Program-made: the position numbers and the translations under genes
Virus record (IMG/VR): IMGVR_UViG_2737471852_000002
Location: 1 to 51,736 of that record
Source of the DNA: a virus
Taxonomy: Duplodnaviria > Heunggongvirae > Uroviricota > Caudoviricetes
Direction: 5' to 3' (one strand)
Length of the DNA stretch: 51,736 bases
Shown: in pieces, positions 1 through 51,736 of the stretch
Layout of the letters: each line of letters starts with the position of its first letter
How positions within the stretch are numbered: the first letter of the stretch is position 1
Notes under the pieces: model-generated
What the model was told of the DNA's origin: nothing
Database searches by the model: none
The model's input: the letters and a program-made list of their open reading frames with translations, nothing else

Positions 1-789
1 TCAATATCTCTTATTAGGGTTTATTGAGTACTTTTTAAGCTTTGAAGCTACCCGACCAGCGTTACTGTTAGCATTGGTGACGTTGGTTTTTTCAGCTTCT
101 GTTAAGTCTGAATAATCCAGCTTCCAAGCCTTATTACATTTAATCTGAGCATCGAGAATATCATTTCTGATAGCTGGAGCGTAACCGGATACATCGCTAA
201 TATTCATTAATTCTTTGCACGATAGCATAGGCGCGTTATTGCGTTCAGTGGTCACGTTACCTGCATTCTTCTTACTGGTCACACCACCATCATTTGTGGT
301 AGCCGTTTTGCCAGTGGCTGCTGAAATATCAGTTTGCCCTACAATAACCTTAAAGTTGATTTCCTGAAAAGTTAGCTGGATTCTTAAGCCGTTTGAAATA
401 CCAACATCTTTAGAGGCTTTAAAACTAGTAATAATGGAATCGTCAATCTTAATCCCGTCTTTACAAATTACCGAAATAATCTGCTTCTGGTCACGCCAGT
501 TTTCAAGGGTGTCGATGAAGTTTTCTACTAATTGACCCTGACGAGTTAGTAATAAACTTCCTTCATAACCAACTACAACGACACCACTAATAGTGATTGT
601 TCTGGGTGCTCTTTGAACATTATCTGTGACGGTTTGCCCTGATTGCATGTTCTGTGTAGTTACCTGCATAGGACTATCAAATTCCATGTTTTCAGTTGCT
701 GATAAGGTTAAGAAGGCATCTACATTATCTCTTAAGTGGAAATAGATGCCATCTTTGCCACTGTAACGAATCTGATTAGAGTAAATCAT
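1..789 (-). CDS. phage tail-associated protein (possible distal tail protein) of the AT-rich module
   Basis: 262-aa ORF immediately downstream of the tape-measure-like gene on the same strand; AAGGAG 6 nt upstream of ATG at 789; no catalytic motif recognised. Confidence 0.4.
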
Positions 790-864
790 TAAATTCTCCT
801 TTGATTTCAAAGGCTTAGTGTATTTTAATCATTTTTAACCAAGCCTTTGATATATAAGTATTTT

Positions 865-904
865 CTCTGTTAAGCGTGAGCTACGTAAAAAATAATTTTT
901 GGTG
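865..904. repeat. 40-bp perfect direct repeat, copy 1 (second copy at 3138-3177)
   Basis: ctctgttaagcgtgagctacgtaaaaaataatttttggtg is identical at both positions; both copies are followed by ttcacgtag about 20 bp later. Confidence 0.85.
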
Positions 905-945
905 TGGGTATTAACTTTGCTTTATTCACGTAGAACACCGTTAAA

Positions 946-3123
946 TCAATCATCTTCTGGGAATGATGAACTTAATAGCGTAGCTTCTGCATATTGGTCG
1001 TAGATATTACTGCTAAAGGTCATAAAGCTGGTTTCATCTGGTTTAATGGCAACTTCACCACCAAGTGAAACTTTCACAGGCTCCTGAATACGTTTGCTCA
1101 AAGCACTAATTTCATCTCTCAGACTCTGAATATCTGCGCTGGTTAATGCTGAATCTTGCTTAATGTTGTTTAACTCTGGATGATTGAATCTTGCAATATT
1201 CATTGTGGCATTGTTAAACAATTCACCCATTGAACTAAAAATTTTATTCCATCCTTCGTTAATCATATTCGGTTTATTAGGGTCACCAGAATACACAGGA
1301 TTAAAGTCACTACCCACACCTACCCCAGATGGATGCATATTAGCGTTTTTGACTACTTCCTGATTCATAAAATCCAGTGCTTTCTTCAATGCATATAAAC
1401 CAAGAGTGACGCCTCTGATTTGTGGAATCATTGAAGCTAATGCTAACGCTGTTTCATAACCGTCATCAGCATAACCGATTGCAAGAGCACTACCTACACC
1501 ACCAGCTACACCTTTCAGTTTTCCACCACCTTTACCAGTAGCTACCTGACCAGCCACCTGATTAGCTCTTGTACCTAACGTTGTGATTGCTCTTGTCAGG
1601 TTCATAACCCCTGTAGTAGCACTGAATAGTGTCTTTGCAGATAACGCTATAGCAAGACCTTTGACAAAATTGATAAAACCATCACCGACTTCATCAAGTA
1701 GTTTTCGTTTAGTGTCATCAAGGCTGTAATAGAGCTGCTTAACCTGTAAAATCCAGCCTTCAATGTGATTGTTAAAGATACGGATGTCATCTACACCAGC
1801 TTTAAGCATGTCGATAAGTCCACCGATAGCATCACCAGCGATAGAAGAACTCATCCCCATTTCACTAAGCAGGTTACTCAGGCTGGATAAGAAGCCGTTT
1901 AGCTCATCCTGTGAACCTGAGAAGATTTTCACCATCGTGTCATCCCAGTTGTTTGCTAACTTACCTAAAGCTGTCTGGGTGCTCTTAGCGACTTCAGCCC
2001 AGCCACCCGCTTTATCAATCATCAAGCCCATCTGTTTAGCGACTTTAGGAAGAGTATCAGCGGAAAGAATCTTCCCGTCTTTCATCGCTTTATCAAGCTC
2101 TGTAGCAGTCATACCCAATGCTTCAGCGAACAGCTTAAATGCACCAGCCATACGGTCACCTAGCTGACCACGTAATTCCTCAGCCTGAATCTTGCCCTTA
2201 GAAGCCATCTGCTCAAAAGCTTTCAAAATGCCGTTTAGCTCGTCGTTAGAAAGCCCCATTAAGCGACTCATAGCCGTTGCATTACCAAATAGCTCCTGTG
2301 TCTGTTCCTGTGACATAGAACCCTGAGCACCTGCTGCAAACTTAGCGTAGCTTGATAGTCCTTCAGAGATATTAAGACCTGTCTTGTCTGCTAGATTTCG
2401 AATAAATACCTCAGCCTCAGAGGCTTTATCACCAAGTACAAACTTAGCGGCTCTCTGTGCGGAATCTCGTTTAAGACCTGCATTCATAATGGCCTTGTAA
2501 GCGTTAAGAGCACCCATCACAGAGTAAAATGCACCAGATAACTTAATTGCATTGCTTGCAAGATTATTAAATGCGTCGCTTGTATTACTAATGCTGGTGG
2601 ATGTATGACCTCTGGCTTTAGCAATTGCTTCTCGGACTGAAGAATTTAACTGAGCCAACTTCTCATTGAATTTTGAATTATCCATCTGACCAGCTTTAGC
2701 AGATAGCCCGTAAAACTGAGATTTGATGTATTTCTGCAAAATAGGGTCAAAGCCTTTTAGCTTGCTCATATTCGCTGAGTAAGCTGCTGTGATTGCTCTG
2801 TTTCCGCTAATTCGTGGCTGTCTTGGTTGTTTTGGAGGATTAACAGTGTCATTAAATCTGGTGGCAAACTGAAATGCTCTTGTGTTTCTTGCTCTCTGTT
2901 CAATCTTGTCAAAGGTCTTATTAAACTTCCTTTCAAGTTGCCCTAAAGAACTTGTCAGATTACTGTCAAGTTGCTTGGTATCGACCTTAAACGCTCTATT
3001 CAAATTACGTTCAATTCTTTGTGCTGACTGCAAAGCTGCCTTTTCAACTCTTTGCAAGCCCTTAATAACGCTCTCGCTGAAGCCTAGCTCAACGATAAAA
3101 CTATCAACTTTAAATTGTGCCAT
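946..3123 (-). CDS. tail tape measure-like protein (AT-rich module)
   Basis: 725-aa ORF, long helical and coiled-coil-like N-terminal half, glycine-rich hydrophobic segments (GKGGGKLKGVAGGVGSALAIGY), followed by a tail-protein-like gene; GAGGTG RBS before ATG at 3123. Confidence 0.55.
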   Translation of the reverse strand: MAQFKVDSFIVELGFSESVIKGLQRVEKAALQSAQRIERNLNRAFKVDTKQLDSNLTSSLGQLERKFNKTFDKIEQRARNTRAFQFATRFNDTVNPPKQPRQPRISGNRAITAAYSANMSKLKGFDPILQKYIKSQFYGLSAKAGQMDNSKFNEKLAQLNSSVREAIAKARGHTSTSISNTSDAFNNLASNAIKLSGAFYSVMGALNAYKAIMNAGLKRDSAQRAAKFVLGDKASEAEVFIRNLADKTGLNISEGLSSYAKFAAGAQGSMSQEQTQELFGNATAMSRLMGLSNDELNGILKAFEQMASKGKIQAEELRGQLGDRMAGAFKLFAEALGMTATELDKAMKDGKILSADTLPKVAKQMGLMIDKAGGWAEVAKSTQTALGKLANNWDDTMVKIFSGSQDELNGFLSSLSNLLSEMGMSSSIAGDAIGGLIDMLKAGVDDIRIFNNHIEGWILQVKQLYYSLDDTKRKLLDEVGDGFINFVKGLAIALSAKTLFSATTGVMNLTRAITTLGTRANQVAGQVATGKGGGKLKGVAGGVGSALAIGYADDGYETALALASMIPQIRGVTLGLYALKKALDFMNQEVVKNANMHPSGVGVGSDFNPVYSGDPNKPNMINEGWNKIFSSMGELFNNATMNIARFNHPELNNIKQDSALTSADIQSLRDEISALSKRIQEPVKVSLGGEVAIKPDETSFMTFSSNIYDQYAEATLLSSSFPEDD

Positions 3124-3137
3124 TGTTCATATTTCAC

Positions 3138-3177
3138 CTCTGTTAAGCGTGAGCTACGTAAAAAATAATTTTTGGTG
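3138..3177. repeat. 40-bp perfect direct repeat, copy 2
   Basis: identical to 865-904; lies 15 bp upstream of the tape-measure-like gene start. Confidence 0.85.
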
Positions 3178-3330
3178 GGTATATCTGTTCAGAAGATTTC
3201 ACGTAGCACATAGGATTCGATAGAAGACTATCTCATATACAAAAAAGGGAGAAACTACCGAATAATATCGATAATCTCTCCCCGTGTTATAGATTCGATA
3301 GAACCTATCTCATACACCCAACCAATTCTT

Positions 3331-3546
3331 TTAATGCATGACAAGATAATGTAGTTCCGTTTCACCTATGATTTGAGCATCAGAAGGAATACGGTCGATA
3401 CACCATTTTGGAATCTTGCGTGTTTTTGGTTTGCGTGAGGTGATAATTTGATGTTTGGTTTTAATTCTTAAGGCTGGCTTAGTTTGTAACTTTAAGTTTT
3501 CACAAACAGACTTAATAGTTTCATAGCGTTCTGTTAAATCAATCAT
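3331..3546 (-). CDS. hypothetical basic small protein
   Basis: 71-aa ORF, lysine/arginine-rich; no family recognised. Confidence 0.25.
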   Translation of the reverse strand: MIDLTERYETIKSVCENLKLQTKPALRIKTKHQIITSRKPKTRKIPKWCIDRIPSDAQIIGETELHYLVMH

Positions 3547-3569
3547 TAATCACCTCACATATTGCATAA

Positions 3570-4274
3570 TCAAACAGCCTTGCTAAATTCTCGTGGAACA
3601 CTCAGAAAATCATTGAAGCTGATAATCTGTGCCAACTCTTGACGGTACTCCTTAGCCAGCGCTTGATGGTCACTAATCAGCTTAGCCAGTCTTGATTTCA
3701 GTAAATTAATCTCATTTTCTCTTGCTTTCATCAGTTTCTCTTTGGCAATTTCTTCAAGCTCAGCTTGTGATTTATCAGCAACAATTAGAGACAGTCGATG
3801 TGGCGCTCTAATGGCTCTTTCTGTACGAACAACTCTTTGACCTTCTGGTAAATCTGCAATCACTTTACCAATCTCTACAGGGTCATACCCCCAACCGTCA
3901 CGGTCTAGTCGAGAGAAATAAGCATAAGGATTGGTTTGAAGCTCCATCAAAATAGCCATTTCGTCAATTTCGTCTTCAAGCTTGGACTGAATTTTCTCGT
4001 AAACACTTCTCATTGCTTCTTGAGAGTCTTTAATAGCTTGGAAATATCGGCGTTGTAGCTTCAACTTCAAATCAAGTTCACACCGTTCGTTCATAGAAAA
4101 ATCAATTTCAACTCTTGGAATCTCGAGTGGTTCTGGTGGAATATATGGACCTTTATTTACTTCGTGTGATTCCCGCCAAGCTCTATCAAAAGATTCACGC
4201 AAACTTAATTCGTGAATATCAAGTGCACTTGGTCGGCTTTCAATAATCATTTCATTTTCATCACGGATAGCCAT
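3570..4274 (-). CDS. hypothetical protein
   Basis: 234-aa ORF in the AT-rich module; charged and helical; no family recognised. Confidence 0.35.
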   Translation of the reverse strand: MAIRDENEMIIESRPSALDIHELSLRESFDRAWRESHEVNKGPYIPPEPLEIPRVEIDFSMNERCELDLKLKLQRRYFQAIKDSQEAMRSVYEKIQSKLEDEIDEMAILMELQTNPYAYFSRLDRDGWGYDPVEIGKVIADLPEGQRVVRTERAIRAPHRLSLIVADKSQAELEEIAKEKLMKARENEINLLKSRLAKLISDHQALAKEYRQELAQIISFNDFLSVPREFSKAV

Positions 4275-4762
4275 TAATACCTTTCCTCTTCTAAGATAAT
4301 TTATGTTTCAGTTTTTAAAAAGCACACCTGACATCCTCGAACTTAGAAGAGGCTTAAAAGGCGTTTGCCAAGTATGCTTTTTAAAAACTGAATAGCCCTA
4401 GATAATTTCTTATAAAGGGCCATTCATAAGGTGAAGAAATTAAAACATCTAAAGGATTCAAACGAATGAACAAAGACTTTTCGAGATGACCTCTCAGGTT
4501 GTATAAGAGGCCATGTAGCGAAAAGCATTGCACCTTTCAGAATGTTCGGTATAGAACATACCTCACCAACTCAGAATATCCATCCATCGGATTATTGAAA
4601 GAAATAAGAGAGAAATTCTCTCTATAATTAAAATTATGTCATGCTTAAGGTTATTTGTCAACAGCTTTTTAACAGATTGGTAACATTAATTCTTATTTAC
4701 CGTATTACCTACCCAGCAACCAACAAATAGCCCTAGCAACGTCCAAGCAATTATTAAACCCA

Positions 4763-5086
4763 TTAGTGAATCCTCACAGAATCCGTCACCAGAATATTGT
4801 CAGCGTACAGGATTGTCACAGCACCTTTCAAAAATTGCTCTGGGGAAATACTGTATTTATTCGTTTGCTCGATAACCAATCTTTTCATGCTGCTGTCTGC
4901 AATTGGTAGCATCATTCGAGGCTCGTTAAACTCCACCGACTGAATAAAGTCAGAGATGTTTTCTGCATTATCGGCCATCAGCTTTAACAGCCTGTCAAAA
5001 TCAATTGTCACACCTGCATCAGTGAAGCTTTGCACCATCATAGCGGTGTCGCTATCAACGAAAATCTGTAGCGGGAAGTTGTTCAT
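4763..5086 (-). CDS. hypothetical protein
   Basis: 107-aa ORF; no family recognised. Confidence 0.35.
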   Translation of the reverse strand: MNNFPLQIFVDSDTAMMVQSFTDAGVTIDFDRLLKLMADNAENISDFIQSVEFNEPRMMLPIADSSMKRLVIEQTNKYSISPEQFLKGAVTILYADNILVTDSVRIH

Positions 5087-5108
5087 TTCTTAAAATCTCC
5101 TTTTTACC

Positions 5109-5240
5109 AGACCTCCTCAATCGCTCTGTAACGAGCTAAACAGTCTTTTTCAGGGGTAGCCTGTACAGTGGTATTACCCACCCTAAAATAAGATAGTTTT
5201 TTGCGTTAGAATGCGATTGAGAGCGTCTGAGAAGCTGTTT
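5109..5240 (+). repeat. about 120-nt repeated element, copy B1 (paralogue at 6796-6905)
   Basis: shared 5' block agacctcYtcaatcgctctgtaacgagYtaaa and 3' block ttgYgtYagaatgcgRttgagRgcgtct; ctcaatcgc / gcgattgag can pair as a long-range stem. Confidence 0.5.
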
Positions 5241-5242
5241 TT

Positions 5243-5530
5243 CTAATTTCTCTTAAAGTCTCGGACTTGCATAAGATTTTTTGGTCTGGTATCGGCTCTG
5301 TTACCATTTCGATGGATAATTTGCTTATTGGATTGATAGCCATGATAAAGGAACCAGACAACATATTTCACATAGAATGTGTATCGACCTATATTAAATG
5401 TTTTGTTGCCGTAGTCGTCGGTATTTATCGTGACTGACCCCCCATCAGACCAGCACAGGGAATCACTGGATTCATCATAGATAAGGTGTTCTGCAAAATA
5501 TCTTCTAACATCTTCATGCCAAGGTTTCAT
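5243..5530 (-). CDS. HNH endonuclease (small HNH_3-type)
   Basis: 95-aa ORF with GYxxN...IHRNGNRADTRPKNL resembling the H-N-G ... DNR ... NL core of phage HNH nucleases; last gene of a 4-gene overlapping operon. Confidence 0.5.
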   Translation of the reverse strand: MKPWHEDVRRYFAEHLIYDESSDSLCWSDGGSVTINTDDYGNKTFNIGRYTFYVKYVVWFLYHGYQSNKQIIHRNGNRADTRPKNLMQVRDFKRN

Positions 5531-5742
5531 AAAACCTCCTCACCCCAATAACCTAATTCAATCTTATGACGTTCAAACCATTCCGGTTTAACTGCTGTTT
5601 TCAGTGTTTCATTTGGGCCAATGGCTTTAATGAAAATATCTTTTGAGTTATGGATGTCACCGAATCCGTTTCCTTTAATCAGGAGGTCGGAGATGTAGCG
5701 AATCATTTTATCTGTGTGGTATTCAAAGGTAACGCATAGCAT
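5527..5742 (-). CDS. hypothetical protein, translationally coupled to the HNH gene
   Basis: 71-aa ORF; its stop overlaps the HNH start by 4 nt. Confidence 0.35.
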   Translation of the reverse strand: MLCVTFEYHTDKMIRYISDLLIKGNGFGDIHNSKDIFIKAIGPNETLKTAVKPEWFERHKIELGYWGEEVL

Positions 5743-6020
5743 CAGACCTCCAGAGACAGTTTGCGAATCTTGATGCTCAATAGACGGGCAATATCAATTT
5801 TAAAGCTGTTAAGTGCCTTCAAAGTATCTAAAGCGTCCGTAGTAATTCGGATGTGCTTACGACCTTTAGAGACTGGATATTTAAGTAAATCCGACTCAGT
5901 GACTTCTTTAGCGATTGCAAGTTGCATAACAGTTTGATGAGGCAAGTTAGTCGCTCGTTTAATTCTGGTAAGCTCGTTAAAAGCTTCCTCTGAAATACGG
6001 GTTAATGTGTGTTTATTCAT
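5742..6020 (-). CDS. hypothetical protein (possible small DNA-binding protein)
   Basis: 92-aa ORF abutting both neighbours; basic and helical. Confidence 0.35.
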   Translation of the reverse strand: MNKHTLTRISEEAFNELTRIKRATNLPHQTVMQLAIAKEVTESDLLKYPVSKGRKHIRITTDALDTLKALNSFKIDIARLLSIKIRKLSLEV

Positions 6021-6021
6021 T

Positions 6022-6579
6022 TTAAAATTCCTCTGTAACTAAATACGGGTCAAACTCGAAATCTGGTTGCTCGTTTTCCATTGGCTCAATATTCCCAACG
6101 GCAACATGATGTTCAACAATACCAATTAGCTTTGCACACATTACAGCAAGCAATGCACAATATTTATCGCTTGGTAATTCATAACTAAGTCTGGTTGCTT
6201 GTCGCTGAAGATAATTTGTCACGGTAGCTGAGTTAATTTCATCAAGATTCTTTAGAATATAAAATAGCTTTCTGTTGTATTTTGGGTGACCTTCGCTTCT
6301 GCAAAATCCGATAATTACATCTTCAAACTTGCGTGATAATTGCTCGTAAGAATCAACGTTAGCCAAATAATTTTTGATGCTGTTCTGGGTGCTCTTTCTG
6401 GTTGACATATAACGACTCCTCGGTGTAATTGCCCGAATTACTTCGTCAATGCCTTTGCGTTCTGCTCTGGTGAACTTGGGTACTTCGTGGCTGGTGGGGT
6501 TGTTTGTGTAAGCGTAGGAGTTGTGCTTGTTGCGTTCTCTCGATGCCTGAAGCATCGCTCTAAATTCTCTGTCGTTCAT
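6022..6579 (-). CDS. hypothetical protein, first gene of the 4-gene operon
   Basis: 185-aa ORF; the 6022/6020 junction and tight packing indicate co-transcription. Confidence 0.4.
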   Translation of the reverse strand: MNDREFRAMLQASRERNKHNSYAYTNNPTSHEVPKFTRAERKGIDEVIRAITPRSRYMSTRKSTQNSIKNYLANVDSYEQLSRKFEDVIIGFCRSEGHPKYNRKLFYILKNLDEINSATVTNYLQRQATRLSYELPSDKYCALLAVMCAKLIGIVEHHVAVGNIEPMENEQPDFEFDPYLVTEEF

Positions 6580-6663
6580 TCATAAGCTAGTCCTTATAAT
6601 TGTTAATTCTCTGTTAACTTATATAGACAATACTAGCATTTTCAAAGACTAATGTCAAGCATT

Positions 6664-6696
6664 TTTTAACATTTCATTAACATCTGTGGTATAATG
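6664..6696 (+). promoter_or_regulatory. predicted sigma70 promoter with extended -10
   Basis: TTAACA, 18-bp spacer ending in TG, then TATAAT (tgtggtataatggg). Confidence 0.4.
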
Positions 6697-6795
6697 GGTT
6701 TATGGGGAGAGTAAAATATGAGGCGTGGCTATGAGGTTTATTCGATAAACCGAATCAACTATGAGAGTGGTCACATGGTTATTGCATTGCACACA

Positions 6796-6905
6796 GACCT
6801 CTTCAATCGCTCTGTAACGAGTTAAATGGCCTCTTCAGGTCAACTCATAAGGTCAGGTACTTTTTTGTGTCAGAATGCGGTTGAGGGCGTCTCACAAGGA
6901 AATTT
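6796..6905 (+). repeat. about 120-nt repeated element, copy B2
   Basis: paralogue of 5109-5240; the two changes within the candidate stem (gcggttgag vs gcgattgag) convert A-U pairs to G-U wobble pairs when read on the + strand. Confidence 0.5.
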
Positions 6906-6906
6906 A

Positions 6907-7083
6907 ATGGTAAATCTCCCTCCTGAACTGGGGTCACCTGATGTATGGGCTGGTGGAGGTATTGGACTTATTGCAGGTCTGCTACTTCGTTACGTCCTTG
7001 TCAGAGTGCTTGTTGTCTTTAAACTGTTCGGTCGTACATGGACGCTTGACCTTAAGGATAACGACCATACAGAACCCCGCTAA
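6907..7083 (+). CDS. possible small membrane protein
   Basis: 58-aa ORF with AAGGA RBS and a hydrophobic core (GGGIGLIAGLLLRYVLVRVLVVF), downstream of the promoter at 6664-6696 and element B2. Confidence 0.25.
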   Translation: MVNLPPELGSPDVWAGGGIGLIAGLLLRYVLVRVLVVFKLFGRTWTLDLKDNDHTEPR

Positions 7084-7200
7084 ACTCCCTTCAAAACCCC
7101 CTGTACGTGATGGTATAGGGGTATCTTTAGCATTTTGTGCTATCTATTAAAAAATAGCTTGACAGAACAGGAAAGCTGTATCTATCAAGCATTCACCTCT

Positions 7201-7385
7201 CTGACAGTAATTTCTAAAAGTTCTTATTTTTCAATAAGTTGTAATTAGCCATATATAGAGAACTGACAAGTCTCTTCACAGTTAACTCTGTAACCTTAAC
7301 AGTAACTTCTAAAAATACTTATTTTTCAATGAGTTGTAATCACCCAATATATAAGACTGTCCAGTACCTTCACAGATAACTTCAA
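7201..7385. repeat. imperfect tandem duplication of about 90 bp
   Basis: acagtaaYttctaaaaRtNcttatttttcaatRagttgtaat ... cttcacag occurs twice head to tail. Confidence 0.6.
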
Positions 7386-8472
7386 GCCTTCTTAGCTATC
7401 CACTAAGCGGGAGAAGAGCGACACCCAAGAAAGGGAAGCTCCCTTCTTAACCGACCTTCTTAACCAGCCCTTTACGTTATTCGTTCACAGTGTTGATAAG
7501 TGGTTTTGCCCTCTGTTTCTGTTATCATCGGGCTTACCTTATCAGGGCTTTGAAATGTCCCTGTAACTTCCCTCTTAACGGGAGAGAAAGAACATAGTGA
7601 CCCCAAGCGAAGCGCCCCTCTAAAAGATTTTTTAGCTATTTTGTTTAAAAACATATCAAACGATACATTTTATTGATTTAGGTCAAAGACAAAAGCATTG
7701 ACAAAATGGTATGATTGTTCACATAGCCCTCTCTTAACAGACTTTTTAAGAGCTTTTGAGAAGTTTGTTAAACAGACACTCTTTCTGGAGTGTTGTCTTT
7801 TACTTAAGAGGCTTGTTTAGGTAACTCTCAAGACATTTCTTAAGACTTCACTGTTAAGATAGAACCTACCTTCGGTTTCATGGTTCTCTTCCTCCCGTTA
7901 AACAGTTCTTCCTAGCAACTTCATAGTTCTCTGTCAAGTATCTTTGAAGATTCTATCAAAACCCTCTAAATCTGACCTGATATAGATGCTGTGAAGGCAT
8001 GTTCTCTAGGTCTGTGTAGCTCACTAAGCGAGAGAGGGGATATGGTGACCATAGGGGAACCCCTCCTACTTAAAAGAACTATTTGATATTATTGTGATGG
8101 TTGTTTAAGATGCAACTGTGCAGACACCTTAACGGTTTCTCTACACCCCTTATAGTCTGGCGAGGTAGGGTACGGCTAGGTAGGGTGTGGTTGGGTCTGG
8201 TATGGGTGGATTGTCGTAGCCACGTTAAAAATCGACTTGTAAAGGGACTCTTTCGGGAGTCCTTTTTAGTTTGTATAAAATCTGTACAGTAACTTTTCAG
8301 ATTCTGAAAATTTTTATAAAAAATAATCAGGCCTCTTCTAAGTCTCTTCAACCAAATCTTTCAAAAATATCACAAGACTATGTATACCTGCTAAGTACCC
8401 GTCACTACGCCTAAGTGGTCCCCTTTGCAAAAAAGCCAAATATCAGTCACATCCATGTAACTATTCAGTAAC

Positions 8473-9021
8473 TTATTTAGCAAGTCTGTAATAAGTTGCT
8501 CTAGAGATTCCTAACTCTTCCTGAATCTGCAACCTCGTTTTACCTTGTGAAATAAGCATCTTTACAGTCTCTGAAGAAGCTTTTACGGGTCTCCCCATGT
8601 GAACCCCTTCAGCTTTAGCACGTTCAATACCAGCCTTTCTACGTTCACTGATAAGGTCTTTTTCAAGGTCAGCTAAACCAGCCATCATAGTAAGCATTGC
8701 TCTACCGATTGGTGTTAATAAGTCGAAACCTTCACGCAAAGAAACAACTCTCACACCTTTAGACTGTAGTGACTCCACGTTAGAGAGCACATCAACGGTA
8801 TTACGCCCTAAACGGTCAATAGCTACCACAACTAACGTATCGTCACACCTTACATAGTTCATCATGTCTCTAAAACCATCTCTGCTGGTGGCCTTTGTAG
8901 TTCCTGAGACAGCCTCATCAATAAACCATTTATCGACCTTGTGAACCTTCTCTATCTGTAGTTTCTGGTTGTCTACAGTCTGGTCTTGTGTTGATACCCT
9001 GCAATAACCAATCACCGCCAT
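8473..9021 (-). CDS. small serine recombinase (resolvase/invertase family)
   Basis: 182 aa; N-terminal VIGYCRVSTQDQ with catalytic Ser context, C-terminal HTH (RLQIQEELGISRATYYRLAK). Confidence 0.85.
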   Translation of the reverse strand: MAVIGYCRVSTQDQTVDNQKLQIEKVHKVDKWFIDEAVSGTTKATSRDGFRDMMNYVRCDDTLVVVAIDRLGRNTVDVLSNVESLQSKGVRVVSLREGFDLLTPIGRAMLTMMAGLADLEKDLISERRKAGIERAKAEGVHMGRPVKASSETVKMLISQGKTRLQIQEELGISRATYYRLAK

Positions 9022-9032
9022 ACATCCCCCTT

Positions 9033-9160
9033 AGAAGTCTCAAAAGTTAGTCTCATAAGTTTAGCTGTCTCATAATCCAAAAACAACCTTTTGAGACTAC
9101 TTGAGGGTGCATTCTACCGTTACGTTGAAAGTGTCTCAAAAGGAAGTCCTTTTAAGACTG
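9033..9160. promoter_or_regulatory. cluster of direct and inverted GTCTCA(A/T)AAG motifs; candidate res/crossover site
   Basis: motif at about 9037, 9051, 9068, 9131 and inverted at about 9088 and 9149; 9133-9158 forms a 26-bp palindrome gtctcaaaag-gaagtc-cttttaagac; directly upstream of the recombinase gene. Confidence 0.4.
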
Positions 9161-9802
9161 GTTATGAAGGAGCTATGAGGTTGATTCCTAGAACTAACCG
9201 AATCAACTATAACCATCACCTCCTAATATTCACGTAGGAAATCGTTAAGGGTTTTATAGTTACACCATGTGACCAACTGCATGAATAGCGTTATATACTC
9301 CTGTATATAGCACTTTTCTAGGAGTCGAGAGAGGAACGACTAACACGATACAGTTTACCCTGAAAAGAGACTTCACAGATTCTCTATATATTTCAATAAG
9401 TTATGCTAAAAAGAGACTATACCGATACTGTATAGAATCTGTGTAAAACTGCTTAGATACTTGGGAAAATGCCTTTAAATTGCATAATCATAGGGGTTGG
9501 AACAAGCCCAACTACACCTGATAAAGCCTGTTATTAACAGGTCTCTTAGAAAACCGAATAGACTTCATTCAAGGGTCATTGAAGTCATAATCATTTCAGT
9601 AGAAAAACCAGGTCTCGATTTTAAATGCAAATAGCAATCATATTCAATAAGGCAAGACGATCAGGATCAGTGAAAATGTCATTTTTGGCGTAATTACCCT
9701 TACTTTATGCATGGCCTCAACAAAGACATCATCTTTCCGTTGCAGATCTTCGCCCTTTCAAATAACGTACTTTACAACTTTCCCGAACAAGGAGTTGTGC
9801 CC

Positions 9803-10099
9803 GTGTTGTATGTTATTTACGCTCAAGACAAAGCTGATAGCCTCGAAAAACGCCTTTCCGTTCGTCCGGCACATTTAGCACGTTTACAGTTACTGCATGA
9901 TGAAGGTCGTTTGTTGACAGCTGGTCCAATGCCAGCGGTAGACAGTAACGATCCAGGGGCTGCGGGATTTACTGGCTCAACCGTTATTGCTGAATTTGAA
10001 TCGCTGGAAGCAGCTCAGGCCTGGGCCGATGCTGACCCGTACGTAGCGGCAGGAGTCTATGAACACGTTTCAGTGAAACCATTTAAGAAAGTGTTCTAA
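9803..10099 (+). CDS. YciI-like (Dabb-fold) small protein
   Basis: about 99 aa from a GTG 8 nt after AAGGAG; [21 protein letters not shown] and C-terminal [17 protein letters not shown] resemble the YciI family; GC content host-like. Confidence 0.5.
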
Positions 10100-10217
10100 T
10101 TTATTAGAAATTTGCACTTAAATCAAAAAGTTACGGACAATTCAACCACCAATCAATAAATTAAAGGGCACATTAAAGTACACAATATTTGTGCCCTTCT
10201 CTGTTTCTTTCCCGTTA

Positions 10218-10766
10218 TCAGCTAGCTGGAAACTTTTTATACAGAGTTGAGAGCCCTACTCCATACGTTTTTGATACGCTTTGTCGTGATTCACCGGTTG
10301 CCATCCGCTCCCCCATTTCCCGCCATTGCTCATCCGTGAACTTAGGCCTGCGACCACCAACTCGCCCTTTTGCCCTGGCTACGGCCAGCCCTGCTAAGGT
10401 ACGTTCGCTATTAAGATCAGATTCATATTGTGCTGCGGAAAGGATGTTACGAAAGTTATAGCGGCCGCTGGCTGTTTTGAGATCCACGCCATCGGTAATA
10501 CTGCGGAAGTTGATACCCTTTTCCTGTAACTGCTGGAACATCAACAGCGCATGCAGAACGTTGCGGCCTATCCTGTCCAGCTTCCAGACCACCAGTTCAT
10601 CCCCCGGCTGCATAGTGGCGATCAGCCGTTTTAGAACCGGCCGATTCGATTTCCTCCCGCTGGCATGCTCTTCAAAAATTTTCTCACAACCCGCTGACTT
10701 GAGCGCCGTTAGTTGCAATTCAGTGTCCTGGTGGTTTGTTGATACTCGGGCATAACCGTAAATCAT
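10218..10766 (-). CDS. pin: Pin/Gin/Hin-family DNA invertase (serine recombinase)
   Basis: MIYGYARVSTNHQD N-terminus, resolvase catalytic domain and C-terminal HTH; AGGAGA RBS; immediately beside the invertible tail-fibre segment. Confidence 0.9.
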   Translation of the reverse strand: MIYGYARVSTNHQDTELQLTALKSAGCEKIFEEHASGRKSNRPVLKRLIATMQPGDELVVWKLDRIGRNVLHALLMFQQLQEKGINFRSITDGVDLKTASGRYNFRNILSAAQYESDLNSERTLAGLAVARAKGRVGGRRPKFTDEQWREMGERMATGESRQSVSKTYGVGLSTLYKKFPAS

Positions 10767-10825
10767 GGGATTTCTCCTGTTATGAAAACAGGAGAAACGG
10801 CGAAGCATCACCAGATTTTTGATGG

Positions 10826-10851
10826 TTATAAAAAAGGTTGGTTTGGGAGAA
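10826..10851. other. 26-bp invertase crossover site (hix/gix-like), left
   Basis: TTATAAAAAAGG-TT-GGTTTGGGAGAA; one half-site is the reverse complement of TTCTCCCAAACC, close to the gix/hix half-sites as I recall them. Confidence 0.7.
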
Positions 10852-11334
10852 GGTTCGGCATTACCCGTTGGCGTGCCTGTTCCGTGGCCTTCCGCCACTC
10901 CGCCAACAGGCTGGCTGAAATGCAACGGGGCGGCTTTTTCTGCTGAAGAATACCCGGAACTGGCAAAGGTTTACCCGACAAATAAATTGCCTGATTTACG
11001 CGGTGAGTTTATTCGTGGCTGGGATGATGGAAGAGGGATTGATACTAACCGTAGCTTGCTTTCGTCACAGGGAGATACCATTCGGAATATAACAGGCTTT
11101 ATAAATGAAGTTAAAGGCACCATTGATACAGCAACTTTCAGGTTACAGACTGGTACTGGTGCTTTTGCCTTAGCATCTCAAGCTACGCGAAATATCTATA
11201 ATAACCTAGGCACATATGAAACAAAAAATACCCCTTACACAGGATTCAGTTTTGATGCATCCAGGGTTGTACCAACAGCATCAGAGAATCGCCCTCGAAA
11301 CATTGCATTTAACTATATCGTGAGAGCAGCATAA
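10852..11334 (+). CDS. alternative tail-fibre C-terminal cassette, currently in the unexpressed orientation
   Basis: begins at the crossover with ...GLGEGSALPVGVPVPWP...GWLKCNGAAFS...YPELAKVYP...DLRGEFIRGWDDGRG, the classic variable C-terminal domain of Mu S / lambda Stf-type fibres; no start codon of its own. Confidence 0.7.
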   Translation, partial: GSALPVGVPVPWPSATPPTGWLKCNGAAFSAEEYPELAKVYPTNKLPDLRGEFIRGWDDGRGIDTNRSLLSSQGDTIRNITGFINEVKGTIDTATFRLQTGTGAFALASQATRNIYNNLGTYETKNTPYTGFSFDASRVVPTASENRPRNIAFNYIVRAA

Positions 11335-11939
11335 TGGATAAAGCAATATTAAATAGTGAGCTTATTGCTACAAAGTCGGGGGATATTACCGTTTATAACT
11401 ATGATAGTGAGACGCAGGAATATATTTCAGCTTCAACTGAATATCTTGCCATTGGTGTCGGTATTCCTGCATATTCCTGTTTAGATGCCCCTGGCACATA
11501 TAAGGTGGGTTATGCTATCTGTCGTTCTGCAAATTTTAACTCATGGGAATATGTGCCAGACCATCGCGGTGAAATCGTCTATAGCACCAAAACTGGAGAG
11601 TCAAAAGAAATCACAGCTCCGGGTGATTACCCTGAAAATACCACAACTATCGCCCCGTTAACACCATACGATAAATGGGATGGTGAGAAATGGGTGACCG
11701 ATACTGAGGCACAGCATAGCGCCGCAGTAGACACGGCAGAAGCACAGCGTCAGTCACTGATTGATGCTGCAATGGCTTCCATCAGTCTGATTCAGCTGAA
11801 ATTACAGGCCGGACGGAAGCTGATGCAGGCAGAAACAACCCGGCTTAACGCCGTGCTGGATTACATTGACGCGGTGACGGCAACAGATACCAGCACCGCG
11901 CCTGATATTATTTGGCCTGCTTTCCCTGAGACTGATTAA
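11334..11939 (+). CDS. tail fibre assembly protein (Tfa/U-type) paired with the alternative cassette
   Basis: 201 aa, ATG overlaps the cassette stop; C-terminal LQAGRKL ... LDYIDAV ... WPAFPE typical of Tfa proteins. Confidence 0.75.
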   Translation: MDKAILNSELIATKSGDITVYNYDSETQEYISASTEYLAIGVGIPAYSCLDAPGTYKVGYAICRSANFNSWEYVPDHRGEIVYSTKTGESKEITAPGDYPENTTTIAPLTPYDKWDGEKWVTDTEAQHSAAVDTAEAQRQSLIDAAMASISLIQLKLQAGRKLMQAETTRLNAVLDYIDAVTATDTSTAPDIIWPAFPETD

Positions 11940-12129
11940 CCTCAATCAATATTGGTTCCCCTTTCTCATTAATTGTTAGCTCCATGCCCTGAGGAATTTC
12001 TGTCATAGTAAAAAACCAGTTGTCCTCTGGTAATTCAATAGCCCCGGTCACATCATGAAGACCGGGGATTACTTCAGTCAAAGTAACTGGATTAAACAGG
12101 CGCACAATAAACCCTCCAGGAAAAAGCAT
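11908..12129 (-). CDS. possible small tail-fibre chaperone for the currently expressed fibre tip
   Basis: 73-86 aa ORF directly after the fibre stop inside the invertible segment; no family recognised. Confidence 0.3.
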   Translation of the reverse strand: MLFPGGFIVRLFNPVTLTEVIPGLHDVTGAIELPEDNWFFTMTEIPQGMELTINEKGEPILIEVNQSQGKQAK

Positions 12130-12883
12130 TTGATGATGGTCTGCCGTCGTACATCTGGCAGCGGGCATAAAAACCGGTATTTGTTACCTGATCATCCACG
12201 ATCATTGAAACGTGAACATTATTAGGTGTGCTCTCGTAATCTGTTCTTATTCTTTCCGCGATACTGATAAAACGTGAAAGTTTAGGCAGTGCAATTGGGT
12301 AAACGACTTTAGCCAGTCCATTATCATTAGACCCACCCGTTCCAAAGACTTCTATTGCACCATCTGACCAGCGAATCCATGCACCATTGGCATTAGCTCC
12401 TCGCTGAATGATATATCTGGCTTCTCCCAAACCAAGGTATGTGAGAATGTCAGCAATAGTATTTTTCCCAATAATGTCACGGCCAACAGAAGTTAAATCA
12501 GTCTGCGCTGCTGTATCATTTCCAGTGAAATATGGGAGTTTATTTGCACCTGTTGCGAGCCCAGCTAATGCCGACAGCGTGGCATCAAGCGCCTGGAAAT
12601 CTTTCCCGAAAGCGGTCCCCATTTTGGATATAAACCCGTTCAGGTCTCCATCATCAAGCACATCCAGCCCGCTTTTGTTGGCGGTGTACTGCGCCAACGC
12701 TGCCGCGATAAAGCTGGCTTGCCGAATAGCTTTGTTGACCTGTGCGCTGGATGCTTTACCTGCCGTAAACCCTGAAAGCAGAGCCGGAAGTGCTTCCCAG
12801 TCAGCTTGTGAGGTGACGTTAGCGTTCGGATCAAGCGCGAAAGGTTTAAAGTTGTTTATTGCCATTAGAGTATTGTCCCCCAT
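12092..12883 (-). CDS. tail fibre protein (constant N-terminal part fused to invertible C-terminal part)
   Basis: the reading frame crosses the right crossover site at ...TYLGLGE; Ala/Gly/Thr-rich fibre-like shaft; start codon uncertain (12883 or a downstream ATG). Confidence 0.7.
   Translation of the reverse strand: MGDNTLMAINNFKPFALDPNANVTSQADWEALPALLSGFTAGKASSAQVNKAIRQASFIAAALAQYTANKSGLDVLDDGDLNGFISKMGTAFGKDFQALDATLSALAGLATGANKLPYFTGNDTAAQTDLTSVGRDIIGKNTIADILTYLGLGEARYIIQRGANANGAWIRWSDGAIEVFGTGGSNDNGLAKVVYPIALPKLSRFISIAERIRTDYESTPNNVHVSMIVDDQVTNTGFYARCQMYDGRPSSNAFSWRVYCAPV
12422..12447. other. 26-bp invertase crossover site (hix/gix-like), right
   Basis: TTCTCCCAAACC-AA-GGTATGTGAGAA, inverted relative to 10826-10851 with complementary core dinucleotides (AA/TT). 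Confidence 0.7.
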
Positions 12884-13545
12884 GCTCCAACATCGAACCC
12901 GCCGATGTATTCGTTATCCATATCAAACCCAAAGAATTTAGAGCCTTCTGACGGTGTTTCTACCGAAGGCGTTTCAACATCACCGGCCCATACGCCAGCT
13001 GATTTAACGGTGAGATAGCCCTGTTTGATAGCGGCGATCAGTTCGAGAGACACATCAGAAATATCAGTTTCAGGGAAAACCCAGACCGAAATCGTCATGT
13101 CCTGGTTGTCGACGATCTGCATCCTCAGGCCTGAGCCTGCGGTAGCAGCGTCAAGGATGGGAGGCAGAGAGTCGTTCCGACCGTCCCAGTTGTTGATAGC
13201 GATTTTCGCTTTCAGAATGATGCGGTACGTCTCATCGCTTAGCGTCGTATAGCCAGAATCAGGATCATATGGCCCTTGCCAGATGCCCTGGTCATACCCA
13301 AGCCCGTCAGTGTCCCAGCTGAAATAAACTCCGCTAATTGGCTGGCTGACTATGCGACTGCGTCCGATCCACAGACCGAGGATGTCGAGCTGTACACCGA
13401 CAGCAGTATCGATATCGAAGGCTGTTATAAGCCCTGACATAGTGCTGGACACATCAATCAGCGGGCGGGTGCTCAGATCTATATGGTCAAAAAAGAGTGG
13501 CTTGGTAGCGTGGTAGTTAGTGATCAGTTCGGTGTATTTGCTCAT
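12865..13545 (-). CDS. baseplate/tail protein (Mu gp48-like position)
   Basis: 226-aa ORF between the baseplate J-like gene and the tail fibre gene. Confidence 0.55.
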   Translation of the reverse strand: MSKYTELITNYHATKPLFFDHIDLSTRPLIDVSSTMSGLITAFDIDTAVGVQLDILGLWIGRSRIVSQPISGVYFSWDTDGLGYDQGIWQGPYDPDSGYTTLSDETYRIILKAKIAINNWDGRNDSLPPILDAATAGSGLRMQIVDNQDMTISVWVFPETDISDVSLELIAAIKQGYLTVKSAGVWAGDVETPSVETPSEGSKFFGFDMDNEYIGGFDVGAWGTIL

Positions 13546-14741
13546 GAGGTCACCGTGATACTGATATTCGCGGTGCTACAGGACGCTGAAGCATCATAGG
13601 CAATATCAATGTTTGATGCCGATACGCTGCCAGACGACTTACCGATCAGCAGGTCGGTAATATCGTAATAGCGGGCATTCCCGCCGCTCACAACGCCGAG
13701 GTTTGCCGGGGAATAAATACGGCTCAGCAGAACGTCGTCGCCAATTGTTAGGCCATTTATATAATCGGCAACAGCCTGTTTAATCTGCTCGCCGATTTGA
13801 GAGGTATAGCCGGTAAAAACTTTCAGGGTAATGGCTACGAAAATTGGCACATCGGTAGAGCGCGAAAAACTGATGACGTGAGGATTACCATAAGTATCCG
13901 GCACTGTGACAGAAGTTTTACCGTAAGTTGCGGTTCCCTGCCCTTTATTCCCCCTGATGGTCTGGGCTATCTCGGTAACATCCCCTCCATCGACGATGGC
14001 GGAAATAGAGTGTGGCGGCAGCCCGTTGCTGTCGGTTGCCCCAGTGTCGTTCTCATATAGTTTGTGACGTGTCACGCCAGCAACATTAGCGATAGCACCG
14101 TCGACACCTTCAAACGGTGTGATCGATGGTAGCGCGACGCTTTGCCCCTGCCGAATGCGCAGCTCTGCGTCGGTTTCGGCTGGTGAACCGACAGTAGCCG
14201 CAACTGGATTGGTTACCGACACCCAACCTCGGGTCGGGGTGTTGATAGTGGTAATAGTCCCGGCCAGCGCCGCAACCGAACCGCTATTCGCACATGTGGC
14301 CGTCACCAGCACAGTACCATCAACGCCGATCGCCACACTCGCTGGAAAATTCCAGATAATGCCGTTTTTATCCCGTGCGGAGCCATTCGTGATAGTCGTG
14401 CCTGCCGTACCGGTTAACAGAAGGTCAGCAGTAGAGTTTGTCGCTACTTTTCGCGTGATCCCGTTAATTTTCACATTGTTGCTAAGCGCTGCGGCCTGCG
14501 CTGTCGTCGGTGAAAAAGAGTTGTAGATCTCGATAGCGGTATTGTTAGCGTCATGCACCGCAAGAGCCACCAGCGCGACCATTTGCCCATCTTTGCTGTC
14601 TGGTTCGAGGTAGGCATCACTACCGTAAATCTGCCTGAAATAGCTGGTCAGTGTATCAAGGATTGTCTGGTAATCAGGCGCACTAATCCCCTGGGCGGTT
14701 ACCGTTGCCGATAGCCCCAGCGTGTCGAGGTTCAAAGCCAT
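13542..14741 (-). CDS. baseplate J-like protein (Mu gp47-like)
   Basis: 399 aa, position and size in a Mu-type baseplate cluster; 4-nt start/stop overlaps with neighbours. Confidence 0.65.
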   Translation of the reverse strand: MALNLDTLGLSATVTAQGISAPDYQTILDTLTSYFRQIYGSDAYLEPDSKDGQMVALVALAVHDANNTAIEIYNSFSPTTAQAAALSNNVKINGITRKVATNSTADLLLTGTAGTTITNGSARDKNGIIWNFPASVAIGVDGTVLVTATCANSGSVAALAGTITTINTPTRGWVSVTNPVAATVGSPAETDAELRIRQGQSVALPSITPFEGVDGAIANVAGVTRHKLYENDTGATDSNGLPPHSISAIVDGGDVTEIAQTIRGNKGQGTATYGKTSVTVPDTYGNPHVISFSRSTDVPIFVAITLKVFTGYTSQIGEQIKQAVADYINGLTIGDDVLLSRIYSPANLGVVSGGNARYYDITDLLIGKSSGSVSASNIDIAYDASASCSTANISITVTS

Positions 14742-15095
14742 TTATGCCTCGCTTGTTACAGTCGTCTGGCCGTAGATTGTGTCAATGGAGGAAGTGAAGG
14801 TGACGCGACGGCTGGTGCCGTCATAATTGGTATCGAAGGAAAGAATCGACAGAACGCCCGGTGTATCCTGTATGCGTTCGCGTATAGCCAGGATGTAGAC
14901 ATCTGATCGCTGCTTCCCAAGCACTGACTGAACATACGGCGTGCCTTCCGTCAGATCGAGAAACCACTGACCGCGCCACAGCTCGAAACGGGTTTTTACG
15001 GCCTGGGCGACACATTCCGGACTGTCGATAAGGAAAGTATCGTCACCCTGGCCGAAAGTGTAATCGCCTTCAGTATCTTCGCGACGGTATCGCAT
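14742..15095 (-). CDS. baseplate protein (gpW / Mu gp46-like)
   Basis: 117-aa ORF immediately upstream of the J-like gene. Confidence 0.55.
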   Translation of the reverse strand: MRYRREDTEGDYTFGQGDDTFLIDSPECVAQAVKTRFELWRGQWFLDLTEGTPYVQSVLGKQRSDVYILAIRERIQDTPGVLSILSFDTNYDGTSRRVTFTSSIDTIYGQTTVTSEA

Positions 15096-15835
15096 TATTG
15101 CGGCCCTCCGGTAGTTCCCCCGCCAGTCTGTACTCCGCCATGTTTATGCGTGGCGACACTGATACCAGAAGCTGTTACGTCATTCGTTACCGTCACCGGC
15201 CCAAGCATCGTCGCAGTACCGCCGCTTTCTCCCATTCCCTGAGACAGGTTACCGTTAATCGTTACGTTGCCGTTCAGCGTGATAGTCGGGGATGTGATTG
15301 TCGTTCCACCCTCAGCCGTAGCCGTAAGCTTGCCCGGCGTTTTAACGGTGATGTTATGCCCTGCTGCGACCTCTACGAACGCCGAGCCATCATCGGTTCG
15401 CAGCTGCGCGGCGCTGGTACTGATACCGCTGATTTTCTGCGCTTGCGACTGCGGGCCAACGATGGCGAACGCATCAGATAAGTCATGCTGGCGCGGGTCG
15501 ACGGTCTCCTGAACGCCGCCGCTCTGCCACCAGAAATCGATGCAACGGTCGGCAAAGATCAGCAGGCACTCGTCGCCTTCTTTTACCGGAAAGGTCAGCG
15601 TGCAACCGCCGCCGCGCGGGAAGATAACCGGCACATCCACCAGCGGTTTTAATTCGGTGGAGCCATCGCCAACAATACCGCGAAGCGCTACCTCTACTGT
15701 GCAGGTAACAGTGTCAGGATCGAACGACTGAATGATGCCGGGCATCGCTACGCGCATCTGGGTAGACACCGAATCGACAATGGCCTGCGCGGTCTGCTGC
15801 TCACCGCCGATCTGTGATTGAGTTGGAATTGGCAT
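15095..15835 (-). CDS. baseplate spike/assembly protein (gpV / Mu gp45-like)
   Basis: 246 aa with Gly/Thr-rich C-terminal repeats (GGTTITSPTITLNGNVTINGN). Confidence 0.55.
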   Translation of the reverse strand: MPIPTQSQIGGEQQTAQAIVDSVSTQMRVAMPGIIQSFDPDTVTCTVEVALRGIVGDGSTELKPLVDVPVIFPRGGGCTLTFPVKEGDECLLIFADRCIDFWWQSGGVQETVDPRQHDLSDAFAIVGPQSQAQKISGISTSAAQLRTDDGSAFVEVAAGHNITVKTPGKLTATAEGGTTITSPTITLNGNVTINGNLSQGMGESGGTATMLGPVTVTNDVTASGISVATHKHGGVQTGGGTTGGPQ

Positions 15836-15845
15836 AAAACCCCCA

Positions 15846-15870
15846 TAAAAAAACCAGCCGAAGCTGGTTT
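15846..15870 (-). terminator. intrinsic terminator (stem ccagc/gctgg with flanking A and T runs)
   Basis: aaaaaaaccagccgaagctggttt; the U-run is strongest on the minus strand. Confidence 0.5.
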
Positions 15871-16057
15871 GGTATCAATTATCTCTTAGTAACTAAGCCA
15901 CATCAGTGTGAAGTAAGGCTTTTCCGCTGCAATGGCACACATTCACAAGGTGTATTAGGATATGTTTGCAACAAGTAAGCATTGAAAATCAATTTCAGCC
16001 ATGAAGCCGCCATAGAGTGGACCTGCACCATCGCATTATTGACTACAGGAGTAACAA

Positions 16058-16348
16058 ATGGGATTTAGATTTCGTAAAAGAATCCGGATTGCGCCCGGAC
16101 TCGCGATCAACATTAGTAAAAGCGGAGTAAGCACTTCAATTGGTGGTAAAGGTTCCACCATTAACATCGGAAAAAAAGGCGTAAAGATGACAAATGGCCT
16201 TCCCGGCACGGGGCTGTCGCATACCACTAACCTTTACTCTCCCGGGAAATCGACAGAAAAAAAACAACTTACTCATAAGCAAAAAATAATTAGAAACATC
16301 CTGTTCGTAATTATTGTGTTTATTATAATTAAAGCTCAATATTTTTGA
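16058..16348 (+). CDS. small membrane-anchored protein (moron), N-terminal domain resembling the family I recall as DUF4236
   Basis: 96 aa; MGFRFRKRIRIAPGLAINISKSGVSTSIGGKGSTINIGKKG then a C-terminal hydrophobic helix; AGGAG RBS; opposite strand to the tail genes. Confidence 0.45.
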   Translation: MGFRFRKRIRIAPGLAINISKSGVSTSIGGKGSTINIGKKGVKMTNGLPGTGLSHTTNLYSPGKSTEKKQLTHKQKIIRNILFVIIVFIIIKAQYF

Positions 16349-16354
16349 CGCATG

Positions 16355-16385
16355 CCCGCCTATCTGGCGGGCTATTTTACTTTTC
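16355..16385 (+). terminator. intrinsic terminator
   Basis: gcccgcc-tatct-ggcgggc followed by tattttacttttc. Confidence 0.6.
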
Positions 16386-16707
16386 GGCAGTCGTATGTTG
16401 CATACTGACGCGGCGAATCCATGCTGGCTTGCAGCCACTGAGCATTCAGGATTGCTTTACCATTACGGCCAATAAACTCCATTCCTACCCATCGCCCTGG
16501 TTGATTGGTCGCTAAGCGCCATTCAATTTTGACGTTGTTATAATCACCGTCATTTTTAAGAAATGTCACTTTTTGCGATTCAGGTTTAGCTCCGTTTACG
16601 CGAGCGAAACCATCATCAGCCCAATGGATTTTGAAATCACCACACTGAGAATCAGCAATAGCTTGGAAAGAAAATAATGCTGCAATGATAAAAATTACGA
16701 GTTTCAC
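16372..16707 (-). CDS. small secreted protein (moron) with signal peptide
   Basis: 111 aa from GTG at 16707 (GAGG RBS); KLVIFIIAALFSFQAIA then DSQCGDF...; inserted between baseplate hub and spike genes. Confidence 0.45.
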   Translation of the reverse strand: MKLVIFIIAALFSFQAIADSQCGDFKIHWADDGFARVNGAKPESQKVTFLKNDGDYNNVKIEWRLATNQPGRWVGMEFIGRNGKAILNAQWLQASMDSPRQYATYDCRKVK

Positions 16708-16717
16708 GTCCCGTACC

Positions 16718-17782
16718 TCAGTAGTTTGTTTTTTGCATAGCACCAGCATTAACTAAATCACGACTGCCACGCGCAAAACACATCAAATCCATGTACCACG
16801 CCTGACCTCTGGTGTCGCCAGTATAGTCGATAGCTTTGACGATATAAACGCCATCTGTCGCAATGCTGGCAGCCTGTGACGTTGTGCCGGTCAGTGCGCG
16901 GTTGCCGTTCTCTTCCGTTTCAGTGATACGACCGGGCGACTGTGCGATTTCGCTATTGCCGAGCGCGGCGCGGTACACCGAAGCCTGATCGAGCTGGATA
17001 AGACCATTAATGCGGATGTTTGGGTTTATCAGGCACCGCACGTTTACGCCGCCGCCCATTGTCTGTTGCGGCATACCGATCAGGCCAGTATTGGCATTCA
17101 ACACAATGGCTTCGTGAATATATTTATCCTCCGGCACCATCTGGACCTGACCATCCACCAGTTGCCATGTCGCTTTGCACTGCGCAGCAATATTATCCAT
17201 CACGTTGCGGCTGGATGAGTAAATCGCGCGGCCACGAGGAAACACGGTATCAGGAAAATCGCCGGTAATGCCCTGTGTCACGCCGAACGCGTTGAAATCC
17301 TGCATCGTCGCCCGGTGCAGATCCGCAACGGTATAGCCAGCGGCAAGCGTGGTGATGGTGGTCGCATAGAGGAACGCTTCGTGATCACCAATGGCCTGAA
17401 TCAACACCCAGGAATCCGTAATGTTGTCCTTCCCGGTGACGGTGAAGCGAATATCACCGTCAAAAATCAGGCCGTAGTTCTGACCGTTCACCTGCCCTAT
17501 CTGGTCTGGTGAAATCTCCCGGGACACACCAACCTGGCTCGCATCAACATCCGGCACTATACCGTCATACCCGGCAATGATGCGAATTTTGGCAAACTCC
17601 TGCCCAAGTATCTTGTTCGTGGTATCGGTCGAAAGGTTGTAAATTTTCACGTTCGCCACGCGTGGCCAGCGTGTGTCTGCCCACTCGATCTGGAACGTGA
17701 CCTTAAAGTCAGACAGGGAAACGCCCTGCCCGTTCTGGTCCAACAGTTGCAGCTCAAAATGGCGCATCCAGTTAAGAGACAT
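16718..17782 (-). CDS. baseplate hub protein (Mu gp44 / gpP-like)
   Basis: 354 aa at the hub position of the Mu-type tail cluster. Confidence 0.55.
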   Translation of the reverse strand: MSLNWMRHFELQLLDQNGQGVSLSDFKVTFQIEWADTRWPRVANVKIYNLSTDTTNKILGQEFAKIRIIAGYDGIVPDVDASQVGVSREISPDQIGQVNGQNYGLIFDGDIRFTVTGKDNITDSWVLIQAIGDHEAFLYATTITTLAAGYTVADLHRATMQDFNAFGVTQGITGDFPDTVFPRGRAIYSSSRNVMDNIAAQCKATWQLVDGQVQMVPEDKYIHEAIVLNANTGLIGMPQQTMGGGVNVRCLINPNIRINGLIQLDQASVYRAALGNSEIAQSPGRITETEENGNRALTGTTSQAASIATDGVYIVKAIDYTGDTRGQAWYMDLMCFARGSRDLVNAGAMQKTNY

Positions 17783-17784
17783 TT

Positions 17785-18090
17785 CTACTCCTGTACGAAA
17801 ATGAGGTGGCTGTATGTGCCGAGGTTGGTTTTGGTGGGCTCGTCTGGTGCGCCCTTATCGGTCGCCACCACCAGCGCGCCATCAATGCCAAGCTGTGGAT
17901 ATTGTCGTAATAGGTTCACGCCGGTCAGGAGAGGTACGCCAGAAAGAAGCGCAGCACCGCCGCTATCCATCACGTCCATAATCCAGCCAGCCGCATCACG
18001 CCAGATGATCCTGAGTGTATACGTGGTATTGCCCAGCAAAACGCGGAACTGCTGATTGTCAGGAGAAAGCGGTATTTCGTTAAACTGCAT
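17785..18090 (-). CDS. tail protein
   Basis: 101-aa ORF abutting neighbours in the tail cluster. Confidence 0.45.
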   Translation of the reverse strand: MQFNEIPLSPDNQQFRVLLGNTTYTLRIIWRDAAGWIMDVMDSGGAALLSGVPLLTGVNLLRQYPQLGIDGALVVATDKGAPDEPTKTNLGTYSHLIFVQE

Positions 18091-18091
18091 A

Positions 18092-18694
18092 TCATCCCCC
18101 GAATGCTGATGTAACGCTTCCGCCCAGCTGGCTCAGCAAGGATTCGTTTGGCGGTGTAGTGGATTTCATCCCGGAATTCTGCACCGCCGATGTGCTGACG
18201 CCATCCTGCATATCTGATTTATCTGCAACGCTAACGCTCTGCGTCTGCGACATGATCACTTCACGCAGGGTAAGCGTGCAGTTCAGCACGTTCTCGCTGG
18301 TTTTATCCGTTGTCACCTCGATGGCTCGCACCAGCATATTGCTGTAAACCCGCTTTCCGGTCACTACATCGAACGGCACCCGAGAGGACTGGAGATCCAG
18401 TAGTTGCTGATAGGTCTCTTTCGGGCTAAGTCCGGCGCTGAGGCCGATTGAAGATGTATCAATGAAGTCCAGCAACGAACCGCCACCAGCGAAGCCGCAT
18501 TCCATTGTGACTTCGCTGGGGCGCTTATACGCATGATCGGCGATGAAGCCCGAAGCGCTATTCGTTGTTGGCTTCTCCACCGGGTGCTCAGTAATTTCGA
18601 GCGCATCAGAATGCTTTTCGGAGACGACCACGCTGGGGATCAGCAGGCCAATTCGCCGGGATTGCTGGCGAAAAATCGCTGATAAAATATCCAT
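18092..18694 (-). CDS. tail protein (Mu gp43 / DNA-circulation-like position)
   Basis: 200-aa ORF directly downstream of the tape measure gene. Confidence 0.45.
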   Translation of the reverse strand: MDILSAIFRQQSRRIGLLIPSVVVSEKHSDALEITEHPVEKPTTNSASGFIADHAYKRPSEVTMECGFAGGGSLLDFIDTSSIGLSAGLSPKETYQQLLDLQSSRVPFDVVTGKRVYSNMLVRAIEVTTDKTSENVLNCTLTLREVIMSQTQSVSVADKSDMQDGVSTSAVQNSGMKSTTPPNESLLSQLGGSVTSAFGG

Positions 18695-20961
18695 TATCTC
18701 GGTCCTGCGGGGAGTTGCTGGGTTAACTGTGAATTCACGCCCTTTTGACGATCAACAGTCAAACGGGCAGCCTCGCGCGGATCGGAAACGCCGTGGATGT
18801 TAATATTCGTTTCCTGCTGAATCACCGGGGCGCTGGTGGGCATGTTGCTCATTACTTTCGGAATGTAGTTACGCGTTTCCTGCGGCATTAACCCCATGCC
18901 ATAGCGCTTAACATTCCCGATCCCCCAGTTATATGATGCCAGTGCTTTGCTAAGGTCTCCGCCGTTCTGCCGCAACAGCTGGCTGAGGTACTTAGCTGCG
19001 GCCTGAGCTGACTTTTGCGGGTCGAATACATCGTTTCCGCGAAGGCCCATGTCGCGCGCCGTACCATCCATAAACTGAAACAGACCTTTCGCGCCTGCGC
19101 CGGACATGGCGAACTGGTTACCACCTGACTCGGTTATCGCCACACTTTTCAATAGACCAGCTGGAAGTTGATAAAGCGACTCAAGTTTATTGAACATTGG
19201 CCCCATCCAGTCGAGCAATACTTTGCCCTGGGCTGTGGCCTGTGGACGTTTGACTGATTGCGCAAACTGGGAGGGGTCACCCGATATATTTGGAGAGATT
19301 TCAGCAGCTCCAACCGGGGAGAAAAATAAATTACCGATTTTGGCAATCCCGTCTGAGATTTTTTCAAGATAACCATTAGCAGCCTGCTGACGGTTTTTTA
19401 TTTCATCTCTTTCATGCGGGGCAATTTCATTACTACGAACATGCTGTTCCGCCCCGGGAATGTCAGGCTGAACATTATCGCCATAAACGACGCCATTGCT
19501 TTGCGCCTGACGAATAATCTTACCTGGGCCACCATGCAGCCAATCCATCCATGCGGGCCATTCTCTTACCTCGCTAACATCTTTTCGCCCAAGGTCGGTT
19601 TTGATGCCAACCGTAGCAAGAGCATCACCAATGTTCCTTTTGGTATAGTCCAAAGATGATTTAGCACTGGCTTTTATGTTTTCACGATCTGAAACCAGGT
19701 AACCAGCATACGCTCCCCATAATTTAAGCCATGGAGGTATCGGAAGACCGGATATTTTTGCGAATGCTCCCAATACTTTTGTTACCCATACCCCAGCGAT
19801 GAAAGTAGCCAAAATTTCCAGCGAGTTCTGCCATCCACCAACAGAATCTTTCAGCCCCAGAAGCTTATCGCGCAGCCAGAGAATTGCCTTTTTCGCCTTT
19901 TCTATTGCAGGCTCCCACTTGGACCAGTCAATCAGGCTTTTACCGCCTTCTTTCCACGTCTGATAATCGTCATAGAGTAATCCGATCGCCAGAATCAGCG
20001 TGGTGATAATTCCAATCGGGGATTTCAGGAACGCAGAATTAAGCAGACGCCATGCGACAAGTAGAGCACCGAATATTTTCAGCAGATTTTTACTGCCATC
20101 GTCAAGACGCTTCCACCAGTCGATGACAGAGCCAGCGCCCTGTATCAGCCGCCACGCCATTCTCGTGAATGCGTTCGCAAGCCAGATCACGCCTTTAATA
20201 ACTCTGGTCAGCGTCTCTTCAATCTTCGGGAAATTGTCGAGGATGCGCCGCCGCAGGCTGTCCAGCGAACCAGCCAGGCCACCAGCGAGGTTTGAGCCGA
20301 TCTTGTCCCGCATGATGCCGAACAGCGACGTAAGCCCGCGCATGGACGTCATGAATTTGTTGGACTGAACAGCCGCTTTATCAGCGTTGAACCCTGTCTT
20401 TTGCAGCATCGACTGGTAATCGGCGGTAAAGCCATTCATGCCGCGCCGCATCGCCATCAGCGTGTTTTCATCGATGCCAAGCATCTGCGCGTATTGTTTC
20501 GCGCGGTAATACGGCATGTTGTTGAGCTTTTGCCCAACGCCAGTAAAGATGGCCGCAGTATCACGCATCTTTCCGCTGGCATCGCGAGTCTGGACGCCCA
20601 GGCGGTTCAGGAAGCCTTCCGCGCCCGGATTGCTACGCATGAAACCGGCCAGCCCTTCGAGGGAGGACATAGCCGACTCGGCGCTGGCACCGGTTTGCGA
20701 TGCGGCGTATCCCAGCGCTTTGATGCCCTGGACACTGGCCCCCGTCCGCTGGGATGCCCAGTAAATTTTATCCAGACCGTTCGCGATCTGAGTGGTAAAT
20801 CCGACAATGCTCAGCGCTGCGCCTTCCACCACCGCGCCGACCTTCAGAACGTTAGCTGTAACGCCTTTCAGCACGGCTTCAAACTTATTAGCGCCAGCCT
20901 GATCGATATCGAATCCCAGCGAAACAAGGAAATCTTTAATCGTATCTGCGTTACCGCTCAT
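18694..20961 (-). CDS. tail tape measure protein with lytic transglycosylase (SLT) motif
   Basis: 755 aa; ...VAITESGGNQFAMSGAGAKGLFQFMDGTARDMGL... soluble lytic transglycosylase signature; hydrophobic segments; downstream of the chaperone/frameshift site. Confidence 0.85.
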   Translation of the reverse strand: MSGNADTIKDFLVSLGFDIDQAGANKFEAVLKGVTANVLKVGAVVEGAALSIVGFTTQIANGLDKIYWASQRTGASVQGIKALGYAASQTGASAESAMSSLEGLAGFMRSNPGAEGFLNRLGVQTRDASGKMRDTAAIFTGVGQKLNNMPYYRAKQYAQMLGIDENTLMAMRRGMNGFTADYQSMLQKTGFNADKAAVQSNKFMTSMRGLTSLFGIMRDKIGSNLAGGLAGSLDSLRRRILDNFPKIEETLTRVIKGVIWLANAFTRMAWRLIQGAGSVIDWWKRLDDGSKNLLKIFGALLVAWRLLNSAFLKSPIGIITTLILAIGLLYDDYQTWKEGGKSLIDWSKWEPAIEKAKKAILWLRDKLLGLKDSVGGWQNSLEILATFIAGVWVTKVLGAFAKISGLPIPPWLKLWGAYAGYLVSDRENIKASAKSSLDYTKRNIGDALATVGIKTDLGRKDVSEVREWPAWMDWLHGGPGKIIRQAQSNGVVYGDNVQPDIPGAEQHVRSNEIAPHERDEIKNRQQAANGYLEKISDGIAKIGNLFFSPVGAAEISPNISGDPSQFAQSVKRPQATAQGKVLLDWMGPMFNKLESLYQLPAGLLKSVAITESGGNQFAMSGAGAKGLFQFMDGTARDMGLRGNDVFDPQKSAQAAAKYLSQLLRQNGGDLSKALASYNWGIGNVKRYGMGLMPQETRNYIPKVMSNMPTSAPVIQQETNINIHGVSDPREAARLTVDRQKGVNSQLTQQLPAGPR

Positions 20962-21193
20962 TGGCCGCTCTCCATTTATCTACCCGGGCGTCGTTATCCT
21001 CGCGCATGTCGAGGTAGTCATTGAGAAGCGCGATGCGGCAAAGGTCTACCGCACCGCTGTTAAGGTCTTTCTGGTCAATATGGAAGGCAAGCGCCGGGCG
21101 AAGAATAAAATCTTCACCGCCCGGCAGGCTGTTGAAGGTTATTCCGCTAGCGGGGTGGGCGTCTCGCTGGTAGGGAGTCCTTGCAAAAAATTT
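20951..21193 (-). other. -1 programmed frameshift extension of the tail assembly chaperone (G/GT-type)
   Basis: slippery heptamer A_AAT_TTT at 21187-21193 in the correct zero frame; the -1 frame is then open for 77 codons and stops overlapping the tape measure ATG. Confidence 0.6.
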
Positions 21194-21564
21194 CCCAGAG
21201 AGTCGGCGACCACCCGCGCCACCAGTTGCAGCATGGTAAGCAGGTCGATATCGTCAAACGCCATTTCGCCATGCTGGCAGACCGGCACCCAGTCTTTCAT
21301 GTGCTCGCGTGAAACAACGGAAAGACAGGGGAACAGGATAGCGTCCACGTCGCCATCACTCAGATCGGACACAGCATTGGCAATCTTTGGCAGGATGGTA
21401 GCCATCGCGCCTTCGGTGTCTTTGCTGCTGATCTTCTCCTGAACGCTCCGGAAGTCCGAAACCATCCCGGCCAGAACCGGCAACAGCTTGCGGGACACCT
21501 TCAGCTGTTCGAAAACGCTGAGCTTTGCGGTGCGATATTTCACGCCTTTAATTTCGAATTCCAT
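21139..21564 (-). CDS. tail assembly chaperone
   Basis: 141 aa between tube and tape measure genes, carries the slippery site near its 3' end. Confidence 0.6.
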   Translation of the reverse strand: MEFEIKGVKYRTAKLSVFEQLKVSRKLLPVLAGMVSDFRSVQEKISSKDTEGAMATILPKIANAVSDLSDGDVDAILFPCLSVVSREHMKDWVPVCQHGEMAFDDIDLLTMLQLVARVVADSLGNFLQGLPTSETPTPLAE

Positions 21565-21567
21565 GCG

Positions 21568-22008
21568 TTAAAACTCCCCGAGAAGCTGGTCAATCTTGCC
21601 GCAGTCGAATACCCAGGCGACGGTTCCGCCCTCTTTAGCGTTATTGAAATCAGGCTGTTTCTGGAATGCACACGAACGCGCAGTAGAAATATCACCCGAT
21701 GCCGTGTTGCGAATGACGATCACGTTATTGCCCCAGGTGGCAGAGGACTGGCTTTGCGCGTTATACGCCAGAGACAGCTTTTTATTCACCGGGGAGGTTT
21801 TGAGTAGCGTCACCGTAATGGTGCCTGACTTATCGGCGTGCAGGCTGTGCATCACCTCGCCATCGGCACCGATGGTCATGGTGTTTTTGTTGCCGCCCAT
21901 GGTCTGGGTGATACCTTCCTCAGAGTTCGCAGAACCCTGACCAAGATCGATAACGCCGGTCGGCCCGGTGAGCGACGCGGTTACATCGAGAAAAGAATAA
22001 GTTGCCAT
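21568..22008 (-). CDS. tail tube protein
   Basis: 146 aa directly downstream of the sheath gene. Confidence 0.65.
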   Translation of the reverse strand: MATYSFLDVTASLTGPTGVIDLGQGSANSEEGITQTMGGNKNTMTIGADGEVMHSLHADKSGTITVTLLKTSPVNKKLSLAYNAQSQSSATWGNNVIVIRNTASGDISTARSCAFQKQPDFNNAKEGGTVAWVFDCGKIDQLLGEF

Positions 22009-22018
22009 TTATCGCTCC

Positions 22019-23179
22019 TTAGCGAACCACGTTGATCTGCACATCGGCATAATGAACTGCGCCAGCCAGCTTACAGGCCACCTGGATTAACGGTGCTTTG
22101 CGCGCTTCGCGGTCGGCCTGCGCCTGTTCGGACAGCGGTTGCGCATACACGTAATAGCCTTTGGTCAGCGTATCGCCGGAATTCAGCTGTCCGATAGGGC
22201 CACCATTCCACACGCCAGCAGCTACCAGACCGTTCGTGACGGACTGATCCATGGACTGTTCAACGTTGGAAAGCAGACGGGTCACACCGGCATCAGTCTG
22301 CGGAATTTTGGTGGTGCTGGTGTAAAGCAGGTTATAGAGGTTGGTCTGAACGTAGTTCTGCAACCAGTCGAGCCCGTGGCGCTCGTCGAAGAAGTCACCG
22401 TTCGCCATGACACCCTGTTGCAGGATCGCCGTGTCGTTGGCGTAGTACACGAACACGTTCGCATTCTTCGTATCCACCGCAGCCGCCTGGCCTACCGTCA
22501 ACGTTTCGTAGGTTACGCTTGGTTCCTGTTTGAACTTCAGGGTAATGGTGGTATTGCTGCCGTTGAAATTGACAGTAAACGCACGACCGAAAGCAGAAAC
22601 CGCTGCGTAAGGGCTGCTGGTGGAATACTGAATAAAGGTACGGGCATACTTGCCAGCCTTTAATTTCGACGCAACATCGGTCGTCGAAGTCGTGCTGATA
22701 ATCTCGGCGTCGGCAGAGGTCACACCAAAGATACGGCTAAGGCTGGACGCTTCAATAAGTTTGGCGACCTCAATCACGTCATCAACATCAAGCACATCGC
22801 CACCAGCGACAACATCATCAGCGACAACCAGCCCATACCAGTTGGTATATTGCAGGCAGGCATTAACGGCTTGCACGATAGTTTCAGTATCTCCACTCTC
22901 GGAAGAACTCAGCGTCTTCGCCCAGCGACCAACATAAACCTGTGTCGGCTTCGGTGACTGGCTGAAGAAAACCTGCGCTGCTTTATATTCCGGGCTGTCG
23001 ACACCGAAGTCTTCGCCAATGTCCTCAACGGACGCATAAAGGCGAACGCGCTCCTGCACCGGAATGACAGTGGAAGAACCGAGGATCAGCAGCGCGCCGA
23101 AGTTACGACCAGTAGCCGCTTTCGGCGAGATGATCACATCAACGTTTACAACGTTGGATACAGGTAAACCCTGCGTCAT
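22019..23179 (-). CDS. tail sheath protein
   Basis: 386 aa, myovirus gene order sheath-tube-chaperone-tape measure. Confidence 0.7.
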
Positions 23180-23182
23180 AGT

Positions 23183-23788
23183 TTATTCTCCAAAAAAGGT
23201 GACTGGCGCTTCCACCAGCGATTTGATGCCGTACTCGCGCACAACCTTCCGGCGCAGGCGCACCGTCATGTCGTAGCGGCGAACCCATTGCTGGTTGATA
23301 AGTTCGGGGAAAGGGGTCAGACCGGTATAGTCGCCAAGAGACAGCCCAAGCGCGTTCAGCTCAGCATTGTTTTGCGGGACAGATATGCCATCGCGAAAAC
23401 GGGACGCATAAGACATACCAGCCGGGCCATAGAACGACGCCATGCACTCGAACGTTTCATGTCGCCAGAGCTCAGCGCCCTCGTCGGTCTGATTGGTGAA
23501 TGCAGGACTGTTATCAATGGGCCATCCGGTAACGCCGAACGCGCACCAGTTCGTTTCAATGGGCAGCAGTGGCGGCTGATCTTTCTGCCAGCGCGGGCGA
23601 ACCATCCCAGCTGGCAAGCCGGAAACGTTGCGCATCCACTGGCTTAACAGCCTGTCTAGCGCTTCGTCATAATCCGGATCGCCGCTGGTGGGTGTCAGCC
23701 AGCCGCGCTCTGTGCTGGTGTTATTGCTCAACGGGAGTTCCCCCATCAAACGGCAACAGTTCGCAATGTGCCTGGACAAAGCCAGCAC
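23183..23788 (-). CDS. structural protein (tail completion / neck?)
   Basis: 201-aa ORF between head and sheath genes. Confidence 0.35.
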   Translation of the reverse strand: MLALSRHIANCCRLMGELPLSNNTSTERGWLTPTSGDPDYDEALDRLLSQWMRNVSGLPAGMVRPRWQKDQPPLLPIETNWCAFGVTGWPIDNSPAFTNQTDEGAELWRHETFECMASFYGPAGMSYASRFRDGISVPQNNAELNALGLSLGDYTGLTPFPELINQQWVRRYDMTVRLRRKVVREYGIKSLVEAPVTFFGE

Positions 23789-24110
23789 CGTAAGCTATAT
23801 ACGGGTCGACGAATGTCACGCGGTAATCACGGTTCTGATACGTCACGATATCGGCATCACGGCCAGTCTGCCCCTGCGTCAGCCGCTCAGTTGTCACAAT
23901 GAGAATCGCGCCACTGATAACCTGCCCGGACTGCATACGTCGGTTTTCGAGAGAGCGGTCAACGGTAACAACTCCGGCAAACTGCGTTTTAACTTCACTG
24001 TCGCTGCCGATCCCGTCATCGTCCACCGTTTGCACGCGACGCGTTACCCACAGGTTGAAGTCGCAAAAATCGGGGTCAAAAAGTACGTCCGTCACATCAA
24101 GATTCGGCAT
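23721..24110 (-). CDS. structural protein (head-tail joining?)
   Basis: 129-aa ORF, overlapping neighbours. Confidence 0.35.
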   Translation of the reverse strand: MPNLDVTDVLFDPDFCDFNLWVTRRVQTVDDDGIGSDSEVKTQFAGVVTVDRSLENRRMQSGQVISGAILIVTTERLTQGQTGRDADIVTYQNRDYRVTFVDPYIAYGAGFVQAHCELLPFDGGTPVEQ

Positions 24111-24651
24111 CTTTATCCCTCACAACGTGGGTAATGGCTCTGCGATATTGCCCGGTGTCAATTAATGGTTTCACCAGATCGGTTCCGGGGAGCTCGCCAG
24201 CAACACGCCGGGCAAGTTCCAGTGTTGCCCCCTTGCGCCCCCGACGAGCCCGGGCTTCAACAGTGCTGTCAGCAAGCGGCGTAAAGCCGGTAATAGTCAT
24301 GTAACGCCTGACGCCATTAGCGGCCAGCGTTCCGGCGCGGTTGAGCGATCTTTCCGCACCCGCCGCATTACCATCAAGCGCAGCCTGCGCCGCTGCTTTA
24401 AGCTGCGGCACTGTCTGTTCCTCTACCGATTTAACGCCGGGGATCAGGTGCGGGCGTGGGGGGATGTTTTGCGCTGGTGAGCCGTATTCGTTGACGTAAC
24501 CGATCCCGGCATTACCAAACGGAACATCCTCACGCTCGCTGTCTTCTTCCGGGATGCCCACCAGCACTTCTTTTTTACCGATGGATTTGAGCGCATCCAG
24601 AATGGCCTGAGCGTTATCCACCCTCGTTGTCACACCGCTTTTGAAACTCAT
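24097..24651 (-). CDS. structural protein (head-tail joining?)
   Basis: 184-aa ORF. Confidence 0.35.
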
Positions 24652-25091
24652 AGCTGGCGACCGCCCGCACCAAACATCGTGATCAGCTGATAAAATTCAG
24701 CGCCATATCGGGTGTTATTCCAGAAGCCTGCGTCAGGGTTTAGCGTCGCGCTGGTGTCATAGCTGACGCTTACCTTGTCAACGGACTTAGAGGACTGAAC
24801 ACCATTGGTTGAACCGCCCGGGCCGCCAACCAGCATCGCCCGGCTATCTGCCGCCCAAAGCGTCATGTAGTGCGCAACGAACAACTCGGCAAAATACGGA
24901 AACAACTTTTTGCCGGTGACCTTTTCGCTTAGCAGCACATCGGCCAGATTCAGACGAAACTCGATTTGCGCTTCGGGATATTTGGCAGGGTCAGCAAACT
25001 GCGGGAAGTCGCGGCGAAAATCACTTACTGTTGGCAGGCTTTGATTCTTTGGCATCTTTCGCCCCATTACCGCCAGTCTGGGCGGCAGCAA
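24648..25091 (-). CDS. structural protein
   Basis: 147-aa ORF; start uncertain. Confidence 0.35.
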
Positions 25092-25410
25092 TCTGCGCTT
25101 GCAGGCTGTCGTTCTGCTCTTGCAGCTTGAGCAGCGCTTCTTTCAGATCGGCAATCAGCTGATCTTTATCGACAATCTGCTTATCTTTGTCGGCAATCTG
25201 CGCTTGCAGGCTGTCGATAATGGGTTGCAGATCATCGGTGTCGCTAATCACGCTTTCGGAAAGCTCAGAGTGCGCCTGGGTGAACCAGTGAGACGCGACC
25301 TCTTCCGGTACGTTATGCCGCCCCCGGCCAAACTCCTGTTTTGACTGATCGCCGAGCGTCAGCGTAAACGGAGTGTGAACATGGATGGTAACCAGCTTTT
25401 CTTTCGCCAT
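25021..25410 (-). CDS. coiled-coil head-associated protein
   Basis: 129 aa with heptad-like repeats ([30 protein letters not shown]) mirrored by DNA repeats. Confidence 0.35.
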
Positions 25411-25451
25411 TTTCAGTTTCCTTCTGGCCCCTTTCGGGGCCGTTCTGGTTA

Positions 25452-26393
25452 TCAGATACCGTCCACGTAGGACAGGGTTTCTTTGTACACTGGCTCAACC
25501 GCACCGAGCTTGCCGTAGTAGGTCGCAATCTGGTACAGACCGCGATACTGGATAGGAACGCTCTGCAACGGCACCAGCGGATAGCGCACATATTTCTTGT
25601 CGTTGGTGTAGGCGACCATACGGTCTTTACCGCCAACCCCGCGCCCTTTCAGCCATTTAACCGCTTTGATTTCCAGCGGAACGCCGTTCTGGTGGAAAGC
25701 GATAGTGTTCACGGCCAGATAGGTCAGCAGTGACTGGTTACCCGCTTCGGAAACCTTACGGCTCGCCAGCAGTGAATACTGCTCTGGCGGAATGCGCAGA
25801 TCAGAAGGCACGACGGAATAACCGGATGCTGCCCAGGCATTCGACAGAATGCTGTTCACGCTATCGAGAATCTCGTCGTTGGTGGAGTTCGCCCAGGTCT
25901 TCGGCGCATTGTTCAGCGTCACACCGACAAGGTTTGCCAGCCCTTTCAGGCCGAGCGCATCATCGCCAATGTAAACCTGCTCGTCGTTGTCCATCTGCCA
26001 TTTGAGCTGCATCCCGTCGTACTTCTGGGTATCAATCGGGCGACCTACCTGCTGAGCTGCTGCCAGCTCTACAACGGTCCAGCCCAGTTCCATGCCCCAG
26101 AGGTTCAGCGGATTGCCGTCTTTGCCGATATCAACATTCACGCCAGCAATAGCAGTGGAGTCTTTGCCTACCCAGTTTTTACCGTTCGGATTTGCGCCAG
26201 TACCAGCAGCGCCAAAACTGGTGTTAGTCCAGCTGGAAATGTCATCTGCGATAGAAACGTCTTCACGCAGCTGAATATCGCGGGTCCAGGTGTAACCCAC
26301 CAGCGGCAGGTTCAGCGTCTGGTCGAGTCGCTCCAGCTCCCCGATGAGAAAGGCACCAGAGCTATCAACGGTTGCCTGATCAAAAGTAATCAT
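25452..26393 (-). CDS. major capsid protein (Mu gpT-like position)
   Basis: 313 aa, largest head ORF downstream of protease/scaffold genes. Confidence 0.6.
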   Translation of the reverse strand: MITFDQATVDSSGAFLIGELERLDQTLNLPLVGYTWTRDIQLREDVSIADDISSWTNTSFGAAGTGANPNGKNWVGKDSTAIAGVNVDIGKDGNPLNLWGMELGWTVVELAAAQQVGRPIDTQKYDGMQLKWQMDNDEQVYIGDDALGLKGLANLVGVTLNNAPKTWANSTNDEILDSVNSILSNAWAASGYSVVPSDLRIPPEQYSLLASRKVSEAGNQSLLTYLAVNTIAFHQNGVPLEIKAVKWLKGRGVGGKDRMVAYTNDKKYVRYPLVPLQSVPIQYRGLYQIATYYGKLGAVEPVYKETLSYVDGI

Positions 26394-26404
26394 TCGTCTG
26401 TTCC

Positions 26405-26908
26405 TTAAATCTTCCAGGAGATTTCTGCATTGCCGTTAGCGTCACCGGCCCCTGTGAATTCGGCGTTGGTCAGCGCCACGTTTTTGCCACTGACGGACGT
26501 GGACATGAAGCCGCCCAGCGGCACTTTGATGGATTCATCAGTGGAGACGACAACGTATACCGGGTCGCCTTTTTTGATGGTGCTGGCATCAAAATCAGAG
26601 CCGAGATTAACGGTCATGTAGCCACGCTTCATGGCGTCACCCGGGAAGTTCTTATCCGTCCCCACCTGGCGAACCATGTCTGGCTGCGATGTGGTCGGAT
26701 ACGGACGAACGTAGATCCCCTTCACCTTGTCGGCGGTGTCACCGTCCGCCAGCGGCACGAAAAAGCCGTCAGCGTCATATTTGCCAGCCAGACCATAGGC
26801 AGCGAAGGCGTTAGCGGATTTAAGGATCACCGGTTCGACGGTTAAGTCCTGCGGGCGAGAGATAGCCCCGGCAATGCCAACAGGCATCCGGTACAAATAT
26901 GCAGTCAT
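26405..26908 (-). CDS. head protein (scaffold/decoration?)
   Basis: 167-aa ORF immediately upstream of the capsid gene. Confidence 0.4.
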   Translation of the reverse strand: MTAYLYRMPVGIAGAISRPQDLTVEPVILKSANAFAAYGLAGKYDADGFFVPLADGDTADKVKGIYVRPYPTTSQPDMVRQVGTDKNFPGDAMKRGYMTVNLGSDFDASTIKKGDPVYVVVSTDESIKVPLGGFMSTSVSGKNVALTNAEFTGAGDANGNAEISWKI

Positions 26909-26912
26909 TGGA

Positions 26913-28145
26913 TTATCCTTTGCGGTTAGACCAGAAGTCGGCGTTTTGTTTGTTCAGGGAAGCGATGCTGGTCATGCCCATATTTGGACGTTGTGCATCG
27001 CCCGTGGTGCTGCGGGTGTTTCGCCCTTTGGCAATCTCAGACACGGCGTTAAACGCCATATCGACCGATTGCTTGGGCAATTTGCGGATATCTGCATCAC
27101 CGACAACCTGGCGAACCAGTGTTTTGTCAGCGGCGGACAGCACATCACGTTTGAACGCGGTCGGTTTCACCTTACGGCTCAGATCGATACCCGGAACGAT
27201 AACTTCGGCACGATAAGCAGCGTCACCGGTAATCGTGGTTTCCTCTTCGTCGTCCTCACCGTCGCCGGTAGGGTCTTTGTTATCTTTGCCGTCAGGCTTA
27301 TCGTCGTTATCGCCCGTTGCAGTACCTTCCAGCTTAGCCAGCAGGGCTTTGAGCAAGGTTTTGATATCGTCCTCGCCGTCGCCGGTTGGCTCTCCGCCCA
27401 TTTCCGGCTTTTTGTCCGGAAATGGTTGTTGCGGTGAAAGATTAATGTTGAGGTTAACGCCGCTCGGCAGATCCCCTTCATCGCCCGTTACCGCCGCTGG
27501 CGCAGAGTCCAGCAGTTCGTTCATGGTGTCAGCATCACCCGTTTTGATGGCCGTGCGCATGCGGGTCCACCAGCTTTTCTTTTGATTTGCCATTGTGTCT
27601 CTGTCTCCAATTGCACAACGATTTCCGGCTCTGCCTTTAGGGACAAGAGCCACATGGTTTCCGGTAATATCGACCTGCTCGGCTTTTCCGGGTTCGGTCT
27701 GCTCGTACTCAGCGTCATAGCCGCACGACACTTCGCGCAGACCATCTTCGATCAGCTGAATGGCGCTTTCGTCTTTGACGATAAGGTCAGCCAGCATCAA
27801 ATCAGACTGATCACCAGTCCCGCGCCGAACGTTCTGAAGATGCCCGACCGCAAGCTCTTTCCAGTTCTCGGGGTTGACCAGCCGCACATTCCCGTTTTCA
27901 TCTTCAGGATGCAGGATCGTGATGCTCATCCCTTCGAATGAGGCGAGCGTGGCCGGATGGAATACCTGATCAGGAGAGCGCGTTACGACTATCTCGCCGA
28001 GCTTGTCGGGTTTGAGGTTTGGCAGATCGGCAGCGCCGTAAAGCTGCTTACCCGTTCGACCTATCGGCACGTCTTTGCACAGTAGCGAGCCGTCAGCCAG
28101 CTGATAACGGGTTTCCCCCAGCCGGGTATTGAAAAAATATTTCAT
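26913..28145 (-). CDS. prohead protease/scaffold-like protein
   Basis: 410 aa with acidic Gly/Asp/Glu-rich low-complexity middle (GDGEDDEEETTITGD). Confidence 0.5.
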   Translation of the reverse strand: MKYFFNTRLGETRYQLADGSLLCKDVPIGRTGKQLYGAADLPNLKPDKLGEIVVTRSPDQVFHPATLASFEGMSITILHPEDENGNVRLVNPENWKELAVGHLQNVRRGTGDQSDLMLADLIVKDESAIQLIEDGLREVSCGYDAEYEQTEPGKAEQVDITGNHVALVPKGRAGNRCAIGDRDTMANQKKSWWTRMRTAIKTGDADTMNELLDSAPAAVTGDEGDLPSGVNLNINLSPQQPFPDKKPEMGGEPTGDGEDDIKTLLKALLAKLEGTATGDNDDKPDGKDNKDPTGDGEDDEEETTITGDAAYRAEVIVPGIDLSRKVKPTAFKRDVLSAADKTLVRQVVGDADIRKLPKQSVDMAFNAVSEIAKGRNTRSTTGDAQRPNMGMTSIASLNKQNADFWSNRKG

Positions 28146-28159
28146 GGTTTACCTGCGAT

Positions 28160-28933
28160 TCAGGCGAGATAAGAATGAGGGTTGGGGAAGACGATTTCTT
28201 TGTAACAGCGGCAGTTCGGGAGCTCGCCAGCGTGACCGGTCATGCCGTCAAGCGTTGGAGGTCGGCCCCATTCGACAAACTTCCCTTCCATCTCTCGATG
28301 AGAATGCCGGACGTCGCCATCTTCGGCTGTACGCCAGATATAACCATTCGAGCCGATTGACAGCGCACGCGCCTGATCCAGTGCACCGGTTGCGCGCCCA
28401 AGCTCAGTCCGGGCGATAAGGTTCGCTCGTGAGCGTGACACGTCACCGGAAGCAGCTATCTCTTTCGCGAATGGCTCAGCGCGGCCACCAGTTACTACAG
28501 CCTCGATGGCCTTGTTCTGAATGTCATACACCCGATCGGCGGCCTCAAGAGGCAGAGATTTGATGTACTTAATTTGCTCGGCGACGATGGATTTCATCAC
28601 CTGGCCTACCGGGGCGCGGTCGACCATGTTGCGTAGTTCTGCGCTGATGTTCCGACTGTGCTGACGCCACTGCTTTTCATTCTGGCGCGCAATGTCGGCG
28701 GTGAAGCTCTCAGCAACCTTAGTCGCCCAGGGGGTGATGATTTCGCTGTAGCGCTCCAGCGCATCCATTATTTCGGTGACGCTATCGTTTGAACCATCGT
28801 AGCGACCATTTACGATATCCCCGACCGCCCGCGCTATCTGCCGTAGGCTCGTTCGATATCGGATCTCCGCCTGGCGGCTCTGGCGGTTTGTCGCCAAGTT
28901 CGCCGATGCCTGGCGGCGCTTCGTCTTCGGCAT
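28160..28933 (-). CDS. head morphogenesis protein (Mu F-like)
   Basis: 257 aa downstream of portal; ORF overlaps the portal 3' end in another frame, so its start is uncertain. Confidence 0.55.
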   Translation of the reverse strand: MPKTKRRQASANLATNRQSRQAEIRYRTSLRQIARAVGDIVNGRYDGSNDSVTEIMDALERYSEIITPWATKVAESFTADIARQNEKQWRQHSRNISAELRNMVDRAPVGQVMKSIVAEQIKYIKSLPLEAADRVYDIQNKAIEAVVTGGRAEPFAKEIAASGDVSRSRANLIARTELGRATGALDQARALSIGSNGYIWRTAEDGDVRHSHREMEGKFVEWGRPPTLDGMTGHAGELPNCRCYKEIVFPNPHSYLA

Positions 28934-30251
28934 TCTCGATATCCTCGTCGGTAATGGATGCCCCGATGCCGGTGACGTCAGAGTTTTCGCGCAGGTCGGT
29001 CATCGCCGCCTTACGCGTCATCAATCCGTCGCCCAGCGCGGTACTGATCGCGTTGGTGGTGTTTACGGCCACCGTTGATCGGTCAACGTCTGACATTTGC
29101 CATAGCGGGTTAAACTCAAACGTGAAATCGTCCGGCAGCGGCTTTCCGAGTTCCGAGCGGTGCATAATGTCCAGTATCCGGCGCATCGGCAGCCGTAAGC
29201 GGCGCTCCTGCAATGAGCTCACCCGGTCGTAATAGTTGGCGAGGTCTGCATCACCAGTAGAGAAGCCTTTCGGGGATTGACCGAACAGGCGTACCAGCGG
29301 GATACCAACGGCACCGCTGATCTGCTCAGCAAACTGCGAAAGAATGTCATCCAGACCACTAAAGCTGTACTGGTGGGTTTCGAACTTATCCCGCGAGTCC
29401 ATGAGCGTCATACCTTCATTGCTCTGGAACTGGCGGATCAGGTCGATGTTCTTCAGCAACGCTTCGAACGCCGGGCCTCCAAGCGCGATAAGCTCGCGCA
29501 ACTTCTCCACGCTATAGGTACGCAGATGCGCTTTATAGACCAGCTGCGCCGCGCCGACAGTAGCGCTATCGAACGCAGTAAGCCGATCCCAGATACGCTC
29601 TACAACCGACATTCCCCATTCGTTTTCGGTCATCTTCTGCTGGAATGGCAGCGTGACGCCATCAAAGCGGATCAGGCGGCTGTGATGGATGCGCCAGGCC
29701 GGAATGCCCGTTGCGGTGGTCACCACGTCGTAAAACTCAGGCTTGCCGAGGTCCGGCCCCATCTCTTTAATGCGGCGTGTCAGCACCGGGTTAATCATCC
29801 AGCGGTCGAGCGGGAGAATGCCCTTAAACTTGCCCTCGCCAATGGTTTCGAGTCGCAGCGGGGTCATTGGTGCTTGCCCCTCGATCATGATGAAGCCGAC
29901 CGCGCCGCCGTAGAGGCGCGACCATTTCAGCACGTCGTTCAGCGCATCCCAGATCTGCAACTCATCCAGTTGCGCTTCGAGGGTGCCACGGTCTTTGGCG
30001 TCAATCTCCGAAGTGATGCGAATGCCCTTTCGGGTCATATCGTCCGGGATAGCGTCGACCGCTTCACCGATAACCCACGAACCGCGATATGACCATTCCA
30101 CCAGCATGCGGTTGCGGCTGGTGAAGTTCGCCCGGTAGGTCGATGCTGAATGCTGGTTAGGCGTCTGCATCCCAACGCGGGCGACGAAGTTCTCGTAGCC
30201 GTCAGCGGTGGCCTGTGCCGTTCGCTGAGAGGATTGCTTGTTTCGTGCCAT
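28782..30251 (-). CDS. portal protein
   Basis: 489 aa, immediately downstream of terminase large subunit (4-nt overlap). Confidence 0.7.
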   Translation of the reverse strand: MARNKQSSQRTAQATADGYENFVARVGMQTPNQHSASTYRANFTSRNRMLVEWSYRGSWVIGEAVDAIPDDMTRKGIRITSEIDAKDRGTLEAQLDELQIWDALNDVLKWSRLYGGAVGFIMIEGQAPMTPLRLETIGEGKFKGILPLDRWMINPVLTRRIKEMGPDLGKPEFYDVVTTATGIPAWRIHHSRLIRFDGVTLPFQQKMTENEWGMSVVERIWDRLTAFDSATVGAAQLVYKAHLRTYSVEKLRELIALGGPAFEALLKNIDLIRQFQSNEGMTLMDSRDKFETHQYSFSGLDDILSQFAEQISGAVGIPLVRLFGQSPKGFSTGDADLANYYDRVSSLQERRLRLPMRRILDIMHRSELGKPLPDDFTFEFNPLWQMSDVDRSTVAVNTTNAISTALGDGLMTRKAAMTDLRENSDVTGIGASITDEDIENAEDEAPPGIGELGDKPPEPPGGDPISNEPTADSAGGRGYRKWSLRWFKR

Positions 30252-31873
30252 CAGGCCTGTCTCCCTAGCAGCTCCCAGATGTTCAGGGCTGAATTCATTG
30301 GCGCGTAGCTGATCATCACCGAGTCGGCGAGGTTCGGCGACTTGGTGCCATCAGGCTGTTTATCAACAACGATTTTCCCCACGCCATTAATGGAGTAGGT
30401 CGGCTGCGACAGCTCAATGATGAGTTTGTCTTTGCTCGCCATGGCGCTGCTGATTGAGATGATTTCGTCCGGGTTGTAGGCCATGCCCTCAACCACGGCG
30501 CGATAGGTGTTCTGGAAAAGCTTGCGTAGCCACCACCAGCTCTGGGCCTTGGCGTTGGCGAAGAAGTCCTTGTTCAGGCGTGCGGCCTGTCCGTTGTCCC
30601 CGCGCACCGCTTCATCGTCCGGATCAAATACCGCGCCGCTACCACGAAACGGTGTGGCGAGTATTGACGGTCGGCGCGCTGCGTAACGCAGTTCGTTGAT
30701 GGCGCGCGCATCGCCGCGAACGCCAGCACCCAGGCCGTCCTCGTCGAAGCGAAACTCTTCGAGGTTGTCCTGTTCGCAAAAGCCGAAGACCTTCTCAACA
30801 GACTGGTAAATGTCGCTGCCAACGCCGGACCATTCACGCACGTTCTCCAGAAGGAAGCCGTGACGGGTCGAAAAGGCATTTTTGTCCCGGCCTTCGTCGG
30901 CGACGTCCATCGCGCCCAGTCGCTTGCCCGTTGGCTGAATACCAAGTTTGATATGCGCGTCGACGGCAGCCTGTACCCAGTCGGACGGGATCAGGACGCC
31001 TTCCGCAGATGCGCTGTAGTTCAGGTCAAGTTCCTGCGCCACCACCACCGGATTGTCGATTTTCTCGCACTCCCTGCGATACCACTCTTCATCCTTGCGC
31101 GGGTCATCTCGCCAGTGGAACGTGAATACTGGTATCTTTCCGCCGTGGCGCTTCTGCGCGAACGGGTTCGCCATGCCATTAACCGAGCTCAGGTCAATAC
31201 GGCAACGGGTGGTTTGCGACAGCGCCGCATCAATCAACAGAGGACGCTGGAGGAATGCAGCTTCATCCACCAGGTAGAGCGTGGTACGGTCACCACGTCC
31301 GATATTGTCGCCAGCCTCGCCTTTGATAACCGCGCCAGTATCTGGAAACTCAACGCGCATATACGGCGCATGCTTCTTCTCGTCCCACGAACCACGAAAC
31401 TCGATGGGCAGTGTTTCCACGAACTTTCGCGCCTTCCAGAACAGCGCCTTCGGGTCACCGGTGCTGTCGACGTATTCCTCTTTACGGGAGCCGAAACCGA
31501 TAACCATTTCTTTGTTGAAGAGACAAAGCGAGCAGGCCAGCCCGATCGCGGTCCAACTGAGCCCCATTTCGCGGCTCTTTTCGGTGATGCCGTTCTCCAG
31601 TCGTTCGCGCCGCTCCATGATCCAGTGAATCCACTCTTCCTGTTTCGGGAACAGCAGAAAAGGGATGGTGACCGGCAGGCCATAATCGATGTTACGCGGG
31701 TCAGTAGTCATACCCCAGTCGATGATGAACTGTGCCGGGTTGGTGCGATAAAACTGCTTTAGCGCTGGTAGCATTTCAGGGTTCTGGCGAATGCGCTGTA
31801 AGCGCTCCATCCGCCATTCAAAAACCATCTGGTAATCAGGGTTTCTGAAATCGAATTCAAACGGAAGAGGCAT
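30251..31873 (-). CDS. terminase large subunit
   Basis: about 540 aa from ATG at 31873; ATPase plus nuclease architecture; followed by portal. Confidence 0.8.
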
Positions 31874-31945
31874 AAACAATTCCAGGCATTGAGTTTTTGC
31901 GTAACAAAGTTGATATTGTTTATGTACCAATTACAGGAGGTTTTA

Positions 31946-32157
31946 TGACACCAGCAGTTAGCGCTAAGTTGTTGGAATTAACCAACGACCTTAACAACGA
32001 AGTAAAATTGTCTGCAATTTATGCTCTCGGCGAGAGTGCTTCAGCAACGCCAGCTCATGTAAATCGCTTACTTGATTTATCTTCGGATCTAAATCACAAC
32101 GTCAAAGTCGCTGCAATTAAAGCTCTTGGCCGTATTACTCGACCAAAACAAGCCTAG
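31946..32157 (+). CDS. 70-aa protein made of two HEAT/PBS-lyase-like repeats (moron)
   Basis: CAGGAGG RBS 5 nt before ATG; LLELTNDLNNEVKLSAIYALGE and LLDLSSDLNHNVKVAAIKALGR repeats; AT-rich, opposite strand between the terminase genes. Confidence 0.5.
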
Positions 32158-32182
32158 AATCCATAGCCGCAACATGCGGCTA

Positions 32183-32656
32183 TCACCCCATCATCTTGCG
32201 GTAAATCTCTGCGGCCTGATCTGCGGTGAGGTTGGTCGTCTCGGTCTTGATCGGGCCGCCATCCTTGCCAGTGCTTTCAACCTTCAGCTTATTGGTGTAA
32301 GCGTCGCCAACCTCTTTCGCGGCCTGTTCAATCAGCTGCGCCGTCAGGGAGAAGTTTTTCATCCCCTCGGTTTTGGTTGCCATGCGGTCAAGCACGCGGA
32401 GGCGATAGGATTTGTTCGCGATCGGAATGTCGCTGGTTTCGGTCAGGAACCGTTCGCGCGTAGCGTGGAACATCTCGATCCACTTTTTGGCGAGCGTCTT
32501 ACCGCTGGCCTTCGTGGGGTCGTGAGATTCAGCCTGCTGGCGGGTGATCTTGATCCCGAATTCTTTTTGGACAGCCTCAACCACCTGCGTCGGCGTGTCA
32601 TAGCACGCAAGCGACTGAATGATGAAGGCTTTCACATCAGGTTTTAATGCAGCCAT
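32183..32656 (-). CDS. putative terminase small subunit
   Basis: 157 aa upstream of the terminase large subunit with an N-terminal HTH-like segment. Confidence 0.4.
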   Translation of the reverse strand: MAALKPDVKAFIIQSLACYDTPTQVVEAVQKEFGIKITRQQAESHDPTKASGKTLAKKWIEMFHATRERFLTETSDIPIANKSYRLRVLDRMATKTEGMKNFSLTAQLIEQAAKEVGDAYTNKLKVESTGKDGGPIKTETTNLTADQAAEIYRKMMG

Positions 32657-32686
32657 AAATCACCATTCGTCTTATTCAGTCCAGTT

Positions 32687-33307
32687 TTAAGCCAGTCGCA
32701 GCATGCACGTCCCGCAAGCTCTGGCAATATCGAGATGAGCAACCTCCGCTGGCTGATTCGCCGCATCAATCATTTCCTGCACATCACGGCTCGCACCGTA
32801 ACGGCGAACCACGCCCACAAACTCTTCCACGTCATGGCCGCGCAGCTTCAGCTTTGGCTGCCCTTCCTGCGTGAACTTCGGCGCGCCAAATTCATCTGTC
32901 GCCTGGCAGATGTGATAAAGCTCGTGCTCTATCAGCGCGCAGAACTCCAGATCGGAACATTGCGAACAGTAATCGGCGGCCAGCGTGATGATGAACTGCG
33001 GCACCCTGCCGAACCATTCATACATCTGTTGCTCCATCCGCGCTTTCTGCCAGCCTCCAGCCCGCATTGCCACTTCTTCCGCCTGTCCCAGCACGGAACG
33101 CCCTTTTTTCTCGAAAGCGTTCGACGCCCAGAGAAAGCACAGATCCGCTTCAAGCAAATGCTGGTGGTCAGGGTTGTAGAGGTCACCCTCATCACTCAGG
33201 ATGTGCTGATTCAGCCACTGGCCAACGTCACTGGCGGGCATTATGCTGATGTAAGGCTTCGGGTCAGATGGCATCGTAAAATGCGCTGGTGGGTGTGGTC
33301 TGTTCAT
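32687..33307 (-). CDS. HExxH zinc-metallopeptidase-like protein (SprT/Wss1-like?)
   Basis: 206 aa; IEHELYHI motif plus cysteine clusters (CSQCSDLEFC, ACGTCM). Confidence 0.45.
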   Translation of the reverse strand: MNRPHPPAHFTMPSDPKPYISIMPASDVGQWLNQHILSDEGDLYNPDHQHLLEADLCFLWASNAFEKKGRSVLGQAEEVAMRAGGWQKARMEQQMYEWFGRVPQFIITLAADYCSQCSDLEFCALIEHELYHICQATDEFGAPKFTQEGQPKLKLRGHDVEEFVGVVRRYGASRDVQEMIDAANQPAEVAHLDIARACGTCMLRLA

Positions 33308-33361
33308 GAATAATTCCAGTGCTCCATTATCGAAGCCCCTCAGTGAAGGGCTTCTGTAATG

Positions 33362-33547
33362 TCAGTCCCGGACGAACGTAACCTTTGTGGTTATCATTCG
33401 CCGCACAAGGCGCGTCGCTTCGCGTTGCATTTCATCAATTACTTTTGGTGTCAGCGGCTGACGCGCATATTTGCGCTCAATCTCTGCAAAAATCCCGTTC
33501 AGCGCCTCGCTGTCTGGTGGGATAACTTCAACGTTTAATCGTGCCAT
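33362..33547 (-). CDS. hypothetical small protein
   Basis: 61 aa from ATG at 33547 with AGGA RBS. Confidence 0.35.
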   Translation of the reverse strand: MARLNVEVIPPDSEALNGIFAEIERKYARQPLTPKVIDEMQREATRLVRRMITTKVTFVRD

Positions 33548-33806
33548 CGGTTTGTCCTGCCCTGTTGTTCTCGAAAGTCCTGATATCAGCCTTATCCCTG
33601 TTGCACTGCGCCAGCGCTGACAGCAACGTGACATTCAGGTTAAGACTTGCTCCCCACGTAAACGGGTCGGGTAAATCTGGCTGGGGTGTTTCAGCCGTCA
33701 GGCTGGCTGGTAACGGAACTACCGGAACCGGCACGAAGACCGTTCGCGTATTCGTGCAGCCGCTTAACTGCGCCAGCAGGCACAACACGAACAGCACAAT
33801 CATCAT
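33528..33806 (-). CDS. Rz1: o-spanin (Rz1-like lipoprotein), overlapping Rz in another frame
   Basis: signal peptide MMIVLFVLCLLAQLSGC with lipobox, then proline-rich VPVPVVPLP...PQPDLPDP; starts inside Rz and extends beyond it. Confidence 0.5.
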   Translation of the reverse strand: MMIVLFVLCLLAQLSGCTNTRTVFVPVPVVPLPASLTAETPQPDLPDPFTWGASLNLNVTLLSALAQCNRDKADIRTFENNRAGQTDGTIKR

Positions 33807-34083
33807 CCGCAACAGCAGCCTTGATATCGTTCTCGGTTCTCTGTGACTCCAGTGCGATCTGCTGCCTGGCATATTGATTTGTCTCCAGAATGATGTTCGT
33901 TATTGCTACGGTGCGCAGGACATTCGCGGTGATGGTCTCAAAGGAATCAGCGCGCTGTTCTGCATCGTCAGCGCGCCGCTGTTCCTCCAGAAACTTTCCA
34001 TGGTAATGATTCGCTGACCAGACAAGACCACCAGCAATACAAGCAATAAACGTTAAAATGAGCGCCCAATAACTCATCTTCAT
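33691..34083 (-). CDS. Rz: i-spanin (Rz-like)
   Basis: 130 aa, N-terminal TM helix then charged coiled coil; ATGA overlap with endolysin stop. Confidence 0.65.
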   Translation of the reverse strand: MKMSYWALILTFIACIAGGLVWSANHYHGKFLEEQRRADDAEQRADSFETITANVLRTVAITNIILETNQYARQQIALESQRTENDIKAAVADDDCAVRVVPAGAVKRLHEYANGLRAGSGSSVTSQPDG

Positions 34084-34694
34084 ACCAGCAGCGCCGCCCG
34101 CGCCTTGTTGTATCGGACCTTACGATCCTCAATACCGTTCAGACCGCCGTTAATGATGCGAGTAACACGATTAATATCGGCACCGTAGATCATGCAGCCT
34201 TTAGAGGTGTAGAACCATGCAGCTGAGCGCGCAGCCTGTAGTTCCTGTTCCAGTTGTTCAGGTGAAGTCACCAAATCTAACTTCAGAGCAGCCCCGCAGG
34301 TGCGATAATTGTCGAGGCCAGTGATTTGAATTAACCCTCTGCCGCGATATTTCCAGCCGTCGCCGGGCGCTTTGTTACCCAGGCGGTTGCTATACACCAG
34401 ATTGGCGATAGCATCCTGGCGGGCTGCGTGTTCGGTTGTTCTGCCAAGCGCATCAGCCTGCTGCTGTGTGATCCTCTTTCCGAAGGTCGCCACCAGCGCA
34501 GATGGTGTGTAGTTCAAATTTTCAACTACAGCGCTAAAGCCGCCTGACTCATGACCTACCTGAGCGATGAACATGGCCTGATCCGCGGGTGCTGTAATGC
34601 CGAATTCTTTCATCGCTGCATCTACTGGTTGAAACCAGCGCACAGCCAGTCCGGCGCTGATACCAGCCGCCTTTTGAAATAATTGTTGGTTCAT
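34080..34694 (-). CDS. endolysin, glycoside hydrolase family 19-like (chitinase-type lysozyme)
   Basis: 204 aa; FIAQVGHESGGF ... KYRGRGLIQITG motifs. Confidence 0.8.
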   Translation of the reverse strand: MNQQLFQKAAGISAGLAVRWFQPVDAAMKEFGITAPADQAMFIAQVGHESGGFSAVVENLNYTPSALVATFGKRITQQQADALGRTTEHAARQDAIANLVYSNRLGNKAPGDGWKYRGRGLIQITGLDNYRTCGAALKLDLVTSPEQLEQELQAARSAAWFYTSKGCMIYGADINRVTRIINGGLNGIEDRKVRYNKARAALLV

Positions 34695-34975
34695 TAGTGC
34701 CTCAGATGATCAACCAGGCGTGCAACGTTGCCTCTGACGGCCACCAGCACGGAAAGAAAAATAGTATTCGCCACGATAATGGGCCATGAGGAATGGGGAT
34801 AAATCCCACAGAGATAGGCCAACGGAACAGCACTGTATGTAACAGTAATCAGCCAGGCTAAACGTGAAACCCAAGGACGATGCCGCGAATCACCACGACG
34901 ATAAAACATCAGAGTAATAACAACACAAGCACATAACAGCGCGTTTATAGTTGCTGTCGGGTCATTTAGCTCCAC
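34694..34975 (-). CDS. membrane protein of the lysis cassette (antiholin or second holin)
   Basis: 93 aa with about 3 hydrophobic helices between holin and endolysin. Confidence 0.45.
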   Translation of the reverse strand: MELNDPTATINALLCACVVITLMFYRRGDSRHRPWVSRLAWLITVTYSAVPLAYLCGIYPHSSWPIIVANTIFLSVLVAVRGNVARLVDHLRH

Positions 34976-35348
34976 CTGAACCTCCCCGGCGCGTTATGAG
35001 CGCCACCAGCGACCCGATATCCTGATTATTCAGGAACGTCAGGATCTTAACGGCTAAAGCAGATACGATTACGGCACCAATGGCATCCAGAGGTTTATCA
35101 CTGTATCCGGTCAAGCTTGCCAGCTTGGAGCCAACCAACCCAGAGCAAAGGATCCCGGCAATATACGACACGATAAAATATGCCAGTCGGCGCGATGCGC
35201 TCAGATCCGCTGCTGTTGCTATGTAGAATACAGCCCCTGCAAATGCGCCAAATACAACGCCGTAATCAGTTCCGGTCAGCAGTCCATAAACACTGGCACC
35301 CGTCAGGGCACCACCAGCCAGCCCAGTACCGGAAATTGGATCGGACAT
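34962..35348 (-). CDS. holin
   Basis: 128 aa with Gly/Ala-rich TM helices and charged C-terminus; first gene of the lysis cassette. Confidence 0.6.
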   Translation of the reverse strand: MSDPISGTGLAGGALTGASVYGLLTGTDYGVVFGAFAGAVFYIATAADLSASRRLAYFIVSYIAGILCSGLVGSKLASLTGYSDKPLDAIGAVIVSALAVKILTFLNNQDIGSLVALITRRGGSGGAK

Positions 35349-35460
35349 TTAGCCCCCTCTTAATTGCTGTGAGTCCTCTCAGGTATGAGGGGAAATAGGC
35401 TCAGGCTTCACGGGTTGGATTTATCAACAAAGCACGTAGCGGATGATTACCGTGAGCCGG

Positions 35461-35490
35461 AAATAAAAAAGCCCCAGCGGGTGCCGGGGC
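35461..35490 (-). terminator. intrinsic terminator (minus strand) between the late-region moron and the holin
   Basis: gccccagcgggtgccggggc hairpin with an adjacent A-run on + (U-run on the minus-strand RNA). Confidence 0.5.
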
Positions 35491-35582
35491 GAGTTATAGA
35501 TAAGTGCATGCTCTAGCAGCAAATCACTGTATTTGATATCGTTAAATCGCCAAAAATAACCCTATCAAACATGGAGAATTAT

Positions 35583-35735
35583 ATGAGTGAATCAAACAAA
35601 CCATCTGGAGAAAATAAGCCTCAACCCGCACCACAGCCTAAACCGGCTCCACAGCCAGCCGAAAGAAATCTGAGGACAGGTTATACCTTTGTTGCCGATT
35701 CTGCTGAAAACATCAGAAAAAAAGGTAAGTAAGTA
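35583..35735 (+). CDS. possible 49-aa proline-rich small protein
   Basis: GGAG RBS; MSESNKPSGENKPQPAPQPKPAPQPAERNL...; its 3' end converges on the 35713-36282 gene; may be spurious. Confidence 0.2.
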
Positions 35736-36282
35736 CTGAGATTACAAGTGCACAAACAGGGGTGAGGATTGTAGCGATCCTTACCCTTTCTAGTTCTCGG
35801 CCTATTCTGGCATTCTCTTTTTTACTCATTTCAGCCATTCTGGTTAAATCCGCAAGCCGGTAGCGCCGCAAGACGTTCAATGTTGAACGCTTTCCTGAAA
35901 ATCCTTTCGACTCAAAACCAGTGTAATCATCTTCAGTAAACCCTTTATAGCCATCATGGTAAAGCGCATAGGGTGTCGATGACACGAGAGCTCGTGACCT
36001 TACAACGAGGACGCAGCGAACAAGATAAGCCGCACACATTGCCCAGTAGACTAAAAAAACAGACATTCCAGCGGTGAGGTAATCAAAACCTGTACGTTGC
36101 GTTAATAACAAAAATGACGAGCCCACGCCAGCAATGAGTATACTCAATAACTTCTGGCCATTTTCTTTGTTTAGTGCGTTGGACTGGTGAATTTCGCGTA
36201 TACAATCCTCGCCCTGCTTCTCCAGAAAAGCAACGAGTTCGTCGTCCGCATCCAAAAAGTAATCATCGGGTAGATTATTCAT
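35713..36282 (-). CDS. membrane protein of unknown function at the Q-to-lysis moron position
   Basis: 189 aa, two central hydrophobic helices plus a C-terminal TM (ILTPVCALVISVLTYLFF); lies between the tR'-like terminator and the holin. Confidence 0.5.
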   Translation of the reverse strand: MNNLPDDYFLDADDELVAFLEKQGEDCIREIHQSNALNKENGQKLLSILIAGVGSSFLLLTQRTGFDYLTAGMSVFLVYWAMCAAYLVRCVLVVRSRALVSSTPYALYHDGYKGFTEDDYTGFESKGFSGKRSTLNVLRRYRLADLTRMAEMSKKENARIGRELERVRIATILTPVCALVISVLTYLFF

Positions 36283-36370
36283 TCCCCAACCTCACATCCT
36301 GTAATGCATCAATTTTACCTGAATGTCTCGAACCTTGGTATTGCTGTCTCCAGAAACGCAAAAAACCCCA

Positions 36371-36398
36371 CGGTGTTATCCGCAGGGCTTGAAACGAA
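36371..36398 (-). terminator. tR'-like intrinsic terminator about 50 nt downstream of the predicted late promoter
   Basis: on the minus strand ccctgcgg-ataaca-ccgtgggg followed by UUUUUU. Confidence 0.55.
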
Positions 36399-36431
36399 GG
36401 CATTAACCCATCGTTGGGACAAAATTAACAC

Positions 36432-36459
36432 AGATTCGGGAAAAGTAAATAGCCCAAGA
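36432..36459 (-). promoter_or_regulatory. pR'-like late promoter (Q-modified transcription start region)
   Basis: minus-strand TTTACT, 16-bp spacer, TAATTT, immediately downstream of the Q gene and upstream of the tR'-like terminator. Confidence 0.4.
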
Positions 36460-36486
36460 CAAAATCATAGGCTATCGCTATAGGCG

Positions 36487-37269
36487 TTACCGCGTTATCT
36501 GCTTAAGCTGTTTTTCGGCCCAGGACTCTTCGATATCAAATTTCGTGATCAGCAGGTCGTAGAATGGCTTAACAGACTTTTTCCAGGTGTCCAGGCTAAT
36601 GGCGTCAGTAATCTGGCATACAGCAGCATAGGCTTCAGTCGACGGAAGTCGTTCATACCCACGCCCTCCGCAGCGCTTACAGTCAGCCAGAACAGGAACG
36701 CCCTGTTTCTCAGTAAGAGCCTGGTTCACTGCCTTGCCGCGCCCATGGCAATCACTGCAAGAAGCACTAACCACACCAGAGCCATTACACTTTTTGCATA
36801 GCACTTTGATGGATTCTTTGACCTTCACCATCCCGGACACGGTCATTTTCCCTTCTGGCTTACGGAATTTATTGGTAAACACGTCAGCCTCAATGAAGCC
36901 CTGACCGTCACAACAATCGCACTGCTTCACGCTGGCAGCGCTGCGGGAATAGTCCTCAAAAGCGAAGGTGGCCAACTGGTGCATCACCTGAGGTTTAACC
37001 GCGGCACCGAGCTTACGCAGTGCGGCAACCTTGTCGCATTTTGTCATCGCGTACTCAGCCAGCAGACCGATCGCCCGATCCCGGTCGTTATTGCTTATGC
37101 CCATCTTGCCGAGGAAGGCGCTGTAACCCATTGCGGCGCGTTCCTGCGTCATGCCCATGGCAGCCATTATGTCGGTACCGGTCAGTGAATCGGAGGCGGT
37201 AGCGCGCGGAGAATCGCTAATCAGTGTGGATTTAGCGAAGTGGTATTTCACTGTGTTTTCAAGGTTCAT
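36487..37269 (-). CDS. late-gene antiterminator Q-like protein
   Basis: 260 aa with Cys-rich zinc-binding region (CDCCDGQGF...CKKCNGSG...CSDCHGRG...CKRCGGRG); position between nin/rusA region and lysis genes. Confidence 0.75.
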   Translation of the reverse strand: MNLENTVKYHFAKSTLISDSPRATASDSLTGTDIMAAMGMTQERAAMGYSAFLGKMGISNNDRDRAIGLLAEYAMTKCDKVAALRKLGAAVKPQVMHQLATFAFEDYSRSAASVKQCDCCDGQGFIEADVFTNKFRKPEGKMTVSGMVKVKESIKVLCKKCNGSGVVSASCSDCHGRGKAVNQALTEKQGVPVLADCKRCGGRGYERLPSTEAYAAVCQITDAISLDTWKKSVKPFYDLLITKFDIEESWAEKQLKQITR

Positions 37270-37402
37270 AGCGCTTCTCCAGCATAAGTTTTCACGTAAT
37301 TCTTCAGTATCCGGTAGTCCGTTAGCACAGAGCCGGGAAAGTGGTATAAGCGAAGCCGCTGCCAGCGAACGCGGAGGTGATCGGAAAAACAGGATTCAAA
37401 TG

Positions 37403-37765
37403 TCATACGGCCTCCAGCCCGGTGATTGTCAGTTCCAGCTTTCCACCTTTGGTAACGGGCATCTTCACAACGCGATAATCAACGACCTGAGCATCGTCCA
37501 GCCAGAAACCTGCTTTGGTGAGTGCGTCAAAAGCGGCCTTTTGCAGATTATCCAGGTCACGGCGACGGCGATCCGGCATGTGGCACTCAATGCGGATTTT
37601 CACAGGCATAGCCAGACCGATATCCAGCATTGCGTTTTTAATGATTCGGGCGACGTTATCGCGGTATGCCTGCCCTTCTGCGCTGATGTGCGTGCGCCCG
37701 CGATTATGGCGGTAGTAGCGGTTATTGCTCGGCGGACAGGGCAATGTGATGTTGTAAGTATTCAC
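37403..37765 (-). CDS. rusA: RusA-type Holliday junction resolvase
   Basis: [37 protein letters not shown]...[22 protein letters not shown] closely resembles E. coli RusA as I recall it; GTG start in GTGA overlap with the upstream gene. Confidence 0.85.
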
Positions 37766-38052
37766 GCCTTGATTACCCCCTCTTTCAGCCAGATAACCTG
37801 CGTTCTCGCCATACCTTCCAGCGCGCATTCTTTAGCATACTCAGCATCGACAAAATGTGTACGGCGGTCGATCTCGTCGTGACAGGCAGAGCATGCAATG
37901 GTGGCAATCAGATCAGGCGGTTTGATTCCGGTGCCACATAACCCGGCCAGGCGAATGTGCGCCAGTACAGACGTTTCCGGGTTACCGTTGCAGACGCCGG
38001 GAATTCGAACCTGACAATCACGACCACGAGCCTCTTTGCGTAAATTTGCCAT
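37762..38052 (-). CDS. nin-region Cys-rich protein (YbcO / DUF1364-like)
   Basis: [34 protein letters not shown]...[11 protein letters not shown]; conserved neighbour of rusA in lambdoid prophages. Confidence 0.65.
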
Positions 38053-38054
38053 GC

Positions 38055-38264
38055 TCACCCCCACGCCTTGCTTTGCCATACCCGGCTCGGGCGAGGCGCG
38101 TTGTCGCCTTCCGGCAATTGCGCGCTGACGGTCCAGGTGATGTTGTCGCGATTCAGGCTGCGCTCTGTCTTTACACCGCGCGCCCGGTATTTCTCCACCA
38201 GCTCGTCGGCCTGTTCGGTGGTGCATTCGTGATGGTGGAACCAGGAAAATTTCATCGCCATCAC
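38055..38264 (-). CDS. hypothetical nin-region protein
   Basis: 69-aa ORF filling the gap between neighbouring genes. Confidence 0.35.
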   Translation of the reverse strand: MMAMKFSWFHHHECTTEQADELVEKYRARGVKTERSLNRDNITWTVSAQLPEGDNAPRPSRVWQSKAWG

Positions 38265-38857
38265 CCCGCAAAGCTCATCAGCTGGGCGGCGGCGTTTTCT
38301 GCCTCTTCACAACTGCGAAATGATCGGGAGAGTATCCATCGCCACAGAACATCGAGCGCGGCTTTGTACAGCTGCTGGAACTCAGTTTCATCCATATTTG
38401 CGAATGAGATACTGCGGGGATGTTTGCGGAGGGTGCCGTCAGGCAGCTGAATGGCGTCGTAATGGCCGGACTCAATAGTGACCCATGCACGATATGCATC
38501 GAATGACTTACAGGCGCAGATGCTACCAGTACGCTTATCGGCAATGCGGTCAAGGTATTGCTCAGCCGCATCCAGCAGTGCGCCTTCGTTACCACCATAG
38601 GAAGCCAGGAATTTAGCATAGCCGGTAACCAGCTTGCGTTCATTGGAGGAGATAGCGCCGCCAGTTGGTTCCCAGTATTCAAAACCAAGATTCAGCAGAG
38701 CGAAAAAGCGGCGGTGAAACGCAGGATTGCGTACCTGTTTAAAGTCGGCCTCCAGCACGGCACCGAGCTTAATTTTTGATTGCAGTAATTCGCTGGTCTC
38801 CGGCGTGGCCGGGATCAGAATTCCTGAAGATTGCTTTATTAGTTGTAAGTGCGCCAT
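38261..38857 (-). CDS. nin-region protein (YbcN / DUF1367-like)
   Basis: 198 aa; family resemblance from memory only. Confidence 0.5.
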   Translation of the reverse strand: MAHLQLIKQSSGILIPATPETSELLQSKIKLGAVLEADFKQVRNPAFHRRFFALLNLGFEYWEPTGGAISSNERKLVTGYAKFLASYGGNEGALLDAAEQYLDRIADKRTGSICACKSFDAYRAWVTIESGHYDAIQLPDGTLRKHPRSISFANMDETEFQQLYKAALDVLWRWILSRSFRSCEEAENAAAQLMSFAG

Positions 38858-38998
38858 GATGTTCTTCTTGGCGCAGATGGTCGTCAGTTTCTCAGGCTGA
38901 CAGGGATATTATGGCTTGGCATACAGGCAAAAGCAATTTAACGCCGACAAAAAAAGCCTCCGAAGAGGCTTGTATGTTATTGATTATATTGTGACATG

Positions 38999-39337
38999 TC
39001 ACACGACTAACTTCACATCATGCCAGCCACGCGTAACCCAGCATTGCGAATCACCGGCGCATGGACACGACTTAACTGGCGGCACATCACCGCATTTACC
39101 GCAGCGGTTCGCACTGATTGACTTAATGCGACCACGAACTCGGGCATCATCCTGACGGATCAGTAACGCGATGTACTCGCTCATTTCATACGGCGCTCGC
39201 CCCGGACGGCGTGATGCACAATTGCGCTCCAGCATATCCATTTCCTGCGTATCAAGTATGAGCTCAAATTTACGCCCACCAGCAGCGGCTTGCCGGGCGC
39301 GCTGGGCAGCTTTGCGTTCTGCTGCGGTCTTAGCCAT
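38999..39337 (-). CDS. hypothetical protein with C-terminal Cys cluster
   Basis: 112 aa; CGKCGDVPPVKSCPCAGDSQCW zinc-ribbon-like. Confidence 0.35.
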   Translation of the reverse strand: MAKTAAERKAAQRARQAAAGGRKFELILDTQEMDMLERNCASRRPGRAPYEMSEYIALLIRQDDARVRGRIKSISANRCGKCGDVPPVKSCPCAGDSQCWVTRGWHDVKLVV

Positions 39338-39614
39338 TATCCGCCCCTTTTGGCTTGTGGATTCGAATAGTCATACCGCTTTCAGTGGTGATCACAATAG
39401 CTTCCCCTGGCTGGATATCCCCAAGGCGAAACGCATCGTAAAAGGAATCCAAAGCCAGCGACTTCTCATCCTTACGATTCAACCACCGCCAGCCTTTGCG
39501 AAGTGCTATGCCGAAAATCCATTGCCCTGCCTTGTAAGCCATAAAAAACCAGATGAGCACCACCTGAAAGAAGACAATCCAGTCAATAATCGTATATTTC
39601 GCGAAAGCGCCCAT
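39330..39614 (-). CDS. small membrane protein
   Basis: about 95 aa from ATG at 39614 (ATGA overlap with upstream stop); N-terminal TM (IIDWIVFFQVVLIWFFMAY). Confidence 0.4.
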   Translation of the reverse strand: MGAFAKYTIIDWIVFFQVVLIWFFMAYKAGQWIFGIALRKGWRWLNRKDEKSLALDSFYDAFRLGDIQPGEAIVITTESGMTIRIHKPKGADNG

Positions 39615-40375
39615 CACTTCACCTCCTGCGGCAGTTCTCCGGTGGCAGTAATCTGCATGACAATATCCCGGTGTTTGTTCAGCTCCCGCAGCGCGGCGCA
39701 GACACGCTCCCACTTCTGAACATGACTTTTCGCCCGACGCAGTTCACGGTTTGCCATATGCAGCGAAGGCAAAATGAGGTCATTCGCTTGCTTTTCGGTA
39801 AACGATGGCAACGACTGCACAATGTCCGCCACAGTTTCTGTTTTAATTTCTTCCTGTATTGTCGCTTCCTGTACTGGTAACGCAACACATGCTGGCTGAG
39901 GAAAGGCTTTACCATCATTTTCCGTTACCAAGGCAGCTTTCGGCTCTGCTGGTAAATTATCTCCCGGAATGCAGTAACGAAATTTACCGTTCTGATTAAC
40001 GCGAATCAGACGACCTTTGCTGATTGCCATTGCCAGCGTTGAAGCCACTTTTCGGGATGTTGTACCAGACAACGTAGCCAGTTCTTCCGCCGTTTGTGGT
40101 CCGCGCTGTTCAATCGTCGCGGTTAAATCGCACTCCGAAATTTTCGCGACTGTTGACGTGGTGGTCTCTTCCGGCAGTTCTTCCTGCGCTGGCTGTTCCT
40201 GCTGAACGTTGTTATCAGCCACACGCCAGGTGTACGCGCTTTTATCAACGAAACCAGCCTTTTTCAGTTCCCATAGTTCGTTCAGCACTTCTTCACGACT
40301 GATATCAAGTCGCGCAGCAAGTTCTATGGATGTGGCTTTTCCCATTGCTTTCAGTGCGTCAAAAACAGTCTCCAT
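39614..40375 (-). CDS. winged-helix DNA-binding protein (DUF1627-like)
   Basis: about 254 aa from ATG at 40375 (GGGAGA RBS); N-terminal HTH-like region then Glu/Gln-rich linker. Confidence 0.45.
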
Positions 40376-40397
40376 TAAATTTTTCTCCCGGTAAAAA

Positions 40398-40625
40398 TTA
40401 CTTCGCAATTCCTGGCTGGACGACATTCGGACGCCAGCTCTCCCAGTTAAAATTCACCCAGCGGCCACCGTTCATGGTCATGCGTTCCAACACCCGCTTG
40501 CCTAAAAGAGTGCTCATCGCTGCGAGATGATTTTCCCCAGTACTGCAGCGGATATCCTGAAATTTGCAGCCAGAATGCTGGCCGATGAAGCTAATAACGG
40601 CTTGTTTGCCATAGTTCTTTTTCAT
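40398..40625 (-). CDS. hypothetical small protein
   Basis: 75-aa ORF overlapping the helicase-loader stop. Confidence 0.35.
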
Positions 40626-41473
40626 GACCTGTTCTCCCGATAGCTATCCCAGGTAAACGAAATCGTGCAGCCGCCACCGTCGTTCATGCGGTCGATGACG
40701 CGCTCGCCGATAAACTGCGTCAACTCATTCTTTGGCAGGTTGCTGATCAGGATCGTCGGCTTAAGCTTTTCGTAACGGGTGTTGATGATTTCGAACATAA
40801 TCAGTTTTTCGGCATCGCTGCCGAACTGAACGCCAACCTCATCAACTATCAGCAGGTCTGGCCTGGTGAATTGGCGTATCACATCATCCTCGGTGCGCGT
40901 TGCTGTTTTTGACCAGGTCGATTTAAACTCCCGGGCAATTTTCAGTGCCGTCGTGAAAATGACTGAGCTTTGGTGCTGCTCAATCACATGACGGGCAATT
41001 GCCAGCGCAAGGTGGTTTTTACCAGTACCAGGCTTGCCGCACATAACCAACCCACCTCCCTGCTGAAGGCGATCCGTCCATTTCGAGGCGTATGCCTGGC
41101 AGACTCGCAATGCGCGCTCAGAATCCTTCCCAACCGGCTTGTAGCTGTCCAGAGTACATGTGGAAAAGCGCTCTGGTATTTCCAACTGGCAAAGCAGCCT
41201 TTCGACAGTTTGCTGGCGAACTCGCTTATCCCAGCGAGCCTTCTCATCCTTCAGAAATTTCAGTTCGTCTTCCAGACAGCCTGGGCAGCGTGTCGGCGGT
41301 GATGGCAGATTTATGATGCTGTTAGTCAGGATCCGCTTGCGCTGTTCATACTCGCCATGCTTTTCGCAACAGACACGCTCGATAACCAGTTCGCAATTCG
41401 GGATGTCTTCCGGTGGCTTGCTCAGTTGGTCAAGTATCCGCTCAATGGCAGTTATTTTTTCTTCCAGATCCAT
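40622..41473 (-). CDS. DnaC-like helicase loader (replication protein, functional analogue of lambda P)
   Basis: Walker A GKPGTGKNHLALAIA, Walker B LLIVDEVG; N-terminal Cys pairs; immediately downstream of the O-like gene. Confidence 0.8.
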   Translation of the reverse strand: MDLEEKITAIERILDQLSKPPEDIPNCELVIERVCCEKHGEYEQRKRILTNSIINLPSPPTRCPGCLEDELKFLKDEKARWDKRVRQQTVERLLCQLEIPERFSTCTLDSYKPVGKDSERALRVCQAYASKWTDRLQQGGGLVMCGKPGTGKNHLALAIARHVIEQHQSSVIFTTALKIAREFKSTWSKTATRTEDDVIRQFTRPDLLIVDEVGVQFGSDAEKLIMFEIINTRYEKLKPTILISNLPKNELTQFIGERVIDRMNDGGGCTISFTWDSYRENRS

Positions 41474-41475
41474 GC

Positions 41476-42330
41476 TCAGTCCCTCGCCCATGATGGGATT
41501 TCAGTCTGCCCGTAGTCCTTCCCTGCGAAATTTTCGGCAACTCGCGTCTGTTGGCGTGGTTGAGGCTTGGAACCCTTTGGCTCAAACAAGCCTTGCCAGC
41601 CATTGGCGATGCTCTGATTAATAATTTCGTCAGGGGTGTAGCCGTTCAGCCTGCAGCGGTCGAGCAACTTGATAGCTTGCGTCACGGTCTGCTGAGACTT
41701 GATCGGCTTTTTCAGGTCACGACGGTATGCCACCCATGACGACCAGATTTCTGCAGAAAGCCAGTCAGGCAACTTAACAGCTGACGCATCGAACGAAACC
41801 GCCCGGGGGGATTTAGGGGGGTTATTAATATTGTCTTTATTGTCTTTTGTATGTTTGTCTTTTGTGTTTACCTGATTCGGGTAATAGGCGTTACCTGATT
41901 CGGGTAAACTTTTCTTACCTGATTCGGGTAAATTTACCTCTTTCGGGTAAACATTATTTTTCTTACCTGATTCGGGTAATGTTTCCCATTCGCTGACCAC
42001 ATTATTAATACCGATATTCCGCCCGCTCTGAATAAAAATCCCACGCTTTACCAGAACACTTTTTGCAGCTGAGCACTTATGCGGGAGAATGCCGGTCAGC
42101 TCCGAGATCTGCTCGTTACTGACCCAGTCAGATTTCTTATTGAAGCCGTATGTTTTGCGCATGACGGCCATGAACACCAAAAGCTGATGCTGCGACAAAC
42201 CTGCATGCATGACAGCCTCAAGGAGCTCATTGGCGATACGCGTATAACCATCGTCGAGATCTGCCACGCGCAGCTCCTGTAGTGCCACGACAGGCACAGG
42301 GAAATTGATTACTTCGGCAGTATTTGCCAT
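41476..42330 (-). CDS. O: replication initiator O-like protein
   Basis: N-terminus ...VADLDDGYTRIANELLEA...RKTYGFNK... resembles lambda O; iterons embedded in the gene. Confidence 0.8.
   Translation of the reverse strand: MANTAEVINFPVPVVALQELRVADLDDGYTRIANELLEAVMHAGLSQHQLLVFMAVMRKTYGFNKKSDWVSNEQISELTGILPHKCSAAKSVLVKRGIFIQSGRNIGINNVVSEWETLPESGKKNNVYPKEVNLPESGKKSLPESGNAYYPNQVNTKDKHTKDNKDNINNPPKSPRAVSFDASAVKLPDWLSAEIWSSWVAYRRDLKKPIKSQQTVTQAIKLLDRCRLNGYTPDEIINQSIANGWQGLFEPKGSKPQPRQQTRVAENFAGKDYGQTEIPSWARD
41868..41979. repeat. replication origin iterons (5 copies of a 17-bp repeat) inside the O-like gene
   Basis: four exact copies of TTACCTGATTCGGGTAA plus one degenerate copy, flanked at 41821-41867 by an AT-rich tract, as in ori-lambda. 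Confidence 0.8.
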
Positions 42331-42415
42331 AATTACTCCTGTGAATTTGTTCAGTTAATTCGCGTAGAAAGCCGTTAGTGTTCCCGCACTGCGGCTTTCG
42401 CCCTTCTGTTTCCAC

Positions 42416-42637
42416 TCATGCTTCAAAATCACCTTTCTCTCCCGGCCTGTTAGAAATCAGGATGGCCAGCAGTAGCGACATGTTCGGCAGCAGACTTTCC
42501 CGCCAGCGACTCACCGTCGACTTATTCACTCCGGCCACTTTGGCGATATTCGTGGTTCCCAGTTCAGCTATCTGGCTGTGTAACCAGCTTTCTATCCTGC
42601 GAGCCTCCACTTTGTTGCGTGTCGTTGAACTCTCCAT
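42416..42637 (-). CDS. cII: CII-like transcriptional activator
   Basis: 73 aa; ...ARRIESWLHSQIAELGTTNIAKVAGVNKSTVSRWRESLLPNMSLLLAIL... parallels lambda CII. Confidence 0.65.
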   Translation of the reverse strand: MESSTTRNKVEARRIESWLHSQIAELGTTNIAKVAGVNKSTVSRWRESLLPNMSLLLAILISNRPGEKGDFEA

Positions 42638-42716
42638 TTGTGATACTTCCTCTGGTGGTGTTTGGAATGGCTGAATTACTCAGTCAGAACCCGCTGACTG
42701 CTCAATTCAGCTTTGT

Positions 42717-42908
42717 TTAATCAGGATTTCTGTTATGTGGGAAAGGCTTGATCTCCTCAGCCTTAATTTTTCCATCAGGCAGGGTGTTAACGAAAATCTT
42801 CCGCCCTACCCGGATAGCTTTACTAATTGCGGTCTGGTGAACGCCGATGGCATCAGCAGCTCTTGCCTGTCCAACTTCGTCAACGTATTCAGCTAAAGAA
42901 ATTTTCAT
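42717..42908 (-). CDS. cro: Cro repressor (lambda-Cro-like)
   Basis: 63 aa from ATG at 42908 (AGGAG RBS); GVHQTAISKAIRVGRKIFVNTLPDGKIKAEEIKPFPHN closely parallels lambda Cro. Confidence 0.8.
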   Translation of the reverse strand: MKISLAEYVDEVGQARAADAIGVHQTAISKAIRVGRKIFVNTLPDGKIKAEEIKPFPHNRNPD

Positions 42909-42939
42909 GTGGTTAGCTCCTATCAACTCACGAGTAAAC

Positions 42940-42979
42940 AATACCACAAGTATTAAACATTGCAATACCGCTAGTATTT
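42940..42979. promoter_or_regulatory. OR-like operators between cro and cI
   Basis: 15-bp palindromes AATACcacaaGTATT and AATACcgctaGTATT about 24 bp apart in the cro-cI intergenic region. Confidence 0.55.
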
Positions 42980-43012
42980 TTAAAATAAGAACATTGGTAT
43001 TACTATTTGAAA

Positions 43013-43723
43013 ATGGAAAAGAAAAAGACACTGACATCGGCTCAGATCGCTGACGCAGAAAGGCTGAAAGCCCTCTATGAAGCCAAGAAAAAAGAGCTTG
43101 GGATAACACAGCAATCAATAGCTGACATGCTAGACATATCTCAGGGGGGCGTTGGGCATTACTTGAATGGCAGGAATGCCCTTAATGCTGCCGTGGCTGC
43201 TGTTTTTGCCAGAGCCCTCCAGGTGGATGTCTCTGATTTTAGCCCCAGCCTTGCGAAAGAAATATCTGCAATGAGTGCTTCCGCTACATCGAATGCCAAG
43301 TATGCAGGCCAGTACACCCCAGGCATTAAATACCCTGTATTAAGCAAGATTCAGGCTGGGCATTGGTCGGAAGCGTGCGAGCCGTATGCACTTAAAGATA
43401 TCGATCTATGGCTAGAATCAGACGCTCACATCCAGGGGGATGCGTTCTGGTTGTTGGTCGAGGGGGAATCCATGACTGCCCCGGTCGGGCTCAGCATACC
43501 AGAGGGTACCTACGTTTTGTTTGATACCGGCCGAGAGCCAGTAAATGGCAGCCTTGTGATCGCAAAGCTATCCGAATCAAACGAAGCGACATTCAAAAAG
43601 CTGATTATTGATGGGGGCCAGAAGTACCTGAAGGGCTTAAACCCTCAATGGCCATTGGTTCCCATCAACGGAAACTGTCGAATCATTGGTGTGGCAGTAG
43701 AAACTAAGTTAAGGCTTGTGTGA
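43013..43723 (+). CDS. cI: CI-type repressor with S24 (LexA-like) autocleavage domain
   Basis: N-terminal HTH (QQSIADMLDISQGGVGHYLNG), C-terminal ...LVEGESMTAP...GSLVIAKL...ATFKKL...; divergent from cro. Confidence 0.85.
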   Translation: MEKKKTLTSAQIADAERLKALYEAKKKELGITQQSIADMLDISQGGVGHYLNGRNALNAAVAAVFARALQVDVSDFSPSLAKEISAMSASATSNAKYAGQYTPGIKYPVLSKIQAGHWSEACEPYALKDIDLWLESDAHIQGDAFWLLVEGESMTAPVGLSIPEGTYVLFDTGREPVNGSLVIAKLSESNEATFKKLIIDGGQKYLKGLNPQWPLVPINGNCRIIGVAVETKLRLV

Positions 43724-43836
43724 TCGGCAGCATGCCGCAGACGTACAGGAAGCATGGGTAGCCACTTACGTTCGTTTTATCCTTGATAAAATGAATTACA
43801 ACGTATTAAAAAATATTGAATTTTGGAGATAAACAA

Positions 43837-44103
43837 TTGACTGAACGAAACCCGTCACTTACCCCTCAGCACATGACTGCGACCTCAACCATTTTGACTC
43901 CTGGAAAGGATGAGGTTGTAATTACGTTTTACTCTCATGAATTTACTTATCTTTTACCAGAAAACGTTCAACCGCAAACTGGCATTCAGGTTAAAGTAGA
44001 TCTGAGGCCTGAGATTGGTATTTCACTTACAACAGACCAAGCAATTGCGCTTACGAAGGCTCTTAAAACCAATTTGGAAGCGAATGGACTTTGGAAACAG
44101 TAA
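43837..44103 (+). CDS. hypothetical protein, first gene of the cassette downstream of cI (rexA/rexB position)
   Basis: about 88 aa; start ambiguous (TTG at 43816 or 43837, GGAG RBS); no family recognised. Confidence 0.35.
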   Translation: MTERNPSLTPQHMTATSTILTPGKDEVVITFYSHEFTYLLPENVQPQTGIQVKVDLRPEIGISLTTDQAIALTKALKTNLEANGLWKQ

Positions 44104-44159
44104 ATCCTGGTTCGGATAATACAACTGTTACGCCTTCAAGTGGTAAGGCGGGATTTGTT

Positions 44160-44639
44160 ATGCCGGGAATTATGGTTAGCGCAGCATTAGCCGCGTCGAT
44201 GGCGCCTTCCTATGGAAGCGTACCTCAGTACCAAATTGCTTTTGAAGATGCTAGTCTTACCAGTAGACCATATGACAAATTTACCAGTCTGCCGCTGGAT
44301 AAAGAGACCGAATCACATGGAAGCAGTGTAAACTTGGAGGCCGATGTGAGCTCAGCAAGCAGAGAGGAGATCGACGCAAAACTGGCCTTGACAAAGGCTG
44401 AGATTGAACTATCTCAGGCTCATAACTTTTCGTCAATTGAAAAGCTATTGATTGAAGTTAAAGGAGAAATAGCGTCTTTACGGGGAGAGCTGTCTGGTAA
44501 TAAAGATGCTGTCTCTGGGCAAATAGACGGGCTAAAAACATCTATTTCAACGATGCAATGGATGGTGGGGACTGTTCTTGCCATGATGGGTATTGCTGTC
44601 GCTATTTTAGCCATTCCCGGAATCAATAAACTCCTGTGA
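44160..44639 (+). CDS. bitopic membrane protein with central coiled coil, second gene of the cassette downstream of cI
   Basis: about 159 aa from ATG at 44160 (ORF opens at 44091); N-terminal hydrophobic segment, coiled coil, C-terminal TM (MQWMVGTVLAMMGIAVAILAIPGI); overlaps the upstream gene. Confidence 0.4.
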   Translation: MPGIMVSAALAASMAPSYGSVPQYQIAFEDASLTSRPYDKFTSLPLDKETESHGSSVNLEADVSSASREEIDAKLALTKAEIELSQAHNFSSIEKLLIEVKGEIASLRGELSGNKDAVSGQIDGLKTSISTMQWMVGTVLAMMGIAVAILAIPGINKLL

Positions 44640-44647
44640 TCACCCAA

Positions 44648-44670
44648 CCCGGCCACCGCGCCGGGTTTTT
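44648..44670 (+). terminator. intrinsic terminator ending the cI / downstream-cassette transcription unit
   Basis: cccggc-caccgc-gccggg followed by TTTTT. Confidence 0.7.
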
Positions 44671-44742
44671 ACTGCCCTACTCTTCCCGCAACATCAGCAC
44701 ATCCAGTGCCAGCTCCACAGCCAGATCGACCTGGTCTTCCTG

Positions 44743-44880
44743 TCACAACACCTGAATCATCTCTATCAGCGCCTCTCTTGAGGGCTCGTGCTTCTCAACC
44801 AGCAGCTGCATAACCGCTATCCCGATAACCTGCGCTATCTGCGGGTGCATTTCTGCGAAAAACTCATCCTCATTTGACAT
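44743..44880 (-). CDS. possible 45-aa small protein between the terminator and OL
   Basis: AAAGGGG RBS 8 nt before ATG at 44880; MSNEDEFFAEMHPQIAQVIGIAVMQLLVEKHEPSREALIEMIQVL; below the ORF-track cutoff. Confidence 0.3.
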   Translation of the reverse strand: MSNEDEFFAEMHPQIAQVIGIAVMQLLVEKHEPSREALIEMIQVL

Positions 44881-44951
44881 GCCAACACCCCTTTATGATG
44901 TTTTTTTGAGCATAACAGCACTTTTTACAAAAATAAATTAACTTTAAAATC

Positions 44952-45020
44952 ATACCTTTAGTATTTTTATTAAATATCATAATACTGGCGGTATTGATAT
45001 AAAATAATACCCGGAGTATT
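44952..45020. promoter_or_regulatory. OL-like operators / pL region
   Basis: AATACtggcgGTATT, AATACccggaGTATT and ATACctttaGTAT share the AATAC-N5-GTATT design of the sites between cro and cI. Confidence 0.55.
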
Positions 45021-45132
45021 ATCACCTCATCCAAACAACGCACACAAATGCGCAGATGGCCCAAAACTCCGCTGGCCGGCGATAAGGCGATAAGGGTGAA
45101 ACGTCCTCAGGATGTAAAGGATGGATTGATTT

Positions 45133-45252
45133 ATGGCAGACAACTACTCGTTAGCGACTTTGGTTTCTACAGCAGCTATAGCGGTTGCAATAACCAATCT
45201 GGTATGGACTGTGATGATGCAGATCACCATCCACAAACTCAAAGACAGATAA
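45133..45252 (+). CDS. possible 39-aa hydrophobic peptide, first ORF of the early-left operon
   Basis: AAGGATGG RBS; MADNYSLATLVSTAAIAVAITNLVWTVMMQITIHKLKDR has a single TM helix; the alternative overlapping 70-aa ORF 45048-45260 lacks an RBS. Confidence 0.3.
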   Translation: MADNYSLATLVSTAAIAVAITNLVWTVMMQITIHKLKDR

Positions 45253-45474
45253 CCACTTGAGAGTGGCAATACTAAAGCTGATTTGACTCGGTTTTGGTAT
45301 TCAAAACAATACTTAAACGCGCAGTAGGTTTGAAACGTTCCGCCAGCTTGGCGACAAGGGCAAAGCACAGAAGTGAGCTTCGCGGTGGTGAATTGCAGAG
45401 TTAAAGCGCTCAACCGTGAAGATCAGCGCCGCAGCAACACCAGCGAAGTTCACTCAGAAAAACTGGAGTACATC

Positions 45475-45681
45475 ATGGTTCATCAGCACTACGGTACACA
45501 GACAGTAAACCGCGGCGCAGTTCAGCCGGGGATGCTTGTAAAACACAAAGACTCAACCTGGACCGCATCTGCTAACGCACGCGGTCGCCTGTATCTTCAC
45601 CGTGGCATCGAACGTACCTACACCAAAGATTTGCTGGTTGAGGTTTATCTAAACGGTTTAGGACATGGCCTTAGCCATTAA
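45475..45681 (+). CDS. hypothetical early protein (Kil-like position)
   Basis: 68 aa from ATG at 45475 with GGAG RBS; upstream of recE. Confidence 0.4.
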   Translation: MVHQHYGTQTVNRGAVQPGMLVKHKDSTWTASANARGRLYLHRGIERTYTKDLLVEVYLNGLGHGLSH

Positions 45682-45691
45682 CGGAGTGAGT

Positions 45692-45853
45692 TATGCAGGA
45701 GAAAAAATGCGCGTACTGCCGCAAGCCGATCAAGCAAGGGAAGGAAGTTAAAAACGAACTGCTCTTTATCCACGGCACGCAGTTGAAACGCGAGCAACGT
45801 GATTACTGTTCAGTACGTTGCGCTTCGTTCGACCAGATGGCCCACGAAGCATA
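45692..45853 (+). CDS. small zinc-ribbon protein (YdaE-like position)
   Basis: 53 aa, GGAG RBS; CAYC...CSVRC cysteine pairs. Confidence 0.45.
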
Positions 45854-45992
45854 ACGAAAACCCCGCGCAAGGCGGGATTCACGTCCGGTGCCACCGACCA
45901 AAGTTACACCGGAATTTATACCAAACCAAAAAACATCCAATGGGCGCTATCTCTGGCACGGGGATTCTAACACTCAAAAAAGAGGATCTCAC

Positions 45993-48902
45993 ATGGAATT
46001 TTTCCATCTGATAAAAGCCAGTCAGAAGTCTGGCAAGAAAGATGCAGTGATTTGGTTCACTGCGAAAAGTGTAGCGCGCGCCAATCTCCAACTCGATGTG
46101 GCACTGGAAGAAGCCGGAATTGAAGAAACTGGCCGCGGTAAAGATTATGCCAAACCAATCCGCACCGATTTCCCGGTATATGACGACCTGCCGGAAGAAG
46201 GCGCAGTGGATTACACCTGGTGCGAACGCTACGAACTGCAGAACGATGACCGCACCTGGCTGCCAAAAGTCACAGCTGAAAACTCTGACGAGAAAACGGC
46301 TCAGACCGTTGATAGTCACATAACTACTGAGTCAACGCTGCCAGAAACCGCTGGCATCACGCTGGACGAACACGACGACGACTCAACCCTCTACCCGGTA
46401 GTGCAGATGCCGTTTCGTAAGCAACTGCTTTCCCAGTTCACCGCCGACGAACTGCGCCACCACGTAACCCGCGAAGAGTACGAAGCTATCGGCGCGCTGG
46501 AGATGGACACTGATAACAGTTACGTCCAGAACTTGCTGTTAGCTGCTGAGAACTGCCCGGAAGTGAAGGGTTACGACACCAAAGACCTGTGGCGCTACAC
46601 CGATGCCATTCGCAAAGTGTTCAGCCAGGACAAGCGTCACGAACTCGCGCTGGTACTCCGTTTCACCAGAATGTGGGCGGCGACTGATTACATTGACCGT
46701 GGCATCCTGGCGCGTGAATGGGCTGCCGGTAATCACATCAGTAGTGTTCAGCGTACTGATTCCGGAACCAATGCCAACGGCGGTTACGTCACTGACCGTG
46801 GACCTGATACATACCATACCCTTGACACTCTCGATTTAGAGATTGCATGTGCCCTTCTGCCTATGGACTTCAACCACTTCGAGATCCCGGGCAGCATTCT
46901 TCGTCGCGCTAAAGAAATCGTGACCAAAAAAGAAGAACCGTGGAAATCATGGAGCAGCATTCTGCGCAATCAACCCGGCGTTCTTGGCGTTAACCGCACA
47001 GCTATTTTTAACCTGATACGTATCGCGCCGGAAAATATTCATCTAACTCCTGTCGCTCACCTGGAGTTTGTTAACCGGACCATGACTGCTGCGTTTAATG
47101 CTGCTGTTGAGTTATTGCCATTGCATGAAGCTGAGCCCGCAACACAGGAAATTCCCCAACCTGAAAGTAAGGAGTCTCCACGCAAACCCTTCTGCACTCA
47201 CGAAGAGAACCTGCAACGCGTACGTGAAGAAGAAGCACGCCGCCGCGCAGAGGAAGCGACAGCACAACCACATAAAGCCGAACAAGAACTGGTTAAAAAT
47301 GTCGGCAACGGAATATTCGATGTTACGGCTTTACTGCAGAACTCAGCAACTCATGGCACGAAACAGGCTACGGAAACCACCAGCAATGTGCAGGTTCAAG
47401 AAACTGTCAGTGATGAAAAAAATGTTGGTAATGAAATGCAGTCAGGCGAAAGCAGTCTGGAAACTGGTGAAGAGTCACATCCCGGCCAGCAGGCCGATGT
47501 AAACCAAAATACGGAATCTGTCGCTCAAAATAGCGATTCTGTAAACCAGACTGAACCAGTTTTGGCACACGTCGAGCCAGAGGCGCAATCTGACGAACAA
47601 GCTGTTTTTTACCCCGATTACTTCGAGCCTGGGCGCTATGAAGGTCTGCCGAACGAGGTTTACCACGCTGCCAACGGAATCAGTTCCACCCAGGTAAAAG
47701 ATGCGCGCGTTTCGCTGATGTACTTCAATGCGCGCCACGTTGAGAAAACCATCGTCAAAGAGCGCTCCTCAGTGCTGGACATGGGAAACCTGGTACATGC
47801 GCTGGCGTTGCAGCCAGAACAGCTCGATGAAGAATTTAGCGTTGAACCCGTAATTCCGGAAGGTGCATTTACCACCACGGCAACGATCCGCGCGTTTATT
47901 GATGAGTACAACGCCAGCCTGCCAGCGCAACTGAGCGCAGACGATATCAAAGCTTTGCTGGATGAATACAACGCCACCCTGCCAGCGCTGGTGCCGCTGG
48001 GCGCTAGCCTGGATGAAACGGCGCAGAACTATATGGCGCTGCCAGCTGAATTCCAACGTATCGATGCAGATCAGAAGAAGACAGCAACAGCAATGAAGGC
48101 GTGCATCAAAGAGTACAACGCCACCCTGCCAGCGCAGATTAAAACCAGCGGCAGCCGCGACGCACTACTCGAACAACTTGCGATTATCAATCCTGACCTG
48201 GTCGCGCAGGAAGCTCAGAAGCTGCAACCGCTGAAAGTCTCTGGCACGAAGGCCGATCTGATTCAGGCCGTGAAGGCAGTCAAACCAGATGCAGTGTTCG
48301 CCGACGAGCTGCTCGATGCTTGGCGCAACAACCCGGAAGGGAAAGTGCTGGTTACCCACCAGCAACTTGCCACCGCGCAGGCAATTCAGTCAGCACTGCT
48401 CTCGCACCCGACCGCAGGCATGCTGCTAACCCACCCGAGCCGCGCCGTTGAGGTGAGCTACTTTGGCTTTGACGAGGAGACGGGACTGGAAGTTCGTGTG
48501 CGCCCTGACCTTGAGATCGACCTAGACGGCGTGCGTATCGGTGCTGACCTGAAAACCATCAGCATGTGGAATGTTAAGCAGGAAAGCCTGCGCGCCAGGC
48601 TACACCGGGAAATTATTGAACGTGATTATCACCTGAGCGCGGCTATGTACTGCGAAACCGCAGCGCTGGATCAGTTCTTCTGGATTTTCGTCAACAAAGA
48701 CGAGAACTACCACTGGATCGCCATCATCGAGGCATCCGCTGAACTACTGGAGCTGGGTATGCTCGAGTACCGCAAAGCGATGCGCAATATCGCAACCGGA
48801 TTCGACACAGGTGAATGGCCAGCGCCAATCACTGCTGACTACACCGACGAACTGAACGACTTCGACCTGCGCCGCCTTGAAGCGCTGCGTACTCAGGCAT
48901 AA
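45993..48902 (+). CDS. recE: RecE-like exonuclease VIII
   Basis: N-terminal and central regions parallel Rac RecE as I recall it (VIWFTAKSV..., FTRMWAATDYIDRGILAREWAAGNHISSVQRTDSGTNANGG); C-terminal nuclease domain; AAGAGGA RBS before ATG at 45993. Confidence 0.8.
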   Translation: MEFFHLIKASQKSGKKDAVIWFTAKSVARANLQLDVALEEAGIEETGRGKDYAKPIRTDFPVYDDLPEEGAVDYTWCERYELQNDDRTWLPKVTAENSDEKTAQTVDSHITTESTLPETAGITLDEHDDDSTLYPVVQMPFRKQLLSQFTADELRHHVTREEYEAIGALEMDTDNSYVQNLLLAAENCPEVKGYDTKDLWRYTDAIRKVFSQDKRHELALVLRFTRMWAATDYIDRGILAREWAAGNHISSVQRTDSGTNANGGYVTDRGPDTYHTLDTLDLEIACALLPMDFNHFEIPGSILRRAKEIVTKKEEPWKSWSSILRNQPGVLGVNRTAIFNLIRIAPENIHLTPVAHLEFVNRTMTAAFNAAVELLPLHEAEPATQEIPQPESKESPRKPFCTHEENLQRVREEEARRRAEEATAQPHKAEQELVKNVGNGIFDVTALLQNSATHGTKQATETTSNVQVQETVSDEKNVGNEMQSGESSLETGEESHPGQQADVNQNTESVAQNSDSVNQTEPVLAHVEPEAQSDEQAVFYPDYFEPGRYEGLPNEVYHAANGISSTQVKDARVSLMYFNARHVEKTIVKERSSVLDMGNLVHALALQPEQLDEEFSVEPVIPEGAFTTTATIRAFIDEYNASLPAQLSADDIKALLDEYNATLPALVPLGASLDETAQNYMALPAEFQRIDADQKKTATAMKACIKEYNATLPAQIKTSGSRDALLEQLAIINPDLVAQEAQKLQPLKVSGTKADLIQAVKAVKPDAVFADELLDAWRNNPEGKVLVTHQQLATAQAIQSALLSHPTAGMLLTHPSRAVEVSYFGFDEETGLEVRVRPDLEIDLDGVRIGADLKTISMWNVKQESLRARLHREIIERDYHLSAAMYCETAALDQFFWIFVNKDENYHWIAIIEASAELLELGMLEYRKAMRNIATGFDTGEWPAPITADYTDELNDFDLRRLEALRTQA
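47904..48135 (+). repeat. three near-identical 25-bp intragenic repeats in recE
   Basis: gaNtacaacgccaNcctgccagcgc at about 47904, 47964 and 48111, each encoding EYNA(S/T)LPA. Confidence 0.7.
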
Positions 48903-48907
48903 GGGGA

Positions 48908-50026
48908 ATGATGATGGAAAACACGAATATCGTAACCGCTGAACAGCAGACTCCAAACACGATCTCAGCCAGCAATGCCATTTTCAACGTGCAGGCTTTA
49001 ACCCAGCTTCAGTCTGTCGCCGGGTTGATGGCACAGGCAGCCGTAACGGTGCCTGAGCACCTCCGCGGCAATCCGGCAGACTGCATGGCCATCATCATGC
49101 AGGCGATGCAGTGGGGTATGAACCCTTACGCCGTGGCGCAAAAGACGCACCTGGTTAACGGTGTCCTGGGATACGAAGCGCAACTGGTTAATGCGGTGAT
49201 CTCCAGCTCAAACGCCATCGTTGGCCGCTTTCACTATGAGTACGAGGGCGACTGGTCGAAATGTGCCAGCAGCCGCGAGATAACCGTTAAAAAGCCTGCG
49301 AAAGGTGGCGGGACGTACGACAAGAAAGAAATGGTACGCGGTTGGGAAAGTGCTGATGAACAAGGACTGTCGGTACGGGTAGGTGCCGTTATTCGCGGTG
49401 AAAGTGATATCACCTGGGGAGAGCCTGTTTTCCTCTCCAGCGTAATCACACGTAATTCTCCACTTTGGGTATCAAACCCGAAACAGCAGATCGCTTATCT
49501 GGCACTCAAATACTGGGCGCGCCTGTATTGCCCTGCAGTTGTTCTTGGTGTGTACACCCCTGATGAGATTGAACAGCGCACAGAAAAAGAGATCAACCCA
49601 ACGCCGCAACGCGTTAGCCTGGCTGATATCTCAGGTGACACCGTCACAACCACGCAAAGCGCACAGGAATCGTCGGTAAATGTCGACTCTCTTGCCGATG
49701 ATTTCCGCGAACGCATCGAATCTGCTCAGGACGTGGATAGCGCCAAATCGCTGCGTGCCGACATTGAAACGGCGAAAGCTACGCTGGGATCCGCACTATT
49801 CACCGAGCTGAAAAACAAAGCCGTAAAGCGTTATTACCTAGTGGATGCACGCAACAAGGTTGAGGAGGCTATTAAATCCCTGCCCCAGCCCGACGAGCCG
49901 CATGCAGCCGAACGGTTCGCTGAAGCCGAGCGCATGCTTGCATCTTCAAAGCGTCACTTAGGCGATGAACTGCACGATCAATTCAGCATCACCCTGGCGG
50001 ATATGAAACCGGAATACGTGGCCTGA
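48908..50026 (+). CDS. single-strand annealing protein of the RecT/Red-beta superfamily
   Basis: 372 aa immediately downstream of recE; ...NPADCMAIIMQAMQWGMNPYAVAQKTHLVNGVLGYEAQL... parallels the Red-beta/RecT core. Confidence 0.65.
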   Translation: MMMENTNIVTAEQQTPNTISASNAIFNVQALTQLQSVAGLMAQAAVTVPEHLRGNPADCMAIIMQAMQWGMNPYAVAQKTHLVNGVLGYEAQLVNAVISSSNAIVGRFHYEYEGDWSKCASSREITVKKPAKGGGTYDKKEMVRGWESADEQGLSVRVGAVIRGESDITWGEPVFLSSVITRNSPLWVSNPKQQIAYLALKYWARLYCPAVVLGVYTPDEIEQRTEKEINPTPQRVSLADISGDTVTTTQSAQESSVNVDSLADDFRERIESAQDVDSAKSLRADIETAKATLGSALFTELKNKAVKRYYLVDARNKVEEAIKSLPQPDEPHAAERFAEAERMLASSKRHLGDELHDQFSITLADMKPEYVA

Positions 50027-50064
50027 CGAGACCGGGAGGGGTAACCCTCCCTCAAGGAGATTAT

Positions 50065-50307
50065 ATGCGACTGATCAATCGAGGAAGTAAGCAATCACCT
50101 TTAGCTCGCCAAGCATGCGACATCGCGCTGGCAGCTCACTTGCAAACATATGGCGACTATGGGCGAAGCAAGATGAAAGAGACTTATACGGTGAAGGTTG
50201 AAGGCGTGAAAGTCTGGGTGGAGGTGGTGAACCGAAAGGCGAGCTACGTGGCCACAGCGATGACCGGCATGCGCCGTCTCCGCTCCCTGCCCGGGCAGGT
50301 TGGTTGA
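50065..50307 (+). CDS. hypothetical protein
   Basis: 80 aa with strong AAGGAG RBS; between the annealing-protein gene and the excisionase-like gene. Confidence 0.45.
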   Translation: MRLINRGSKQSPLARQACDIALAAHLQTYGDYGRSKMKETYTVKVEGVKVWVEVVNRKASYVATAMTGMRRLRSLPGQVG

Positions 50308-50348
50308 TAAAGATTTTGAATGGCCCGAACGGGCAACTGGAGAGAGCT

Positions 50349-50546
50349 ATGGATGATATTTTGGTAACGTCAGACCTGACCAGTCGCTACAAAATTTCAC
50401 GCAAAACCCTTTGGTCATGGCAAAGTGCAGACACAATGCCTCGGGGCTTCGTATGCCCGTTCCCACCCCCTGACTGGCCCGGCAACCCTAACCGCTGGCG
50501 CTCTGAGTCAATCAAAGAGTGGGAGGATAAAAAGAAGATAAATTAA
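50349..50546 (+). CDS. xis: excisionase / AlpA-like small DNA-binding protein
   Basis: about 65 aa from ATG at 50349 (GGAGAG RBS); [15 protein letters not shown]...PRGF; adjacent and convergent to the integrase. Confidence 0.55.
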
Positions 50547-51736
50547 CTGAAGGGCTCTCCGATGATCTCTTCAAGATGGCTCTGCCAAACGCGGAGCCAG
50601 TGTTTCTGATCATCGATATAGTCATGAAGGTTGTAATGCGCCATAACCCCCACCATCTGATGCCCGAGCAGCTTTTCAATTACGTGCGGCGGGCAACCTA
50701 ACTCAGAGAGATTTGTGGCTATCGTCCGCCTCATATCATGAAGCGACCACTCTGCCATACCTGTTCCATTCCAAATAGAACGGGCGTAATTGGATGCCAC
50801 AGGTGAATGAACGGGCGAATCTTTGATCCCGCCATCAATTTTACGTTGTGAAGTCACCAGGTGATTGGTGTTTATTTTCTTGAGGTGATTTCTGACCAGG
50901 TTAACGGCGGCGTCTGAGAGTCCCCTTCTAATATGTACCCGAGTTTTATAACTGCCCGCAGGCACGACCCACTCATTATCATCCAATCGAAACCATGATC
51001 TCTCACTAAGTCGAATCTCAGCCGTACGGCATCCGGTAAGCATAATAAATTTCACCAGGAAAACGGACTCTATCGACATATGGCTTTTCAACCACTGATA
51101 GATTTTGCGCAGATCGTCATCGTCCATCCTGCGAGTTCTCTTTTTAGGCTTTTGCCCGACATCAGATGGCAGTAATCCCTCGAGTGGGTTTGAGGCGATC
51201 ACACTTCTGTTAACGCAGAACCTAAACGCCCGTTTGCACAGCGAAAGCATGTAATGAGCCATCACCCTGCTTTCTATAGAATCGAAGACGTTGATCCAGT
51301 GCATTTTCGCTGTGTTATCGACTTTGACATTCTTCATCGGTTCGGCGATATGTTTCTCAAACACCTGGCGATAGTAATCGACTTTAACTAGCCCGTTAGC
51401 GATACAGTGCCTTTCAATCCAGTAATTGAACGCTTCGGCAACGGACATCGCTTCCTGTCGGGTCTGCTTATCCAGCTTCACCTGCTCTCGCGGATCCAGT
51501 CCCTCAGTTAACCAGTTTCTGAATTGTTGGCGACGCTCTCTTGCCTGGGTGATACTCATTGCAGGATAATCACCAACATTGAGTTTTACCGCTTTACCGG
51601 CCCAGCGATACCGATAGAAAAATGATATTTTTCCGGCCTGGCTGATTCTGGCGTTGAGCCCGTGCGAATCAGAAATAATCTCGATATCATCTCTTTTCTT
51701 GCCGAGCGCCTTCCTGAGCTTTGTGTCGGTGATCAT
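50543..51736 (-). CDS. int: tyrosine integrase (P4-type, with N-terminal arm-binding domain)
   Basis: 397 aa; N-terminal [10 protein letters not shown]...[10 protein letters not shown]; C-terminal catalytic region with HDMRRT and [18 protein letters not shown]; ATG is at the window edge. Confidence 0.9.

Follow-up and report, generated by a model that had tools for sequence, protein, structure and literature searches.

A tonB-inserted island with Felix O1-type tail genes, probably a satellite of virulent myoviruses

The first ~9 kb of the window, the whole 51,736-nucleotide stretch of DNA analysed here, lie close to a prophage. From the sequence alone they had been described as an AT-rich segment with several possible origins: what is left of a second phage, an element resembling a phage-plasmid or a satellite, or an accessory arm of that prophage. 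What, then, is this segment? Among these proposals only the satellite-like one survives, and we consider it rather likely that the segment belongs to a PLE-like satellite of virulent Felix O1-type myoviruses (Ounavirinae).

An island separate from the adjacent prophage

The difference in composition held up in a scan of 1-kb windows, in which GC was 0.37-0.45 over 1-9500 and 0.44-0.59 over 12500-51000 (39.4% in total for 1-9568 vs 52.0% for the prophage part), and in a k-mer comparison, which gave a tetranucleotide r of 0.06 between the two parts. Core E. coli DNA separates them: positions 9569-10100, with the tonB promoter and yciI, are 99.6% identical to the tonB-yciI region of K-12. The proposal that yciI marks a boundary was thus right, and the right end first placed at 9230 moves to 9568-9581. 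The prophage is Omnitron-like (96% identity with Omnitron, a temperate phage of Citrobacter), and related genomes carry the island without it: in NZ_AP025214 and NZ_CP075665 tonB and yciI flank the same island, and no prophage follows yciI. The island and the prophage thus share neither contiguity nor composition. Although an accessory arm of the prophage would fit their proximity in the window, it is excluded by the core genes between them and by the occurrence of the island alone in other genomes. Positions 1-9581 make up most of an integrative island of ~11 kb that stands apart from the neighbouring prophage, the distinct element that had been suspected. The island continues past the left edge of the window, so that its integrase gene and attL are not inside it.

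The insertion site lies inside the start of tonB, which the preliminary description had missed. The attR core (CAATGACCCTTGA, 9569-9581, minus strand), identified by K-12 homology and by comparison of attL, attR and attB, contains the tonB start codon, and to its right follow the native tonB promoter and then yciI. Both attL and attR carry a copy of the 13-bp core, and inverted symmetry is seen in the attP arms. Close relatives have a gene for a large serine recombinase just left of the point that corresponds to window position 1; it was found together with attL in L001, L006, L007, L008 and L030, and the L001 protein combines Resolvase, Recombinase and Zn_ribbon (Zn_ribbon_recom) domains. We infer the integrase and attL of the window island from these relatives, which are only ~90% identical to it. 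As in a satellite, there would be an own integrase with its att sites, attR being in the window and the integrase gene outside. The large serine recombinase would insert the island into the first tonB codons and rebuild the tonB frame at the far end. The resolvase visible in the window is a resolution enzyme and not this integrase, which had also been overlooked.

Among 5426 complete E. coli genomes, ~550 contain relatives of the island, and relatives occur in Salmonella, too. The family occupies at least four insertion sites, other members being inserted in yecE, near dinB and near wrbA (Salmonella), and the recombinase allele differs per site. A compact gene set of ~10-12 kb recurs across these sites, no member keeps a structural gene beyond the two tail genes described below, and every gene tested is under purifying selection (dN/dS 0.03-0.53 for seven genes). 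A terminal non-coding block (9205-9486) is kept among islands at any insertion site, with 84-95% identity in L006, L007 and L008. The literature that we searched does not describe this island family, which thus appears to be undescribed.

Each of the 814 places in E. coli genomes lies on a chromosome. The plasmid-database search proposed earlier returned no island DNA among 72,556 PLSDB records, the tonB flank being the sole match; an extrachromosomal form was thus not encountered, and a phage-plasmid is unsupported. The least probable of the readings weighed here is a plasmid-like or conjugatively mobilised integrative element with incidental tail cargo, of which the prophage arm is a related version. 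Its resolvase/res pair and initiator-like module, described below, are typical of plasmids, but besides the empty plasmid records, no relaxase or mating genes were seen among the ORFs, and the tail genes belong to the family core and evolve under selection, which argues against incidental cargo.

Tail genes and non-coding DNA of Felix O1 type

The preliminary description had not recognised the tie to virulent Felix O1-type phages. The island and Felix O1 have similar GC (39.4% vs 39.0%) and a tetranucleotide r of 0.91. Both tail genes anticipated earlier were recovered. The gene at 946-3123 (minus strand) encodes a 725-aa tape measure protein (TMP) matching Pfam TMP_3 (1.8e-22) and phrog_4036 (6e-96). 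Downstream, the gene at 1-789 (minus strand; the ORF extends to a TTG at 810) encodes a Dit-like tail protein, the tube initiator, with 262 aa when translated from the ATG at 789; it matches Pfam Dit_like (3.6e-20) and PDB 9ndy, 'tube initiator gp018' (E 1.9e-114). In phage Bas63, the TMP adjoins the tube initiator in the hub, and the latter has a C-extension of ~100 aa that spans the baseplate (PMC12609058).

Compared with gp17 (TMP) and gp18 (tube initiator) of the Felix O1/Bas63 hub, the island proteins keep the gene order, the tube-like N-domain and the TMP termini, while diverging elsewhere. The tube initiator gene is 93% identical in nucleotides to Felixounavirus genomes over 256-765. 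Its N-terminal tube-like domain is 85-98% identical in amino acids to phage (~96% vs gp18), whereas the C-extension is 37-41% identical to phage, yet 88-99% among four of five islands. The protein (dN/dS 0.03-0.24) is thus a chimera of a phage-like N-domain and an island-specific C-terminal ~80 aa. In the TMP (dN/dS 0.25-0.35), residues 1-81 align with Felix O1 TMP at 45%, being nearly identical for ~45 residues from the start; the central part has 38% identity, and the LLSSSxPE motif is still in place at the extreme C-terminus. None of the phage TMPs compared is more than 60% identical to it, and it forms an island-specific lineage. Since the surfaces that contact helper parts, namely the tube-like domain and both ends of the TMP, are retained and island-specific sequence occupies the rest, the two proteins probably enter helper tails.

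In contrast to their phage counterparts, which abut, the two genes are housed in a bacterial island and split by regulatory DNA, with promoter-like boxes and a terminator inserted. A 47-nt direct repeat, box D2 (core ACGTAGCTCACGCTTAACAGAG), is a candidate promoter or regulator site; its minus-strand copies at 865-911, upstream of the tube initiator gene, and 3138-3184, directly upstream of the TMP start, are 94% identical. The copy upstream of the tube initiator gene is found in all five islands compared. We sought box D2 in Felix O1, where it is absent, so that phage-dependent expression of the tail genes stays putative. An intrinsic-terminator-like hairpin at 3246-3283 (minus strand; 16-pair stem, then a T run) would insulate the tail genes from the upstream operon. 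The ORF listing, Pfam and PHROGs revealed no capsid, portal, terminase, sheath or tube gene, and we recognised no capsid-size or terminase-redirecting gene in the island. The virion and packaging set is thus incomplete, as in satellites, and limited to TMP and tube initiator.

Two non-coding elements of the island are also homologous to phage DNA. The first (8155-8270, plus strand) is a phage-type intergenic element with ~8 GGTNN repeats, GTAGCCACGTTAAAAAT and a hairpin. It is 75-88% identical to non-coding repeats beside the DNA ligase gene of 121 Ounavirinae phages (nhmmer E 5e-11). The second (8272-8440, minus strand) is homologous to the Felixounavirus sequence that extends across the inner boundary of the left direct terminal repeat. 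This block is at least partly kept in five of five islands, full length in four and limited to its first ~100 nt in L007. When a profile was made from island sequences alone, it had a single match in Felix O1 (13294-13457, E 9e-12), and also matched humlepung (E 3e-14) and positions 535-693 of vB_EcoM_E9 (E 3e-13). As the terminal repeat of vB_EcoM_E9 is 580 bp, the last match straddles position 580/581. The block is a candidate terminase recognition or cleavage (pac-like) site, judging from this homology, and could alternatively be promoter, terminator or origin sequence. Among the terminal-repeat boundaries compared with the island, only one has a homologue there. Among phage genes, none similar to an anti-satellite nuclease directed against the island was found.

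These ties could also be expected if a temperate relative of Felix O1-type phages, once complete, had decayed to a remnant, which would account for the phage-like composition, the two tail genes in phage order and HNH genes of a type common in these phages. We regard such a remnant as very unlikely. The same ~10-12 kb set is kept at no fewer than four sites and occurs in Salmonella as well as ~10% of E. coli genomes, other structural genes are never retained, and dN/dS of 0.03-0.5 indicates selection on all tested genes. Moreover, genes that adjoin one another in the phage have gained promoter-like boxes and a terminator between them, and the majority of island genes lack a Felix O1 homologue.

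Putative replicon module and resolution system, and other island genes

The long, repeat-laden intergenic regions noted earlier were located at 6580-8472, 9022-9568 and 4275-4762, and contain a 95-bp tandem repeat, repeated boxes and hairpins. The operon said to end in an HNH gene consists of four ORFs running from 6579 to 5243 on the minus strand. Its first three genes, o7 (71 aa), o8 (92 aa) and o9 (185 aa, with an acidic C-terminus), occupy 5527-6579 and form a putative replicon/regulatory module. The last encodes a 95-aa HNH_3 endonuclease (5243-5530; Pfam 1.8e-8) that is 25-29% identical to Felix O1 HNH genes. The module 5100-8270 is exchanged as a unit between islands. In sibling islands, the o9 position is occupied by an O/DnaD-like replication initiator, an allele that matches HTH_36 and phrog_270/8102/678 'replication initiation'; o9 itself belongs to an orphan family with members in E. 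coli, Shigella and Salmonella.

Upstream of o9 lie back-to-back promoters, 6658-6630 on the minus strand (10/12 match) and 6666-6695 on the plus strand (11/12), each with an extended -10 TG, which are predicted to drive o9 and the non-coding arm, respectively. This arm contains an ORF at 6826-7083 (plus strand) for a possible small membrane protein of 85 aa with one hydrophobic helix. It is putatively coding, with 79-84% amino acid conservation in L001 and L006, and is followed by a terminator-like hairpin (7098-7121). The 95-bp tandem repeat (7204-7381, 1.9 copies, TRF score 254) lies in the same 1.9-kb arm, is kept in islands sharing the o9 module and represents candidate origin iterons.

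The remaining genes lie on the minus strand. The ORF listing and island comparison place o5, a 107-aa protein, at 4763-5086. The 71-aa protein o3 (3331-3546) occurs in five of five islands and has no match in Pfam, PHROGs, NCBIfam or PADLOC. The 234-aa core protein o4 (3570-4274), an all-helical coiled coil, is present in five of five islands as two allele types, and its homologues are confined to E. coli, Shigella and Citrobacter. Its AF2 model (pLDDT 55) has long helices at 60-114 and 170-224. Family searches detected no function for six island proteins, and both AF2 models were poor. The o4 leader carries a hairpin with a 27-bp stem just upstream of the RBS (4307-4392, minus strand; inverted repeat I3, 89% complementary). 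A strong sigma-70-type promoter, TTGACA-17-CATAAT with TG (4633-4661, minus strand, 11/12 match), is preceded by TGTTAA repeats 11 bp apart. Sibling islands share this arrangement of upstream repeats, which is also seen at 6630-6683. The two strong sigma-70 promoters point to a degree of expression in the absence of phage.

The small serine recombinase (resolvase/invertase type, 182 aa; 8473-9021, minus strand) has the catalytic domain and HTH of a resolvase system (Resolvase 1.7e-41, HTH_7; phrog_125). The site-like repeats reported beside it proved to be GTCTCAWAAG half-sites, six of which cluster directly upstream of the gene at 9037-9158, in the order > > > < ... > <. They comprise 6 of 11 matches in the 51.7-kb window and all four exact ones. 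With a 12-2-12 dyad at 9133-9158 and a promoter-like site (9139-9111) inside the array, the cluster is a putative res site, in which the subsites are assigned by sequence pattern only. The arrangement resembles Tn3/gamma-delta resolvase-res in the HTH_7 recombinase, the upstream inverted and direct half-sites and the dyad subsite farthest from the gene. In contrast to Tn3/gamma-delta, the island has no transposase, and the substrates of the system would be multimers of the island, not cointegrates left by transposition.

An anti-phage defence island that is fixed or seldom moves, and is itself not packaged, is an unlikely reading, although one to be taken seriously. TMP and tube initiator would then be dominant-negative decoys that poison tail assembly of Felix O1-type phages, and interference with tail assembly is a known defence strategy (PMC11364771). 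The chimeric tube initiator, with a helper-identical assembly domain and an altered baseplate-spanning arm, would suit this role, as would the strong host-type promoters and the lack of capsid and terminase genes. However, comparison with described defence protein families (PADLOC) gave no meaningful match, and the terminal anchor motifs retained in the C-extension and TMP fit functional rather than crippled proteins. Defence alone would also leave the terminal-repeat-boundary homologue, the replication initiator and the resolvase/res modules unexplained.

A possible life cycle and relation to known satellites

Under the satellite reading, a life cycle may be proposed. Infection by the helper phage, on which the island would depend for its transfer, would lead to excision of the island, which would replicate from its own swappable initiator/origin module (o9 and the repeat-rich 6.8-8.2 kb arm). 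Multimers may be resolved by the small serine recombinase at the res-like site, and the helper terminase would recognise the island through its copy of the terminal-repeat-boundary sequence. Meanwhile, the island would make its own TMP and tube initiator, paired baseplate-hub proteins of Felix O1-type virions, and these could either tailor island-carrying particles or spoil phage particles.

The P4-like satellites, PICIs and cfPICIs of Enterobacteria are likewise small and integrative with a partial virion gene set, and depend on helpers as we infer for the island. They differ in having tyrosine integrases and temperate helpers, and Pfam, PHROGs and NCBIfam scans of the island detected no psu, delta, sid, alpA, pri-rep, terS, capsid module or tyrosine integrase. 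PLE of Vibrio cholerae is a closer parallel. Both are small islands (11 kb here vs ~18 kb for PLE) that integrate by a large serine recombinase, represented here by the L001 protein, and both combine a link to virulent myoviruses with a modular initiator/origin, endonuclease-derived genes and repeat-rich non-coding regions. Unlike PLE, for which helper dependence is demonstrated, the island has no detected homology to PLE genes and no RepA_N initiator, o9 being an orphan and its sibling allele HTH_36/O-like; conversely, PLE is not known to carry TMP or tube-initiator genes.

A precedent for TMP and baseplate genes in putative E. coli satellites comes from Barth, Dunham and Seed, who reported such elements for Justusliebigvirus phages (Inny, Muut, Mt1B1_P17; PMC10055350). 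Those satellites have major capsid and decoration genes, RepA_N initiators, mostly tyrosine integrases by tRNA genes and a phi92-like helper lineage (PMC10055350), whereas the island lacks capsid genes, its large serine recombinases target sites at protein genes, and its phage ties are to Ounavirinae. Pfam and PHROGs detected neither capsid/decoration genes nor RepA_N in the island, a distinction drawn from the published descriptions. Like the island, the Barth satellites are chromosomal in E. coli, pair TMP with one baseplate component while lacking most tail genes, and show a virulent-myovirus link, replicon modularity and, in some members, a serine recombinase (PMC10055350).

The island and its insertion into tonB

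The preliminary description had claimed that the left end of the window differs sharply in composition from the rest. This holds: the GC content of 1-kb windows is 0.37-0.45 over positions 1-9500 and mostly 0.50-0.59 over the prophage, and the overall GC content is 39.4% for 1-9568 versus 52.0% for 10200-51736. The gene content it had listed for this AT-rich island is also present. A 725-aa tape measure protein (TMP; TMP_3, phrog_4036) is encoded at 946-3123 and a tail-like, Dit-like protein at 1-789, both on the minus strand. A four-gene operon runs on the minus strand from 6579 down to 5243 and, as claimed, ends in an HNH protein (95 aa, HNH_3). The resolvase is a 182-aa small serine recombinase (8473-9021, minus strand; Resolvase and HTH_7 domains), and its adjacent site-like repeats are six GTCTCAWAAG half-sites clustered within 122 bp upstream of the gene. 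The long repeat-laden intergenic regions are three non-coding stretches (6580-8472, 9022-9568 and 4275-4762), in which a 95-bp tandem repeat, several hairpins and two pairs of direct repeats of 42-47 nt occur. Both operons are headed by strong sigma-70-type promoters with a common TGTTAA repeat pattern (n = 2). Rfam and tRNA scans of 1-10300 gave no match, and PADLOC and NCBIfam scans of the island found only the obvious.

Several smaller features were also observed. An 85-aa ORF at 6826-7083 (plus strand), which could encode a small membrane protein with one hydrophobic helix, is flanked by a strong plus-strand promoter (6666-6695) and a terminator-like hairpin (7098-7121), and is 79-84% conserved in two sibling islands. 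A hairpin with a 27-bp stem (4307-4392) lies in the long leader between the promoter at 4661 and the start codon of o4, an island ORF. A 42-nt direct repeat, 86% identical between its copies, occurs upstream of the ORF o5 (5108-5149) and in the arm beyond the promoter of the ORF o9 (6794-6835), and sibling islands keep it.

The E. coli K-12 tonB-yciI region corresponds to window positions 9569-10100 with 99.6% identity; one limit of the match falls 11 nt inside the reading frame of tonB and the other at the stop codon of yciI. Beyond yciI, to its right, lies the prophage of a temperate myovirus, with 96% identity to Citrobacter phage Omnitron. yciI was thus correctly suspected to mark a boundary, with K-12 DNA separating the island from the prophage, and the second tape measure gene therefore belongs to a different element. 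The proposed comparison with related genomes gave two, NZ_AP025214 and NZ_CP075665, in which the island is present and kch directly follows yciI without the prophage. The reading of the island as an accessory arm of the prophage, beside which it lies in the window, is poorly supported.

A 13-bp core, CAATGACCCTTGA, within which the tonB start codon falls, occurs once in K-12 and at either end of the island, as read from the junctions in the window and one related genome. At the window-end junction the native tonB promoter reads ATG ACC CTT GAA TGA and then enters the island; at the far end, in the related genome, tonB is rebuilt behind island DNA. The arms of the reconstructed attP are inverted (CCGAATAG…CTATTCGG), as the site of a large serine recombinase should be. 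The island measures ~11.3 kb in NZ_AP025214 and NZ_CP075665, where a 506-aa integrase with Resolvase, Recombinase and Zn-ribbon domains adjoins tonB. By the gene order of these relatives, the left edge of the window coincides exactly with the stop codon of the island gene that comes last before the integrase, and therefore the integrase and attL lie outside the window.

The native Fur-controlled promoter is cut off from tonB by the island and now reads a four-codon stub, MTLE* (9569-9700). In relatives, the rebuilt tonB is preceded by island DNA (18360-18450 in the sibling locus L001) with TTGATT-N17-TTATAA and a 13/19 match to a Fur box; a match of this quality occurs in 3.6% of island 100-nt windows and is only suggestive. 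The Omnitron-like prophage (10100-51736) begins directly after the yciI stop codon, so that mobile elements occupy both flanks of yciI. Within the prophage, a Pin/Gin-type invertase ORF (10218-10925, minus strand) overlaps the start of tail-fibre-like ORFs (10819-11939, plus strand), and 10218-11939 is probably an invertible host-range segment.

Tail genes and non-coding DNA related to Felix O1-type phages

Felix O1 has a GC content of 39.0%, and its tetranucleotide usage correlates with that of the island at r = 0.91; the prophage reaches 0.06 and core DNA of E. coli 0.3-0.45. Felix O1 homologues exist for just three genes of the island: those for TMP, the Dit-like protein and HNH. The Dit-like protein matches PDB 9ndy, "tube initiator gp018", with an E-value of 2e-114. 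In the structure of the Felixounavirus Bas63, gp18 (the tube initiator) and the C-terminus of gp17 (the TMP) make up the hub complex together with the hub and the spike, and gp18 has a tube-like body and a C-terminal extension of ~100 aa running across the baseplate (PMC12609058). By this arrangement, the proteins that the island retains are precisely the two that are neighbours at the hub.

The tube initiator of the island is sharply chimeric: its N-domain has 85-98% identity to gp18 of the phages (93% in nucleotide sequence, over 510 nt), and its last ~80 residues are 37-41% identical to those of any of 168 phages and 88-99% identical among four of the five islands compared. TMP agrees with the phage protein over its first ~45 residues and in the extreme C-terminal motif, and is 38% identical to it in the centre; no phage TMP exceeds 60% identity to that of the island. 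The two genes abut in the phage; the island has a conserved box, D2 (ACGTAGCTCACGCTTAACAGAG), in front of each, and a putative terminator sets them apart from the upstream operon. The D2 and D4 boxes were not found in Felix O1. The motif CTTAAAAG seemed to be common to the island and phage regulatory DNA, but was rejected because it is not enriched.

Non-coding DNA of the island also has phage counterparts. Positions 8155-8270 contain about eight GGTNN repeats followed by GTAGCCACGTTAAAAAT, and in 121 Ounavirinae phages this unit recurs between genes, close to the ligase gene (nhmmer E 5e-11). The adjoining block, 8272-8440, is conserved at least in part in each of the five islands, at any insertion site, being full length in four and limited to the first ~100 nt in the sibling island L007. 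A profile built from the island copies only was run against phage genomes, and gave a single match in the 86-kb Felix O1 genome (13294-13457, E 9e-12) as well as matches in phages vB_EcoM_E9 (535-693, E 3e-13) and humlepung (E 3e-14). The vB_EcoM_E9 record has identical 580-bp ends, and direct terminal repeats have been reported for this phage and another Felixounavirus (PMC11737134, PMC8303462). Thus, the block straddles the inner boundary of the terminal repeat on the left, around which the conserved bases are GG-TAC--AGCAG-TATACAT. Such a boundary is where the terminase of this packaging type must act. We take the block to be a candidate packaging or cleavage signal, though it may instead be a promoter, terminator or origin. 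No homologue was found for the second terminal-repeat boundary.

A family of chromosomal islands with a putative replicon module

Island DNA (1-9500) matches ~550 of 5426 complete E. coli genomes, in a mosaic pattern and with 81-93% identity, and the match is chromosomal in every case. No plasmid carrying it was found in a plasmid database search, and a plasmid-like element is poorly supported; the preliminary description had named a phage-plasmid-like one among its options. The IMG/VR matches are prophage-adjacent chromosomal pieces and uninformative. Proteins homologous to those of the island are encoded in Shigella, E. albertii, Citrobacter and Salmonella, and a scan of species-representative genomes gave a single locus, in E. 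albertii, because the pattern method is narrow. Sibling islands, each with a large serine recombinase allele of its own, lie inside yecE (L007), between dinB and lafU (L008) and, in Salmonella enterica, next to wrbA (L030). In Shigella sonnei (contigs L026-L029) the island is in yecE and o4 is interrupted at the contig end, presumably by an insertion sequence. Short Shigella contigs of island length were rejected as excised circles; they are IS-truncated chromosomal copies.

The core genes of the family encode the tube initiator, TMP, o3 (71 aa), o4 (234 aa), o8 and usually o5. The variable module contains either o9 or an alternative 306-313-aa protein, and HNH or AP2-type endonucleases and a small serine recombinase or Dam methylase also vary. 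In L007 (12026-12688) and L030 (8447-9115), a fusion of a Dam-type adenine methylase with an HTH_7 domain of resolvase type occupies or adjoins the small recombinase position. Pairwise dN/dS values of seven island genes are 0.03-0.53, indicating working genes and not a decaying prophage; a remnant of a second phage, as the preliminary description also suggested, is poorly supported.

At the o9 position, sibling islands encode an HTH_36 protein that matches phage replication-initiator families. The segment 5100-8270, comprising genes and the repeat-rich arm, is exchanged between islands as a single unit, as would be expected for an initiator with its origin. An exhaustive profile search placed o9 in an orphan family only, with two distant matches without an informative domain. 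The AlphaFold models of o9 (pLDDT 42) and o4 (pLDDT 55) were too poor for a fold search, and PDB sequence searches with both gave no match. Both o9 (6022-6579) and the alternative initiator-like protein (L007 10742-11662) are acidic at the C-terminal end, where D-P-F/Y motifs call SSB-type interaction tails to mind. Among the half-sites upstream of the small recombinase, the farthest from the gene form a 12-2-12 dyad, a layout that appears res-like. Such a system would suit an island form that is circular and replicates.

A satellite-like reading and its rivals

Together, these sequence features best fit a satellite-like parasite of Felix O1-type virulent phages, since the island family combines an integrase, a presumed replicon of its own, a res-like resolution system, a candidate packaging signal of helper type and two tail proteins that would fit helper parts. 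Of the options first offered, that of a distinct, satellite-like element has thus held up. The island TMP and tube initiator may serve to shape transducing particles of the island itself, to sabotage the phage, or to do both. The conserved anchor motifs and purifying selection argue for assembly-competent tail proteins. The main rival is an island that serves defence only. Profile scans including PADLOC found no known defence-system markers and no P4-like, PICI or capsid-forming PICI markers in the island.

It is tempting to speculate, although we hold it to be somewhat improbable as a whole, that the island belongs to the first satellite family of virulent Felix O1-type phages, one that is widespread in E. 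coli and Salmonella and exploits its helper in a new way, combining hub-protein replacement, terminal-repeat-boundary mimicry and a rewired tonB promoter. The island alleles would replace the helper TMP and tube initiator, the two core hub proteins of the tail, to give particles with satellite-specified ejection or "pilot" proteins, packaging would be obtained by mimicking the helper terminal-repeat boundary, and the rewiring of the tonB promoter would be a side effect. The island is best described as a new family within phage satellites, whose mechanism we infer.

Felix O1-type phages are widely used in Salmonella typing, biocontrol and therapy. Host range and treatment outcome would be affected if they are indeed parasitised or blocked by an island present in one of every ten E. 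coli strains and in some Salmonella. To our knowledge, PLE of Vibrio is essentially the only well-studied satellite of strictly virulent phages. A tractable example in E. coli and Salmonella would broaden the satellite field by a different tool kit, with the proposed replacement of the tail core instead of capsid remodelling and a terminal-repeat-boundary mimic. A "second tape measure gene" beside a prophage can flag an independent element overlooked by standard prophage finders.

The island resembles PLE in its large serine recombinase, its link to a virulent myovirus and its modular replicon, but has no detectable genes in common with it. A search for phage nucleases fused to island initiator domains, in the style of ICP1 Odn, found none. 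We found no description of the island family in the openly accessible full-text literature that was searched. A 544-bp identity between a virulent coliphage and prophage-less E. coli chromosomes has been noted without identifying the element (PMC11069274). Barth, Dunham and Seed described further putative satellites of E. coli in which TMP and baseplate genes occur; unlike the island, these also encode capsid proteins, RepA_N initiators and mainly tyrosine integrases, and match phi92-like phages (PMC10055350).

Follow-up and report, generated by a model that had tools for sequence, protein, structure and literature searches.

A probable homing-endonuclease remnant, in truncated form, retained in the promoter-proximal part of an operon of an ~11-kb low-GC integrative island

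Four small genes packed end to end, the last of them encoding an HNH-like protein of only 95 aa, raise the question of what such an arrangement represents: a toxin-antitoxin-like or defence-like module, as the initial annotation proposed, or a stretch of mobile-element genes that has taken up a homing endonuclease. We examined this locus in a window of 51,736 nucleotides, which is the whole stretch of DNA that was analysed. The features on which the argument depends are given below in window coordinates.

1..810, minus strand, Dit-like baseplate protein, homologue of the product of the gene after the tape-measure gene in Felixounavirus
946..3123, minus strand, tape-measure protein of 725 aa, homologous to Felixounavirus gp45
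3246..3283, minus strand, strong terminator-like hairpin (16 pairs then a T-run), close to the tape-measure gene on its upstream side
3331..3546, minus strand, small ORF of 71 aa in the gap between p234 and the tape-measure gene, where a ~70-aa gene is annotated in E. coli islands
3570..4274, minus strand, p234, conserved coiled-coil island protein
4763..5086, minus strand, p107, conserved island gene downstream of the cassettes
5087..5242, minus strand, conserved intergenic spacer from the variable cassettes to p107, with matches at query positions 1-133 only and no terminator-like site
5243-5265, minus strand, read-through tail of HNH95 (RDFKRN), the matching DNA being non-coding in other islands
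5243..5530, minus strand, HNH95, truncated HNH_3 domain, the HNH-homologous part being ~5266-5530
5527..5742, minus strand, p71, accessory cassette
5742..6020, minus strand, p92, core gene, single-chain tandem ribbon-helix-helix DNA-binding protein
6022..6579, minus strand, p185, core gene, predicted all-helical, with an acidic C-terminal tail
6601..6617, minus-strand reading, TTAACA-N5-TTAACA repeat, candidate operator, just downstream of the leftward -10
6630..6658, minus strand, leftward sigma-70-type promoter (TTGACA-17-TAGTAT, extended TG), both hexamers invariant in 9 island copies
6666..6682, minus strand, TGTTAA-N5-TGTTAA repeat, candidate operator, upstream of the leftward -35
6666..6695, plus strand, divergent rightward promoter, a promoter match (TTAACA-18-TATAAT)
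6907..7083, plus strand, conserved predicted membrane peptide of 58 aa, downstream of the rightward promoter
7084..8472, ORF-poor conserved island segment, containing a 95-bp tandem repeat (7204-7381)
8473..9021, minus strand, Hin/Gin-type DNA invertase, accessory island cargo

The four ORFs (185, 92, 71 and 95 aa) were listed by the ORF caller on the minus strand at the coordinates first reported, and the start/stop overlaps claimed for them are present: p185 and p92 are separated by a single nucleotide (TAA-A-ATG), p92 and p71 overlap by one (TGATG) and p71 and HNH95 by four (ATGA). Upstream of each start, inside the final codons of the preceding gene, lies a Shine-Dalgarno sequence (GAGGAA, GGAGG and GAGGAGG), and the consensus cassette junction is GGAGGTnTrATG. 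Because a Shine-Dalgarno sequence and a stop/start overlap coincide at every junction, translational coupling of the four genes, as originally suggested, is probable. Of 5426 complete E. coli genomes, 376 contain the 1.65-kb block at 80-95% identity and 224 of these carry at least 80% of its length. In a pairwise comparison of the window with E. coli APEC O18 the dN/dS values were 0.28 for p185, 0.12 for p92, 0.05 for p71 and 0.14 for HNH95. The four ORFs are genuine, conserved genes under purifying selection and not chance ORFs.

The view that the HNH gene closes the operon had to be abandoned. No terminator-like site was found between the HNH95 stop (5243) and the co-oriented p107 (5086-4763), so transcription probably runs on into p107, and in other island copies the HNH gene lies in the middle of the array. 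A megablast search of the block against phage and plasmid records returned zero matches; the operon is therefore not part of any sequenced phage or plasmid.

The HNH assignment of the last protein, made at first from a motif, is confirmed by a match to Pfam HNH_3 (PF13392) with E=1.8e-8 and 34.3 bits, the curated cut-off being 24.8 bits, and by matches to PHROG HNH endonuclease families. Of its two sister alleles, HNH90 reaches 22.7 bits, under the cut-off, and p96b gave no match to the HNH_3 profile. HNH95, HNH90 and p96b (95, 90 and 96 aa) are 21-43% identical to each other, with 43% between HNH95 and HNH90, and share the same truncation, all ending ~5 residues past the NL motif. The VL46 island encodes a full-length HNH-AP2 endonuclease whose N-terminal 100 aa share 30% identity with HNH95; this endonuclease in turn shows 46% identity to Felix O1 ORF95. 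The phage matches of HNH95 are only 25 and weak, the majority being Felixounavirus homing endonucleases, and no close homologue was found in phage records. A sequence search of HNH95 against the PDB gave noise only, and I-HmuI of the Bacillus phage SPO1 (1U3E) was reached only by a profile that includes the phage HNH-AP2 proteins.

Both the N-terminal beta-rich region and the HNH_3 core of HNH95 align with I-HmuI and Felix O1 ORF95. In the alignment to the phage HNH-AP2 proteins and I-HmuI (D74-H75, N87 and N96, a numbering verified against the 1U3E alignment) the active site reads I-H...N in HNH95, I-F...N in HNH90 and R-L...N in p96b. The general-base histidine is present in HNH95 as H73, aligned with I-HmuI H75 and with the DH motif shared by Felix O1 ORF95, Xop411 p17, EC6 gp087 and I-HmuI, and the structural asparagine is kept (N85); the histidine position is occupied by Phe in HNH90 and by Leu in p96b. 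The aspartate at the position of I-HmuI D74, reportedly assigned as a metal ligand in the I-HmuI structure paper, is missing from all three alleles (Ile72 in HNH95, Ile in HNH90 and Arg in p96b), and the C-terminal helix bearing the second metal ligand (I-HmuI N96) is cut off in HNH95. With its 95 aa, HNH95 has no attached DNA-binding module (AP2, NUMOD or helix-turn-helix), whereas its full-length relatives have AP2. The DNA coding for its final 6-7 residues has a 98% identical counterpart in variant D, one of the island arrangements given below, where this sequence is non-coding.

As judged from these alignments, the mini-HNH goes back to an HNH-AP2 homing endonuclease of the Felix O1 type, of which it is the N-terminal catalytic domain in truncated form. 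Where alleles of HNH and p71 are divergent enough to permit an estimate, dN/dS ranges from 0.05 to 0.30; these values well below 1 indicate selection on the truncated HNH protein and not neutral decay. Because the DNA-binding domain is lost and the active site is incomplete (HNH95) or destroyed (HNH90 and p96b), HNH95 is most likely a domesticated accessory protein, non-nuclease or weak-nuclease, and neither a toxin nor an active homing enzyme. It may keep residual nicking activity, given that it passes the HNH_3 threshold and has both H73 and N85. The cos-phage packaging HNH proteins of the HK97 gp74 type, of ~100 aa, are like HNH95 in size, have no DNA-binding domain of their own and act with partner proteins. 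They belong, however, to the classic zinc-binding HNH and not to HNH_3, and always stand beside terminase and portal genes, which are absent here.

The three upstream proteins had been regarded as unassignable, and this holds for p185 and fails for p92. Searches of p185 against Pfam, PHROGs, PADLOC and NCBIfam gave no usable assignment, and its AlphaFold2 model, with a pLDDT of 50, was unusable. An exhaustive HMMER search places it in an orphan family with 19 representatives, mostly fragments, among 1.84 billion proteins; in a scan of one genome per species its gene was found only in Escherichia albertii, and IMG/VR yielded two uninformative contigs. The acidic C-terminal tail (PDFEFDPY) is invariant, and p185 adjoins a p92 homologue in every locus covering both genes.

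The p92 protein consists of two beta-alpha-alpha units in one chain, a tandem ribbon-helix-helix pseudo-dimer, whose beta-strand residues H4, T5, T7, R8, R58 and I59 are invariant or nearly so across alleles that are only 31-58% identical overall. It shares this single-chain class with TraY of the F plasmid, DndE, VirC2 and the archaeal virus regulator AvtR, although sequence similarity to them is negligible (5-15% identity) and the DndE models score below threshold. In contrast to the setting of TraY and DndE, neither a relaxase nor a dnd gene lies nearby, and the DNA target of p92 is a presumed one. In 9 islands the promoter region and its TGTTAA repeats are nearly invariant; the TTAACA repeat at 6601..6617, invariant in these 9 islands, is the inverted partner of the 6666-6682 repeat, which overlaps the -35 hexamer of the rightward promoter. 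The joint invariance of the beta-strand residues and of the repeats is the one basis on which we infer that p92 is a putative regulator of the divergent promoter region, binding the flanking TGTTAA repeats. On the other side of this region, the 58-aa membrane peptide shows dN/dS values of 0.12-0.23 and is found in nearly all related loci. A search of Rfam gave nothing, either in the whole window at gathering thresholds or in 6560-9800 at E up to 1, and a ~50-nt GGGAGA...CCCCTC motif present in three copies folds no better than shuffled sequence (z -1.0 to +1.0).

A check of co-occurrence across genomes, suggested in the initial annotation, revealed no fixed four-gene module; only p185 and p92 are always together. 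Six arrangements were distinguished in E. coli: p71-HNH95 (variant A), HNH90-p128 (B), p128 only (C), HNH90-p66 (D), HNH90 followed by ~600 bp without annotation (E) and a different early region (F). HNH90 and p128 occur together in 20 E. coli genomes, p128 only in ~100 and HNH90 only in ~45. In all 37 metagenome loci that are informative, p185 adjoins the ribbon-helix-helix gene; the HNH gene is present in 26 and absent from 11, and a p71 homologue occurs without HNH in 3 (variant H). p66 is a p71 homologue (71% identical) that lies downstream of HNH90 in other islands or stands without any HNH, so that the order of the HNH and p71 genes is reversed between variants A and D. The last 5 codons of p71 (GEEVL) came in together with the HNH cassette. 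Core status among the four genes belongs to p185 and p92 only; p71 and the mini-HNH are optional, reorderable cassettes. Their variable co-occurrence argues against a toxin/antitoxin or effector/immunity pair, and p71 was rejected as an immunity partner of the HNH protein, each being found without the other.

The HNH gene is polymorphic for presence and absence with clean junctions (absent from variants C and H, present in A, B and D), and it stands where the conserved part of the operon gives way to the variable one. As in the I-HmuI and Felix O1 ORF95 type of element, HNH95 was inserted between genes as a free-standing unit that has a ribosome-binding site of its own; in the T4 and Felix O1 groups, homing-endonuclease genes sit free-standing between the genes of phage operons in just this way. 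The initial annotation had stated that a match to a typical homing endonuclease inserted into a conserved gene, together with upstream genes found without it, would speak against its reading, and this is largely what we see: the kinship is of the Felix O1 type and the upstream core genes occur without the HNH gene, the insertion being nevertheless intergenic.

Could the gene then be an active free-standing homing endonuclease that spreads among island copies, and possibly Felix O1-like phages, and has no function for the island? The precise intergenic junctions of the polymorphism, the Shine-Dalgarno sequence carried by the insert, its position at the operon boundary, the homology to Felix O1-type HNH-AP2 proteins and the full-length copy in the VL46 island all favour this explanation, which we nonetheless consider unlikely. 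An intact, complete enzyme of that kind was not found, HNH95 being truncated with degenerate catalytic residues; three divergent alleles share the truncation and have neither AP2 nor the helix equivalent to that of I-HmuI N96, the Asp ligand is in none of them and the His is lost in two, the dN/dS values point to selection on the truncated protein, and no phage record contains a close homologue.

By analogy with TraY and VirC2 as relaxase helpers, p92 could give the mini-HNH its sequence-specific binding, so that both would act as a DNA-processing module. The nick would serve replication or packaging of the island, or would be placed in the genome of a helper phage, as by NixI of PLE. This we also judge improbable: p92 is in every island, including the ~30% without HNH, in this window p71 separates the HNH gene from p92, and HNH90 and p96b cannot be nucleases because Phe or Leu stands at the His position.

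The surroundings of the block define the element to which it belongs. It is flanked by the tape-measure/Dit-like gene pair and by the invertase, beside the host gene yciI, and E. coli carries the same architecture, accompanied by a large serine recombinase, at three sites (tonB/yciI, wrbA/ymdF and dinB/lafU). In related loci the recombinase adjoins the Dit-like gene, which gives the element an integrase of its own and defined ends, as in a satellite; in the present case the window opens with the end of the Dit-like gene and does not reach the recombinase. The ~11-kb architecture recurs in Escherichia, Salmonella, Citrobacter and Shigella, and island marker genes are present in 472 of the 5426 complete E. 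coli genomes (~9%). Within this ~11-kb low-GC integrative island, the four genes come first after the promoter of the leftward operon. Taken alone, the cluster is a modest one, an operon of small mobile-element genes in which a truncated homing-endonuclease remnant has been retained.

The GC content of the island is 39.5%, compared with 52% in the flanks and 38.9% in Felixounavirus EC6. The Dit-like protein shows 72% amino acid identity to Felixounavirus, with matches in at least 250 phage records, and 510 nt of its gene are 90% identical to phage EC6. In tblastn the tape-measure protein is 34% identical to that of Felixounavirus over residues 1-478, with patches of 76% nucleotide identity, and its gene has a dN/dS of 0.28; the other island proteins gave no tblastn match in EC6 beyond these two. 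Two shared tail genes and the GC content suggest a tie between the island and virulent Felix O1-like myophages, in the manner of a satellite or an anti-phage island. The Omnitron-like prophage in the same window (~10.2-45 kb) was rejected as a partner of the island, as its only counterpart to an island protein is an unrelated invertase. Two host-free contigs were found, in both of which an assembly artefact, caused by a repeated or multi-site element, is possible: one of 11,233 bp has a 55-bp terminal overlap (a circle of 11,178 bp) and a permuted gene order, and one of 23,009 bp consists of two tandem units of 11,477 bp that are 99.99% identical. No capsid, terminase/packaging, lysis or replication genes were recognised in the island.

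A decaying prophage, left over from a temperate relative of Felix O1 and now without a role, its four residual early genes included, would account for the finding that only two structural genes, and none for replication, capsid or lysis, can be recognised, and RefSeq annotates the genes as phage proteins. Against such a remnant, which is very improbable in our view, stand the recurrence of the ~11-kb architecture, its recombinase intact, at three chromosomal sites and across four genera, purifying selection on every gene tested, the host-free circular and tandem contigs and a nearly invariant promoter region.

Least probable of all is a toxin-antitoxin or abortive-infection module in which HNH95 would be a toxin restrained by p71 or p92 and freed upon phage infection: tight coupling on a mobile phage-related island, the common antitoxin layout of a ribbon-helix-helix protein (the fold of p92) upstream of an effector and the catalytic His kept in HNH95 would suit it, yet variants B and E have HNH and no p71, variant H has p71 and no HNH and variant C has p185-p92 with neither, the HNH/p71 order flips between A and D, p92 is present with or without HNH, HNH95 has neither the Asp metal ligand nor the C-terminal metal-binding helix nor a DNA-binding domain, and the sister alleles are maintained despite loss of the catalytic His. 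PADLOC-DB 2.0 gave no meaningful match, the four proteins yielding one hit, between HNH95 and a methyltransferase model, at the level of chance (E=0.015) and the eight island proteins, in addition, a faint LeoBC match for p234 (E=0.12). What the initial annotation had observed (the packing, the probable coupling and an HNH domain, of the HNH_3 family) was sound, and its toxin-antitoxin or defence reading of the four genes is not sustained. The phage-related mobile island around them makes a role in phage conflict plausible at the level of the island.

We return to the operon of small island genes, and propose, as an account that we consider fairly probable, a promoter-proximal island operon with a p92 regulator, shuffled cassettes and a domesticated mini-HNH in an island tied to Felix O1-like phages. 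The promoter at 6658-6630 would read leftward through p185, p92, p71 and HNH95, and probably on into p107. Each gene would supply the Shine-Dalgarno sequence of the next in its final codons, which would provide coupling and at the same time a shared junction for the exchange of cassettes, and p92 would regulate the divergent promoter region through the TGTTAA repeats. A homing endonuclease would have entered this operon as a free-standing intergenic insert, of which only the truncated form survives, under purifying selection.

Whether the island itself is a previously undescribed family of satellites or anti-phage islands of the virulent Felix O1-like (Ounavirinae) myophages in Escherichia, Salmonella, Citrobacter and Shigella is a more tentative matter, a possibility that we put forward with some doubt. 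In this scheme infection would lead to excision of the island by the serine recombinase and amplification of circles or concatemers, its diverged tape-measure and baseplate proteins would hijack or sabotage tail assembly of the helper, and the mini-HNH, as a domesticated homing-endonuclease remnant comparable to CapR, would manipulate the helper. The island would then be the enterobacterial counterpart of the Vibrio PLE-ICP1 pair. A literature search for a satellite of Felix O1 or Ounavirinae, or for a tonB-yciI island, found no description.

Several likenesses bear on this scheme. Like the satellites PLE (ICP1, Vibrio cholerae; PMC8096241) and PICMI (Vibrionaceae; PMC10803314), the present element is a small island, here of ~11 kb, with a large serine recombinase, with GC content and some genes matching a virulent myophage, with possible host-free circular or tandem forms and with a homing-endonuclease-derived protein. 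Unlike them, our island has no recognised replication initiator or capsid-remodelling gene and carries tail genes (tape measure and Dit-like). To our knowledge, no satellite family carrying such tail genes has been described. Defence genes for tail assembly inhibition (Tai) are encoded by PICIs, P4-like satellites and prophages (PMC11364771), and in a similar way the island, which encodes two diverged early tail-assembly proteins, may disturb tail assembly of an infecting phage; Tai proteins, however, are not homologues of tape-measure or baseplate proteins, and interference by the tail-gene copies of the island is hypothetical. In the Vibrio cholerae PLE satellite, a homing endonuclease has given rise to CapR, a DNA-binding repressor (Netter et al. 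2021, PMC8096241). Like CapR, the mini-HNH derives from the homing-endonuclease type of the interacting phage, here a presumed one, lies on a small island with a large serine recombinase and has an apparently non-nuclease role. The endonuclease families of the two differ, and CapR keeps DNA binding, in contrast to the mini-HNH, which is a retained remnant of the nuclease domain with the DNA-binding domain lost.

The mini-HNH is a clean natural example of the late life cycle of a homing endonuclease, and its retention reverses the case of CapR, as it is the nuclease domain and not the DNA-binding domain that is kept under selection. The conserved Shine-Dalgarno/stop/start junction shows how small cassettes reshuffle inside one operon. 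At a larger scale, there is an exchange of tail genes between virulent Felix O1-like phages and an island that ~9% of complete E. coli genomes carry. Should this island be a satellite or a dedicated defence element, it would influence the host range of the Felix O1-type phages employed in Salmonella typing, biocontrol and therapy, and it would offer a tractable model, in E. coli and Salmonella, of satellite parasitism on a lytic phage.

The four ORFs of the initial annotation were confirmed at their positions, all on the minus strand, between two divergent promoters and a conserved spacer:

6666-6695, plus strand, divergent rightward promoter, TTAACA-18-TATAAT
6658-6630, minus strand, leftward sigma-70-type promoter, TTGACA-17-TAGTAT
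6579-6022, minus strand, p185, ORF of 185 aa
6020-5742, minus strand, p92, ORF of 92 aa
5742-5527, minus strand, p71, ORF of 71 aa
5530-5243, minus strand, HNH95, ORF of 95 aa
downstream of HNH95, conserved spacer of 156 bp

All four are real genes. Of 5426 complete E. coli genomes, 376 contain the 1.65-kb block at 80-95% identity, and pairwise dN/dS between the window and E. coli APEC O18 is 0.28 for p185, 0.12 for p92, 0.05 for p71 and 0.14 for HNH95. The HNH-like motif described in the 95-aa protein is borne out by a Pfam HNH_3 match (E=1.8e-8, 34.3 bits against a curated threshold of 24.8), and HNH95 also matches PHROG HNH families. The leftward order is p185, p92, p71, HNH95, spacer, p107, p234, a 71-aa ORF, a hairpin, and the tape-measure and Dit-like genes; a single leftward sigma-70-type promoter precedes the four ORFs, their junctions are coupled, and no terminator-like site was found in the 156 bp between HNH95 and p107.

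The junctions of the four genes read TAA-A-ATG, TGATG and ATGA, with a good Shine-Dalgarno before each start, located within the final codons of the upstream gene. The tight coupling noted initially is accounted for by a motif, GGAGGTnTrATG, common to all junctions in the variable part of the operon (5740-5745, 5527-5545 and 6018-6035, with equivalents in the related island loci L001-L013), in which a Shine-Dalgarno inside the last codons is followed by a stop/start overlap. Because this motif is shared, many small island proteins end in ...EV or ...EI. The junction looks like a recombination-friendly cassette boundary, which would provide both for gene coupling and for easy cassette reshuffling.

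A survey of the annotated E. coli copies and of 46 metagenome loci, 37 of them informative, demonstrated that p185 and a p92 homologue are always adjacent, followed by these arrangements (HNH90 is a sister allele of HNH95, p66 a p71 homologue, and p76 and p128 other cassette genes):

p71-HNH95: this window, APEC O18 and 12 metagenome loci
HNH90-p66: 9 metagenome loci, p66 being 71% identical to p71
HNH90-p76-p71-like: 3 metagenome loci
HNH90-p128: 2 metagenome loci
p128 alone, after p185-p92: 8 metagenome loci
p71 homologue alone, after p185-p92: 3 metagenome loci, one of which (L044) was checked ORF by ORF

Of the 37 informative loci, 26 have HNH and 11 lack it, and the identity of p66 to p71 means that the HNH/p71 order is reversed in the HNH90-p66 islands. 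Rather than a fixed module, the four genes are a constant p185-p92 pair followed by variable, reorderable p71/HNH cassettes. Among E. coli variants, KFu019 carries HNH90 and then about 600 bp of unannotated sequence, while TUM1881 has p185 swapped for a 310-aa HTH_36 protein but retains a homologue of p92, together with p96b, a third HNH-like allele. Of the 170 E. coli genomes with the HNH90/p128 block, 20 have both genes; extrapolation from an evenly spaced sample gives about 100 with p128 only and about 45 with HNH90 only. When the p71-HNH95, HNH90-p66 and HNH-less p71 arrangements are compared, the HNH95 insert starts directly after the p71 Trp66 codon, carries its own Shine-Dalgarno and lengthens p71 by five codons. 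The insert ends some 23 nt short of the HNH95 stop codon; beyond that point the DNA shares 98% identity with a non-coding stretch of the HNH90-p66 arrangement, so that the 6-7 C-terminal residues of HNH95 (RDFKRN) come from read-through.

HNH95 is 43% identical to HNH90 and about 21% to p96b, and each of the three aligns over its whole length with the N-terminal half of HNH_3-AP2 homing endonucleases from phages (Felix O1 ORF95, Xop411 p17 and EC6 gp087), and also with the full-length 174-aa HNH-AP2 protein of the VL46 island, which itself shares 46% identity with Felix O1 ORF95 and 30% with HNH95. Phage matches to HNH95 are only 25 and weak, the majority being Felixounavirus homing endonucleases. 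A profile made from mini-HNH and phage HNH-AP2 sequences reaches I-HmuI (1U3E), in the register D74-H75 ... N87 ... N96. In I-HmuI, D74, H75 and N96 have catalytic roles; at the corresponding positions HNH95 reads I72-H73 ... N85, HNH90 I-F ... N and p96b R-L ... N. All three end about 5 residues past the NL motif and consequently lack the helix of the N96 ligand and the whole AP2 domain. Since three divergent alleles share the truncation with low dN/dS, the truncated form must be old and maintained by selection. The mini-HNH is neither a fresh pseudogene nor a complete enzyme, but a shortened homologue of Felix O1-type homing endonucleases with a depleted active site. The VL46 gene (L002, E. 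coli, 23052-23576) is annotated as an AP2/ERF transcription factor and occupies the accessory slot that in this window holds the invertase; other islands have a Dam methyltransferase in the same region, with or without invertase.

An active endonuclease, homing at present, would fit the presence/absence polymorphism of HNH, but is improbable given the truncation common to the alleles, the missing DNA-binding domain and the purifying selection. The resemblance of p92 to TraY, VirC2 and DndE suggests a nickase guided by p92 to island or helper DNA; alleles without the His could not fill this role and islands without HNH also have p92, and we give the proposal little credence.

A regulatory role of p92 is suggested by the promoter region, nearly invariant among the nine islands compared, in which a TGTTAA-N5-TGTTAA pair lies upstream of the leftward -35 hexamer with an inverted partner downstream of the -10. 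In the predicted DNA-reading strands of p92, H4, T5, T7, R8, R58 and I59 are invariant or nearly so, while the alleles are 31-58% identical overall. We infer that p92 is the regulator of the divergent-promoter switch. By sequence p185 belongs to an orphan family: close clusters number 1090 in Enterobacteriaceae, clustering at 50% leaves only 19 representatives, and Pfam, PHROGs, PADLOC and NCBIfam gave no family match; p185 is predicted to be helical with an invariant acidic tail, and its structure model was unusable. The TUM1881 protein in the p185 slot (L014, E. coli, 5493-6425) matches DnaD_N weakly and has a long tail of acidic character; this HTH_36 protein hints that the first operon gene may have an origin-binding or replication-related function. 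No relatives of p71 were detectable beyond the island.

The block lies in a segment of about 9.5 kb (window 1 to ~9450) of 39.5% GC, the rest of the window being 52% GC, and has no match in sequenced phage or plasmid records. Its other features are:

right of the ORF-poor segment, Hin-type invertase, then host yciI
7084-8472, ORF-poor segment of about 1.4 kb, no convincing ORF, 80-88% conserved between islands
6907-7083, plus strand, predicted 58-aa membrane peptide, hydrophobic core MVNLPPELGSPDVWAGGGIGLIAGLLLRYVLVRVLVVFKLF..., downstream of the rightward promoter
downstream of the spacer, minus strand, p107, p234 and 71-aa ORF in leftward order
4633-4661, minus strand, near-consensus promoter TTGACA-17-CATAAT, upstream of p234
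3283-3246, minus strand, strong hairpin terminator with 16-bp stem, directly upstream of the tape-measure gene
minus strand, tape-measure protein of 725 aa (TMP_3, PHROG 4036)
minus strand, Dit-like baseplate protein of 269 aa, after the tape-measure in leftward order

The hairpin before the tape-measure gene and the promoter before p234 suggest that the tail genes are expressed conditionally, through antitermination or a phage-dependent promoter. The 58-aa peptide, found in almost every island copy with a dN/dS of 0.12-0.23 that points to purifying selection, could be a small membrane effector. Within the ORF-poor segment are a tandem repeat of 95 bp (7204-7381) and, at around 7400, 7575 and 8020, three occurrences of a GGGAGA...CCCCTC motif of ~50 nt. 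The segment matches nothing in Rfam, and its folding is not better than that of shuffled sequence; it may serve as an origin or have a regulatory role.

The same architecture is annotated at three E. coli chromosomal sites, tonB/yciI (as in this window), wrbA/ymdF and dinB/lafU. E. coli copies are bounded by a 506-547-aa serine recombinase adjoining the Dit-like gene or the invertase, which in this window would be expected immediately to the left of position 1. Of 5426 E. coli genomes, 472 have the p234-p107 marker, and p185 and p92 homologues are reported also from Salmonella, Citrobacter, Shigella and E. albertii. The related loci are L001, L002, L007-L014 and L019-L064. Two metagenome assemblies hold the island on contigs without host flanks: L058 (ERZ506742 NODE-633, 11,233 bp) has a 55-bp terminal overlap and circularly permuted gene order, giving an 11,178-bp circle, and L025+L026 (OOBX01000469.1, 23,009 bp) consists of two tandem 11,477-bp units, 99.99% identical. 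These could be excised circles and concatemers, or assembly artefacts. No description of the island was found in the searchable literature. A dead prophage remnant is very unlikely in view of the architecture conserved at several sites and in several genera, the selection on each gene tested and the host-free circular and tandem contigs. An Omnitron-like prophage (~10200-45000; Citrobacter phage Omnitron is 95.9% identical over 75% of a 24-kb query, window 12000-36000) is integrated directly beside yciI and the island. It carries a separate invertase at 10218-10925 and tail-fibre/assembly genes at 10819-11939, and shares nothing with the island save an unrelated invertase.

The tail genes point to phages of the Felix O1 type. 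In at least 250 Felixounavirus and related records, the gene after the tape-measure gene encodes a protein about 72% identical to the Dit-like one, and window 256-765 (510 nt, Dit-like gene) is 90% identical in DNA to the Felixounavirus phage EC6, whose GC content is 38.9%. The tape-measure protein shares 34% identity with EC6 gp45, and at the nucleotide level there are patches of 76% identity, one of them in the first 136 nt of the gene. Both tail genes show dN/dS of 0.15-0.28, indicating purifying selection, and EC6 has no homologues of other island proteins.

A toxin-antitoxin or abortive-infection module, akin to the toxin-antitoxin- or defence-like module first suggested, is highly improbable, as HNH has no obligate partner, its order with p71 is reversed in some islands, its active site is degenerate and PADLOC gives no meaningful match.

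We propose that p92 autoregulates the divergent promoters, and that HNH may have been a free-standing homing endonuclease on arrival, acquired in the course of contact with phages of the Felix O1 type, and then been kept as a domesticated accessory protein, comparable to PLE CapR, a domesticated homing endonuclease retained in such a role (PMC8096241). The island itself would be a satellite or anti-phage element that uses its copies of the tape-measure and Dit-like genes to take over or disrupt the assembly of helper tails, with Tai systems (PMC11364771) as a conceptual parallel. We are highly confident of the operon, cassette and degeneracy parts and regard the composite explanation, which includes the island role, as moderately probable; the island-level role itself is tentative, at best approaching even chances, and a PLE-like satellite of Felix O1-type phages is doubtful. 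The cluster contains known kinds of element, namely a homing-endonuclease remnant, a tandem ribbon-helix-helix regulator and small mobile-element cassettes; the surprise is the host island, a common ~11-kb enterobacterial element that has recently exchanged tail genes with virulent phages of the Felix O1 type.

Follow-up and report, generated by a model that had tools for sequence, protein, structure and literature searches.

A conserved gene-poor region as the possible control hub of a satellite-like island related to Felix-O1-like phages

A gene-poor region in a mobile genomic island

The window, the whole 51,736-nt stretch of DNA analysed here, contains a gene-poor region at positions 6580-8472. 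Gene contexts together with Pfam and PHROG searches placed this region in a distinct segment:

1-9658: the window's share of an island with 39.5% GC

The left part of the island holds a Dit-like baseplate gene, truncated by the start of the window, a tape measure gene and genes of no assigned function. Rightwards follow an HNH nuclease gene, a gene for a 185-aa protein, the non-coding region, a small recombinase gene and the right-end non-coding DNA. Homology with the island copies inserted elsewhere stops at 9486-9542, and a zone free of GATC runs to 9658. The complete island is ~11 kb long and AT-rich, with a large serine recombinase at one end, and it was found at no fewer than five chromosomal sites in Escherichia genomes (dinB/lafU, wrbA/ymdF, tonB/yciI, mdtG and yecN). 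Copies at different sites have their gene order and the non-coding region in common. It has the form of a satellite in being a discrete integrative element with its own integrase and several sites. In the metagenome contig L064, an attP-type junction joins the right end of the island to the recombinase end via the core AAAGCAC, with ...GCTATGTAAAAGCAC on one side and TAGTATTCTTGCC... on the other. Three viral-collection contigs bearing the island look chromosomal. Contig L019 was considered as a concatemer and rejected, as a self-repeat was absent and its context was chromosomal. The earlier note had judged the region against the gene density of a phage genome, but the gene-poor stretch evidently belongs to this separate island, which lies beside a prophage, and not to the prophage itself.

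Of 5426 complete E. coli genomes, 93 contained at least 80% of a 2.2 kb query. One island protein also had relatives in Salmonella and Shigella records, and a scan of species-representative genomes gave Escherichia albertii as the single match. No description of the island family was found in the literature. Using Pfam, PHROG, PADLOC and NCBIfam, no Rep, primase or terminase was recognisable among the island proteins. Capsid, portal, terminase, sheath and tube genes were not found in the island either; like a satellite it does not carry a full virion gene set, and its structural homologues are the tape measure and Dit-like baseplate proteins only. PADLOC models matched none of 10 island proteins, and Pfam, PHROG and NCBIfam were uninformative for the 58-, 71-, 71-, 92-, 107-, 185- and 234-aa proteins (no match at all for the 58-aa protein). 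The 185-aa neighbour is an orphan family with 19 representatives among 1.8 billion proteins, and its AlphaFold model (pLDDT 45) was unusable. Some island protein of unassigned function could be a replication or packaging protein.

Coding capacity and conservation of the region

The region had been described as having almost no coding capacity. This holds for 6580-6906 and 7084-8472, where no conserved ORF is present: reading frames of at least 30 aa lack codon periodicity and are interrupted in the majority of 11 related loci. It does not hold for 6907-7083, which contains a gene. A coding reading of 7472-7654 (minus strand), 8079-8351 (minus strand), 8101-8292 (plus strand) and other ORFs was rejected, as they are disrupted in most relatives and lack codon periodicity.

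Conserved non-coding blocks reach 94-99% conservation compared to 80-89% for the adjoining coding sequences, and in ~50 related loci the non-coding DNA is no less conserved than the gene beside it. Conservation is highest in blocks of promoter-like or AT-rich DNA; the hairpins lie in variable, indel-rich parts. The left core (6580-7722) is near-universal, being retained in ~50 loci despite the indels and module swaps that set these apart, and the core of the region persists in loci without the small recombinase. The island copies are 85-95% identical overall, and recent common ancestry explains part of the conservation.

The Rfam covariance-model check proposed in the earlier note matched no family at gathering or E-value thresholds: Rfam 15 gave zero matches over the whole window at gathering score and only chance-level matches in 6500-9700 at E up to 10. 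ARAGORN found no tRNA or tmRNA, megablast with the region found nothing in the phage and plasmid collections, and a search of the region for DnaA boxes and IHF sites revealed nothing notable. Promoter-like sites, previously called dense, are not enriched (10 compared to 8.5 ± 2.3 in shuffles), and terminator-like sites number 4 compared to 2.4 ± 1.5.

Promoters, small gene, repeats and cassettes

The left core and the DNA that follows it up to 8071 contain these features:

6630-6695, both strands: divergent sigma-70-type promoters; on the plus strand TTAACA...TGgTATAAT with TG
6658-6630, minus strand: minus-strand promoter of the divergent pair; TTGACA 6658-6653, 17 nt, TAGTAT to 6630; 10/12 matches, with TG
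6735-6765, plus strand: polymorphic mini-element of ~31 nt in the leader; stem GTTkATTC / GAATCAAC
6797-6900, plus strand: long leader of the small ORF; arms CCTCTTCAATCGC / GCGGTTGAGGG around a variable core
6907-7083, plus strand: small gene; product of 58 aa, or 62 aa in two variants, containing a single hydrophobic helix; AAGGAA before the start
7098-7121, plus strand: intrinsic-terminator-like hairpin that would close the small-ORF transcript; terminator scan, -15.9 kcal/mol
7101-7200, plus strand: ultra-conserved block with candidate promoter P2; 94-98% column conservation
7204-7381, plus strand: two tandem 95-bp repeats, each with CAGTAAyTT and the palindrome ACTTATTTTTCAATAAGT
7401-7470, plus strand: cassette 1, CACTAAGCGGGAGA-core-CTCCCTTCTTAA
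7572-7625, plus strand: cassette 2, a degenerate relative, CTCTTAACGGGAGA ... CCCCTCT; no stable fold
7605-7722, plus strand: block with the highest conservation in the region (94-99%); AT-rich in its upstream part, followed by P3
7734-7796, plus strand: double hairpin, the second terminator-like with a T-tail; -25.6 kcal/mol
8022-8071, plus strand: cassette 3, CACTAAGCGAGAGA-core-CCCCTCCTACTT; core type differs among loci

The promoter scan recovered the extended -10 promoter that had been noticed before (TTAACA 6666-6671, 18 nt, TGgTATAAT to 6695; 11/12 matches). Its minus-strand partner at 6630-6658 is directed at the operon of the 185-aa gene, and the block 6637-6714, which holds the divergent pair, is 91-94% conserved across 12 loci. 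The TTGACA boxes reported near 7160 and 7695 were also located, at 7159-7164 and 7698-7703. The first of these forms P2 (18 nt, TATCAA), which was read from the sequence, has a weak -10 and points into the repeats; the surrounding block 7101-7200 occurs in nearly all of ~50 loci. P3 is an extended -10 promoter (AAGACA 7686-7691, 18 nt, TGgTATGAT to 7715). An exact 30-mer of its block, 7605-7722, retrieved 3 viral-collection and 37 metagenome loci.

If transcription begins after 6695, the leader of the small ORF is ~205 nt long. The pairing of its arms was likewise read off the sequence; the fold of 6700-6910 has z -1.4, and its energy alone is not significant. BLAST self-matches revealed a paralogous copy of the leader at ~5108-5230. 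In the alignment, the mini-element at 6735-6765 is missing from that position in 9 of 11 related loci, part-deleted in L002 and complete in L008. It was found at the equivalent of ~8237 in L010, L012 and L013, and another copy lies at 9173-9210 of the window. The ORF itself is unbroken in 12/12 loci, with variable sites distributed 14/5/30 by codon position, and is carried as an annotated CDS in L003, L009 and L010. By its conservation, the 58-aa ORF is judged to be a real gene for a membrane protein. Set beside type I toxin-antitoxin systems, it has 58 aa, one hydrophobic helix and a leader fold of z -1.4, and no antisense promoter/terminator pair was evident for it. The stem at 7098-7121 is retained in 11 of 12 variants and is weaker in L003 (-12.0 kcal/mol, with an internal mismatch).

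The ~90-bp tandem duplication described earlier was confirmed by TRF (7204-7381, period 95, 1.9 copies, 83% matches). One or two copies of the 95-bp repeat are present in every locus covering the position, and a third TTTCAATAAGTT lies at 9391, close to the end of the island. These repeats are candidate protein-binding or iteron-like sites. An inverted repeat, 7295-7313 / 7840-7858, is also present in the region.

Three GC-rich stretches that had been cited as hairpins turned out to be copies of a repeated cassette whose folding is no better than that of shuffles (z -1.5, +0.7 and +0.2 for cassettes 1, 2 and 3). The flanks common to the three sites are CACTAAGCGGGAGA ... CCCTCC, and the cores are swapped between sites 1 and 3 in different loci. 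A 13-nt repeat after cassette 1, CCTTCTTAACCGA, varies from 2 to 5 copies among loci. The hairpin at 3247-3285, regarded as related, does have GGGAGA...TCTCCC but not the cassette flanks. The hairpins that stand out in the region are terminator-like (7098-7121, z -2.8; 7734-7796, z -3.2; 8241-8266, z -3.35), and all strong hairpins and T-tails are on the plus strand. For 7734-7796 the minus strand gave z -1.85. This double hairpin is confined to haplotype A, and haplotype B sequences fold differently. Together with P3 it would produce a putative RNA of ~75 nt.

Phage-like elements in the right module

Further to the right, the region and its flank contain the following features:

8159-8237, plus strand: GGTNN array and stem-loop; 11 units with a 5-nt period (GGCGA GGTAG ... 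GGGTG GATTG)
8241-8266, plus strand: hairpin resembling an intrinsic terminator, immediately behind the GGT element; TTCG-type loop, T-run
8270-8472, plus strand: segment of ~200 nt homologous to the boundary of the Ounavirinae direct terminal repeat (DTR)
8473-9021, minus strand: small serine recombinase of resolvase/invertase type, 182 aa; Pfam Resolvase 1.7e-41 and HTH_7
9033-9156: cluster of five GTCTCAwAAG-type repeats in direct and inverted orientation, on the upstream side of the recombinase gene

The stem of the GGT element (8213-8216 / 8233-8236) encloses a conserved 16-nt loop, TAGCCACGTTAAAAAT. Homologous elements occur 2-5 times in the replication-gene region of Ounavirinae phages, with 3 copies detected by nhmmer in phage tootiki. 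A blastn search against 70 phage records gave matches of 75-88% identity, and the element scored 68.3 bits compared to 22.4 ± 1.8 in shuffles. The stem covaries: 97.1% of cells are paired compared to 70.8 ± 3.9, and 5/5 pairs have changed on both sides. A census of the arrays counted 11 units in the window and 9-17 in the phage copies, all with a strict 5-nt period. The phage arrays always lie on the sense strand of the flanking genes and are followed by stem-loops or a terminator. The stem at 8241-8266 holds in variants despite loop insertions, and inspection by eye found no antiterminator pairing partner for it.

In a blastn search against the whole phage genome, the DTR-like segment found a match with 63% identity over 252 nt (E 2e-12). 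The nhmmer search gave E 1e-7, the HP1 match had E 1e-9, and the score was 61.1 bits compared to 27.1 ± 2.1 in shuffles. The ends of the phage genome were set by the record ends and by the 570-bp repeat annotated in HP1, and the HP1-annotated boundary falls between 8393 and 8394 of the window. Exact DTRs have been demonstrated experimentally for UAB_Phi87 (PMC4837284); the UAB_Phi87 record was rejected as an anchor for the cut site, because its start differs from the mapped terminus. In an alignment of 5 phages and 6 islands, identity is concentrated in short invariant motifs common to all. These are CTGTAyAG, AAAATTTTTAT (followed by AAA except in one island variant), AAAATATC, the diverged boundary motif TGTATAyCTGCTwrGTA, CTTkGCAAAA and AAATATC. 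TCTTAAC is enriched 13-fold in the non-coding part of the island and 59-fold in the phage DTR. One of the two phage DTR boundaries has a counterpart in the island; for the second boundary and for the phage 22-nt repeats, nothing significant was detected in 7084-8160. The phage's own non-coding stretch around the DTR measures 1.6 kb. By homology, the GGT element and the DTR-like segment are diverged copies of non-coding elements of Felix-O1-type phages.

The distribution of these elements is patchy. Around a third of the related loci lack the GGT element, the DTR-like segment in full is confined to loci with one type of recombinase, and the whole right module is missing in some variants, with an HNH-AP2 gene in its place in L019. 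The two elements therefore cannot be essential in all members of the family. The small recombinase, annotated by PHROG as a DNA invertase, belongs to the same variable module and is present in about half of the related loci. The link that the earlier note drew between the region and this gene proved weak: 11/11 related loci are collinear with the window by BLAST, without inversion, and the region is located downstream, past the stop codon of the recombinase gene. The GTCTCAwAAG repeats, a candidate res/operator site, are on the opposite side of the gene.

Relationship of the island to Ounavirinae

The baseplate protein of the island is 73% identical in amino acid sequence to the Felixounavirus protein encoded beside the tape measure, and the gene shows 88% nucleotide identity over 547 nt. 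The GC content of the island (39.5%) is close to that of the phage (39.0%), compared to 52% for the adjacent prophage. GATC is absent from each of six island copies, against an expectation of ~40 per copy, and occurs normally in the flanks. The phage also has 0 GATC compared to 311 expected, and the lack of GATC from genomes of this genus has been published (PMC5477317, PMC4690856). The cassette motifs were sought in the phage and not found; the sole lookalikes there are ribosome-binding sites of early genes. Tail genes, matching GC content and the absence of GATC thus link the island to Ounavirinae.

Comparison with known satellites and leaders

PLE, the Vibrio cholerae satellite of ICP1, resembles the island in being small, in its large serine recombinase and nucleases and in its association with a virulent myovirus. 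PLE needs a 14-bp match within an 89-bp mimic of the ICP1 pac site, and this mimic lies in non-coding DNA beside the ori and is required for transduction (10.1101/2024.04.22.590561). PLE has RepA, packaging specifiers and a capsid-remodelling protein, none of which is recognisable in the island, whereas the island carries helper-derived tail genes (tape measure, Dit-like). The phages of the island's helper type have exact terminal repeats, in contrast to the pac-type site of ICP1.

PICMI, which also possesses a large non-coding region, enters a helper-sized capsid as an 8-mer that fills it (10.1101/2023.07.18.549517). The island would share with it the character of a minimal virulent-phage satellite with a large non-coding region and without capsid-remodelling or terminase genes. 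Eight copies of ~11.2 kb come near the helper genome of 88-89 kb, which is arithmetic only. PICMI integrates at fis, whereas the island uses several sites via its large serine recombinase. PICMI also encodes a primase, no packaging site has been identified in it, and its hosts and helpers are unrelated. In P4 (cos of P2), SaPIbov5 and EfCIV583, the packaging signal of the helper is copied and the helper terminase packages the satellite (10.1101/2024.04.22.590561). Those are cos or pac sites of temperate helpers, whereas the likeness in the island is to one boundary of the short exact terminal repeat of a virulent phage.

The TRAP-binding leader of the Bacillus trp operon has 11 (G/U)AG triplets with 2-3 nt spacers, upstream of a terminator. 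The GGT array is formally alike: its 9-17 GGT/GGU triplets keep a strict 5-nt period and lead into stem-loops or a terminator, and it too has the nine or more triplets of a TRAP-type array. It differs in its triplet and in its variable number of units, and the likeness is a resemblance, not membership. The GGT array may also act as DNA, for example as an origin or priming site.

Discussion

Considering the anatomy of the region, its conservation, the homology to phage cis-acting elements and the link between island and phage, we lean, with modest confidence, towards the view that 6580-8472 is the regulatory and cis-acting hub of an ~11 kb island that behaves like a satellite of virulent Felix-O1-like phages. 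The earlier note had also offered a regulatory region or an array of binding sites, and this fits the ultra-conserved non-coding blocks with their promoters, repeats and terminators. We infer functions for the hub elements as follows. The left core, with its divergent host-type promoters, membrane-protein gene with leader and terminator, 95-bp repeats, purine/pyrimidine-rich cassettes and P3, would control expression of the island itself and possibly its replication. The right module (~8020-9160) would bring together the GGT array, the copy of the DTR boundary, the small serine recombinase and its repeat site. Since the island has no recognisable replication or terminase gene, these copies may let helper proteins act on island DNA, in replication or transcriptional activation and in its recognition by the terminase. 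The helper-like packaging signal would be the ~200 nt of homology across one DTR boundary, which is missing in part of the family. The small recombinase could afterwards resolve island multimers.

Other explanations account for part of these data. A cluster of small non-coding RNA genes, in which several short plus-strand transcripts carry the function of the region, had been put forward in the earlier note. It would explain why the strong hairpins and T-tails share one strand, why P3 precedes a hairpin pair that folds better on the plus strand (~75 nt RNA) and why stems contain G-U pairs, and the GGT array with its terminator resembles a leader bound by a protein at 5-nt spacing. We consider it unlikely as the main explanation: Rfam has no match even at the permissive threshold, the three cited hairpins fold at chance level, promoter-like sites show no enrichment, one of the two haplotypes (B) lacks the best candidate RNA, and conservation peaks in promoter-like and AT-rich DNA, with the hairpins in indel-rich parts. 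The region also adjoins the recombinase gene and contains inverted repeats such as 7295-7313 / 7840-7858, as would a res site, invertible segment or partition-like site serving as substrate of the small serine recombinase. The collinearity of the related loci, the position of the res/operator-type repeats upstream of the gene rather than in the region, and the survival of the core in loci without the recombinase make this very improbable.

An anti-phage decoy or sensor, in which the phage-like elements titrate or sense helper proteins and trigger defence while the island is never packaged, would draw equally on the homology data, and seems to us somewhat less probable than the small RNA genes. 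The HNH nucleases and the small hydrophobic protein, with a long leader reminiscent of membrane toxins, could provide the defence, a detail we rate no higher, and the right-hand module varies as defence hotspots do. The island proteins, however, have no PADLOC match, and the island moves among at least five sites and among species and is GATC-free like packaged phage DNA, which fits exposure to the phage's own selective regime. Decoy and satellite roles are compatible, with PLE as a precedent for both. Finally, the region could be a non-functional remnant, left by genes that have decayed or by pieces of an ancestral Felix-O1-like genome carried along as passengers. The island clearly derives in part from such phages, which have a non-coding stretch of 1.6 kb around their DTR, and the close kinship of island copies inflates the apparent conservation. 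We give this very little credence, as the non-coding blocks are better conserved than the adjacent coding sequences, residual reading frames and codon periodicity are absent, identity to the phages is focused in short invariant motifs common to phages and islands, the GGT stem is kept by compensatory changes, and the core is kept in ~50 loci despite indels and module swaps.

If the region is the hub of a satellite, a more far-reaching proposal, which we make tentatively and with some doubt, is that the island represents an undescribed and widespread family of Escherichia satellites that mimic signals of their virulent Felix-O1-like helpers, form concatemers of ~8 units resolved by the recombinase and have no replication or packaging genes of their own. 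In such a family, the GGT array and stem-loop would be a helper-dependent origin or activation site, the array possibly being read as single-stranded nucleic acid by a multimeric protein with 5-nt spacing, and the DTR-like segment would be a copy of the terminal-repeat cut site of the helper.

PLE, PICMI and the Streptomyces satellites are among the few characterised satellites that exploit virulent phages. We found no description of one for the Felix-O1 group, whose phages serve widely in the typing and biocontrol of Salmonella and E. coli. If our reading is correct, roughly 2-9% of complete E. coli genomes would carry such a satellite or at least part of it, and it could alter how effective Felix-O1-like therapeutic phages are and which hosts they infect. 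It would also give a handle on the sequences that define Ounavirinae genome ends, a group for which we know of no small terminase, and on the role of the conserved GGTNN arrays in the phage replication region. Even without the satellite reading, the complete lack of GATC in a chromosomal island, a trait it has in common with one phage genus, is a sharp signature of shared selection.

An island sharing sequence features with Felix-O1-like phages

Window 6580-8472, which the earlier note had placed in a phage genome, lies in a separate island outside the prophage. The prophage part, from ~10.3 kb onward, matches Citrobacter phage Omnitron and lambdoid phages and 1-9.6 kb does not; GC content is 39.5% in the island part compared to 52% in the prophage. 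The island starts with a Dit-like baseplate gene, followed by a tape measure gene, small unknown genes, an HNH nuclease gene, the gene of a 185-aa protein, the non-coding region, a small serine recombinase gene and ~0.5 kb of further non-coding DNA. A large serine recombinase gene lies at one island end. In E. coli genomes the unit was found at dinB/lafU, wrbA/ymdF, tonB/yciI, mdtG and yecN. In the window it adjoins yciI (9707-10099), and homology to island copies at other sites ends at 9486-9542. Among 5426 complete E. coli genomes, 93 contained at least 80% of a 2.2 kb query and 492 some part of it. The 185-aa protein is represented by ~1090 clusters, all 'hypothetical', whose names come from E. 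coli, Salmonella and Shigella. Its best match (94%) is named from Salmonella enterica and the chromosomal flank at 9543-10097 (yciI region) is only ~91% identical to E. coli genomes, suggesting that the host of the window may not be E. coli proper.

On one 23 kb metagenome contig (OOBX01000469.1, loci L064 and L071), the island right end is joined to its large-serine-recombinase end via the core AAAGCAC (reverse-complement ~2084-2093 of L064). This attP-type junction suggests either that non-identical islands are arrayed in tandem or that a circular or concatemeric form was assembled. The contig has two copies of the block containing promoter P3 (7686-7715), 22.3 kb apart.

The island baseplate protein has 73% identity to the protein that adjoins the tape measure in Felixounavirus. 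The N-terminal part of its gene (256-801) has 88% nucleotide identity over 547 nt to phage tootiki (L015 24545-25091), whereas identity of the adjacent tape measure protein to its phage counterpart is no more than 39%, a difference that suggests recent island-phage recombination. The GC contents are similar (39.5% and 39.0% for island and phage). We counted GATC in the window, in L001, L002, L003, L019, L039 and L053, and in the phage loci L015/L016, L005, L022, L025 and L029. GATC was absent from 1-9658 (33.7 expected for 1-9540), and the first site is at 9659, just past the island. Five other island copies also had none (~40 expected each), GATC near islands being confined to an inserted IS3 and host flanks; the expectation per island copy ranged from about 34 to 42. 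Tootiki had 0 against 311 expected, and GATC was missing from every Ounavirinae fragment examined. In contrast, counts were as expected in the adjacent prophage and chromosomal flanks. A genome lacking GATC is a published trait of the phage genus (PMC5477317, PMC4690856). CCGG, CGCG, GCGC and GGCC were likewise depleted in the island and in Ounavirinae phages.

Conserved non-coding blocks and one small ORF

The region is bounded by two minus-strand genes, those of the 185-aa protein (6022-6579) and the small serine recombinase (8473-9021). We aligned the window with 11 homologous loci (10 from E. coli, 1 from E. albertii). Only one ORF behaved like a gene, 6907-7083, whose 58-aa product (62 aa in two variants) has a single hydrophobic helix. 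It was unbroken in all 12 sequences, its variable sites were distributed 14/5/30 by codon position, and three RefSeq genomes carry it as a CDS. The remaining ORFs of at least 30 aa were disrupted in most relatives or lacked codon periodicity. The proposal of almost no coding capacity therefore holds for 6580-6906 and 7084-8472, and fails for this ORF. The ORF is preceded by one of two paralogous copies of a leader-like element (6797-6900), in which long-range complementary arms, CCTCyTCAATCGC ... GCGrTTGAGrG, enclose a variable core; the other copy (5108-5230) is antisense to the HNH / 107-aa intergenic region.

The non-coding DNA was conserved in blocks, at or above the level of the neighbouring CDS (80-89% column conservation).

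Conserved blocks (column conservation)
7101-7220: 94-98%
7605-7722: 94-99%
7910-7989: 94-95%
8189-8228: 96%
8253-8371: 93-96%
8388-8507: 95-100%

The stretches between blocks are variable and indel-rich, and include two of the three positions of the GC-rich hairpins (7398-7450, 8016-8072). At 7470-7545 and 7757-7895 there are two alternative haplotypes, ~50% divergent between nearly identical flanks: A (window, L001, L007, L008, L009, L010, L012) and B (L002, L003, L011, L014).

The individual promoter motifs of the earlier note were recovered. The extended -10 promoter (TTAACA at 6666-6671, 18 nt, TGgTATAAT to 6695) matches the consensus at 11/12 positions, and a second promoter, TTGACA-17-TAGTAT, diverges from it on the opposite strand; TTGACA boxes are located at 7159-7164 and 7698-7703. 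Promoter density was not enriched, with 10 sites compared to 8.5 +/- 2.3 in dinucleotide shuffles, and terminator-like sites (4 compared to 2.4 +/- 1.5) were hardly above expectation. The tandem duplication was confirmed by TRF (7204-7381, period 95, 1.9 copies, 83% matches). The three GC-rich hairpins turned out to be one repeated cassette with common flanks, CACTAAGCGGGAGA ... CCCTCC[C]TTCTTAA/CTACTT, and interchangeable cores: the same core type can occupy site 1 of one island and site 3 of another. As single strands they folded no better than shuffles (z -1.5, +0.7, +0.2). We infer that the 95-bp repeats and cassettes are putative protein-binding sites of island regulators. The related hairpin proposed near 3247-3285 exists (GGGAGA...TCTCCC, 3247-3281) and is not in the cassette family; it lies upstream of the tape measure gene, between two direct copies of GATTCGATAGAAsmCTATCTCATAyAC (3215-3242, 3292-3319).

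Two further small repeats differ between island copies. A 13-nt unit, CCTTCTTAACCGA, at 7444-7470 is present in 2 to 5 copies and includes TCTTAAC, a motif also enriched in the phage terminal repeat. A mini-element of ~31 nt (CTATGAG-GTTkATTC-loop-GAATCAAC-TAT), bordered by short direct repeats CTATGAG / CTATAAG, was found at 6735-6765 and 9173-9210 and, in L010, L012 and L013, at the equivalent of ~8237. The occupancy of each site differs among copies, and in its behaviour the element resembles a very small hairpin that is mobile or prone to recombination.

Two segments homologous to phage non-coding elements

The first segment is an array followed by a stem-loop.

8159-8237: GGT array, 11 units with a strict 5-nt period (GGCGA GGTAG GGTAC ...), then a short stem around a 16-nt loop TAGCCACGTTAAAAAT

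This element is 75-88% identical to 70 Ounavirinae records (68.3 bits compared to 22.4 +/- 1.8 in shuffles); the matching phage DNA carries no annotation and lies between the ligase gene and the gene that follows it. Phage genomes have 2-5 such elements of 9-17 units, which are located in the replication-gene region and without exception on the sense strand of the genes beside them. Stem pairing was found in 97.1% of cells compared to 70.8 +/- 3.9 in shuffles (0/500) and 19-44% in slid controls, across ~5 independent element types. All five stem pairs changed on both sides, with compensatory forms GGTAG/CTACC, GGCAG/CTGCC, AATCG/CGATT and AGTCTCA/TGAGACT, and GTCG/CGAC in the island. The periodicity is reminiscent of single-stranded RNA bound by TRAP-type proteins; it would also fit a role of the array as a G-rich R-loop or a priming site. 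In the phages the (GGTNN)9-17 arrays are paired upstream of two replication-region genes, each followed by the covarying stem around a conserved 16-nt loop (L015 9987-10203 and 11398-11462; L005, L022, L024, L025, L029). They carry no annotation or merely the label 'repeat_region', and we did not find them described in the Felix O1 genome paper.

The second segment, 8270-8472 (the match reaches ~8515), shows homology to tootiki 53925-54167 (63% over 252 nt by blastn, E 2e-12 for the whole genome; nhmmer E 1e-7; phage HP1, E 1e-9; 61.1 bits compared to 27.1 +/- 2.1 in shuffles). This phage sequence is part of a convergent, non-coding region of 1.6 kb. Many phage records start or stop in this region, at two positions ~570 nt apart, and the Citrobacter phage HP1 record has an annotated 570-bp terminal repeat there. 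Felixounavirus UAB_Phi87 has exact 608-bp terminal repeats, mapped experimentally, with only the large terminase known (PMC4837284). The HP1 repeat boundary falls at window 8393/8394, within the conserved motif TGTATAyCTGCTwrGTA, and the segment straddles a genome-end site; for the second boundary, no island counterpart was found. Blocks common to five phages and six islands are CTGTAyAG, AAAATTTTTAT (extended by AAA in every island variant except one), AAAATATC, the diverged boundary motif, CTTkGCAAAA and AAATATC. In the phage repeat the heptamer TCTTAAC is enriched 59-fold; its enrichment in the non-coding part of the island is 13-fold.

Across ~50 loci, the left core was nearly universal (small ORF, the block of candidate promoter P2, one or two 95-bp repeats, cassette 1, P3 block), and the right part was a variable module. 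The GGT element was present in about two-thirds of loci, the full terminal-repeat-like segment occurred only alongside one small-recombinase type, and some variants had the whole module replaced. In L019 (9370-9894) an HNH-AP2 homing-endonuclease gene replaces cassette 3, the GGT array, the terminal-repeat-like segment and the small recombinase. The module position looks like a variable hotspot, and this variation indicates that the phage-derived elements, rather than being universal, are accessory or specific to a helper.

Discussion

The sequence comparisons show the anatomy and conservation of the region, the mobility and phage affinity of the island, and the homology of two of its segments to non-coding elements of the phages. 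The best-supported reading is that 6580-8472 serves a putative satellite of Felix-O1-like phages as its hub of regulation and cis-acting sites. Helper proteins would act on the GGT element copy in replication or activation, the helper terminase would recognise the repeat-boundary copy, and the small recombinase would resolve multimers through its own repeats. These are five GTCTCAwAAG-type repeats, direct and inverted, at 9033-9156 upstream of its gene, a likely res/operator site.

A small-RNA gene cluster, as the earlier note suggested, finds partial support. All folds that stood out were terminator-like and on the plus strand: 7098-7121, 3' of the small ORF (z -2.8), 8241-8266 (z -3.35) and a double hairpin at 7734-7796 (z -3.2, compared to -1.85 on the minus strand). 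Upstream of the last, inside the most conserved block, promoter AAGACA-18-TGgTATGAT (7686-7715) would give a predicted RNA of ~75 nt. Against such a cluster, the strong double hairpin occurs only in haplotype A, haplotype B lacking the fold, and the whole window had zero Rfam matches at gathering thresholds, with nothing above chance level in 6500-9700 when E was relaxed to 10. No tRNAs were found. Most of the data fit a decoy or sensor for defence, which is compatible with them. Decayed genes or junk are contradicted by the conservation pattern, since conserved blocks alternate with indel-rich stretches. A recombinase substrate is contradicted as well: there are no inversions among the 11 related loci, and the candidate res site is on the other side of the recombinase gene, placing the probable target outside the region.

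The satellite reading has precedents. In PLE, non-coding DNA adjoining the ori contains an 89-bp mimic of the ICP1 pac site, and a 14-bp match inside this mimic is required (10.1101/2024.04.22.590561). PICMI combines a large non-coding region with packaging as 8-mers (10.1101/2023.07.18.549517). For the island, eight units, ~89.6 kb, would match one helper genome, which is arithmetic, not evidence. We found no description of the island family or of GGTNN arrays in the literature searched, whose incomplete coverage makes this absence of evidence only. The island family would be an addition to the satellites of virulent phages, with a putative function.

What the first reader, a model, noticed from the sequence alone, without database searches (positions are those of the whole stretch)
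8160..8215. G-rich reiterated motif (GGTAGGGT-type, four copies) in the ORF-poor region
ggtagggtacggctaggtagggtgtggttgggtctggtatgggtgg contains four spaced GGG tracts within about 50 bp on the + strand, which stands out in a strongly AT-rich context. It could be a repeated protein-recognition motif or form a G-quadruplex.
Basis: seen in the sequence. Interest (0 to 1): 0.25.

Follow-up and report, generated by a model that had tools for sequence, protein, structure and literature searches.

The report
Orphan VIPR guide RNA on satellite
The G-rich stretch is the gene for a small guide RNA of the recently described phage VIPR system (a CRISPR-like, RNA-guided DNA-silencing system), carried without its partner protein by a phage satellite integrated in E. 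coli; it is real and functional-looking, but already described.

Summary
The sequence is real and non-random, but its unit is not "GGTAGGGT x4". It is nine GGY-NN pentamers in strict register (8159-8203, + strand), followed by a conserved 3' pseudoknot (8200-8239). A sigma-70-like promoter (8129-8156) and an intrinsic terminator (8241-8270) flank it, predicting an RNA of about 108 nt.

The same architecture occurs 2-4 times per genome in FelixO1-like (Ounavirinae) phages. There it lies next to a ~195-aa protein that matches PDB 36pp "SUSP1 Vipr protein" (E = 5e-80). Two 2026 bioRxiv preprints describe this as the VIPR system. Vipr, a Cas7-like RAMP protein, polymerises on the GGY triplets of a vrRNA. 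The variable NN dinucleotides then read double-stranded DNA, skipping every third base, and silence transcription.

Window 1 to about 9650 is the Ounavirinae satellite those papers describe. It carries a vrRNA but no vipr gene.

Applying the published rule here:
- Eight helper-phage vrRNAs match the window, all inside the satellite.
- The window's own guide matches sibling satellites at 17 of 18 NN bases (0 of 300 shuffles reach this).
- It does not match its own diverged allele at 7995-8019.

A conserved G-quadruplex is not supported.

Verdict: already known. It is a further instance of a satellite-borne orphan vrRNA.

The parts
8129..8156 (+). Sigma-70-like promoter of the vrRNA gene (-35 TTAACG 8129-8134, 16-nt spacer, -10 TATAGT 8151-8156). 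The predicted start is about 8162-8164.
   Evidence: Consensus scan. The same promoter block (ACCTTAACGGTTTCTCTAC...) precedes the vrRNA in sibling satellites L003, L154, L031 and L166. It is a prediction only; the transcription start is not mapped.
8159..8203 (+). Guide region of the vrRNA: nine GGY-NN pentamers. The NN code is GA AG AC TA AG GT TG CT AT, with a possible extra 5' NN = CT at 8157-8158.
   Evidence: Sequence. Unique in the window, with 0 matches in 100 shuffles. In 43 homologues the register is strict for 12-13 units: G 0.7-0.95, G 0.9-1.0, T 0.8-1.0, N, N.
8200..8239 (+). Conserved 3' tail forming an H-type pseudoknot. S1 is 8206-8209 (GTGG) with 8220-8223 (CCAC). S2 is 8213-8216 (GTCG) with 8233-8236 (CGAC). 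The A-rich loop 3 is 8224-8232 (GTTAAAAAT).
   Evidence: Outside S2 the tail is identical, up to the end of S2, to the class-B tail of Ounavirinae vrRNAs. Covariation on 23 distinct tails: 88.9% of cells paired (shuffles 69.5%; slid controls 29-40%), and 9 of 11 pairs change on both sides.
8241..8270 (+). Intrinsic terminator (11-bp stem AAAGGGACTC/GGGAGTCCTTTT, then a T run), giving an RNA of about 108 nt.
   Evidence: MFE fold. Conserved in sibling satellites.
7995..8019 (-). The window's own allele of the site that its vrRNA is predicted to target in sibling satellites. Here it has diverged and does not match, so there is no self-targeting.
   Evidence: Target in L154, L166 and L167: CTTGATAGTATCTAGAGAGTATGCCT, 17 of 18 NN bases. 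The homologous window sequence is AGGCATGTTCTCTAGGTCTGTGTAG. The best self hit anywhere in the window scores 8, below shuffle controls.
1..9650 (.). Right-hand ~9.6 kb of an ~11-12 kb Ounavirinae (SUSP1/FelixO1-like) phage satellite. Contents: Dit/baseplate-hub gene 1-810, tape measure 946-3123, small ORFs, HNH 5243-5530, a 1.9-kb ORF-poor RNA region 6580-8470, and a small serine recombinase 8473-9021. It is integrated between tonB and yciI (yciI-like ORF at 9707-10099). The right boundary is approximate.
   Evidence: The baseplate protein is 72.9% identical to the Ounavirinae protein next to their tape measure, matching the 72% stated in the preprint. L160 and L161 show the same tonB|yciI insertion.
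6194..6237 (-). Predicted target of a helper-phage vrRNA (contig L016): 28 of 30 NN bases over 15 units, inside ORF 6022-6579, with the skipped base at codon position 3.
6377..6423 (-). Predicted target of a helper-phage vrRNA (L028): 29 of 32 NN bases over 16 units, inside ORF 6022-6579, with the skipped base at codon position 3.
7549..7586 (+). Predicted target of a helper-phage vrRNA (L027): 24 of 26 NN bases over 13 units. It is intergenic and overlaps the start of a repeated structured motif.
1859..1887 (-). Predicted target of a helper-phage vrRNA (L028, second guide): 20 of 20 NN bases over 10 units, in the tape-measure gene, with the skipped base at codon position 3.
4879..4913 (-). 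Predicted target of a helper-phage vrRNA (L024): 22 of 24 NN bases over 12 units, in ORF 4763-5086, with the skipped base at codon position 2.
2867..2895 (+). Predicted target of a helper-phage vrRNA (L017): 19 of 20 NN bases over 10 units, in the tape-measure gene.
1592..1617 (+). Predicted target of a helper-phage vrRNA (L015): 17 of 18 NN bases over 9 units, in the tape-measure gene.
5926..5951 (+). Predicted target of a helper-phage vrRNA (L024, second guide): 17 of 18 NN bases over 9 units, in ORF 5742-6020.

Best explanation
Window 8159-8270 (+) is the gene for a vrRNA, the guide RNA of a type II (SUSP1-clade) VIPR system. It is carried as an orphan, with no vipr or vap gene, by a satellite of FelixO1-like (Ounavirinae) phages.

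Mechanism from the two preprints: Vipr, a minimal Cas7-like RAMP protein, polymerises one protomer per pentamer along the RNA. Each GGY triplet is flipped out and held by protein, leaving the NN dinucleotides exposed. The 3' pseudoknot caps the filament. The NN bases pair with double-stranded DNA whose matching strand reads NNxNNx, skipping one base per unit. This forms a gapped R-loop/triplex that blocks transcription.

Inferred for this copy: the satellite makes the ~108-nt RNA from its own promoter. Because the satellite has no Vipr, the RNA can act only when an infecting helper phage supplies Vipr. Its tail is the helper's class-B tail, so it should load onto that protein. Its code (CT) GA AG AC TA AG GT TG CT directs the complex to a site roughly 180 bp upstream of the vrRNA gene in rival sibling satellites. 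The window's own allele of that site has diverged and is spared. In turn, the window's satellite is itself a predicted target of at least eight helper-phage vrRNAs.
For: Shown here:
1. The only part of window 6500-9300 with phage matches is 8155-8236, found in 62 Ounavirinae genomes in an intergenic region next to DNA ligase.
2. In 43 distinct copies the pentamers keep a strict GGT-NN register for 12-13 units, with hypervariable NN.
3. The tail pseudoknot is supported by covariation: 88.9% of cells paired against 29-40% in slid controls, and 9 of 11 pairs change on both sides.
4. In 49 of 72 viral loci holding degenerate (GGTNN)n arrays, a ~200-aa protein family lies on the same strand within 2.5 kb, within about 100 bp in many loci. 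It is phrog_4652 with no Pfam match. Its profile hits PDB 36pp "SUSP1 Vipr protein" at E = 5.3e-80. Its AlphaFold model (pLDDT 94) resembles Csm3/Cas7 RAMPs.
5. An HMM of that family finds nothing in any frame of the window.
6. Under the published NNx rule, eight helper vrRNAs score 15-24 in the window. Across all guides the highest shuffle score was 15 (mean about 10), and for each of these eight guides its own 20 shuffles reached at most 11-13. All eight sites lie in the 19% of the window that is satellite. Six of the seven coding hits place the skipped base at codon position 3, as the preprint reports.
7. The window's guide matches 17 of 18 NN bases in satellites L154, L166 and L167. None of 300 unit-order shuffles reached 17 over 486 kb scanned. 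It has no self match.
8. A second satellite guide type (L031/L154) matches 20 of 22 in L156, L158 and L163, against a shuffle maximum of 17.
9. The satellite's baseplate protein is 72.9% identical to that of Ounavirinae.

From the literature:
- VIPR definition, sRNA-seq, pull-down, the 1-nt skip rule, satellite targeting, and the statement that some satellites encode their own vrRNAs against closely related satellites (10.64898/2026.04.26.720920).
- Structural mechanism (10.64898/2026.04.26.720927).
Against: - Expression of this copy is only predicted from consensus promoter and terminator matches. Nothing here shows the RNA is made.
- Loading onto a helper's Vipr is an inference from tail identity.
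- S2 of the window's pseudoknot is only 4 bp (GTCG/CGAC), against 5-7 bp in phage copies.
- The guide is short: 8-10 units depending on the real 5' end, at the bottom of the published range of 9-16.
- The best target is 17 of 18, not perfect. It was found in a sample of about 20 satellites, not the whole pangenome.
- The sibling-satellite loci are homologous to each other, so the search space is less independent than its size suggests.
- Both source papers are preprints.
Confidence: 0.88

Rival explanations
1. Decoy or sponge. The satellite's vipr-less vrRNA mainly titrates the helper phage's Vipr protein away from the helper's own anti-satellite guides. It would protect the satellite rather than target anything.
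For: The satellite is heavily targeted by helper vrRNAs: eight predicted sites. It carries the helper-type tail but no vipr. It has its own promoter, so the RNA could be present before infection.
Against: A pure decoy needs no particular NN code. Yet this guide and a second satellite guide type both have matches in sibling satellites that no shuffle reaches: 17 of 18 with 0 of 300 shuffles, and 20 of 22 against a shuffle maximum of 17. A single 9-unit RNA is a weak competitor against the four vrRNAs that sRNA-seq detected from the infecting phage SUSP1. The two roles are not mutually exclusive.
Confidence: 0.12
2. Inert relic. A vrRNA fragment picked up from a helper phage by recombination, no longer expressed or used.
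For: There is no vipr in the window. Only about 6 of the 20 or so satellite loci examined carry a vrRNA. The guide is short and S2 is short.
Against: The promoter, strict pentamer register, compensated pseudoknot (S2 changed on both strands relative to phage copies) and terminator are all intact. They are conserved among satellites whose guides differ. The guides have above-chance targets.
Confidence: 0.06
3. G-quadruplex-forming regulatory element in DNA or RNA.
For: There are four GGG tracts in about 50 nt, and many GG runs could in principle form two-tier quadruplexes.
Against: GGG tracts are not conserved: only 13 of 67 homologous guide regions have four or more, and 1 of 67 fits the canonical motif, which the window copy does not. 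The conserved unit includes the pyrimidine and a fixed 5-nt register tied to a pseudoknot. In the solved complexes the guanines are held individually by protein.
Confidence: 0.02
4. Double-stranded DNA protein-binding iterons (replication origin, pac site or primase hot-spot) shared by helper and satellite.
For: A satellite might need helper cis-sites. The array is strongly strand-asymmetric. I considered T7-type primase sites (GGGTC/TGGTC).
Against: A period of 5 bp does not fit binding on one face of the helix. The N positions are free. The interleaved compensatory pairs indicate a folded single strand. Promoter and terminator bracket the element. sRNA-seq in the preprint shows ~100-nt RNAs that co-purify with Vipr.
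Confidence: 0.02

Closest known systems
vrRNAs of the type II VIPR system of Escherichia phage SUSP1 and other Ounavirinae (bioRxiv 10.64898/2026.04.26.720920; structures in 10.64898/2026.04.26.720927; PDB 36pp)
   Same: GGY-NN pentamer tract in strict register. The same 3' tail sequence (GTATGGGTGGAT...TAGCCACGTTAAAAAT...) and pseudoknot topology. Length about 100 nt. Targets obey the 1-nt-skip code. The preprint itself states that satellites of these phages carry their own vrRNAs aimed at related satellites.
   Different: No adjacent vipr or vap genes. A single stand-alone gene with its own sigma-70-like promoter and intrinsic terminator, instead of an array of 3+1 around vipr. S2 of the pseudoknot is GTCG/CGAC, compensated on both strands. 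Only 8-10 units.
CRISPR crRNA on a Class 1 Cas7 backbone (Cascade / Csm / Cmr)
   Same: A RAMP protein polymerises along a guide RNA that is capped by a structured handle. A thumb domain interrupts pairing periodically. The system is programmable against invading genetic elements. The partner protein's model resembles Csm3/Cas7.
   Different: The guide is non-contiguous: 2 nt read and 3 nt held by protein per 5-nt unit, and the target skips 1 in 3. There is no repeat-spacer array, no adaptation genes and no PAM. It is encoded by viruses and satellites. In type II the outcome is silencing, not cleavage.
TRAP (MtrB) binding sites in the Bacillus trp leader: 11 (G/U)AG triplets with 2-3-nt spacers
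   Same: A conserved triplet plus a 2-nt spacer gives a 5-nt period, with about 9-16 units, each triplet bound by one subunit of a protein oligomer. This analogy led me to look for a partner protein.
   Different: The triplet is GGY, not (G/U)AG. The protein is a helical RAMP filament, not an 11-mer ring. The spacers carry the information instead of being irrelevant. The function is DNA targeting, not attenuation.
Orphan CRISPR arrays and mini-arrays on phages and satellites that use a Cas machinery encoded elsewhere
   Same: A guide-only locus on a mobile element that depends on effector proteins supplied in trans and is aimed at competing mobile elements.
   Different: A different guide chemistry and protein family. 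Here the effector would come from the helper phage that the satellite parasitises.

Membership tests
VIPR vrRNA (guide RNA), type II / SUSP1 clade | Tract of 9-16 YNNGG (GGY/NN) pentamers with conserved GGY and hypervariable NN | tested here: met
   Nine GGY-NN units at 8159-8203, ten YNNGG units if 8156-8160 is transcribed. Across 43 homologues: G .7-.95, G .9-1, T .8-1, N, N in fixed register. If transcription starts at 8162-8164, as predicted, only eight complete units remain, which is borderline.
VIPR vrRNA (guide RNA), type II / SUSP1 clade | Invariant 3' tail that folds into a pseudoknot | tested here: met
   The tail at 8200-8239 aligns without gaps to 22 other tails. S1 is 100% paired and S2 82.6% paired. 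9 of 11 pairs change on both sides. Slid controls give 29-40%.
VIPR vrRNA (guide RNA), type II / SUSP1 clade | Expressed as a small RNA of about 100 nt | not testable with these tools
   Only predicted: -35/-10 at 8129-8156 and a terminator at 8241-8270 give about 108 nt. sRNA-seq exists for SUSP1 vrRNAs, not for this copy.
VIPR vrRNA (guide RNA), type II / SUSP1 clade | Natural target matching at least 80% of NN positions under the 1-nt-skip rule, with no self-target | tested here: met
   17 of 18 (94%) in sibling satellites L154, L166 and L167; 0 of 300 shuffles reach 17. The best self hit in the window is below shuffle level. Only about 20 satellites were sampled.
VIPR vrRNA (guide RNA), type II / SUSP1 clade | Binds Vipr protein (co-purifies as an RNP) | not testable with these tools
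   Inferred from tail identity with phage vrRNAs that co-purify with SUSP1 Vipr.
Complete VIPR locus (vipr + vap + vrRNAs) | A vipr (minimal RAMP) gene adjacent to the vrRNA(s) | tested here: not met
   An HMM built from 39 diverse Vipr homologues, run against all six frames of the 51.7-kb window, gave a best E of 2.4. The window therefore holds an orphan guide, not a VIPR system. In the phage homologues vipr lies a few hundred bp or less from the arrays (95-517 bp in the Ounavirinae-type loci) and matches PDB 36pp.
Complete VIPR locus (vipr + vap + vrRNAs) | An accessory vap gene next to vipr | not tested
   No vipr is present, so no vap was sought. The gene after vipr in Ounavirinae (146 aa) was not analysed.
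SUSP1/Ounavirinae satellite phage (as described in the VIPR preprint) | Tape-measure and baseplate-hub genes homologous to the helper's (baseplate about 72% identical), in a small integrated element targeted by helper vrRNAs | tested here: met
   Dit-like protein 1-810 is 72.9% identical to the Ounavirinae protein beside their tape measure, with 253 records covering at least 80%. TMP at 946-3123. The element is ~11-12 kb with serine recombinases in 550 of 5426 E. coli genomes. Eight helper-guide hits. Actual mobilisation by a helper was not tested.
G-quadruplex motif | Four G-tracts of at least 3 with loops of 1-7 nt, conserved among homologues | tested here: not met
   The window copy fails the canonical pattern. 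Only 1 of 67 homologous guide regions fits it, and 13 of 67 have four or more GGG tracts. Two-tier G4 formation in vitro was not tested.
CRISPR array | Direct repeats of about 24-48 nt separated by unique spacers of similar length | tested here: not met
   No such repeats were found. There was no meaningful Rfam CRISPR-DR hit: only one at E = 3.1, at 7627-7652.
TRAP-binding RNA | (G/U)AG triplets with 2-3-nt spacers | tested here: not met
   The period matches, but the triplet is GGY. This is an analogy only.

The most novel reading that the evidence does not exclude
The vipr-less satellite vrRNA is a parasitic guide with two edges. Pre-made from the satellite's own promoter, it captures the incoming helper phage's Vipr protein, which blunts the helper's eight or more anti-satellite guides. 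It also redirects that protein to a promoter-proximal site next to the vrRNA/ncRNA locus of rival satellites. Guide and target-site alleles (window allele 7995-8019 against the L154/L166/L167 allele) would then define incompatibility groups among satellites. The published work states that satellites carry vrRNAs aimed at related satellites. It does not, in the text read here, address titration of helper Vipr or allele-based immunity.
Probability: 0.15. Interest if true: 0.55.

Novelty: already known. Interest (0 to 1): 0.3.

Why it matters
VIPR is a newly reported RNA-guided DNA-recognition system, proposed as an ancestor of the CRISPR RAMP proteins. It uses a non-contiguous code: read 2 bases, skip 1.

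This window gives an independent, tool-only re-derivation of the system. The steps were array, then partner protein, then the PDB entry, then target prediction.

The window also shows a concrete three-layer conflict in one locus:
- Helper-phage guides aimed at the satellite.
- A satellite-borne orphan guide aimed at sibling satellites.
- A diverged self allele at the homologous site.

For genome annotation, it shows that such G-rich pentamer tracts in ORF-poor regions of prophages and satellites should be called as vrRNA genes even when no vipr gene is nearby. Neither Rfam 15 nor RefSeq annotates them.

Tried and rejected
- **Rfam.** Gathering threshold on the whole window and E <= 10 on 6500-9300 gave no relevant family.
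- **ARAGORN.** No tRNA or tmRNA.
- **Coding potential.** ORFs 8101-8292 (+) and 8079-8351 (-) overlap the element. A 5-nt period is incompatible with coding, and RefSeq annotates nothing there in the 97.7%-identical locus.
- **Literature searches.** Three searches with generic terms (Felixounavirus, intergenic repeats, GGUNN, GGTNN) found nothing. The link came only through the PDB name of the partner protein.
- **Ideas dropped before the protein was found:**
  - A TRAP-like ring-protein site: right in spirit, wrong protein.
  - T7-type primase recognition sites (GGGTC/TGGTC): the N positions are free.
  - An R-loop replication origin or pac site.
  - tRNA CCA-end pairing.
  - A CsrA/Hfq sponge.
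  - A preQ1-like riboswitch pseudoknot: no Rfam hit.
  - A telomerase- or DRT2-like template.
- **Microsatellites.** Plain (GGTTA)n, (GGTCT)n and (GGTCG)n repeats found by the (GGTNN)6GGT scan are a different thing. I separated them by unit diversity.
- **tblastn against Silverhawkium.** Satellite proteins against Silverhawkium 1-45000 gave no hit, presumably because its tape-measure/baseplate genes lie in the part of the genome I did not fetch. A protein search of the phage collection settled the question.
- **First target scan.** Scanning 1.4 Mb of loci held at that point for the window guide's target gave nothing at 16 of 20 or better. Targets appeared only after sibling satellites were fetched.
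- **Not done.** The metagenome, genome contigs and representative-protein searches were not used, because the question was settled without them.
Full report
**1. The observation**

The quoted sequence is at 8160-8215 on the + strand. Read in register, it is a run of pentamers, each a GGY triplet followed by two variable bases. The units are GGC-GA, GGT-AG, GGT-AC, GGC-TA, GGT-AG, GGT-GT, GGT-TG, GGT-CT and GGT-AT (8159-8203). The pattern (GGYNN)6GGY occurs only here in the 51.7-kb window and never in 100 dinucleotide-preserving shuffles. The unit, however, is a 5-mer repeated nine times, not a GGTAGGGT octamer repeated four times. The GGG tracts are incidental.

**2. Anatomy around it**

A sigma-70-like promoter lies immediately upstream: TTAACG, 16 nt, TATAGT (8129-8156). 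A strong intrinsic terminator (8241-8266, then a T run) lies downstream on the same strand. Together they bracket about 108 nt.

Between the array and the terminator is a 40-nt block (8200-8239). It can form an H-type pseudoknot:
- S1: GTGG 8206-8209 with CCAC 8220-8223.
- S2: GTCG 8213-8216 with CGAC 8233-8236.
- An A-rich loop: GTTAAAAAT.

The element sits in a 1.9-kb ORF-poor stretch (6580-8470). In the 97.7%-identical RefSeq locus this stretch has no annotated feature. Rfam 15 has no matching family, and there is no tRNA.

**3. Relatives**

A sensitive BLAST of window 6500-9300 against 50,697 phage genomes matched only 8155-8236, which is the element itself. The matches were in 62 FelixO1-like (Ounavirinae) phages. 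There the element lies in an unannotated intergenic region after DNA ligase, on the coding strand.

A pattern scan of IMG/VR for the tail found 48 copies, 43 of them distinct. There are two to four per ~88-kb phage contig, often in tandem. Single copies occur in two prophage-like contigs (L012, L031) that resemble the window.

Upstream of the tail, the pentamers keep a rigid register for 12-13 units with no indels. Frequencies are G 0.7-0.95, G 0.9-1.0, T 0.8-1.0, N, N. The N positions differ freely between phages.

I aligned 23 distinct tails without gaps. They fall into five S1/S2 classes:
- S1: GTGG/CCAC, GTAG/CTAC or AAGG/CCTT.
- S2: GTCG/CGAC, GGTAG/CTACC, AGTCTCA/TGAGACT, AATCGGA/TYCGATT or GGCAG/CTGCC.

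On the pseudoknot I wrote, 88.9% of cells pair, against 69.5% in shuffles and 29-40% when partners are slid by 1-3 columns. Nine of 11 pairs change on both sides. The folded-RNA reading is therefore well supported.

**4. Finding the partner**

A scan for (GGTNN)6GGT hit more than 120 unrelated viral contigs. Besides plain microsatellites, many carry degenerate arrays, often several in tandem separated by short conserved spacers.

The 5-nt period (a conserved triplet plus a 2-nt spacer) recalled the TRAP paradigm, so I looked for a recurrent neighbouring protein. Clustering all ORFs within 2.5 kb of degenerate arrays gave one dominant family. It is about 200 aa, lies on the same strand, and occurs in 49 of 72 loci, within about 100 bp of the array in many of them. 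It has a C-terminal G-x-G-D-W/F/Y-R-P...G-R-F motif. It is phrog_4652 (unknown function) with no Pfam match.

More than 500 homologues are found in metagenomes and in actinobacterial and proteobacterial prophages, all labelled hypothetical. A profile of 44 of them matched PDB 36pp, "SUSP1 Vipr protein", at E = 5.3e-80. The AlphaFold model (pLDDT 94.1) resembles Csm3/Cas7 backbone subunits of type III, VII and I CRISPR complexes.

**5. What is known**

The PDB name led to two 2026 bioRxiv preprints.

The first is 10.64898/2026.04.26.720920. [quoted passage not shown] Each vrRNA is made of 9-16 YNNGG repeats plus an invariant 3' tail, which is a pseudoknot in the SUSP1 clade. Its main findings are:
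- The vrRNAs co-purify with Vipr.
- Specificity lies only in the NN dinucleotides.
- The NN bases pair with double-stranded DNA that reads NNx (the "1-nt skip rule").
- Binding represses transcription.
- In the SUSP1 clade, 18 of 20 natural targets fall on an E. coli satellite phage whose baseplate is 72% identical to SUSP1's.

The second is 10.64898/2026.04.26.720927. It gives cryo-EM structures showing:
- One Vipr protomer per repeat, forming a right-handed filament.
- The GGY bases flipped out and held by H17, D177, R138, W178 and R179.
- The pseudoknot capping the 3' end.
- A gapped RNA-DNA hybrid wrapped around the non-target strand.

In my alignment, H17, K33, R138 and R179 are invariant or nearly so.

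**6. Is the window that satellite, and is this a working guide?**

- Window 1 to about 9650 is low-GC (0.37-0.43). It encodes a Dit/baseplate protein (1-810), a tape measure (946-3123), an HNH protein and a small serine recombinase (8473-9021).
- The baseplate protein is 72.9% identical to the protein next to the tape measure in Ounavirinae. 253 phage records cover at least 80% of it.
- Related ~11-12-kb elements, flanked by a large serine recombinase, occur in 550 of 5426 complete E. coli genomes at several insertion sites. One of these is tonB|yciI, as in the window, which has a yciI-like ORF at 9707-10099.
- An HMM of the Vipr family finds nothing in the window. The vrRNA is therefore an orphan.

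Applying the published NNx rule myself, eight Ounavirinae vrRNAs match the window with scores of 15-24. Across all guides the highest shuffle score was 15 (means about 10). For each of these eight guides, its own 20 shuffles reached at most 11-13. All eight sites fall in the satellite, which is 19% of the window. Six of the seven coding hits put the skipped base at the wobble position, as the preprint reports.

The window's own guide, (CT) GA AG AC TA AG GT TG CT, has no self match. It matches 17 of 18 NN bases at CTTGATAGTATCTAGAGAGTATGCCT in sibling satellites L154, L166 and L167. None of 300 unit-order shuffles reached 17 (maximum 16, once) over 486 kb. Without the 5' CT the match is 15 of 16, and no shuffle reached 15.

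The target lies just downstream of a promoter-like TGACCTGATATAGA box. It is roughly 180 bp upstream of the vrRNA gene once an IS3 insertion in L154 is discounted. The window's homologous stretch (7995-8019) has diverged and no longer matches. A second satellite guide type (L031/L154) matches 20 of 22 in L156, L158 and L163, against a shuffle maximum of 17.

**7. Mechanism, with shown and inferred steps marked**

Shown here:
- The architecture, conservation and covariation.
- The association of such arrays with Vipr.
- The absence of vipr from the window.
- Target matches above chance in both directions.

Taken from the preprints:
- RNA expression.
- Vipr binding.
- The skip rule.
- Silencing.

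Inferred for this copy:
- It is transcribed.
- It loads onto Vipr supplied by an infecting helper. Its tail equals the helper's class-B tail outside the compensated S2.
- It silences a promoter-proximal site in rival satellites.

A decoy role, titrating helper Vipr, is possible in addition, but it does not explain the specific NN matches.

**8.

"Repeated protein-recognition motif" is essentially right, at the RNA level. The G-quadruplex idea is not supported. GGG tracts are not conserved (13 of 67 guide regions have four or more, and 1 of 67 is canonical), and the window copy is not canonical. The conserved features (the pyrimidine, the 5-nt register, the pseudoknot) are not G4 features.

**9. 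Verdict**

This is a genuine, well-formed vrRNA gene of the SUSP1-clade VIPR family, carried as an orphan guide by an Ounavirinae satellite integrated at tonB|yciI. The class, including satellite-borne vrRNAs, is already described in 2026 preprints, so the novelty rating is "already known". The specifics added here are the coordinates, the guide code, the predicted rival-satellite target and diverged self allele, and the eight helper-guide sites. These are incremental. Interest is 0.3.

Noticed in passing
window 7401-7445, 7572-7630, 8020-8067 (+): Three copies of a ~45-60-nt motif (C-CTAAGCG-GAGA ... GTGACC ... a GC hairpin such as AGGGGAACCCCT) in the ORF-poor region. The third begins immediately after the stretch homologous to the vrRNA target site. 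A helper-phage guide (L027) hits 7549-7586, overlapping the start of the second. They may be promoter-proximal parts of satellite ncRNAs that VIPR silences. No Rfam match.
   Followed up: partly
window 7686-7800 (+): A promoter-like site (7686-7715) followed by a terminator-like hairpin (7775-7794 plus a T run) suggests a second small RNA of about 70-80 nt in the same ORF-poor region.
   Followed up: no
window 7204-7381 (+): A ~95-bp tandem duplication (7204-7287 and 7299-7381, 77-88% identical). Each copy carries a promoter-like TTAACA/CTGACA ... TATTTT site.
   Followed up: no
window 6666-7121 (+): A near-consensus promoter (TTAACA, 18 nt, TG-TATAAT; 11 of 12) drives two small ORFs: 6718-6825 (35 aa) and 6826-7083 (85 aa, with a hydrophobic segment). 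They end at a terminator (7098-7121). This is unannotated in the closest RefSeq locus. A 62-aa hypothetical protein is annotated at the corresponding place in L158.
   Followed up: no
window 6727-6762 and 9171-9210 (+): A direct repeat of about 36-40 nt (GCTATGAGGTTkATTC...AACCGAATCAACTAT; the 15-mer is identical) lies 2.44 kb apart, each at the start of a small ORF (MR..NRINY). The pair brackets the RNA region and the small serine recombinase gene.
   Followed up: no
window 7483-7506 and 8923-8946: A 24-nt inverted repeat (83% complementary), with one arm inside the 5' part of the small serine recombinase (DNA-invertase family) gene. It encloses the vrRNA gene. This may be an invertible segment or may be chance. 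In some sibling satellites the small recombinase gene is in the opposite orientation (L155, L157, L162), but it is of a different length.
   Followed up: no
window 9707-10099 and 10218 onwards: A yciI-like ORF marks the chromosomal side of the satellite's tonB|yciI insertion. From about 10.2 kb, GC rises to 0.48-0.58, and a Pin/Gin-type invertase (10218-10925) with tail-fibre-like ORFs begins. This is a separate prophage occupying the rest of the window.
   Followed up: no
loci L045, L055, L131, L130, L052, L044, L062, L153, L124 (IMG/VR contigs): Other VIPR-type array architectures: up to 10 or more (GGTNN)n tracts in tandem, separated by short conserved spacers (for example GGCTAATG, AAGGAATGGTTTAATGAATTTAATT, GGCAGTT), next to divergent Vipr homologues. 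In L058 and L147 the tract is followed by a tRNA-like T-arm (GGTTCGATTCC).
   Followed up: partly
sibling satellites L154-L168 (E. coli genomes): Only about 6 of the 20 or so satellite loci examined carry a vrRNA, with at least four different guides (window/L003, L031/L154, L012, L166). Several satellites are interrupted by IS elements. Cargo near the right end varies between a DNA N-6-adenine methyltransferase and an AP2-domain protein.
   Followed up: partly
phage record MG065664.1 (hit H88): A record named "Campylobacter phage A132" (70.7 kb, unannotated) holds a baseplate gene 72.7% identical to the window's, like the Salmonella and E. coli FelixO1-like phages. The host label or the record may be wrong.
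   Followed up: no
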